This document shows positions 1 to 29,040 of a stretch of 29,040 nt of DNA, piece after piece. The stretch comes from a virus. Lineage: Duplodnaviria > Caudoviricetes. The notes under the pieces are model-generated. The model saw only the letters and a program-made list of their open reading frames with translations. It ran no database searches and was not told the DNA's origin. Every line of letters begins with the position of its first letter. The stretch's first letter is position 1. Where the stretch lies: positions 1 to 29,040 of IMG/VR virus record IMGVR_UViG_3300037423_000534; one strand, written 5' to 3'. Both the position numbers and the translations under genes were made by a program.

Positions 1-118
1 GCGCACCGAGCACCTGTGCCCGGGTGACGCCCATTGCTCCAAGTCGAGGCATCAGGTCGTCCACGGTTGCCGATCCGGCCTCGCGGACCATCGTCGCAAC
101 AAGCTGCATCAGGCTCAT
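1..118 (-). CDS. hypothetical protein, truncated at window edge (MSLMQLVATMVREAGSATVDDL...)
   Basis: ATG at 118 overlaps the stop of the upstream gene (ATGA). The frame is open to the window edge. Confidence 0.55.
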   Translation of the reverse strand, partial: MSLMQLVATMVREAGSATVDDLMPRLGAMGVTRAQVLGA

Positions 119-468
119 AGCATCAGCCCCGCGTACATGTTTCCGCCGAGCTTGAGGGCGGTCTGTCGTTCGCGATTGCGGCGCGCCCTCTCGGCCCTTG
201 TGGGCGTCGGGCGCTTGGCATCCCTGCCGGGGCCAAAGCCGAATACCCGAACCACCTTGCGGCCTTGCGCGTCGTCGTCGTAGGAGGCAATGTGGATCAC
301 CTTGCGGGCTTTAAGGGCGCGCAGGAGGTGCCACACGGTCACAATGCTCATACCCGTGAGGTCGCTGATGGCCTGCGCCGTCGTCGGGCCGGACATCATT
401 TCCTCAATGGTCATCGCGAACAGCGAGGCATTGAGCTTGACTTGAATCTTTCCCCTCGGCGGCGCCAT
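115..468 (-). CDS. winged-HTH DNA-binding protein (nin region)
   Basis: HTH-like segment TAQAISDLTGMSIVTVWHLLRAL. Start MAPPRGK is coupled to the upstream stop. Confidence 0.6.
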   Translation of the reverse strand: MAPPRGKIQVKLNASLFAMTIEEMMSGPTTAQAISDLTGMSIVTVWHLLRALKARKVIHIASYDDDAQGRKVVRVFGFGPGRDAKRPTPTRAERARRNRERQTALKLGGNMYAGLML

Positions 469-674
469 CAGTTCGCCCTCGCCGTGGCTTGCCACAGGTT
501 CCAGATGAGGGTCAGGTTCGCCCTCGCCTTTGCCGCCTCGGTCAGATTCGGCAGGCGGCAGCGCCGGTCCCGCTTGCGCGCCAGCGTGGCAATGGCCTGC
601 TGCAACTCCACAGCCCCGACAGGCTCGCCTCGGGATTGCGCGGCACGGATCTCCCTTGCTCGTTCTTTGGTCAT
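468..674 (-). CDS. hypothetical nin-region protein (68 aa)
   Basis: ATG at 674 overlaps the NinG stop. Tightly packed in the operon. Confidence 0.55.
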   Translation of the reverse strand: MTKERAREIRAAQSRGEPVGAVELQQAIATLARKRDRRCRLPNLTEAAKARANLTLIWNLWQATARAN

Positions 675-1234
675 TCTTTCCCCTCCAGTTCCTTGCGTTT
701 GGCGCGGTATGTCGCGGCGATCTCGCGCAGTTCTTCCCGCGTCCACTTCCTGATGCTGTTGTCGGCCTCTAGGGCTTCGACTGCTGCGAGCCCAATCCGG
801 GCGATGAGCCCGATCCGGTAGTCAACCGCTCTACCAGCGCCGTAGCGATTGCAAGCTTTTCGCTGTCCGTGTACGTTGCGCTCGTCAAAGCGGAGATGAG
901 CAGCCGAGCCCGTGCTTCTGTAGTGCCCTGCGTCGAATCCACCCCCCACAGCGTCAGCGCCCAACGGAACCCCGCAGCAAATGCACGTTTTTCCCGCGTC
1001 TCTTGCTCTGACCCATGCATTGAACTCACGTTGTGCCACCTTGATCAGTTCCGGAATCGTCTCCAGCGCCTTCTTGCGCTCACGGTCGGCCGCCTTGTCC
1101 GCAGCCTTCTTCAGCTTGCCCAGCTTGCCGGCGCACCTCGGTGAGCACACGGCTTGCAGCGGGCGAGCCGGCGTGAAGGGCTTGGAGCACACCTTGCACG
1201 CCTTGGTGGAGGGAGCGTGGATGCCGAGGCTCAT
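671..1234 (-). CDS. ninG: NinG/Rap-family recombination endonuclease
   Basis: N-terminal CKVC...CSPRC, AQREFNAWVRARD, CICCG, DAGHYRSTGSAAHLRFDERNVHGQ..ACN: typical lambda NinG motifs. Confidence 0.9.
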   Translation of the reverse strand: MSLGIHAPSTKACKVCSKPFTPARPLQAVCSPRCAGKLGKLKKAADKAADRERKKALETIPELIKVAQREFNAWVRARDAGKTCICCGVPLGADAVGGGFDAGHYRSTGSAAHLRFDERNVHGQRKACNRYGAGRAVDYRIGLIARIGLAAVEALEADNSIRKWTREELREIAATYRAKRKELEGKE

Positions 1235-1401
1235 GCCAGCAACCTCACTCCCCACACCACGATGCCAAGGGCAATCAGTCCGTCTATGAGTCCGGCGAAC
1301 GCCGTACGCTCCGGAAGCCGGCCCACAGTCGCGTAGGAGATGAGCCGGAACACAAGCTCAATGCCACACCCGAACGTCACCCAGAAAACGAAGTCCTTCA
1401 C
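1231..1401 (-). CDS. small membrane protein (56 aa)
   Basis: GTG overlaps the NinB stop. Two hydrophobic segments (FVFWVTFGCGIELVF; FAGLIDGLIALGIVVWGV). Confidence 0.55.
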   Translation of the reverse strand: MKDFVFWVTFGCGIELVFRLISYATVGRLPERTAFAGLIDGLIALGIVVWGVRLLA

Positions 1402-1796
1402 GCCGCCTCCTCTGCGTACACCACGACGCCGCGATCTGCCGCCGTGGCATGGAGAAACTCCAGCCACTCGGAGAACTCGCGCTTGCTGAATCGGCTGGTG
1501 CGCTGGCCCAGCATCACGAACCCGCCGTCCAGCCCCTGCGCAATGCGCTGCTCCTTGCGGAACGCGGCCGACAGCAGGGATTTCCACTCCTCGGCGGTCA
1601 GCTTCTCCATGCGGCCATTCACCGGCCACACAAGCTGCTCCGAGAACGCCTCCAGAATCGGCCACATGGCGGCGTTCTGGTCGGAGTTGCGCGTGGGCTC
1701 GGCCACCGTCACCGCGTAGCCGGCCGGCGCCGTCTTGACGCACTCCAGCGCGTTGCGGCGGGCTTGGTCGTGCGCGAGGATGAACAGGCGCTTCAT
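1398..1796 (-). CDS. ninB: NinB/Orf-family recombination mediator
   Basis: EPTRNSDQNAAMW, EEWKSL, GLDGGFVMLGQRTSRFSKREFSEWLEFL..GV: NinB signature. Confidence 0.9.
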   Translation of the reverse strand: MKRLFILAHDQARRNALECVKTAPAGYAVTVAEPTRNSDQNAAMWPILEAFSEQLVWPVNGRMEKLTAEEWKSLLSAAFRKEQRIAQGLDGGFVMLGQRTSRFSKREFSEWLEFLHATAADRGVVVYAEEAA

Positions 1797-1948
1797 CGCT
1801 TGTTCCCCGTCCACTGCTCCAGCCAGTCCGCATAGGCGGCCTGCGGCGTGTAGCCGTGGCCCATCACACGGACGCGGCCGGCAAGGGTCCAGGTGCGGCC
1901 GACGCAGACCCACACCCCATGTCTCATGAGGATGCGAGGCTTGAACAT
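1793..1948 (-). CDS. hypothetical protein (51 aa)
   Basis: MFKPRI...GHGYTPQAAYADW. Its stop overlaps the NinB start. Confidence 0.55.
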   Translation of the reverse strand: MFKPRILMRHGVWVCVGRTWTLAGRVRVMGHGYTPQAAYADWLEQWTGNKR

Positions 1949-1952
1949 CACT

Positions 1953-2165
1953 TCACCTCCGGGCCAGCCAGGCGCGTCTCGCCTGCACGACGGATGGATC
2001 GGCTGGCGAATGCCGTCCACATGACCCATGCGCTGGCAGGAAGGTCCAAGAGGTCCCATCCACCGCGCAGTTCACCAGCCCCAGCCGCGCCAGCTTCTTG
2101 GCGTTTTCGTCCTGCCGGTTTTTCATTCGCCAGTGGGCGCACGTTGCGCAGGTTTTGTCCGTCAC
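1953..2165 (-). CDS. small Cys-rich hypothetical protein
   Basis: TCATCAHW...C...C pattern common in small phage Zn-binding proteins. Fills the gap after dnaB. Confidence 0.55.
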   Translation of the reverse strand: MTDKTCATCAHWRMKNRQDENAKKLARLGLVNCAVDGTSWTFLPAHGSCGRHSPADPSVVQARRAWLARR

Positions 2166-2173
2166 GGCATCCC

Positions 2174-3553
2174 TCAGTCATCGTTCATCCCCCTCCGTTG
2201 CGATTGGCCCTTGGTCGTCCTCTGCGGCACCGGGCCGCCCCAATCCGTGATCTGCTGGTACTGCCCCGCGAAGTGCAGCGGAACAACCCCGGTCGGGCCG
2301 TTGCGGTGCGCCACGATCTCCAACTCGGAATAGCTGGCGAACTCCGGCAACTTCGGGCTTTGCGGGTGCGCGTGATCGGTGAACAGCACCGCCACCTGAT
2401 CGGCCGCCGCCTCAATCGCCCCCGAATCCCGCAGATGGGTCATGGTCGGCCGCTGGTACATCTCGTCGGCCTTGCGCGACATCTGCGACAGCAGGACCAC
2501 GCCGATGTCCAGATCCAGGGCGAGCGCCTTCAAGCCGTTGGAGATCAGGTCCAACTCGCGGTTGCGGTTGCCGTCCCCCTCGCCGCCTTGCATCAACTGG
2601 AGGAAGTCCACGAACAGCACGTCCAGACCGTGCGCGCGCTTCACGCCGATGGCCTTGCGCCGCACGTCCATGAGGCTTTGCGCGGCCTGCTGGTCGTGAA
2701 CGAGGTTCAGCCGGCCCAGGCGCTCGGCGGCTTCGCCCACCCGCTCCCACATTTCCTGGTCGCTGCGGTCAGCAGCCAGGATGCGGCCGAGGTCCACGGT
2801 TCCCATTGCCGCCGTGTGCCGGTGCATCAGTTGCATCACCGGCATCTCCTGCGAGATGAACAGCACGCCGAACGAATGGGCCATGTGCCGCGCCATCGCC
2901 AGCGTGAGCGCCGTCTTGCCGTGCTTCGGGCGGGCGCCGATCACCATCATTTCGCCCCGGCGCAGGCCGCCATTGAGCAGCCGGTCCAGTCCCGCAATCC
3001 CGGTCGGAATCGCAGGGTTCTTGCCCTCGCTCAGCTCTTGGAGCAGCTGGAGGTAGTCGGCCAGCGATTGGTGAATGTGCTGCGGCTCGCTCCTGGCCCG
3101 CACCGTCGCCAGCTTGGCCAGCGCCATCTGCCCGGCGTCCAGCACGTCCGATGCGGGCTTGTCCTCAGCGAACGCCTGCGCCGCGATCTGGTCGGCCGAT
3201 TCGACCATCTGCCGGCGCAGATACTTTTCAGCAACTATGGCTGCGTAGCGGCGGATGTTGCCAGCGCTCGGCACGACCTGGGAAATCGCGTTGAGCAGCG
3301 CCAGCCCTTGCCCGTTCTCGTCGTGCCCCGCCGCCGCCATGCGCTCGTACACCGTGATCACGTCGAACGGCTGGCCCGCAGACGCCAGCGCCTGGATGGC
3401 GCGGTAAGCCTCGCGGCGAAAGTGACCGTAGAACGCTTCGGCGGGCAGATGCACGCGGTGCAAAGCCTCGTTGTCCAGCAGCAGGGAGCACAGGACCGCC
3501 TCCTCGGCTTCGACGCTGTGCGGGGGGATGCGCAGCATGGCGACCTCGCTCAT
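2174..3553 (-). CDS. dnaB: DnaB-like replicative helicase
   Basis: PPHSVEAEEAVL N-terminus, TGIAGLDRLLNGG, Walker A GARPKHGKT, VDFLQLM, LSQMSR, LRDSGAIE, RNGPTG. Confidence 0.95.
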   Translation of the reverse strand: MSEVAMLRIPPHSVEAEEAVLCSLLLDNEALHRVHLPAEAFYGHFRREAYRAIQALASAGQPFDVITVYERMAAAGHDENGQGLALLNAISQVVPSAGNIRRYAAIVAEKYLRRQMVESADQIAAQAFAEDKPASDVLDAGQMALAKLATVRARSEPQHIHQSLADYLQLLQELSEGKNPAIPTGIAGLDRLLNGGLRRGEMMVIGARPKHGKTALTLAMARHMAHSFGVLFISQEMPVMQLMHRHTAAMGTVDLGRILAADRSDQEMWERVGEAAERLGRLNLVHDQQAAQSLMDVRRKAIGVKRAHGLDVLFVDFLQLMQGGEGDGNRNRELDLISNGLKALALDLDIGVVLLSQMSRKADEMYQRPTMTHLRDSGAIEAAADQVAVLFTDHAHPQSPKLPEFASYSELEIVAHRNGPTGVVPLHFAGQYQQITDWGGPVPQRTTKGQSQRRGMNDD

Positions 3554-4239
3554 GCCATCAAGCCCAATTGCTCGGGAGCCTTCACCGGCTCGGCGTCGAA
3601 CAGCGGGCGCTGCTTGTAGGCGGCCTCGATGCGGCGGCAGGCCACGTCGAAATAGCGCGGCTCCCGCTCAATCCCGACGAACTGGCGGCGGCGCTCGACG
3701 GCTGCGACCCCCGTCGTTCCAGACCCCATGAACGGGTCGAGGATGCTGTCGGCCTTGGGGCAAAGGTCGATCACCCAGCCCATAACCTGCAACGGCTTCT
3801 GCGTGGGGTGGAATCGCTCCTCGTTGCCCTGCCGAATCATCCCGTTCCAGCGCCACTGCAGGCGGCGCACCGCCTTGGGCCAGTTGGTCCACGCCAGTTC
3901 GCAATCAGCGAAGTCGTTGTCGCCATTCAGCTTGTCCCACACGAGCCAGCAGGACGAGGCGGGGAGGCCGAAGTAGTTGCCACCGAACAGCGCCTGCCAC
4001 GTCCCCGCCCGCAGGACCAAATCAATCAAGGCGGCGCAGGGAGGTGCGCTGTCCCAATCGTCATTGCCGTAGTCCTTCGCCACAGCCATGTTGGTACGGC
4101 TCTTGTTCTTGCCGGCCGCCTCGTTGATCCCGTAGGGCGGGTCCGTGATGACGGCATCCACCTTCGGCAGCGTCGGCAGGATTTCGAGGCAATCCCCGAG
4201 GTACAGGGTCGCGTCTCCGATGCGCTCAATCCGGCTCAT
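3550..4239 (-). CDS. DNA amino-methyltransferase (N6-A/N4-C, beta class)
   Basis: GDCLEIL, catalytic TDPPY, HPTQKP, SAM-binding DPFMGSGTT. Confidence 0.93.
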   Translation of the reverse strand: MSRIERIGDATLYLGDCLEILPTLPKVDAVITDPPYGINEAAGKNKSRTNMAVAKDYGNDDWDSAPPCAALIDLVLRAGTWQALFGGNYFGLPASSCWLVWDKLNGDNDFADCELAWTNWPKAVRRLQWRWNGMIRQGNEERFHPTQKPLQVMGWVIDLCPKADSILDPFMGSGTTGVAAVERRRQFVGIEREPRYFDVACRRIEAAYKQRPLFDAEPVKAPEQLGLMA

Positions 4240-5069
4240 GCTGCCTCCCGGTTTTCGTAGTTGCCCTGCACGACCTTGGCGAAGTTCTCGGCGTTCACCA
4301 GCCACCCAAGGTCGCAGTTCGTCCACCGACCGTCACGGCCGGTCAGGAAGTCGGACTTGGCGACGTAGGCGAAGAAGCGGTCGAACCACGCGAGCCCCTC
4401 GGCCTCGTTCGTCGCGTAGCGCGCCCCGGTCGTCTTGGTTTTCGTCAGCAGCCACTTCCAACGGGAAGCAAGGTTCTTCTCCCTTTGCCCTGCCCACAGC
4501 TCCGGCTTGGGCTGCGGCAGCATTGGCAAGTGCTTGGCGTAGAGGTCGAGGATCGCCCTGTGCGGGCAGGTCGGCGGCTTGGCCGTCGACAAGTCCGTAG
4601 GACTACTGGTATTCCTCTTCTCTTCTCTACTCTCCTCTCCTCTATCGTGACTTTGCGTGACATCGCGTGACTCGTCGGGATTGAGAGGGACAAGCAGCTC
4701 GTCACGCACTTGCACGGACTCCAGTTCGCGCTGCTTGCGCTTGCGATCCGTGGCGCTGTCGTCCTCGCGCTTGGGCTGGCGCTTGTCCCAGGCTGCGATG
4801 CGGCCATCACCGATCAGCCCGCGCCCCGTCATGGCGTCGAGGATGCGGCCGGCAGTGCCGTCATCCGCGCCGAGCATGAAGTCCAGCGTCTCGAAATCAA
4901 TCGGCCCGATGGTCCCGCGCTGCTCGTTCTCGCTCGCCTTCTCCAAGACAAACGCCCAGACGAGGATCACGTCGCCCAACCGAACGCCGGCCTTCTTGGC
5001 GACCAGTTGGAACTTGGGGTCTGTCACGCTGCCGTGGTGCCAGCGGAACCAATCGATGCCTCCGGCCAT
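4236..5069 (-). CDS. phage replication initiator (O-like)
   Basis: WFRWHHGSVTDPKF N-terminus, central RKRKQRE/SRDVTQSH iteron-coded segment, C-terminal DLGWLVNAENFAKVVQGNY. Lies upstream of the helicase. Confidence 0.85.
   Translation of the reverse strand: MAGGIDWFRWHHGSVTDPKFQLVAKKAGVRLGDVILVWAFVLEKASENEQRGTIGPIDFETLDFMLGADDGTAGRILDAMTGRGLIGDGRIAAWDKRQPKREDDSATDRKRKQRELESVQVRDELLVPLNPDESRDVTQSHDRGEESREEKRNTSSPTDLSTAKPPTCPHRAILDLYAKHLPMLPQPKPELWAGQREKNLASRWKWLLTKTKTTGARYATNEAEGLAWFDRFFAYVAKSDFLTGRDGRWTNCDLGWLVNAENFAKVVQGNYENREAA
4611..4706. promoter_or_regulatory. probable replication origin: CGTGAC iterons plus a strand-biased purine/pyrimidine tract
   Basis: CGTGAC at 4646, 4656 and 4666 (10-bp period), an inverted GTCACG near 4701, and an adjacent C/T-rich tract at 4611-4645, all inside the initiator gene as in lambdoid origins. 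Confidence 0.7.
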
Positions 5070-5551
5070 TACCCCTCCGTGACCGTGCGTGACACCGCGT
5101 GACACTCAGCACCAGCAGATGCCTCGATAGCCGCGTCGATCTCCGCGATGCGAGCGGCCACCAGATGCGGCCGGCGAGCACGTTCGTTCAGCGCTGCAAC
5201 CTCGGCGCTCCACAGGCGATCCCGCCAGCCCTTGGCGGCAAAGCAGCCCTCCTGCACCCATCCGGCGTTGGCGGCTTCCATCCGATAGGCGACCTGGCGG
5301 ATGTAGCGGGCCAACTCCTCGTCGCGCATGTCGGCCAGCTCGCCAGCGGTGGCGATGTGCAGGCACCCTCGCAGCGTGCTGGCGGCACCTTCGTGCTCCT
5401 GAGTGCTCGGCGCTACGGCACCAACGTGCTCTTTACAGTCCGTTGCGTGCTCGGCCGGATGACGCGGAGTTGCGAATCCGGCAGGATTAGCCACTGTGGG
5501 GGACTTCGTTCCCACAGCGGTCAGGGATGACGAGAGAGGGCAGGCGGTCAT
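5069..5551 (-). CDS. hypothetical protein (true start uncertain; 5' part overlaps hairpins)
   Basis: 160-aa ORF between the CII-like and O-like genes. Its stop overlaps the O start. Confidence 0.45.
   Translation of the reverse strand: MTACPLSSSLTAVGTKSPTVANPAGFATPRHPAEHATDCKEHVGAVAPSTQEHEGAASTLRGCLHIATAGELADMRDEELARYIRQVAYRMEAANAGWVQEGCFAAKGWRDRLWSAEVAALNERARRPHLVAARIAEIDAAIEASAGAECHAVSRTVTEG
5078..5103. repeat. second CGTGAC x3 iteron cluster just upstream of the initiator start codon
   Basis: CGTGAC at 5078, 5088 and 5098, with the same 10-bp period as the origin cluster. Confidence 0.75.
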
Positions 5552-5980
5552 TTACGCGACCTTCCTGGCGAACAGCGACTCGACGTATTCCAGACGCCTC
5601 TCCAGCTCGATAGCCCGCTCACGCGCAAGTTGCAACAGGCGCTCGGCCTCCGACTGGATCTGCACCAGCGTGCAACCCACGCGGTAGGCGATCCACTCCG
5701 GATAGATCCGGTTGTTCACGACCGTGCAGAACGACTCGATCAGGTCGGTCTGCAGCGTTGCCTCGCCCTTCTTGATGCGCGAGAAGTACCCCGCATCCAG
5801 GCTGAGCGCGCCGTAAATCTCCTTGTCCTCCAGCCCCGAAGACTGGCAGGCCAGCGCGAAAGCAGCGGCCCCGCTCTTCTGCCGGCGCACCACCTCTATG
5901 GGCATGTCGTTGGGCTCGGCACGACGCGAGAGCGCCAGTTCGGCCTGTCCGTCAAGCCGGGACGATTCTTTTGACGCCAC
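5552..5980 (-). CDS. CII-like transcriptional regulator
   Basis: HTH LEDKEIYGALSLDAGYFSRIKKG, C-terminal coiled coil, and position between cro and the replication genes. Confidence 0.7.
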   Translation of the reverse strand: MASKESSRLDGQAELALSRRAEPNDMPIEVVRRQKSGAAAFALACQSSGLEDKEIYGALSLDAGYFSRIKKGEATLQTDLIESFCTVVNNRIYPEWIAYRVGCTLVQIQSEAERLLQLARERAIELERRLEYVESLFARKVA

Positions 5981-6007
5981 TTGACTAACCCCTTTGGGCA
6001 AAAAAAA

Positions 6008-7069
6008 TCAGACTTCGCATCCATGCGAAGCACGAACCGCCACTCCACTCGGAGTCACGCTGTAGCCGTTGGCCTGGATGTAGGCCATGCGCGCTGCAAC
6101 CGCCTCTTCCTCGGTCGCGTAACGCCCGAGGCTTTTCTTGCCGACCTTCGCCATGTACGGGCGGCTGAGACCCGGATACAGGTAGAACACGCCGCGCACC
6201 GCCTTTTGCTTGCCCTTCCACTTTTGAATGGCCTCGCGTCCGTTCTCCGTGGCGAGCTGGACATGCACGTTTCCAATCAGGTAGCCGCCGCTGTCCTTGA
6301 TGCGAGACATGACGTACTTCCCCTTCCCGCGTCCGCGCTGCTCCAGCTTTCCGCTGGTGAGCCACACATCCAGCCATTGCGCAAAGTTCAGGCCCCACTC
6401 GATTCCGCGATTGGCGGCGGCATTCTCTTGGCTTCGGTACGCGGCGACCAAGCCGGCGGCACGCCACTTGTTCATTTCCTGGTGGGGCAAGCCGTACCGA
6501 ATGAGGCTTTTCACATCGAGCCTTGTCTGTCGGGCCTCTTGCTTGGACCTTGCCGTCTTGCTTATTCCGCCGTCCTGCCGGGCAACGCCTTGCCGCTCCA
6601 CCAGCTGACGCACACGCTCGCGAGTGAGATTGAAGGTCTGGCCGATCTTCTCCAGCGTGAGCCCCTGCCGGTACATCGTCGCCATGCGCTCGTTACGAGA
6701 GTCGAACTCGCCGGCCGGGCCGCCCCGGCCCTTTACGAGATCAATCCGATGGCGCTTGGCGCTCTGGGACACGCCGGCAACGGAGACTTCAAGACGGCGG
6801 GCAATCTCGGAGGCGGACAAGCCTTGGGCCGCCAACAGGCGCAGATCTGCCGGGTTGATCTTTCCGAAAGTCTTGACAGGCCCGAAGCTCCAATCGGAGC
6901 GCTCTTTATTGGCCGGTGGGCGCCCACGCGAGGAGCGCACGACTTCGATGCCAAGGATCTGCACTGTCCGGCGAACTCGGGAGTAGGGACGGCCGAGTCG
7001 GCGGGCAATTTCGCCAAGGCACAGGCCCTGCGCCGCCAATGCCTGCAGCTCTTCGGAGTTGATGAACAT
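6008..7069 (-). CDS. multi-HTH / sigma70-region-4-like / HNH-like / AP2 protein (probable homing-endonuclease derivative)
   Basis: Two repeated HTH units (LAAQGL..EIARRL), RQGLTLEKIGQTFNLTRERVRQL, RGIEWGLNFAQW...MSRIKDSGGYLIGNV...EN, and AP2-like GVFY...LGRYATEEEAVAAR. Confidence 0.75.
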   Translation of the reverse strand: MFINSEELQALAAQGLCLGEIARRLGRPYSRVRRTVQILGIEVVRSSRGRPPANKERSDWSFGPVKTFGKINPADLRLLAAQGLSASEIARRLEVSVAGVSQSAKRHRIDLVKGRGGPAGEFDSRNERMATMYRQGLTLEKIGQTFNLTRERVRQLVERQGVARQDGGISKTARSKQEARQTRLDVKSLIRYGLPHQEMNKWRAAGLVAAYRSQENAAANRGIEWGLNFAQWLDVWLTSGKLEQRGRGKGKYVMSRIKDSGGYLIGNVHVQLATENGREAIQKWKGKQKAVRGVFYLYPGLSRPYMAKVGKKSLGRYATEEEAVAARMAYIQANGYSVTPSGVAVRASHGCEV

Positions 7070-7294
7070 TTAGCGCCCCCTCCCCTTCTCGCGCGTCTGG
7101 AAGTACGCTCGCAGAGCGTCCGCCTTCGCAGAGCCGAGGTTCGGTCGCTCGCCGTAGTAAATCTTCCGAAGGGTGTGCCGCGTGATCTTGTACCGCTGGT
7201 CGATCCCGTTACTGACCGCCTCCGCGATGGATTCCCACGCATCAGGGCCAACCTCTGAAAGCTTGCGCTGGAGGTATTCAATGGTCGTTTCCAC
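7070..7294 (-). CDS. cro: Cro-like repressor (74 aa)
   Basis: GTG start at 7294. HTH ...TRHTLRKIYYGERPNLGSAKADALRAYF. Divergent from the cI-like gene across the operators. Confidence 0.75.
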   Translation of the reverse strand: METTIEYLQRKLSEVGPDAWESIAEAVSNGIDQRYKITRHTLRKIYYGERPNLGSAKADALRAYFQTREKGRGR

Positions 7295-7307
7295 ACCCGG
7301 AAGTGTA

Positions 7308-7347
7308 ATCCCACTTGTGGGATGCGGAACTATCCCATACGTGGGAG
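7308..7347. promoter_or_regulatory. OR operators (two palindromes) overlapping the divergent cro/cI promoters
   Basis: ATCCCACTTGTGGGAT (7308-7323) and ATCCCATACGTGGGAG (7332-7347). A minus-strand -10 TACACT lies at 7302-7307. Confidence 0.85.
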
Positions 7348-7370
7348 TCGGGTATTGGCAAAGTAGTCCC

Positions 7371-7856
7371 ATGCGTAACAAAGCCAGCCCGCGCAAGGTA
7401 CTCAGCGAAAACCTCCGCGCCCTGATGTCGGTGCGGCCCGATCTGGGCACGATCAAGAAGGTGGCCGAGGCGTCTGGCTCGGCATTGAGCAATGGCAAGG
7501 TGGGGCGGATCTACGCGGCCAGCCACACCACCGACATCGACACGCTCCAGGACTTGGCGAGCGTTTTCAAATTGGAACCCTGGCAACTACTAGTAGAAGG
7601 CCTTAACCCCAATGCGCTACCGCGCTTGGCCGACGCTTCTGTCCTAAATCAAATACTCGATGCGGTACGCAGTTCGGCCGCAACAGTTCACGAGAATGTC
7701 AGCATGACGACCCCTACTCATCCATCGGAGAATGGGCATCCACTGGAGAAGGCAACGACTCTTGCCTCGGTGGTTAGCAGAACGAAGGGGAAAAAGAAGC
7801 GTGAAAGTCGTAAGTCTGGCCCGGCACAAAAACCGCGAACTGGTCGCGGTGCTTAA
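7371..7856 (+). CDS. CI-like HTH repressor (no S24 peptidase domain seen)
   Basis: VLSENLRALM...IKKVAEASG..LSNGKVGRI...IDTLQDLASVFKLEPWQLL: XRE-type HTH, divergent from cro. Confidence 0.8.
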   Translation: MRNKASPRKVLSENLRALMSVRPDLGTIKKVAEASGSALSNGKVGRIYAASHTTDIDTLQDLASVFKLEPWQLLVEGLNPNALPRLADASVLNQILDAVRSSAATVHENVSMTTPTHPSENGHPLEKATTLASVVSRTKGKKKRESRKSGPAQKPRTGRGA

Positions 7857-8055
7857 AGAGCTGCTGGACCTCGCAGAGGCTGGGCAGGCCCATGGCCTGG
7901 CCTTTGTTGTGAAGATTGGGCACAGGAAACACCTCTCCGGACTGACGGGCGACTACGCTCGAAACGCCGACGAAGCGTTGCCAGCGGCGGTCCGACTCAA
8001 GGAACGCCTGTTGCAAGAAGACGCCGAGGACGAGGAAGAATCCCGCACGAAGTAA
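7801..8055 (+). CDS. hypothetical immunity-region protein (84 aa)
   Basis: GTG at 7801 after an AG-rich RBS, acidic C-terminus, followed by a terminator. Confidence 0.65.
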   Translation: MKVVSLARHKNRELVAVLKELLDLAEAGQAHGLAFVVKIGHRKHLSGLTGDYARNADEALPAAVRLKERLLQEDAEDEEESRTK

Positions 8056-8074
8056 TCAGCGCACCACCACTCAC

Positions 8075-8100
8075 AGGCCCGCCTCGGCGGGCTTTTTCTT
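8075..8100 (+). terminator. rho-independent terminator of the cI operon
   Basis: GCCCGCC-TC-GGCGGGC followed by TTTTTCTT. Confidence 0.85.
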
Positions 8101-8132
8101 TGTTCGCTCGATAACCCTTTGTTGCTGTCGGA

Positions 8133-8177
8133 ATCCCATCGCTGGGATTGACGACCGTCCCACGTCTGGGATGTAAT
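8133..8177 (+). promoter_or_regulatory. PL promoter with two OL operators
   Basis: ATCCCATCGCTGGGAT (8133-8148) and GTCCCACGTCTGGGAT (8157-8172). -35 TTGACG at 8148-8153 and -10 TGTAAT at 8172-8177. Confidence 0.85.
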
Positions 8178-8222
8178 CCATCTCACACGAACACGACGCC
8201 CACAGGGGCAAGGAGGCGAGAG

Positions 8223-8561
8223 ATGGAACAAGCGAAGCACACGGCGTCCTTCACGCCGGGACCGTGGGTCGCAGACAAGGTTGTGCAGTTGGAAGGGCGA
8301 AGCGGCTCGTACCAGCAAATTCTCGATGGTCCAGTAACTGGCATGGGATCAAACATTCTGGCCTGGGTCTGCGTTGCACATCCCTACAACCATGATCTTC
8401 AGGAGAGTGGTTCCCACAACGCCCGCCTGATCGCCGCCGCCCCGGAACTGCTTGCCGTCTTGCAAAAGATCGCAGCGTCGGACTTCTACGTCAGTAAGGC
8501 GAGTGCGCTCCGCACCGAGTTGTACGCAGCCATCGCCAAGGCCACCGGGAGCGCGCTGTGA
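8223..8561 (+). CDS. early hypothetical protein (TPGPW...NARLIAAAPELL family)
   Basis: AGGAGG RBS and a widespread phage motif pair. First gene after PL. Confidence 0.8.
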   Translation: MEQAKHTASFTPGPWVADKVVQLEGRSGSYQQILDGPVTGMGSNILAWVCVAHPYNHDLQESGSHNARLIAAAPELLAVLQKIAASDFYVSKASALRTELYAAIAKATGSAL

Positions 8562-8797
8562 GCACGGAAAAGAACGACGGCGTGCCGGCATTCCCGTATG
8601 AATTCAAGTTTGGCGACGGCACGGCTGAACGCGAAATCGGCATGACCCTGCGCGACTACTTCGCCGCAAAGGCGATGTCCACGGTGCTGCACGGCGCAGT
8701 CCTCCCGACCAAGGCCGACCGCGACGAGTGGCTACCGAAGCTCGCCGAGATCGCTTACGAAACCGCCGACGCGATGCTCAAGGCGAGGGAGGCGTGA
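8558..8797 (+). CDS. early hypothetical protein (PAFP...GMTLRDYFAAKAM family)
   Basis: Recognisable conserved phage motif, ending AYETADAMLKARE. Confidence 0.85.
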   Translation: MSTEKNDGVPAFPYEFKFGDGTAEREIGMTLRDYFAAKAMSTVLHGAVLPTKADRDEWLPKLAEIAYETADAMLKAREA

Positions 8798-9009
8798 TGT
8801 CGGTAATCCTCGATGCTGCCGCCCTGCTGGACCCCCAGCGCCGAGCCGACCTGTATGCCACGGACCGTGCTTTGGGTTACGTGCCGGCATACGACCCGGA
8901 CCTTCTTTGCCTGCGCTGCGGGCTGGACGGACACACCTCCGACGAGTGCCGCAGGAGCATTCCGGCTTGGCCTGTCACTGCTTTTGAGATGGGGGTGCAG
9001 CGTGGCTGA
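8797..9009 (+). CDS. small protein with CCHC zinc knuckle
   Basis: CLRCGLDGHTSDEC = CX2CX4HX4C. Start is coupled to the previous stop. Confidence 0.65.
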   Translation: MSVILDAAALLDPQRRADLYATDRALGYVPAYDPDLLCLRCGLDGHTSDECRRSIPAWPVTAFEMGVQRG

Positions 9010-9277
9010 ACAACTCACCGTGCCGATCCACGTCGGCGGCGGCGCCATGATGTTCATCGAGAACACGAAGGCCGATCCTCGCATCGAGTGGTTGCTGCGC
9101 TATAGCCGCGACCTGAATGACCCGCAGGCCGGGCGCTTCTCGGCCGCTGCGGTGGTCGAGAGCTACACGTATCTACTGTCTCGCAACATCAGCACAGCCG
9201 AAGCCATCAGGCGATTGCGCCTGCTGCGCACGGCGGCGCACGCACACGGCTTTGGCGTGGAGGGCAAGGCGAAATGA
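9002..9277 (+). CDS. hypothetical protein
   Basis: GTG start overlapping the previous gene. Ends ...GFGV-EGKAK. Confidence 0.65.
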   Translation: MAEQLTVPIHVGGGAMMFIENTKADPRIEWLLRYSRDLNDPQAGRFSAAAVVESYTYLLSRNISTAEAIRRLRLLRTAAHAHGFGVEGKAK

Positions 9278-9546
9278 GGATGCTCACCGACGACGAATTG
9301 GCGGAATGCTCGCGCCGGTACTACGAGTCCAACATCGACCCGGAGTTGGTGCAGCGCAAGTTCATGGAAGTGAACGGGCTGAGCCTGCTGGAGTGGCGCG
9401 ATGCCCCTGACGTTGGCACTGACTCGATGGGCAAGCTGATCGCCGCGCTTGAGTTCGTGATCCGCCACAGCGACAGCCTCACTCCGTCGGACATCCAGCG
9501 GATGCAGGCGATCCTGGCCGAAGTGACGGGAGACAAGCAATGCTGA
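9274..9546 (+). CDS. hypothetical protein (paralogue of 12928-13158)
   Basis: MRMLTDDE...RKFMEVNGL. ATGA coupling. Confidence 0.65.
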   Translation: MRMLTDDELAECSRRYYESNIDPELVQRKFMEVNGLSLLEWRDAPDVGTDSMGKLIAALEFVIRHSDSLTPSDIQRMQAILAEVTGDKQC

Positions 9547-9797
9547 CCTACGAACAAGCGCTGGAGCGGGTCCGCGCGCTGGAGGCGTACCGCGAAGTGC
9601 ATGAGGCCATCGAAGCCGCCTCCGACATCGAGTGGGAACCCGGCGAGCAAAAGCTGGTGGACATCACCGTGACCGCGCGAGACGACAAGCAATACATCAC
9701 CAGCGCTCTGGGCCTGCCGCCTGCGGTGCTGATTGCCGGCCTGAAGGCGATGGAAAGCGAGTTGGAGCGCATGGCGGATGTGCGGGAGCCGGCGTGA
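9540..9797 (+). CDS. hypothetical protein
   Basis: Coupled ORF with RBS in the early operon. Confidence 0.65.
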   Translation: MLTYEQALERVRALEAYREVHEAIEAASDIEWEPGEQKLVDITVTARDDKQYITSALGLPPAVLIAGLKAMESELERMADVREPA

Positions 9798-9955
9798 TGT
9801 TCGACTTTGACGACATCACCGCCGACGAGGAGCGCGCCGAAGCAGCCGCCGAGCGCCGCCGACTGCGCCCGCACTGGTGCCGCGACTGCTTGGGGCGGGT
9901 TGGGCCTGGATCGCCCTGCTACGAAGAACCGGAAGAACAGGAGAACGAGGAATGA
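9797..9955 (+). CDS. small acidic hypothetical protein
   Basis: TGATG coupling. CRDC...C motif. Confidence 0.5.
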   Translation: MFDFDDITADEERAEAAAERRRLRPHWCRDCLGRVGPGSPCYEEPEEQENEE

Positions 9956-10233
9956 GCGAAGAACTGAAGCTTGACCCTGAGAACCAATACATCGGCGACC
10001 TGATGATTCTGCAAGTTCTCGCCGACTCCGAGGATGTGAACGATCAGGAGCGCGAGGTGCTGTTGCGATGGATTGAAAACTCGCAGCCGCCCGCCTCGCG
10101 TGACGCGGAGGTGCAGAGGCTGCGGGATGCGCTGGCCGAGATCGCGGAAGAGACGAGCGGCTCCCGCAGTTCACTCATTGAGCGCGACAGAGCCTACTGC
10201 ATCGCCAGCGCCGCCCTGAAGGAGCAGCAATGA
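9952..10233 (+). CDS. hypothetical protein
   Basis: MSEELK start with ATGA coupling. Ends IASAALKEQQ. Confidence 0.6.
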   Translation: MSEELKLDPENQYIGDLMILQVLADSEDVNDQEREVLLRWIENSQPPASRDAEVQRLRDALAEIAEETSGSRSSLIERDRAYCIASAALKEQQ

Positions 10234-10580
10234 GCGCAGCGAAGCAACTGCACATCTTGCAGCACAGCATCGGCGCTGACGAATACGGGCGCATCGTGCG
10301 AGGCGGTGGGCGCAACCACTTCGTGACCGGCGAGGGCAGCGACGATTACCCGCACTGCATGGCGCTGGTGGCAGCGGGTCTGATGACGCGCCGCGCCGGA
10401 AGTGCGATCAGCGGGGGCGATGACATCTTCTTCGTGACGGAGGCCGGCAAGGCGCATGTCACGGATCACAGCCCCAAGCCGCCGAAGCTGACCGCGAGCC
10501 AGCGCCGTTATCAGGAGTTTCTGGACGAAGACAGCGACCTGCGGTTTGGCGAATGGCTCAAGAGCAGGAGGTTTGCATGA
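10230..10580 (+). CDS. conserved phage hypothetical protein
   Basis: QLHILQHSIG..EYG...RNHFVTGEGS.D...C.ALV..GLM, SQRRYQEFL..D....FGEWL: a recognisable phage family. Confidence 0.75.
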   Translation: MSAAKQLHILQHSIGADEYGRIVRGGGRNHFVTGEGSDDYPHCMALVAAGLMTRRAGSAISGGDDIFFVTEAGKAHVTDHSPKPPKLTASQRRYQEFLDEDSDLRFGEWLKSRRFA

Positions 10581-10786
10581 ACCGCATCAGAGACGGCATC
10601 CCTTACAGCCCGCGCCCCCGCCGTGGCGACTCTTTCGCGCCGCTGTACCAAGGCGTGCCGCGCATCATCTTCACGAAGCCGCGCCCGTTCTGGAGGCGCA
10701 TCACCCTGAGAGGCTGGGTGTGGATCGTCGGCACCGTGGGGTCTTCGGCGTTCTGGGGCTATCTGATTTGGAGCTTGGGGAAATGA
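10577..10786 (+). CDS. small membrane protein
   Basis: GGAGG RBS and a C-terminal hydrophobic helix. Confidence 0.55.
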   Translation: MNRIRDGIPYSPRPRRGDSFAPLYQGVPRIIFTKPRPFWRRITLRGWVWIVGTVGSSAFWGYLIWSLGK

Positions 10787-10929
10787 ACTGCTGTTCTCAC
10801 GCCTGCCGCGAGGGGCGGGACTGTCCCTCCCGCGAAGCCCGCACCGACGAGTGGCTCGTCAGATGCGCAATGGTCGCCATGACGGCGCTGTTCGTCGTCG
10901 TCTCGTTTCTCGCTGAAATCTTCCGCTGA
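10783..10929 (+). CDS. small Cys-rich membrane protein
   Basis: MNCCSHACREGRDCPSR followed by a TM segment. Confidence 0.6.
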   Translation: MNCCSHACREGRDCPSREARTDEWLVRCAMVAMTALFVVVSFLAEIFR

Positions 10930-10949
10930 ACCAAACAACAGGAGAAAGC

Positions 10950-11450
10950 ATGGCATCCACAGCGCTTACTGCTGAAGAAGTCCGAGCACTCCTTCGGTAC
11001 GACCCTGAGACTGGAGCCCTCTACTGGCGAACCACAGGTCGGGGGCGGCGGCTTGACTGCAAGGCCGGCAGTCTCGACAGGCATGGCTACCTGCAAACCC
11101 GAGTTAATGGGCGGATCTACTTCAACCATCGTCTCGTCTGGCTGTATGTGCGCGGCGCGTGGCCCGAGCAGGTCATCGACCACATCGACGGCGACGTGCG
11201 AAACAACAGGATCGAGAACCTGCGCGACGTGAGCCGCAAGGCCAACCAAGAAAACCAGCGCAGCGCGGCTTCCAGCAACTTCACGACCGGCCTGCTAGGG
11301 GCGTCCCTGCACAAGCCCACCGGCAAGTACGTGGCGGCAATCCAGACGGCAGGAAAGACGCAGTATCTGGGTCTGTACGACACGCCGGAGGAAGCGCACG
11401 CCGCCTACATCTCCGCGAAGCGGGAACTTCACCAAGGATCAACGATATGA
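10950..11450 (+). CDS. HNH homing endonuclease with AP2-like C-terminus
   Basis: YDPETG, HRLVW, IDHIDGDVRNNRIENLR, YLGLYDTPEEAHAAY. Confidence 0.92.
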   Translation: MASTALTAEEVRALLRYDPETGALYWRTTGRGRRLDCKAGSLDRHGYLQTRVNGRIYFNHRLVWLYVRGAWPEQVIDHIDGDVRNNRIENLRDVSRKANQENQRSAASSNFTTGLLGASLHKPTGKYVAAIQTAGKTQYLGLYDTPEEAHAAYISAKRELHQGSTI

Positions 11451-12205
11451 ATGAACTTGTCGTCACACAAGCGGCCAAGCTCGGCGTGCTCTTCGGCATG
11501 GAGGGCGACGGGCGGGAGTTGCTGCAAGTCCTGAAGGCAACCGCCTTTAAGGGACAGGTGAGCGATGCGCAGATGTCCGCGCTCATGGTCGTCGCCAATC
11601 AGTACAAGCTCAACCCGTTCACTCGGGAACTGTTTGCCTTTCCCGACAAGAATAACGGGATCGTCCCGGTCGTCGGCGTGGACGGCTGGAGCCGCATCAT
11701 CAATGGCCATCCGCAGTTCGACGGCATGGACTTTGAGCAGGACGCGGAAAGCTGCACTTGCATCATTCACCGCAAGGACCGCAGCCACCCGGTTCGGGTG
11801 ACGGAGTACATGGCCGAGTGCAAGAGGCCGAACGTCGGCCCGTGGCAGTCCCACCCGCGCCGGATGCTGCGCCACAAGGCCATGATCCAGTGCGCCCGAC
11901 TCGCGTTCGGCTACGCCGGCATCTACGACCAAGACGAGGCCGAGCGGATTGCAGAAGTGAAGACCGTTGACCCGGCAACCGGCGAGATTCTGACCGCGCC
12001 CACCTTCGATGTGGACGGGGCCCTTGCGGAGGTCAAAGCCTGCGCGAGCAAGGACGCACTGGAGTCCGCATGGAAGAAGCATCTTGCCTTGGCTCAGGCC
12101 GCCAAGGATAAGACGGGCTACGCGGCACTCAAGGAAGCCGTGCTGGCCCGCCGGGAGGAACTCGACAAGCCGGAGGTTCTGGAGGCCGAGGAGGTTCCGC
12201 AATGA
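11447..12205 (+). CDS. bet: Red-beta (Bet) single-strand annealing recombinase
   Basis: LKATAFKGQVSDAQM, ANQYKLNPFTRELFAFPDK, VVGVDGWSRIIN.HPQFDG, PWQSHPRRMLRHKAMIQCARLAFG. Confidence 0.95.
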   Translation: MNELVVTQAAKLGVLFGMEGDGRELLQVLKATAFKGQVSDAQMSALMVVANQYKLNPFTRELFAFPDKNNGIVPVVGVDGWSRIINGHPQFDGMDFEQDAESCTCIIHRKDRSHPVRVTEYMAECKRPNVGPWQSHPRRMLRHKAMIQCARLAFGYAGIYDQDEAERIAEVKTVDPATGEILTAPTFDVDGALAEVKACASKDALESAWKKHLALAQAAKDKTGYAALKEAVLARREELDKPEVLEAEEVPQ

Positions 12206-12831
12206 AGATCATCGAATGCCCCCAAGGCTCGCCCGAATGGTTCGCCGCCAGGTGCGGAGTGCCGAGCGCCAGCCGCTTTGCCGCCATCATGGCGACGATC
12301 AAGACGGGCGAAGCCGCAGAGCGCAGGAACTATCGGGCCGACCTCGTTGTGGAGCGCCTGACGGGCAAGCCGCTGGAGGGCTTCACTTCCGCCGCGATGA
12401 AGCAAGGCATCGAGCGCGAGCCGTTCGCCCGCATGGGATACGAGGCCCACACCGGAAACATCGTGCAGGAGGTCGGCTTCTGCCTGCATGACGAAATCGC
12501 CGCCGGCAGCAGCCCCGATGGGCTGATCGGAGATGAGGGCGGGCTGGAAATCAAGTGCCCGGAGCGATCCGCCCATCTGCGCTACTTGCAGCAGGACGCA
12601 GAGCCGCCGGAATACACCTGGCAGATTCAGGGTGGGATGTGGGTGACCGGCCGCGCCTGGTGGGACTTCGTTTCCTACAACCCGGACTTCCCGGAGCACC
12701 TCCAACTGATCGTCCGGCGCATCAAGCGCAACGATGCGGCAATCGCAAAGCTGGAGACTGAGGTAAAGCGGTTTTTGGTGGAGGTGGATGCCGAAGTGGA
12801 TCGCCTTCGCAACATGCGGGAGGCCGCGTAA
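12202..12831 (+). CDS. exo: lambda-exonuclease / YqaJ-family 5'-3' exonuclease
   Basis: QGSPEWFAAR.G..SAS, G.E.EP.AR..YE, SPDGL, LEIKCP, QIQGGMWV, WDFVSY. Confidence 0.93.
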   Translation: MKIIECPQGSPEWFAARCGVPSASRFAAIMATIKTGEAAERRNYRADLVVERLTGKPLEGFTSAAMKQGIEREPFARMGYEAHTGNIVQEVGFCLHDEIAAGSSPDGLIGDEGGLEIKCPERSAHLRYLQQDAEPPEYTWQIQGGMWVTGRAWWDFVSYNPDFPEHLQLIVRRIKRNDAAIAKLETEVKRFLVEVDAEVDRLRNMREAA

Positions 12832-12935
12832 TGCCCTGCACACCCCCCTGCCCCCACTGCGGCCCGCTGTACGCCGCTGCGCTGGAGGCCGTGTCTCACC
12901 TGACCACCGATGGCGTGGGAGGCACCGATGCGTGA
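12831..12935 (+). CDS. mini-ORF (34 aa), first unit of the GV-cassette array
   Basis: TAATG coupling to exo. MPCTPPCPHCG...TDGV-GGTDA. Stop overlaps the next gene. Confidence 0.45.
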   Translation: MPCTPPCPHCGPLYAAALEAVSHLTTDGVGGTDA

Positions 12936-13158
12936 CCTGACGGAAGACGAAGTGCTGGAAGCCATTCGGACCGCCAACCTCGGCGGCAACACGATCAGGC
13001 TGACGTTCGACAGCGGCCCCTACGAGGTCACGCGGACGACGCGAGTTGCCGACCTCCTGGCTCAAGCCATCGTGCGCAAGTTCTGCGAGGTCAACGGCCT
13101 CCCTGAGCCGGCACACAACCGTGGCGTGGACTCGGTTGATGGAGGGAAAGCGAAATGA
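12928..13158 (+). CDS. hypothetical protein (paralogue of 9274-9546)
   Basis: GGAGG RBS. MRDLTEDE...RKFCEVNGL...RGV-DSVDGGKAK. Confidence 0.65.
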   Translation: MRDLTEDEVLEAIRTANLGGNTIRLTFDSGPYEVTRTTRVADLLAQAIVRKFCEVNGLPEPAHNRGVDSVDGGKAK

Positions 13159-13346
13159 CCTGCGTCGTGCTGACGAAGAACCCGAACGGCGGCGGCATCG
13201 TCGCAATCACCGAAGGCGACGAGGGCAACATCGCGCGCTGGGACAACTCGTCCGACGCGCTCACCGACGCCCGCGAACACCCCCTCATCAAGGCGTGGGG
13301 CGGCTGGGTCGTGGACCTCGACTACCTGGAGATCAGCGAAGTATGA
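13155..13346 (+). CDS. hypothetical protein (63 aa)
   Basis: ATGA coupling and RBS. Confidence 0.6.
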   Translation: MTCVVLTKNPNGGGIVAITEGDEGNIARWDNSSDALTDAREHPLIKAWGGWVVDLDYLEISEV

Positions 13347-13404
13347 GCGCACACGACTGTGGCGTGCAGGGCAGTGCAACCGATCAACCGAAGGGAGGCG
13401 CGTG

Positions 13405-13965
13405 ATGGCGCTCCTAATTCACGACCCGCGCGATGTAGAGCAGGTCGTCCCCAAGCGCACTCCGATCACCGAAAGCTACTGGCAGCGCGGCTGCAACGAT
13501 GCGAAGGCCGGACGGCCGGAAAAGTGGCCGTCGAGGGGCGGCGGCTTTGACCGTCGCAATGTGGGCTACGCGAACGGCTATGCCTTCGGATCGGGCGTTG
13601 CAGGATCAAGGACGAGCAACTACCGCGTATCCACTGACCTGCGCGGGCACACCGTCGTTGAGGCGCACATGGCCTGCATCAACGGCCTGAGCGCGTGGGT
13701 GATGGTGGCCGACCTGGGCAAGGAACACCCGGAGGACCAGATGTTCGGCGGGTTTGACCGTGAGGCCATCGGCCAAAAGATCGTTGCCGCGCTTGGCGAG
13801 CGGGGCGTGGACGAATCGCGGCTAGACGCCTACTGCAAAGCATGGGAACGGTCTTTCAGCGCCGCAAACCCCCATTGCACCGTGTCCATGGACCCGGAAG
13901 ACCGCGAGCACATCCTCGCCGGTCTTCGCGCCGCCCTTGGCGTGCCGGAGGTGCCCCGTGGCTGA
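13405..13965 (+). CDS. hypothetical protein apparently built from three GV-delimited modules
   Basis: GGAGG RBS. Modules end ...FGSGV, ...GERGV and ...AALGV. Confidence 0.6.
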   Translation: MALLIHDPRDVEQVVPKRTPITESYWQRGCNDAKAGRPEKWPSRGGGFDRRNVGYANGYAFGSGVAGSRTSNYRVSTDLRGHTVVEAHMACINGLSAWVMVADLGKEHPEDQMFGGFDREAIGQKIVAALGERGVDESRLDAYCKAWERSFSAANPHCTVSMDPEDREHILAGLRAALGVPEVPRG

Positions 13966-14344
13966 GTCCAAACCGCTCAACGGCATCGCCGCCAACTGGT
14001 TCCACGGCGAGGGCGCCATCGCGCAGTGCTTCTACTGCCGCCGCTACTCGCTCGATCCAAAGACGCTCGGCGAGGACCGCTACCAGCCCGTGTGCGAATG
14101 CGGGAAGAAGCACGGCTGGTCCGGCAGCTTCAGGAAACCCGGTCCCAACGCAAAGTGGTCCGGCAAAGCGCACGCTGGTGTGGCAATGGGCGACTGCGGC
14201 AACGCCGAATGCAACTGGCGCGGCCCGATCAGCGAGTGCAGCTACATCGGAACCGTCGGCCCCTGCTGCCCGCAGTGCCGGGAGATTGTCGAGCCCGACG
14301 CCCCTGGCGTGATAGGACTTGGTGGAGCGAAACAGCATGAGTAA
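13958..14344 (+). CDS. Cys-rich protein made of two GV-delimited Zn-ribbon-like modules
   Basis: CFYC..CECG module ending HAGV, then CGNAEC.W.G...CPQC module ending APGV. Confidence 0.6.
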   Translation: MAESKPLNGIAANWFHGEGAIAQCFYCRRYSLDPKTLGEDRYQPVCECGKKHGWSGSFRKPGPNAKWSGKAHAGVAMGDCGNAECNWRGPISECSYIGTVGPCCPQCREIVEPDAPGVIGLGGAKQHE

Positions 14345-14696
14345 CGAAACTGTCACGGCGTCCGCATGCTGGTCTTGCGCGGACGAAGCGGATGGCAAAG
14401 CGCGCTGCGAACGCTGGTGCTGCCTGCCGGGGAAGTGCTTGAGCACCTACCCCGAGTCAACGTGGCCGAGATTCGTGGAACTGAGGTTTCCACGGGACAG
14501 CACCCTTCAGCACCATCGTGATCGCGAGGGGATGGAAAAGCTGCTCAAGGTCAACGGCGTCCAGTTCCTCACAAGCAATGACGGCACGGTGTCTATCGAG
14601 CGGTCGGACCTTCCGAGGTTGATGCGTGGCCTAGAGGGAATTCTGCGAGCACTCGCGCCCCACGTTCCGCCTGACGCGAAGGAGCGCGAACAATGA
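14337..14696 (+). CDS. hypothetical protein with N-terminal Cys cluster
   Basis: GGAG RBS, CWSC...CERWCC...C. Confidence 0.6.
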   Translation: MSNETVTASACWSCADEADGKARCERWCCLPGKCLSTYPESTWPRFVELRFPRDSTLQHHRDREGMEKLLKVNGVQFLTSNDGTVSIERSDLPRLMRGLEGILRALAPHVPPDAKEREQ

Positions 14697-14881
14697 TTCC
14701 CACCATCGAAGACATCCTCGCTGGCCTCGCCAGCGGCCAATACACGGTCGAGCAGGCGCGACGGTGGATCGCCCGCCACATTCAGATGGCCGAGGAAAGG
14801 GTAGCCACTGCTGGCGTGCAGGGGGTTGGCGCCAACACGGTTCCCCATCACACGCCCATGGTCGGCAAGGACGAGCAATGA
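14693..14881 (+). CDS. hypothetical protein (62 aa)
   Basis: MIPTIEDILAGLASGQYTVEQARRWIARH...AGV. ATGA coupling. Confidence 0.6.
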   Translation: MIPTIEDILAGLASGQYTVEQARRWIARHIQMAEERVATAGVQGVGANTVPHHTPMVGKDEQ

Positions 14882-15270
14882 CCGAAGAACTGGAGCTTCG
14901 TGCTCGTGCAGCTACGCCGGGGCCGTGGAAGTGTGAGCAGAACACCGTCTACGTGCTCCACGGCGAGCCGGCACGCAACCGATTCAGCGCGCTAGTGCAG
15001 GCAGGGCGCCGGGACGACGCCGGGCCGGATGAGCTTGCCGCGAACGCCGCCTACATCGCAGCCTGCTCCCCGGATCGGGTGCTGCGCCTGCTGGAGGTGG
15101 TGAAACAGGCGAAGGAACAGTTGCGCCTGCGGGACGAGCGGGTGCACATCGCCACAACGGCGGGCAGCGCAGCGACTCGCACCGAGGAATTGATGAGCAA
15201 CGGCGACGCGACCGAGAAAGCCTGGGCCGCCCTGCGCGCCGCACTGGCAGGGCTGGAGGAGGGGCAATGA
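14878..15270 (+). CDS. Ead/Ea22-like early protein
   Basis: AATPGPW...ANAAYIAACSPDRVLRLL: the ead/ea22 N-terminal motif. Confidence 0.7.
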   Translation: MTEELELRARAATPGPWKCEQNTVYVLHGEPARNRFSALVQAGRRDDAGPDELAANAAYIAACSPDRVLRLLEVVKQAKEQLRLRDERVHIATTAGSAATRTEELMSNGDATEKAWAALRAALAGLEEGQ

Positions 15271-15494
15271 GCAGGATTCCACCGCTGCCCGACTACGCAA
15301 TCATGTGCGACTGCGGAGCGAACTGCTTCACCGCCGACCAGCTCCGCGCCCGAGACAGGCAAATCGTGGAGGCGTGCGCGCAGGTAGCCGAGCGCTTTGT
15401 TGACGCCGAATGGCCCAACGACGACCAGAGCGTGCAGGCATCCAGCATCGCCGCTGCTCTGCGCTCCCTGCTAGGCGAAGGAGAGGGGAAATGA
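15267..15494 (+). CDS. hypothetical protein
   Basis: FTADQLRA...EACAQVAE...IAAALRSL: common phage early-gene motifs. Confidence 0.65.
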   Translation: MSRIPPLPDYAIMCDCGANCFTADQLRARDRQIVEACAQVAERFVDAEWPNDDQSVQASSIAAALRSLLGEGEGK

Positions 15495-15913
15495 GCGAAG
15501 AACTGAAGCGCCTGTGGGATCAGGTCGAACACGACCTCGGCTTCAACGACCACAACATGCGGCGCGACAGGCCGTACAACGGCCAGGCGCATACCAACAC
15601 CGGCACCCGTGGCGCTACTGAGGTGCGAGGCATCACCTTCCGCGACCTGCGCGACTGCTTCATCCGGGCGGTGCTGCTGTCCACCGGAGCCCAGACCATC
15701 GCCGGGGTGAACATGCGCCCTCGCTACGAGGAGGCGGGCAAAGGCGAAGCCGCCGCCTTGTGCGAGAACGACCTGTATGGCTTCAACCTGGATCGGCTGG
15801 ACCCGATGGCGATTTGCCAGAACCTGAGCTGCGAAGTCGAGCGGCTCATGGGCATCTTCCCGAACGTGCCCGAGCTGGGCCGCCGCTCCGGGGATGGGGG
15901 AGGACAGGGGTGA
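15491..15913 (+). CDS. conserved hypothetical protein
   Basis: RPYNGQAHT..G.RGATEV.G.TFRDLRDCF...DPMAICQNL.CEVE.LMGIFPN. ATGA coupling. Confidence 0.7.
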   Translation: MSEELKRLWDQVEHDLGFNDHNMRRDRPYNGQAHTNTGTRGATEVRGITFRDLRDCFIRAVLLSTGAQTIAGVNMRPRYEEAGKGEAAALCENDLYGFNLDRLDPMAICQNLSCEVERLMGIFPNVPELGRRSGDGGGQG

Positions 15914-16119
15914 GCTTTCTCGCCAAGGAAGACCTTCGCCAGCTCACCGGGGCCGCCAGACAGCCCGGACAGGTCGCGTGGCTGCGCGCCGAGGGCATCC
16001 CCTTCAAGGTCAGCCGAAGGGATGAGCTGCTGGTGACTTGGAAGCACGTTCACGCATGGATCGAGGGCCGGCACGCCCCGCTATCCTCTGTCGCTCCTGA
16101 CCTCTCCGGCGTGAGTTGA
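15910..16119 (+). CDS. excisionase-like protein (DUF4224 type)
   Basis: FLAKEDLRQLTG....GQVAWLRAEGIPF...PDLS, immediately upstream of and coupled to the integrase. Confidence 0.8.
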   Translation: MSFLAKEDLRQLTGAARQPGQVAWLRAEGIPFKVSRRDELLVTWKHVHAWIEGRHAPLSSVAPDLSGVS

Positions 16120-17150
16120 TGCCCAAGAAGACCAAGCACCCGCGATTGCGAGCCCTCAAGCGCACGAACAAGGCCGGCAAGGTCACGGTGTACTACGCCT
16201 ACGACATGCGCCCCGAGGGCAAACCAGACATCCAGCTTGGCAAAGATTGGGATGTCGCCATCGTTCGGTGGGACGAGTTGTACAACAAGCGCCCCCGCAT
16301 CAAGGGGACGATTGAGGAAGCCTTCCAGCTTTTCGAGCAGGAGAAGCTTCCAGACTACACCGGGGCCACCAAGACCGGGCACATCAAGGGCATCCGCAAG
16401 CTGCGTCCGGCCTTCGGACCGGCAACCTGGGATACGGTGAAGCTGCCGCACCTGATCGAGTTCCTGCGCAAGCGCAAGGGCAAGGTGCAGGCAAACCGGA
16501 ACATCACCACCTTCCGCGTGGTGTGGAACTTCGCCCGCATGCGAGGACTGACGGAACTGCCGTGGCCCGCCGAGGGCATGAAGGGTTCCGGCTGGCTGAA
16601 CAAGGAAAGCCCGCGCAAGGTCACGGTCACGGACGCGATGTTCGACGCCGTGTACGAACAGGCCGACCAGCTCCTGCGCGATGCGATGGACCTCGCCAGC
16701 GCCACGGCCATGCGGATCACGGACGTTCGCACCGTTCCCCTGCCCCACGGCGACATCCTGCATCTGGAGGCCCACAAGACGGGCAAGGAAGCCGCCTTCG
16801 ATGTGAGGCTGTCCGAGGTGCTGCCGGACCTGATTCGCCGCCGCAGAGCCAACAGGAACGCCGAGCACCTGATGCTGCTGGCCGGGCCGTTCAGAAAGCC
16901 GGTGAGCTACATGCAACTGCGGGGCCGCTTCCGCTTGGCGAGAACGGCAGCAGCGAAGAAGGCGCGGGAAGCCGGCGACGAGCAACTGGCGCAGGCCGTG
17001 GAAAGCATGATCCTGCGGGATGTTCGCAAGTACGCTGCCAACAAAGCGGGGAGTTTGGATGAGGCTGCAAACCTATTGCAGCACTCCAGCAAGTCGCTCA
17101 CGCGAACCGCCTACCGCACCGAGGTAGACAAGATTAAACCGGTGCGCTGA
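16119..17150 (+). CDS. int: tyrosine integrase
   Basis: N-terminal arm-binding-like region (YYAYD...LG). Catalytic R (TAMRITDV), K (KTG), RDVR in place of HxxR, H (LLQHSS) and Y (RTAYR). Confidence 0.9.
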   Translation: MPKKTKHPRLRALKRTNKAGKVTVYYAYDMRPEGKPDIQLGKDWDVAIVRWDELYNKRPRIKGTIEEAFQLFEQEKLPDYTGATKTGHIKGIRKLRPAFGPATWDTVKLPHLIEFLRKRKGKVQANRNITTFRVVWNFARMRGLTELPWPAEGMKGSGWLNKESPRKVTVTDAMFDAVYEQADQLLRDAMDLASATAMRITDVRTVPLPHGDILHLEAHKTGKEAAFDVRLSEVLPDLIRRRRANRNAEHLMLLAGPFRKPVSYMQLRGRFRLARTAAAKKAREAGDEQLAQAVESMILRDVRKYAANKAGSLDEAANLLQHSSKSLTRTAYRTEVDKIKPVR

Positions 17151-17252
17151 ACGGAGTTGAGATTGAAGGCCAGCACTGCGAAAATAGCGAAGCCGCGAAG
17201 TGCTGGTAACACGACGCGGCTTCTAACCAGACAACCTGAACGAGAGGTCATC

Positions 17253-17582
17253 ATGGCTGATGCGAATCATACCCGCGCCGAACTTGACGAACTGCGCTGG
17301 ATCGTCAACGGCTTCCTTGAATGGCACGAAGGCGCACCCTGTCCTAATGGACTGATCGAGCGCGCCCGGGCGGCTGTGCCGAATCTGGACGCGGTGACGG
17401 AGGAGGCTCACCGGCCAGAGATCATCGACGCTGGCTTTCTCTACGAGCGGCCGGAGAACGTGGCGAAGCAGATCGCAACACCCACTGTGTTGCTCGGCTT
17501 CCCGCCGAACGACTACGAGGCAAGAGACGCCTTTGTGCGTGCGTGGCGTGCCGCCTATAGCGCGGAGGATCAACGTGGCTGA
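17253..17582 (+). CDS. hypothetical protein downstream of the integrase
   Basis: GAGAGG RBS and ATG at 17253. Confidence 0.6.
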   Translation: MADANHTRAELDELRWIVNGFLEWHEGAPCPNGLIERARAAVPNLDAVTEEAHRPEIIDAGFLYERPENVAKQIATPTVLLGFPPNDYEARDAFVRAWRAAYSAEDQRG

Positions 17583-17910
17583 ACCGAAGGTTCTTGGGCG
17601 CATCGAGCCGCAGCCGCCGAGAGGCATTAAGTACATGCTCGGGAATCAGTCGTGGCTTCCGGCGCATGAACGCGACCTGATCACGCTTCACTGCGAGGAG
17701 TGGGGCAACCTCGGGCCGCTGGAACTGAATCGCGAAATCAAGCCGAACAAGGCGGGGTTCCGCGTCCGCACGACCACGATCCTAGCCCCCGCTGGAGCCC
17801 ACGGCTTCACTGAAATCGATGGCGTGTACTACTGGACCGACACCAGCGTATGGGACCTTTGCGGAAACGATGCGGAAACGGATGCGGAAATGAAAGAAAA
17901 AAGCCGTTGA
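17575..17910 (+). CDS. hypothetical protein whose 3' end overlaps the att arm repeats
   Basis: GGAGG RBS and GTG overlapping the previous stop. Confidence 0.55.
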   Translation: MAEPKVLGRIEPQPPRGIKYMLGNQSWLPAHERDLITLHCEEWGNLGPLELNREIKPNKAGFRVRTTTILAPAGAHGFTEIDGVYYWTDTSVWDLCGNDAETDAEMKEKSR

Positions 17911-18046
17911 AAATCAACGGCCAACCTCAAGGCCAAGGGGATGGAGACACCCATCCCGGATTGAGCGCTGGTGCGGGTTTGCGGGCTGTTTTTTCCGCAT
18001 CGAGCGGCTAGATCGGCCCAGTGGAGACGGGCTATTGCGGAAACGG
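17860..18046. other. putative attP with integrase arm-type repeats
   Basis: TGCGGAAA direct at 17860, 17871, 17883 and 18036, and inverted at 17992. Located where early and late transcription converge, downstream of int. Confidence 0.65.
17897..17922 (-). terminator. hairpin terminator (U-tract on minus strand; possibly bidirectional)
   Basis: AAAAAA-GCCGTTGA-AAA-TCAACGGC. Confidence 0.6.
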
Positions 18047-18049
18047 TGG

Positions 18050-18214
18050 CTAGCCCTTCGCCATGACCCTATCCAGCCACAGAAGGCCGATGTTGGCACC
18101 CATGTAGTGCCAATAGACGATGGCAAGGGGCCAGTTGCTTTGCCAGCCGTACACCCCGGCGGCTAGGCCGTAGCTGACGGTCGGCACCAGCAGCAGCCAG
18201 AAGGACCAGCTCAT
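18050..18214 (-). CDS. small membrane protein (54 aa), last gene of the late operon
   Basis: Not in the ORF track. MSWSFWLLLVPTVSYGLAAGVYGWQSNWPLAIVYWHYMGANIGLLWLDRVMAKG, ATGA-coupled to the phosphoesterase. Confidence 0.65.
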   Translation of the reverse strand: MSWSFWLLLVPTVSYGLAAGVYGWQSNWPLAIVYWHYMGANIGLLWLDRVMAKG

Positions 18215-19185
18215 ACGTCGATCACTTGGCCCCGGAACTCGATCTTCCCCGGCGCGTGGACCTTCACCACCTCGGGGAACAGGAGCTTGCCGTCCGCAAT
18301 GGTGAGCACCACGAACCCGGAGCGCCAGTTGGTCGGGGACTCCTCCAGGTAGTTGGAGAACTGCGGCCCCTGCGGGTCTGCGAGCGTTCCGGTGTCCACC
18401 CCGTAGCGGGTGCCGTTGTAGTCGTCAAAGGGCGTGACCTTCAGCGAATGGAGGTGCCCGGTGACGATGCTCACGCCGCTATTGACCGTATTGTTATGTG
18501 TCGCATGAATGCCGCCCTTGTATCGGTGCTTGATGACCAGCCCCGGACCGTTCCACACCGCCCAGCACGGCTCCCAGGCCGGGAAGTGGTCCTTCAGGCT
18601 GAACCCGTGGACGTGCTCATACTGCGGGGCGTTGGCGGCAAGGCGGTTCTCAAACCGGGCATCGTGGTTGCCGAGGCACCAGACGAGCCGGGCGTTGTGT
18701 CGGGCCGTCCTGGCGGTTTCCTCGATCTCCCCCAGCGCCGCCTCGCAGGCTTTGAGTTCCTCGATGACGGAGGGCGTCCTGTCCCACCCGATGCGGGGGA
18801 ACCGGCTGATGCTGGCCCCGTCGAAGGCGTCACCGCCGTTCACCACGGCGTGCGGCTTGAGCCCCTCGATCACGCGAAGAAGGCCCATGTAGGCGGTGGT
18901 GCGGATGCCTGGCCAGAAGTGGGCATCTGAGAACGCGACGATCGTTCCATTCAGGATGCCGAGGTCCAGCCGCTGGGGCGTCTTGTGCGCCGTCTGGAGG
19001 TGCGTCCAATGCTTGGCCCGCCCGTCCTCGGCCTCCAGCTTGATCCCCAGCTTGGCCTCCAGCCGCCTGCGCCGGGCGTGGACGTTGCGCTCCCCGATCT
19101 TGAGCAATGCAGCGACCTTCGCACCCGACTTGTGGGTGCGCCACAGCTCTACGAACTCGGAATCGGAAACGGTTGGTGCGGGCAT
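18211..19185 (-). CDS. calcineurin-like metallophosphoesterase with N-terminal HTH
   Basis: SDAH, GGDAFD, GNHD, H, GHLH motifs. N-terminal SGAKVAALLKIGERNVHARRRRL. Confidence 0.9.
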   Translation of the reverse strand: MPAPTVSDSEFVELWRTHKSGAKVAALLKIGERNVHARRRRLEAKLGIKLEAEDGRAKHWTHLQTAHKTPQRLDLGILNGTIVAFSDAHFWPGIRTTAYMGLLRVIEGLKPHAVVNGGDAFDGASISRFPRIGWDRTPSVIEELKACEAALGEIEETARTARHNARLVWCLGNHDARFENRLAANAPQYEHVHGFSLKDHFPAWEPCWAVWNGPGLVIKHRYKGGIHATHNNTVNSGVSIVTGHLHSLKVTPFDDYNGTRYGVDTGTLADPQGPQFSNYLEESPTNWRSGFVVLTIADGKLLFPEVVKVHAPGKIEFRGQVIDV

Positions 19186-19186
19186 G

Positions 19187-19462
19187 TCAAGCTTTCAGCC
19201 GTGCGTACTGGGTCAGGAACTGATGCAGGAGGTTTCCCTGGGCGTCCACTTCGCGCTCGTCGTGCTCGTCCTGCCCCGTTGTGAAGCGGATGGCGTGCTG
19301 GAGTTCGTGGCAGAAGGTGGCGGCCTTCACTTGGGCAGACAGGTCCGAGCGCAGGCGGATGGTCGCCGTCTCGTTGTCGCAGTGACCCATGTCGGAGATG
19401 GCGTTTGTCTCCTCCACGGTCCAGATGATCCCGGCGAGGGTGAAGGTCCTGGGGATCTTCAT
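19187..19462 (-). CDS. small zincin-like metallopeptidase (HExxH)
   Basis: G.CD....TIRL...TFCHELQHAI......HDEREVD. Confidence 0.75.
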   Translation of the reverse strand: MKIPRTFTLAGIIWTVEETNAISDMGHCDNETATIRLRSDLSAQVKAATFCHELQHAIRFTTGQDEHDEREVDAQGNLLHQFLTQYARLKA

Positions 19463-19851
19463 TTGCGCTTGATCGCGTCAGTGATGGCCGGAACGATCTT
19501 TTCGGCGCTGCGCCCGATGGTGTATCCGCCGATCCCAAGCTGCACGATGTCCCACAGCTTGATGTACTCGGCCTCGCTCAGCGCAGGAGCGGCCCACCCG
19601 AACCAGCGGGCGACGATCAGCCCGCCGAAGGTGAGCATCAGCAGCGGTCGCCAGTTGGCCGCCAGCCAGTGCTCAGACGCCGCTTCCGCCTTGATGATGT
19701 CCGCAGCAGCCTGATTCAGAGCCTGCGTGTTGCGCACAAGCTCCATGGTCAGTTCTGCCTGCACCTTGGCAGCTTGCTCGGGGTCCGGCAGAACCCGCTT
19801 GAGAACATCCCCGAAGATCGGGGCCAGGATCGGCAGGAGCGCTTGAAGCAT
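19459..19851 (-). CDS. 3TM holin (GTA-holin-like)
   Basis: IIKAEAASEHWLAANWRPLLML, LGIGGYTIGRSAEK. Confidence 0.85.
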   Translation of the reverse strand: MLQALLPILAPIFGDVLKRVLPDPEQAAKVQAELTMELVRNTQALNQAAADIIKAEAASEHWLAANWRPLLMLTFGGLIVARWFGWAAPALSEAEYIKLWDIVQLGIGGYTIGRSAEKIVPAITDAIKRK

Positions 19852-19911
19852 GAACGGTCCTCCAAGGACATTTGCTGAGAGAGTGCGATTGCGAACCGCA
19901 GAGAGTGCAGG

Positions 19912-20346
19912 TCATTGGAAGACCCAGCACCCGCTGCGCATCTGGTCGGCAAGGCGCTTGGCTCGCGCTGGCGTCTGCTGCGCCCACTTAGAGGTCAGCA
20001 TCGCGGCGGCTGCGTTCTCGTACTTGCCTTCCATGACGAGTTGCAGCGTCTGCTTGAAGCCGAGAAGCCCCTCCACCCCAAGCTGGAATGCCATCGAGAG
20101 AAGAACACCCTTCCGGGCGTCATCGAGGTTCTGGAACCACGGCAGCTTGCGGGTGAGCGCGTCGATGCGGTCATCCACATCGTTGTTCAGGAGAAAGGCG
20201 ATCTCGTCGTCCCTGAGCCCCGCGCCGGGCTTGCGGGCATCCACCAGCCGGCCGACGCCGATGGTGGCATACCCCAACGTGTCGAAATAGACGCACTTGC
20301 GCTCGCCCTCGTCGGCGCGAAGCTGCCGGATCAACTCGGACTTCAT
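19912..20346 (-). CDS. endolysin, T4-lysozyme-like (GH24)
   Basis: DEGERKCVYFDTLGYATIGVG (E-x8-D-x5-T triad), MAFQLG..GLLGF, SKWAQQTPARAKRL. Confidence 0.92.
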   Translation of the reverse strand: MKSELIRQLRADEGERKCVYFDTLGYATIGVGRLVDARKPGAGLRDDEIAFLLNNDVDDRIDALTRKLPWFQNLDDARKGVLLSMAFQLGVEGLLGFKQTLQLVMEGKYENAAAAMLTSKWAQQTPARAKRLADQMRSGCWVFQ

Positions 20347-20531
20347 TTGCGCCCCTGATCCAGCTCCAGCCGCTTCCACTGGAAATAGGCGTTGACCACC
20401 AGGCCAAGCACGCCGATCAGCAAGCCTCCGAGGACGCCGACTATCTGCCATTCACCGGGGGTGAGTCCGAAATACATCATGGTTCCGCTCCCGCCGTAGG
20501 TGGCGACGTTGGCTAAGGATTCAGGCTTCAC
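20343..20531 (-). CDS. holin (62 aa)
   Basis: ATYGGSG..YFGLT.GEW...GLLIGVLGLVVNAYFQWKR: small phage holin pattern, directly upstream of the endolysin. Confidence 0.75.
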   Translation of the reverse strand: MKPESLANVATYGGSGTMMYFGLTPGEWQIVGVLGGLLIGVLGLVVNAYFQWKRLELDQGRK

Positions 20532-20625
20532 GGAGTGCTCGCTGTTGTGGGTCAGAGGCTGGCGAAAGCCGCAGTCGGGCTTGCCGGGGTGCGTGCAGAG
20601 GGCGCGGCAGTGCATACGCGCCGCC

Positions 20626-21381
20626 TTACTTGAGCGTCACGCCGCGCGTGGCGTAGTCAACCTTCAGGGACTGGTACGCCTCGTCAATCTCCGCTGCGCT
20701 CAGGGGGCGCTGGTACAGGGCGAAGAAGTAGGCGTCGAAATTGTTGGTGCTGATGGTGTCGGTGTTGACGGTGCTGCCCACGGCGAGCTGCTTGCCCGCC
20801 CAGGCGCTTCGGGCGGTCGTCCCCAGGTTGGCCGACGTGGCGACCTGCTGCACGCCGCCCGCGTCGTAGTAGTACAGCTTGCCGTAGCCGTTGATTGCGC
20901 GCTGTGCGTTGCGCTTGCTCAGCACGAGGGACTCAAAGTACACATCCGTGCCCGCAGGAGCCGAACGCTGCGCGCCTTGGGCGGTGCTCTGCTCGCCGTT
21001 GGCGCCGATGTTGGTCGCCCCAAAGGTACGGAACCCGCACCACATCGCGGCGTTGCCGATCTGCACGCAAGTCGTGCCGCCGCCGCCCTTGCGGATGGCG
21101 ATCAGCGTTGCGTCATCGGCCGGGATGATGGACGAGGGGATGAGAAAGCCGTATCCCGCCGAGGCGTGGCTGCGGACGTGCGCGGAGACGCTGGTGTAGG
21201 TGATGGAGCCTCCGCCCTGCGCCGTGGCCGGCAGCGACGGGTCTGCCCTGTTCTTACAGGACTCCGCCTCGCTCACGCCGAAGACGAACTCCGCCGCCAG
21301 CTTGCGGCGATTGGGCAGGCGCAAGCCACGCAGCGAGGTCGGGAACGCCGCATCGGCAAGTTTCAGGTTGAATGCGGTCAC
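20626..21381 (-). CDS. tail-associated beta-sandwich (lectin/LamG-like) protein
   Basis: C-terminal FFALYQRPLSAAEIDEAYQ resembles LamG-type ends. GTGA-coupled to the tailspike. Confidence 0.55.
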   Translation of the reverse strand: MTAFNLKLADAAFPTSLRGLRLPNRRKLAAEFVFGVSEAESCKNRADPSLPATAQGGGSITYTSVSAHVRSHASAGYGFLIPSSIIPADDATLIAIRKGGGGTTCVQIGNAAMWCGFRTFGATNIGANGEQSTAQGAQRSAPAGTDVYFESLVLSKRNAQRAINGYGKLYYYDAGGVQQVATSANLGTTARSAWAGKQLAVGSTVNTDTISTNNFDAYFFALYQRPLSAAEIDEAYQSLKVDYATRGVTLK

Positions 21382-23384
21382 GCGAAGGACTCCTCAAAGA
21401 CAAGGGAGGGCAGGTACAGCGGGACGGCTCTGGGCAGGCCGGGGTCGAGATCGCAGGTGTCGTGCAAGTTGCCGCCCCACGACGAGAAGCCGTACCTGAG
21501 CTTTCCTGGCAGGGCGTTGGTGAGCACGATTCGCACGCGGCGCGGCGCCACCAGAGACACAGACACGATGGGGTTGTCCGTCACGCCATCGACGCCCACC
21601 ACCGAGAAGCCCTGATTGGTCGCCTGGTCGAAGTAGGTGGTGGAGAACGCGAGCGGGTAGCCGGTGTCGGGCCACTCCGCCTCCAGGATCGTTCCCTGCC
21701 GGAACAGGCGCCTCGGGTACATCGTCGGCCAGGTTCCGCCCTCGATCACCGCGCGCTTCGTCGCCACACCGTAGTACGCGCCGATATGCGGGTAGCCAGG
21801 CCCGGACAGATGCGCGTTGGTCGCGTCGAAGTGCTCCGCGACGTAGACGGCAGTGCAAAGGATGAAGTTCGCGTTGGACTTAGCCATGTCCAACTGCGCC
21901 AAGGCGACGTTGTTCGACCCGATGTTGGCCGCCAGCGTGCATTGGTAGGCGACCATCTTGATGTCGTGGGCCTGCCCGGTGATCGCCTTGATGTCGGTGT
22001 TGAGGTCCGAGTACAGGGTCTGCAACTTGGTCAGGTAGGTGGCGCGCGAGGTGCCGTCCTGAATGTCGCGCTCGCCGTGCGACCACTGCACCACATCGAC
22101 CGCGTAGGTCTTGCCCGCCGCCTGCGACAGCGCCAGGCCATAGGTCACGTCGTCAATGAGCTTCTGGTAGGGGGCGGTTCCCTTGCTCAGTCCCGTGATG
22201 GACGTATTCGACAGGCCCGGAGCCGAGCCGAGCAGGATGTAGTCAAAGTCGGTGTAAAGAATGCCGTCCTCGTCCCGCAGGAGGCGCTTGACCATCCGCA
22301 GCGTGTTGCCAAGCGGCGTCTCGATGTTGCCGGTTGGGGTGCTGCCGGTAAGCGGGCGCTCCTCGTAGGGGATCAGCGATGCGTGGTTCTGCGCCACCGT
22401 GCCCGTGCCCTCCTGCGCTCGCGGGCCGGCGTAGGTCGAGCCGTTGGCGTTGAACATCAGCGAGTCAAAAAACCCGCCGTCCACTCCCGGCAGCGAGTTG
22501 ATGGGGCCGCCGTTGCCCAGGCTCAGGGACTGCCCGTAGCTGATGTGATGGACGATGCTCGCGGAGAAGAACAGATTGGATCGCCGCAGCCGGCGCGCCA
22601 ATTCAGTGCGCTTGATGCCGTTGAAGCTCTCGGCCTCGGCCAGCGCGAACTTGTGGACGCCGGACTCCACCAGCATCGCCACGTTGCCGTTGCCGTCCTG
22701 ATGCGCATACTGCGAGTTGGCAACCGCCGTGGCCGTGAGGTTGGTCACCGCCTGCAAATCGGGAAAGCGCTTGCCGGTGTCCGTTGCCACCGTGGCGACG
22801 TTCTTCCACAGCTCCAGGGTCTTGTCGGCGGCGGCCGAAACCACGAAGAAGTAGTCGTTGTTGACCGTCGCGGCGATGCCGGCGGCTGTGGTCGCAAAGA
22901 TGCGCTGAGCGGCCAAGGCGATGTCGCGCGCCGTGATGGTGTCAGCCAGTGCGCTCTGCGCCAGCCCCCGGGCGGTGTCCGCATCGGTGGCGGAGCTTGC
23001 CGCTGCCGTTGCGCTGCCAGCCGCGTTGCCCTCGCTGGTTGCGGCATTGGACTCGCTGCCACTGGCCGCCGAAGCCGAAGCCGCCGAAGCCGCCGCAGAG
23101 GCCGAGGCCGCATCCGCAATCGCCGCAACGTCCGCGATCACAACGTCCGTCACGGTCTGCGGCGAGATCCCAGCGCCGCTGATTTGCAGCGTGTAATGTC
23201 CGTCGGCCGCGTAGAACTCGAACTTGCCCGTCGTGTCGGTCGTGACCGGGTTCGCCTTGGGCGTTACGCCCTCGTCGGAGTACAGGGTCGCATTGGCCCC
23301 CGAGGGGTACTGCAAGACAAGGACCGATACGCCCGCCAGCGCCTGGCCGTTGGCACCCTCGATGAAGTCGACATATTTGATCAT
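21378..23384 (-). CDS. tailspike with SGNH-type (acetyl)esterase domain
   Basis: N-terminal anchor (NPVTTDTTGKFEFYAADGHY), Ala/Ser-rich stalk, GQSLS (block I), QWSHGERD and DATNAHLSGPGY. Confidence 0.78.
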   Translation of the reverse strand: MIKYVDFIEGANGQALAGVSVLVLQYPSGANATLYSDEGVTPKANPVTTDTTGKFEFYAADGHYTLQISGAGISPQTVTDVVIADVAAIADAASASAAASAASASAASGSESNAATSEGNAAGSATAAASSATDADTARGLAQSALADTITARDIALAAQRIFATTAAGIAATVNNDYFFVVSAAADKTLELWKNVATVATDTGKRFPDLQAVTNLTATAVANSQYAHQDGNGNVAMLVESGVHKFALAEAESFNGIKRTELARRLRRSNLFFSASIVHHISYGQSLSLGNGGPINSLPGVDGGFFDSLMFNANGSTYAGPRAQEGTGTVAQNHASLIPYEERPLTGSTPTGNIETPLGNTLRMVKRLLRDEDGILYTDFDYILLGSAPGLSNTSITGLSKGTAPYQKLIDDVTYGLALSQAAGKTYAVDVVQWSHGERDIQDGTSRATYLTKLQTLYSDLNTDIKAITGQAHDIKMVAYQCTLAANIGSNNVALAQLDMAKSNANFILCTAVYVAEHFDATNAHLSGPGYPHIGAYYGVATKRAVIEGGTWPTMYPRRLFRQGTILEAEWPDTGYPLAFSTTYFDQATNQGFSVVGVDGVTDNPIVSVSLVAPRRVRIVLTNALPGKLRYGFSSWGGNLHDTCDLDPGLPRAVPLYLPSLVFEESFA

Positions 23385-23395
23385 CTACTCTCCAC

Positions 23396-24268
23396 TCAGT
23401 AGCCGATAGCCAGCCAGCTGCGGCTGGCCGTGTAGAAGGTCTGGAACTGCGTCGTGCTCTGGGACGTGACCAGCCAGTAGCCGGAGTCAGCGAGAGGACC
23501 GCCAGGGATTTGCGGGTTCGTGAGCACGAACAGGCAGGCCGTGGGGAACGCAGTTGGGAAGGTGACGGTCTGCGTGCTGGTGGAGGTCGTCGCGGTGACG
23601 GCGCCCCACTGCGCGTAGATGCCGTTGGGCAGCTTCGTGTAGCCGTTGGTCGTCTTGGAGTTCGACCAGTCGGTCGCCAGCATCTTGGCGAAGGCCAGCG
23701 AGCCGGCGGGGATCGTGGCCGCCGCAGTGACGTTGCCGGTGCCGTCGAAGGCCGGGGAGGTGTAGGTCACGTCGCCCGTGAGCGCGATGGTCCGGCCGGT
23801 CGCCAATGCCGTGGCCGTGCTCGCCGCGCCGGGGGCAAGCGCCGCCCGCTGGTACTCAACCACCGCCCATCCAGAGGCCGGGTTGCCGATGGGAACGGCA
23901 ATGCAGGTATCGCCCGCCGCCGTGGTGATGTTCGCCCCACCCGGAAGGATGAGGGTGGACGCGTTGTGGGTGATGGTCAGCACCCCGCCGAAGCGCACGA
24001 AGCGCGGGCCGCCGTAGGTCGCGCCGAACGAGGTGATGCCGGTCGTGCCGGTGATGCGCACGCACGGTGCATTGGCCGCGCCGATGGAGCAAGTCGCAGC
24101 GGAGGCAACGTCCACCTCCGTGGACAGCCCCCGGCCGTCGCGCAGCAGGGCGATGAACGAGGCCAGCGCCCGGATGTGGTCGTCCACCGTGGTCGGGGCA
24201 TCGCTGCCCGAGGGGTAGTTGCTTCCTGCGGTTTGGGAAAGATCGGTGATGGCCGAGGGCACCGGCAT
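23396..24268 (-). CDS. tail fibre protein with gp53-like C-terminus
   Basis: ITGTTGITSFG, LILPGGANITTAAGD, ATALATGRTIALTGDVT, NGYTKLPNGIYAQWG...VTFPTAFPTAC...WLAIGY. Confidence 0.82.
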   Translation of the reverse strand: MPVPSAITDLSQTAGSNYPSGSDAPTTVDDHIRALASFIALLRDGRGLSTEVDVASAATCSIGAANAPCVRITGTTGITSFGATYGGPRFVRFGGVLTITHNASTLILPGGANITTAAGDTCIAVPIGNPASGWAVVEYQRAALAPGAASTATALATGRTIALTGDVTYTSPAFDGTGNVTAAATIPAGSLAFAKMLATDWSNSKTTNGYTKLPNGIYAQWGAVTATTSTSTQTVTFPTAFPTACLFVLTNPQIPGGPLADSGYWLVTSQSTTQFQTFYTASRSWLAIGY

Positions 24269-24280
24269 AAGGGCTCCTAG

Positions 24281-24310
24281 AAAACGAAAAACCCGCACAG
24301 CGGCGGGCTT
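24281..24310 (-). terminator. rho-independent terminator after the ejection genes
   Basis: Minus strand GCCCGC-CGCTGT-GCGGGT-TTTTCGTTTT. Confidence 0.6.
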
Positions 24311-24326
24311 GGGCTAAGATTTACGA

Positions 24327-24506
24327 ATGACCGACGATCAGTTCTGGCGCATAGCCATCACCGGGGCCTCTACTTCTGTGATCGCGTTACTGATTCAGAA
24401 GGCCAAGACCTATCTGAGCGCCCAGCGGGACAAGAGCGGGCGAGGCTTGACGGAGCGCCTGTGCTACAGGCTGGGCCGCCTGTGGGCGGGCCGCAATCGC
24501 GCCTGA
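24327..24506 (+). CDS. antisense small membrane protein (59 aa), moron-like
   Basis: Not in the ORF track. MTDDQFWRIAITGASTSVIALLIQKAK...CYRLGRLWAGRNRA, with -10-like TAAGAT 6 nt before the ATG. Confidence 0.55.
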   Translation: MTDDQFWRIAITGASTSVIALLIQKAKTYLSAQRDKSGRGLTERLCYRLGRLWAGRNRA

Positions 24507-26051
24507 CAGCAGGCCCTGCACCGGGCGGGTGTAGAGCAGCGCCCCGGTTCCCATCAGCGCAGGAGCCGTCATCGACGGATCGAGCAGCGACAGCCCGGCG
24601 AGCATCGCCCTTCCCGGCGTTCCGCTGTCCGGCACCCTGTTTCCAAGCACCGTCTTTCCCGCCTCGCTCAGGTCTTGCATGAGAGCGGTTCCGCGAGCAA
24701 ACGCCGCCTTGTCCTTGGAGCGGTCCAGCGCCTTCACGGCACTCTGAAGCTGCGCCGGGGAGAAAACCCCATCCTCCGCGCCGAGAGACGCTGCCGCTCG
24801 CTGCGGGCGCTTGAAGTTCGCCCATGCGCGGTTCAAGACAGACAGTTCGTTCGCGTGATTCGGGTTGCTGCGCGTCAGCGCCTGCCGCATTTCCGCCTGC
24901 ACCGTCTGGAGCGCATCCCCGACCAGCCGCTGGTCCGCGTCCGTGGAGGATGAGAGGCGGCGGATGTGCTGCCCCAGGTCCGACTCCACCCGCTTGAACG
25001 TCTCACCCGTCATCGCGCCCTGCCCGCCGAACTTGGCGAGCACGTCGTTTTGCAGGATGCGCTCGAAACTGTCGGCGGCGCGAGGATCAATAGCCCCCGT
25101 GGCAACCATCCGGCGCAGGTTGGCGAGGTTGGCCCCGAATTGCTGGTCGGCCTGGAACGTCAGGTTCGGCAGCAGGCGGTTGTACCCGGCCGAAACGGCA
25201 TCCTCCGCAGCATTGACCGCATCCCTGCCCACCACGCCACGCGGCATCTGTTGTCCGATGGGGGTGAGCGCACGGTTGTAGGCGGCTCGGTTGAGGTCTT
25301 CCGCCGCTCCCCTGCGGGCGTTGGCGATCATGTCGCCCACCAGTGGAACGGAAGTCAGTTTTTCCTCTGCCGCGTTCCACCGGCCGCCCAAGGTTTGCCC
25401 AATGGTCGGGCGCACGCCTTCTTGGCGCAGGAGCTGGAGTTGCGGGTTCGTGGAGGCGTTCGGGCTGAGAAGACGCGACACCCCGCCCATCACCACCGGA
25501 GTGGCCGCGCCGAACGCCGCCCCCGTCCCCATCTGCTTGCCCTTCTCGCTCCAGTAGTCGCCCTCGGAAACCGGGTTGAGCGCGCTGGTCGCCGCCCCGC
25601 CGACAGCCCCGACGCCAACACGCGCCGCGAGTGAGGCCGCAGCCGGAACGGTGGCCGCCCCGGAAAGAGCCAGGTTTGCCGGGCTGACGACGTTTCCGAG
25701 CAGGCGGAAGCCATCGAAACCCGACTCTCCGGCCGCTGACCGGTCGGCCTGGTACTGCGTCTCGCGTTCGCGGACTTGCTGGTCTACCCCGCCCGCAGGA
25801 AGCCGGGCCACAAGACCCGTCTTGTCCGCAAGCCAGTTGTTGAAGGCGTTTCCAGCCTCCACAACCCCCTTGGGCAGCGCGTTCGTCAGCAACTGCGCGC
25901 CGCCGTGGAACGGGTCGGCCGCCCCGGTGAGGAAGCTATCCAGCCGGGATGCCGGTTTGGCTTTCGCCATCGCCGCGACATCAGCCAGGGAGTACGACTC
26001 CGCAGGCTTGGTCATGTTGCGAACGTCGTCCAGCGAGTAGGACTCGGCCAT
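24387..26051 (-). CDS. internal virion / DNA ejection protein
   Basis: Ala/Gly-rich 554-aa protein with GVRPTIGQ and VPDSGTPGRA motifs. Last of a series of coupled genes before the tail fibre. Confidence 0.7.
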   Translation of the reverse strand: MAESYSLDDVRNMTKPAESYSLADVAAMAKAKPASRLDSFLTGAADPFHGGAQLLTNALPKGVVEAGNAFNNWLADKTGLVARLPAGGVDQQVRERETQYQADRSAAGESGFDGFRLLGNVVSPANLALSGAATVPAAASLAARVGVGAVGGAATSALNPVSEGDYWSEKGKQMGTGAAFGAATPVVMGGVSRLLSPNASTNPQLQLLRQEGVRPTIGQTLGGRWNAAEEKLTSVPLVGDMIANARRGAAEDLNRAAYNRALTPIGQQMPRGVVGRDAVNAAEDAVSAGYNRLLPNLTFQADQQFGANLANLRRMVATGAIDPRAADSFERILQNDVLAKFGGQGAMTGETFKRVESDLGQHIRRLSSSTDADQRLVGDALQTVQAEMRQALTRSNPNHANELSVLNRAWANFKRPQRAAASLGAEDGVFSPAQLQSAVKALDRSKDKAAFARGTALMQDLSEAGKTVLGNRVPDSGTPGRAMLAGLSLLDPSMTAPALMGTGALLYTRPVQGLLSGAIAARPQAAQPVAQALRQASPALVPLGAQIGLGLLNQ

Positions 26052-27652
26052 TACTTCACCTTGAAGCTGAACCCGTCCCACACGGCGGTTTTGCCGTTCG
26101 GGAGCGTGTAGGTTTCACCCTTCGTCAGCGTGGAGGCGTTGGGGTTCGCCGGCAGTGGCTTGCCGCTCGCCTCCCAGGTTCCCGTGGCGCCGCCGGAGTT
26201 GACGACGTTGCTGCCTCCGTTCAGGTGCGCGTACTTGTTCTGGAGCTTTTCCAGCGTGTCCAGCGCCGCCATGCGCTGAGAAAGAGGCTTCGTCCTGTCG
26301 CCAACGAGCGCCGCCATGGTCTTGTAGTTCTGCACGTCGAAATTCGACTGCGGGCCTTCCATGCGCGGGACGTTGTTGACCATCCACCCCGACAGCGTGT
26401 CGAGCTGCGCGGCGACATCAGCGCCTTTGGTGCTTGCGCCAACGAAGTTCGCTCCGGCATCCACCAGCGCGCCGACCCCGCTGGAGGTGGGCTTCTGCTT
26501 GAGCAGGCGGCGCGCCTCTGTGATGTTCGCAAGGGTGTCCTTGGACTTCTGCGCCTCCCCGGTAAGCGCCTCGTTGCGCTTGGCGTCCGACTTCACGCCC
26601 TCGGAGGCGCGCAGCTTCTCCTCCTCGCTTTGCAGCGGCATGCCCACGCTCGGCCGACGACCGCCCAACTCGCGCTCCAGAGCCGCGATGTCGCCCTGAG
26701 CCCGCGCCGCCGCCGATTGGTCGCCGGAGCTGAGCGCCTGATTCAGCGCCGTGCGCGCCCGGCCCAACTCCTGCGTCAGGATCGACTGCCGGTCGGTGTC
26801 TCGCGCTGCCTGCTCCTGCGGGGTGACGCGCCCGCTCACCACCGGGTTGCGCACCAGCGCCCCACGGGTCGTCATCTGCGGGTTTTCGCCCTGCGGAGTG
26901 ACCGTCACCGGGTCGTAGTTGGCCTTCGTGCCTTCCTGCACGTTCTGGTAGCGGGCGAACGTGTCCAGAGCGCCAGCGGGGGCCGACACCACCGGCATGC
27001 CATCGCGCCCGATCTGCACCAAGGACGTTTTGCCGTCCTGCGAGGTGCTCAGTTGCGGCAGATAGCCGGGCTTGAGCGTGCGCTTGTCGTAGGCGTAGCC
27101 GTTGGACACCTGCATGTCCGGCTGGGTGAGCTTGTAGATGTCCGTCAGATCCTCGCCAGCACCGAGCTTCAGGCGGGCCAGAAGGTCCGGCGTGAGGCGC
27201 GAGGCGAGCCCCGCCACCGGATTCGGAGCTGGCATGTCCGGCAGGCCGGGAGCAGGAGTGACCGCGCCGAAAGAGCCGGAGCCGAGTTGCCCCGGCATGG
27301 CGGGCTGCGACGGAGCCCCCTTGGGGAACAGTTCTTCCAGAAGAGACTGCTTGCGCTGCAACTGCGCGGCTTGCTGGCGGCGAAGTTCCTGCTGCTGCGC
27401 CATGTCGCTCATCTGAGCCTGCATGTACTGGCGCTTGAGGTCTTCCTGGCCGGCATTGCTGTACGCGGACAGCCCACCCAGCAGGCCGGCGCCGATGCTG
27501 TTGACGGGGGCACCACGGCGCGCGTTGGCGGCATAGGACGCGATGGTTCCGAGGAGACCTTGCCCCATCGGGGAGGAGAGCAGTTGCGGGAACGTCGCGT
27601 CCGGGTTCGGGGGCGTGGTGCCCTGCGTCAGAAAAGCGTCAAGCAAGCCCAT
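26051..27652 (-). CDS. internal virion / DNA ejection protein
   Basis: MGLLD start, Gln/Gly-rich helical composition, and a C-terminal VPRMEGPQSNFDVQNY..MA..VGD motif. Confidence 0.7.
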   Translation of the reverse strand: MGLLDAFLTQGTTPPNPDATFPQLLSSPMGQGLLGTIASYAANARRGAPVNSIGAGLLGGLSAYSNAGQEDLKRQYMQAQMSDMAQQQELRRQQAAQLQRKQSLLEELFPKGAPSQPAMPGQLGSGSFGAVTPAPGLPDMPAPNPVAGLASRLTPDLLARLKLGAGEDLTDIYKLTQPDMQVSNGYAYDKRTLKPGYLPQLSTSQDGKTSLVQIGRDGMPVVSAPAGALDTFARYQNVQEGTKANYDPVTVTPQGENPQMTTRGALVRNPVVSGRVTPQEQAARDTDRQSILTQELGRARTALNQALSSGDQSAAARAQGDIAALERELGGRRPSVGMPLQSEEEKLRASEGVKSDAKRNEALTGEAQKSKDTLANITEARRLLKQKPTSSGVGALVDAGANFVGASTKGADVAAQLDTLSGWMVNNVPRMEGPQSNFDVQNYKTMAALVGDRTKPLSQRMAALDTLEKLQNKYAHLNGGSNVVNSGGATGTWEASGKPLPANPNASTLTKGETYTLPNGKTAVWDGFSFKVK

Positions 27653-28178
27653 TGCCACCTCCCAGAAGACCCATGCGACGGCGCTGGCGAGCCTGTTCCG
27701 CCATCTGCATCTGCTGCATCCCCGGCGTGGGTGCCTGCGCGAGTTGCGCCAGGATCTGATTGCCGCCGTAGACCGGCTGCTGCATCGGGGAGGGCGTGAT
27801 CGGCTGACGCTGGCCGCCCAGCAGCCCCGCCTGGCTCGCTGCGTTCGCTGCCTGCCCGATGGGTTTGGCGTACTCGCCCGCCGTCTTGAGGCCACCGAGC
27901 AGGCCGCCGCCAGAGCCTGCGGATTCGCCCATCATGGAGCCCATCTGGCTCGCCGTCGCCGGGGTGAACGCCACGCCCTCGGGGATGACACTAGCAGGCA
28001 CGCCGGCCATGCCAGCCATCGAACCACCAGCAGCCGCCCCGGAAGCGCCCAGCGCGGGCAAGGTGGCGCCGGCCGTGAGCACCGCAGTCGCGCCGAGGAT
28101 GTTGTCCCGCAGCGCCTTCTCGGGGTCTTTGCCCATCATGATGTCGGGGATGGTCCCGAAGCCGGGGAATCCGCTCAT
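27639..28178 (-). CDS. Gly/Ala/Gln-rich internal virion protein
   Basis: Low-complexity amphipathic sequence, coupled within the ejection gene block. Confidence 0.6.
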   Translation of the reverse strand: MSGFPGFGTIPDIMMGKDPEKALRDNILGATAVLTAGATLPALGASGAAAGGSMAGMAGVPASVIPEGVAFTPATASQMGSMMGESAGSGGGLLGGLKTAGEYAKPIGQAANAASQAGLLGGQRQPITPSPMQQPVYGGNQILAQLAQAPTPGMQQMQMAEQARQRRRMGLLGGGNGLA

Positions 28179-28939
28179 TTGCCGCCTCCCGATTGCGTGG
28201 TGGTGCTGGTGCCGCCGAGGTTGCTTCCGAAGATGCCGCTCATGGCCGCGAGGTTCTTGTACGGCATGTTTTGCGCCTCTTGGTGCTCGCCAAACTTGAA
28301 GTCCAGCCCCTGCTGCGCCTGGTCCTGCTTCACCTGGCCGGCTTGCAGCAGTTGCGAGGCATCCTGGTACGCCGCGTTGCCGAAGGTGGGCGCCATGCCG
28401 ATGGCCTGCATGCGACGGGCTTGGTCGCCGTCGTACGCCTGTCCATACATCTGCGTTGCCACGTCGCCCATCTGGCGCGCAGCCTGCTCCGCGATGCCCG
28501 AATTGCCGAAGGAGCCCGAGCGGGCGCCGGCCATGTTGGCGTTGGACAGGACGTTCTGCTGTGCCCGGTTGACCATCTGGTCAAGGTAGGGGTTCGATCC
28601 GCCGCCGAAGAAGCCGTTGAGGGCCGATTCCGCCCCGTTCATGGTCGCAGAGCCGTTCAAGGCCCGGTTTTCGATCATGCCCAGGCCGGCCTGCTGCGTG
28701 CCGTTCAGATCCGCGAAGCGCTGCCCGCCGTAGGGCGTGTACGTGTCCGACAGGCCCATGGCCTTGTTCACATACGCGGTGGCGAGGGGTTTCAACTCCT
28801 CCGGGATGCTCTGCACGGTGCGGGATTCGCCACCCCCACCACCGCCGCCCATGACGCGCCGGCCGCACTCCTCGAGGGAGACGGAGTCGCCCAGAGGCTC
28901 CCCAAGTGCGTATAGCGCTCGCTTGCTGTAGGTCTTCAT
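28175..28939 (-). CDS. DNA ejection / pilot protein
   Basis: Leader followed by GGGGGGG, PYGGQRFA, NPYLDQ, GSFGNS, and a TTTTQSGGGK terminus, typical of podovirus pilot proteins. Confidence 0.7.
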   Translation of the reverse strand: MKTYSKRALYALGEPLGDSVSLEECGRRVMGGGGGGGESRTVQSIPEELKPLATAYVNKAMGLSDTYTPYGGQRFADLNGTQQAGLGMIENRALNGSATMNGAESALNGFFGGGSNPYLDQMVNRAQQNVLSNANMAGARSGSFGNSGIAEQAARQMGDVATQMYGQAYDGDQARRMQAIGMAPTFGNAAYQDASQLLQAGQVKQDQAQQGLDFKFGEHQEAQNMPYKNLAAMSGIFGSNLGGTSTTTQSGGGK

Positions 28940-29040
28940 TGGACGTTCACTTTCAGGACGGTGTACACGGGCTGGAATCCGCACTTCATGGCGTACAGGC
29001 GTTGCTGCGCCGGCTTGGCCGCGCATCGAATCTCCGAGCA
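28936..29040 (-). CDS. 3' end of a probable GNAT-like virion assembly protein (P22 gp14 position)
   Basis: ...CSEIRCAAKPAQQRLYAMKCGFQPVYTVLKVNVQ*. The RLY..CGF motif resembles a GNAT C-terminus, and the stop is coupled to the pilot gene. Confidence 0.5.
   Translation of the reverse strand, partial: CSEIRCAAKPAQQRLYAMKCGFQPVYTVLKVNVQ

Follow-up and report, generated by a model that had tools for sequence, protein, structure and literature searches.

The heptamer TGGCGTG marks actual exchange points in an array of small genes and gene parts carried by a temperate lambdoid soil phage. In the same samples, the flanks of this array are conserved among related phages and its interior is replaced, with entry and exit at or just past the motif. 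What is new is the 7-nt joint, read in frame; linker-driven phage mosaicism as such is known. The window analysed is a stretch of 29,040 nt, in which the accessory genes occupy the exo-xis region, the leftward early operon having small ORFs between exo and xis-int as is typical of lambdoid phages. The genes and the putative attachment site are as follows.

11447 to 12205, plus strand: bet, Red-beta-type single-strand annealing protein (TIGR01913 above cut-off, PF03837, phrog_252)
12202 to 12831, plus strand: exo, lambda-exonuclease/YqaJ family (PF09588, phrog_149)
12831 to 12935, plus strand: 34-aa ORF forming the array's conserved left flank, C-terminus GV-GGTDA
12928 to 13158, plus strand: 76-aa ORF, tail GV-DSVDGGKAK
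13155 to 13346, plus strand: 63-aa ORF, without a family match in profile searches
13343 to 13405, plus strand: 20-aa mini-ORF enclosing joint 3
13405 to 13965, plus strand: chimeric ORF (186 aa) built from three units (aa 1-64, 65-134, 135-180)
13958 to 14344, plus strand: chimeric ORF (128 aa) combining two Cys-rich units, one up to 14176 and the other 14176-14305
14337 to 14696, plus strand: 119-aa ORF, contains CCACGTT at 14660
14693 to 14881, plus strand: 62-aa ORF, C-terminus GV-QGVGANTVPHHTPMVGKDEQ
14878 to 15270, plus strand: Ead/Ea22-like gene (PF13935, E 1e-4, 23 bits, under the curated 27-bit cut-off)
15910 to 16116, plus strand: excisionase-like gene, DUF4224 (PF13986, phrog_1266)
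16119 to 17150, plus strand: tyrosine integrase (phrog_1, E 4e-11)
17860 to 18046, no strand: likely attP, judged from an inverted core, GGGATGG-N6-CCATCCC, flanked by TGCGGAAAC-type arm repeats

The 34-aa ORF is common to the alternative arrays in runs X1-X3. The 76-aa ORF contains a second, longer linker, AIVRKFCEVNG, at about 13064-13112; its N-terminal part is shared by prophage L103, and a comparison with the Atlas gave no usable match. The joints are the following.

9253 to 9259, plus strand: outlying exact in-frame TGGCGTG upstream of bet; its tail, GV-EGKAK, is similar to that of joint 2
12911 to 12917, plus strand: joint 1, TGGCGTG
13122 to 13128, plus strand: joint 2, TGGCGTG
13360 to 13366, plus strand: joint 3, TGGCGTG inside the 20-aa mini-ORF, recognised from sequence only
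13593 to 13599, plus strand: variant joint GGGCGTT, separating the first two units of the 186-aa ORF
13794 to 13809, plus strand: variant joints TGGCGAG (13794) and GGGCGTG (13803), separating the second unit from the third
13938 to 13944, plus strand: joint TGGCGTG, tail GV-PEVPRG
14176 to 14182, plus strand: variant joint TGGTGTG, between the two units of the 128-aa ORF
14305 to 14311, plus strand: joint TGGCGTG, tail GV-IGLGGAKQHE
14812 to 14818, plus strand: last joint, TGGCGTG, where the conserved right flank begins

The original prediction had given ten motifs with their coordinates and spacings, all of which proved correct. It had also described two kinds of units, some followed by short tails, others start-less and 210, 135 or 129 bp long, and both are present. 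In frame 0 of its ORF, each of the six exact copies encodes Gly-Val, as do the variants at 13593, 13803 and 14176. Two in-frame sites had been overlooked, TGGCGAG at 13794 (one mismatch) and the exact copy at 9253. CCACGTT at 14660, also proposed as a joint, lacks support as one, since the single homologue found runs through it (ALAPHVPP versus ALAPNIPP).

Gain, loss and replacement of unrelated units at the motif are supported by breakpoints in metagenome contigs of close relatives and by homologues that split at Gly-Val. Five of the seven listed joints re-enter the array at the first base of the motif (±1), three of the seven doing so at 13122. One contig leaves the window at the last base of the motif, runs through about 300 unlike bases and resumes at another TGGCGTG copy. 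At joint 1, an X2 unitig of depth 41 terminates at 12917, X2 record 12 departs from the same joint, and in an X3 contig a different gene is fused immediately ahead of 12911. Five records from three runs resume after unlike DNA at the last joint, four at 14812 and one at 14811; three pieces other than the five joints (of seven) that re-enter at the first base start at 14812. No breakpoint was seen at joint 3 in the relatives' contigs. A single fixed crossover sequence, as had been supposed, is not supported: five of the seven joints leave 4-14 nt past the motif and two re-enter elsewhere; exchanges also occur at the start codon at 12930 and at the AIVRKFCEVNG linker. The tails 12911-12930 and 13122-13142 (21 nt) recur between other neighbours. 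A joint from 13275 to 14943, with a 20-nt side and off the motif, was set aside as likely to come from another organism. No RNA datasets were listed as holding the region, which has no bearing on expression.

At the protein level, a conserved short sequence likewise edges heterologous modules in relatives. The 67 phmmer matches of the 186-aa ORF fall into groups of 25, 17 and 25, and only P0018 spans two whole units. Homologues split at the 13593 joint, where GV is present in P0018, immediately preceded by an indel. Unit 2 terminates in ALGV at the 13794 position in P0018, P0021 and P0086, the latter two being identical up to residue 128 (GV) and unrelated afterwards, and unit 3 of P0033 terminates with GV followed by a different tail. 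The distance from unit 1 to GV differs among homologues, which implies that the site was acquired repeatedly and independently. The 128-aa ORF has 15 non-self homologues, 11 matching the first unit only and 4 the second only; at the 14176 column, five of the 11 end in GV and three of the 4 start there, and L022 has TGGCGTG at the corresponding position. At the 14305 joint, P0013 and P0014 finish the unit at GV and P0015 at GM, each with a different tail. The same domains occur with different neighbours and, elsewhere, with other linkers; most relatives use linkers other than TGGCGTG.

The enrichment of the motif in the array survived codon-preserving shuffles. Six copies compare with 0.38 expected when codon order was shuffled within genes (0 of 20,000 shuffles reach six) and with 0.74 when synonymous codons were resampled with the proteins fixed (1 of 20,000). 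The whole window holds 14 copies versus 8.2 expected, a count reached by 4 of 100 shuffles, and some 7-mer attains six copies in 7.8% of 3,000 shuffles. With so modest an excess and such a rate, the case rests on position and breakpoints, not on the count. As to coding, 6 of the 11 Gly-Val dipeptides in the array are encoded as T-GGC-GTG, versus 3.8% of 1,749 background ones; a test of whether the residue before Gly-Val needs a T-ending codon gave 1 of 22 versus 12% (p 0.22).

No hairpin, dyad or extended consensus was found at 13 sites, as the original prediction had anticipated in excluding attC hairpins. Folding z-scores there were mostly within ±2 (73 of 78 values at least -2.0) and none was consistent across sites; three attC from L062, folded for comparison, gave z of -1.8 to -3.3. 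The array resembles phage integrons and attC arrays in its head-to-tail cassettes of single orientation (available text of PMC9892861). Unlike them, its joints have neither GTTRRRY/RYYYAAC boxes nor a hairpin, and IntI is absent from the window, whose Int has no NCBIfam match (the IntI of L066 reaches 427 bits with TIGR02249). The motif does not track Exo, Bet or Int across relatives. L001-L005, with Exo 70-78% identical, have no array after exo, and L022, whose record is an estimated 85% complete, has three in-frame sites but matches neither YqaJ nor Bet. Together with the likely attP, in which TGGCGTG is absent, these relatives speak against Bet/Exo or Int as the catalyst, a role suggested for them earlier.

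These findings incline us, if only somewhat, to see in TGGCGTG a minimal, lineage-specific linker, at which units are joined through microhomology and exchanged within 20-nt tails, selection keeping in-frame products that spare domains. Short-homology recombination, not a dedicated recombinase, probably does the joining. Resected ends of co-infecting phages or prophages would anneal at the shared heptamer, giving rare joints between unrelated units. The motif opens a small set of 20-30-nt tails carrying RBS, stop and start, and these reused tails would offer homology near the requirement of Red-beta, so that Bet/Exo or host enzymes could spread existing joints. Motif joints would then be retained because they preserve frame, translational coupling and whole domains; every added motif-bearing unit would raise the usefulness of the motif, leading to one linker 'dialect' per gene pool.

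The breakpoints at the motif favour this reading. Microhomology is supported by the heptamer-only joints, namely the exit at 12917 and the divergence of P0021 and P0086 after GV. Tail exchange is supported by the reuse of tails between other neighbours and by the five exits past the motif. The lack of a hairpin or consensus, the independence from Exo, Bet and Int, and the joining of identical domains by other linkers elsewhere also favour the microhomology reading. Illegitimate recombination in lambda uses about 9 nt of microhomology (available text of PMC3375238). The encoded Bet/Exo pair, the 20-30-nt tails and the conserved flanks suit the relaxed, Rad52-like recombination of Red-beta. Yet seven bases are far under its minimal pairing segment of 23-27 bp (available text of PMC3945230), which counts against this reading. 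So do the entries, sharper than a homology gradient predicts, the repeated acquisition of the site seen with unit 1, and the fact that a true site-specific system moves the same cargo in the same region of other phages. Motif pairs make up 14 of 391 exact matches of at least 7 nt between the window and L022, and 15 of 206 within the window. Among matches in frame on both sides and within 75 nt of a gene end they make up 6 of 16 and 15 of 22, which favours the reading, although this filter partly reflects the location of the sites themselves. Unfiltered, the motif thus represents only 4-7% of the available microhomologies, and the model leans heavily on selection, itself assumed.

We considered the possibility that an undescribed sequence-directed system is at work, in which a phage or host enzyme would cut, pause or exchange strands at the unstructured, asymmetric TGGCGTG and assemble genes and domains in frame. 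Such a system would build chimeric proteins and be the functional counterpart of an integron without hairpins. We entertain this only tentatively.

A rather unlikely alternative is sequence-directed end processing, whereby DNA ends form at TGGCGTG, through pausing of a lambda-type exonuclease at GGCG or a Chi-like stop of host AddAB/RecBCD, and then anneal to another copy. The site is short, asymmetric, single-oriented and without dyad, entries are sharp at its first base, and the array starts 80 nt after exo. Lambda Exo pauses just before GGCGA (available text of PMC7496540), which shares GGCG with the motif, but the motif and a lambda-type Exo do not go together in L001-L005 and L022. The motif also resembles the E. 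coli Chi, GCTGGTGG. Yet five genomes of a candidate host family, which may not be that of the true host, contain 182-284 TGGCGTG per Mb versus 212-236 expected from GC, and no reliable Chi motif was found in Betaproteobacteria according to the available text of PMC8022716.

We regard as unlikelier still a site-specific recombinase (phage Int, host Xer or an unrecognised enzyme) using TGGCGTG as its overlap, as the integron integrase uses attC. Seven bases suit the overlap of a tyrosine recombinase, the sites are direct repeats on one strand, and about 14 kb of the 42.8-kb source contig lies outside the window. Other phages hold one unit in attC arrays here, one of them with IntI before xis-int, indicating that such machinery is favoured at this locus; the unit, 13958-14176, is an attC-flanked cassette in L062 and L066. 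However, the 13 sites have no inverted binding elements, and no att-type inverted core with arm sites was found at the joints, such elements occurring only in the likely attP, whose arms and core are different. No second recombinase was detected among the 48 window ORFs scanned against PHROGs. Degenerate sites are tolerated, exchanges also take place away from the motif, and no backward joints (circles or tandem copies) are among those listed, though contigs drop rare forms.

Least probable is a fossil motif, one ancestral tail having been tandemly duplicated and exchange proceeding through longer tail or flank homology, with the heptamer never a crossover: tail families (ALPDG four times, PGTPNDQQ twice, KGL twice), the shared end of the 9253 and 13122 tails and the location of most exits in tails fit it, but near-identical partners diverge exactly after the motif (the X2 exit at 12917; P0021/P0086), and the nucleotide purity of the Gly-Val codons is unexplained by it.

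The claim that no named system matches the array holds for the heptamer only, linker-mediated exchange being an old idea. Clark et al. 2001 reportedly set out a linker (boundary) sequence model of modular phage evolution. In the version of Botstein and Campbell (summarised in the available text of PMC2839356), short conserved flanks target exchange to tolerated places, as here; unlike there, the shared core is only 7 nt, intragenic and frame-keeping, and fuses domains as well as whole genes. In the PeSL cassettes of T4-type RB49/phi1, too, motifs repeated within a hyperplastic region mediate the gain, deletion or replacement of ORFans, with the catalyst left open, and T4 deletions ending at a GGGC motif are cited in the same text (PMC2839356). 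In contrast, PeSLs are intergenic promoter-plus-stem-loop elements forming mini-circles, whereas our joints lie within genes and lack structure, and no circles appeared among the contigs. The lambdoid exo-xis mosaics of Ea22/Ead occupy the same position and share with the array the small accessory ORFs between exo and xis-int, exchanged C-terminal domains that have a short terminal motif in common and, perhaps, an Ead/Ea22-like gene. The available text of PMC7093339 does not describe a crossover sequence for them, whereas here a 7-nt in-frame joint is seen at the DNA level in co-occurring relatives.

It has long been asked whether phage mosaic joints stem from random joining combined with selection or from targeted sites, and their origin is still debated (available text of PMC3945230). 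At this locus the joint is a defined one of 7 nt, the same samples contain several natural alleles, and sister phages move the same cargo by a true integron. Should an enzyme take part, domain shuffling would gain a new tool that preserves the reading frame; if none does, heptamer plus selection can mimic a cassette system.

No viral loci came from collection scans in which unit C, the 186-aa ORF, unit 2 or the Ea22-like ORF was the query, and tail-pattern scans gave 7 and 1 loci, judged from context to be chance matches. In the candidate host family, many of whose loci may not be comparable prophage regions, no GV array was present at ten exo loci (10 of 12 matches fetched) or at 40 xis loci (40 of 43); exact TGGCGTG per 5 kb numbered 0 in 23 loci, 1 in 12, 2 in 4 and 4 in 1, the last being L103, whose copies are mostly not junction-like GV. 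None was found near relatives of the L022 integrase either. The unit B scan yielded 20 viral, 5 genome and 6 metagenome loci, and among the 28 inspected (leaving out L016, L026 and L031) only in L022 does unit B terminate in the motif. Among cultured phages, unit B matched only Burkholderia phage KL4, and the Ea22 and Bet matches were distant.

The window comes from a temperate lambdoid phage, and its TGGCGTG array lies in the exo-xis interval of the leftward early operon, the region described as home to mosaic ea22 genes in the accessible text of PMC7093339.

Left side: Rap, DnaB, O-like and methylase genes
6008-7069, (-): HNH-type or HNH/AP2 endonuclease gene with several HTH repeats, cro-side operon
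7371-7856, (+): presumed repressor, 161 aa only
10950-11450, (+): HNH-type or HNH/AP2 endonuclease gene immediately ahead of bet
Leftward early operon: HNH, bet, exo, small ORFs, an Ead/Ea22-like gene, xis, int
17860-18046: attP candidate, five TGCGGAAA-type repeats, one inverted, flanking GGGATGG-N6-CCATCCC
Right side: lysis and tail genes

Pfam, PHROG and NCBIfam gave no match for the presumed repressor, which also lacks a peptidase domain. The repeats at 17860-18046 are likely attP arms around an inverted core; two ORFs (17253-17910) sit between them and int.

The array is real. All the motifs and spacings originally described were present, and the motifs are read in frame as Gly-Val (GV) in the array ORFs. 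Six exact TGGCGTG copies were found, versus 0.38 expected from codon-order shuffles (0 of 20,000 reached six) and 0.74 from synonymous resampling (1 of 20,000). Six copies of some 7-mer, whichever it be, arise in 7.8% of shuffles, and the whole-window count (14 versus 8.2 expected) is only mildly in excess. T-GGC-GTG encodes 6 of the 11 GV dipeptides in the array, compared with 2 of 10 in other left-arm genes and 3.8% of 1,749 background GVs; the constraint at the array sites therefore acts on DNA rather than on peptide. CCACGTT at 14660, initially counted among the joints, is not one on present evidence. Two further in-frame copies had been missed, TGGCGAG at 13794 and TGGCGTG at 9253, the latter upstream of bet; this early-operon stretch may be shuffled in the same way. 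The 9253 tail (9253-9277) resembles the 13122 tail minus 12 nt.

Breakpoints in relatives fall at the motif. The stretch was found in three metagenome runs from three studies (X1-X3); X1 is possibly the source of the window itself, so two runs are independent. Relatives' contigs in these runs retain the flanks and swap the interior of the array. Among the seven joints listed, beyond which there were 57 further loose ends and 50 pieces, five re-enter at the first base of a motif or 1 nt earlier (13122 three times, 14812, 14811), versus about 1% expected from position only (6 sites x 3 positions in 2,051); the shorter side of all seven is only 20-30 nt, and joints this short can stem from other organisms. 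The other two re-enter at 14827, where TGGCGCC lies 15 nt past the 14812 motif, and at 13074, in a linker encoding AIVRKFCEVNG. Exits were at 12903, 12917, 12921, 12922, 12930 (twice) and 13142, that is, exactly at the last motif base in 1/7, 4-14 nt beyond in 5/7 and 8 nt before in 1/7. In three additional pieces, dissimilar DNA is followed by sequence that starts precisely at 14812, and an X3 contig has a different gene fused immediately before 12911. In X2, a depth-41 unitig terminates at 12917, the point from which a 367-nt record continues via ~300 other bases to 14812. A 1,621-nt record in X3 links 12921 to 14811 at a depth (18.5) matching that of a bet-exo contig (21) carrying 22 differences over 935 nt. 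We excluded, as homologues or noise, matches that were diverged or short; these lay at 12854-12887, 13023-13061, 13064-13112, 13154-13217, 13187, 13262-13297, 13777, 13903-13942 and 13988. Contigs cannot reveal rare circles.

The units are modular at the protein level too. For ORF 13958-14344 (two Cys-rich units), 11 of 15 non-self homologues matched the first unit alone and 4 the second alone. The first unit ends in GV at the same column in 5/11 homologues and not in 6/11. The second, of 129 bp, is flanked by two GVs with different neighbours in P0013 and P0014, by GV and GM in P0015, and occurs without GV in P0016. The 67 hits of the three-unit ORF 13405-13965 form groups of 25, 17 and 25; P0018 alone spans two units in full, with divergence at GV. 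Homologues P0021 and P0086 are identical up to and including the GV at residue 128 and unrelated beyond. Counting against generality, the boundary has no GV in 24/25 unit-3 homologues, and an AEQPAQQ-type linker is common among them. GV occurs in the last 25 residues of 22/83 homologues versus 105/915 background ORFs.

The 13 DNA sites compared (10 from the window, 3 from phage L022) had in common only the heptamer and a G at +10 (11/13), with weaker biases to C (-6, -3) and to G (+16). There was no dyad and no consistent fold at these sites, unlike three attC sites of locus L062, which do fold in the same comparison. The first description, integron-like but free of attC hairpins, held for the absent hairpins and the exchanged units; by the tests run the array is neither an integron nor a phage att site. 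A second TGGCG lies at 14827-14833, 15 nt past the last joint (14812), where one X2 path re-enters; TGRYG at that ~15-nt spacing occurs in several tails. Clark et al. 2001 is reportedly linked to the linker model of modular phage evolution. The array works like that model and like PeSL cassettes, yet is not PeSL by the tests run, as far as the accessible text of PMC2839356 describes these. No account of a TGGCGTG joint was found in the titles and abstract openings of the freely available papers listed; new here are a minimal, frame-keeping heptamer and natural alleles that break on it.

We lean slightly towards microhomology joining combined with tail exchange and selection; the breakpoints and the modularity are observed, the enzymes and the selection being what we infer. 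Rare new joints would arise by microhomology joining at the heptamer, and existing ones would spread by exchange in the 20-21-nt tails, whose lengths would suit Bet-type exchange. These tails recur as free linkers in metagenome contigs. In the sections available, the Red-beta pairing segment is 23-27 bp (PMC3945230), seven bases falling below it, and microhomologies in lambda illegitimate recombination are roughly 9 nt (PMC3375238), close to the heptamer. Motif pairs made up 14/391 and 15/206 of exact matches of at least 7 nt between arrays, and 6/16 and 15/22 once in-frame position and proximity to a gene end were required of both sides, so that much of the focus on the motif could come from selection. 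It is these match sizes, the shift under the filter and the reuse of tails that led us to this reading.

A sequence-directed enzyme behind the joints appears doubtful. We considered a nuclease-directed step at the motif, whose appeal lies in the pausing of lambda Exo ahead of GGCGA (PMC7496540); it is unlikely, as the distribution of the motif among phages is contrary and PMC8022716 gives no Chi for Betaproteobacteria. The motif does not track any one phage enzyme. It follows neither Bet/Exo nor the phage integrase, both proposed as catalysts: phages with 70-78% identical Exo had no array, and L022, with three in-frame sites ahead of xis-int, gave no match to Bet or to YqaJ, its record being an estimated 85% complete. 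Forty xis loci from a candidate host family had no GV array, though several integrases were 48-51% identical, and TGGCGTG density was GC-expected in five genomes of that family, which may not be the actual host's. A dedicated recombinase acting at the motif is improbable, with neither sites nor gene in the visible 29 kb, and a fossil-tail reading is very improbable.

In most loci, the same cargo is joined by Ala/Pro/Gln-rich linkers; in L062 and L066 it is joined at true attC sites.

L066, 1-1789: prophage-like exo-xis region, a true attC array read through in frame
L062, 1900-5045: prophage-like exo-xis region, a true attC array read through in frame

Array ORFs in both loci end in PNV and start with ...EGLG, and both carry the 13958-14176 unit of the window. 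Between its array and xis-int, L066 encodes an integron integrase (TIGR02249, 427 bits) oriented the same way; phage-borne integrons have already been published (PMC9892861, accessible part). The longer linker encoding AIVRKFCEVNG (13064-13112) is common to the non-GV phages L001 and L002 and to other contigs, and ORF 9274 (9274-9546) has a similar start and internal motifs (MLTDDEL..., RKFMEVNG). Yet another junction dialect appears at about 4700-6200 of L103 (G346:C2), in a chimeric ORF whose RTQPA linker is repeated; CGCACCCA occurs there five times within 5 kb. One junction between genes, CGTGGCTGA (...RG stop / GTG start VAE), occurs three times in the window, at 9002, 13958 and 17575, and GTGGCTGA is found in L022 as well.
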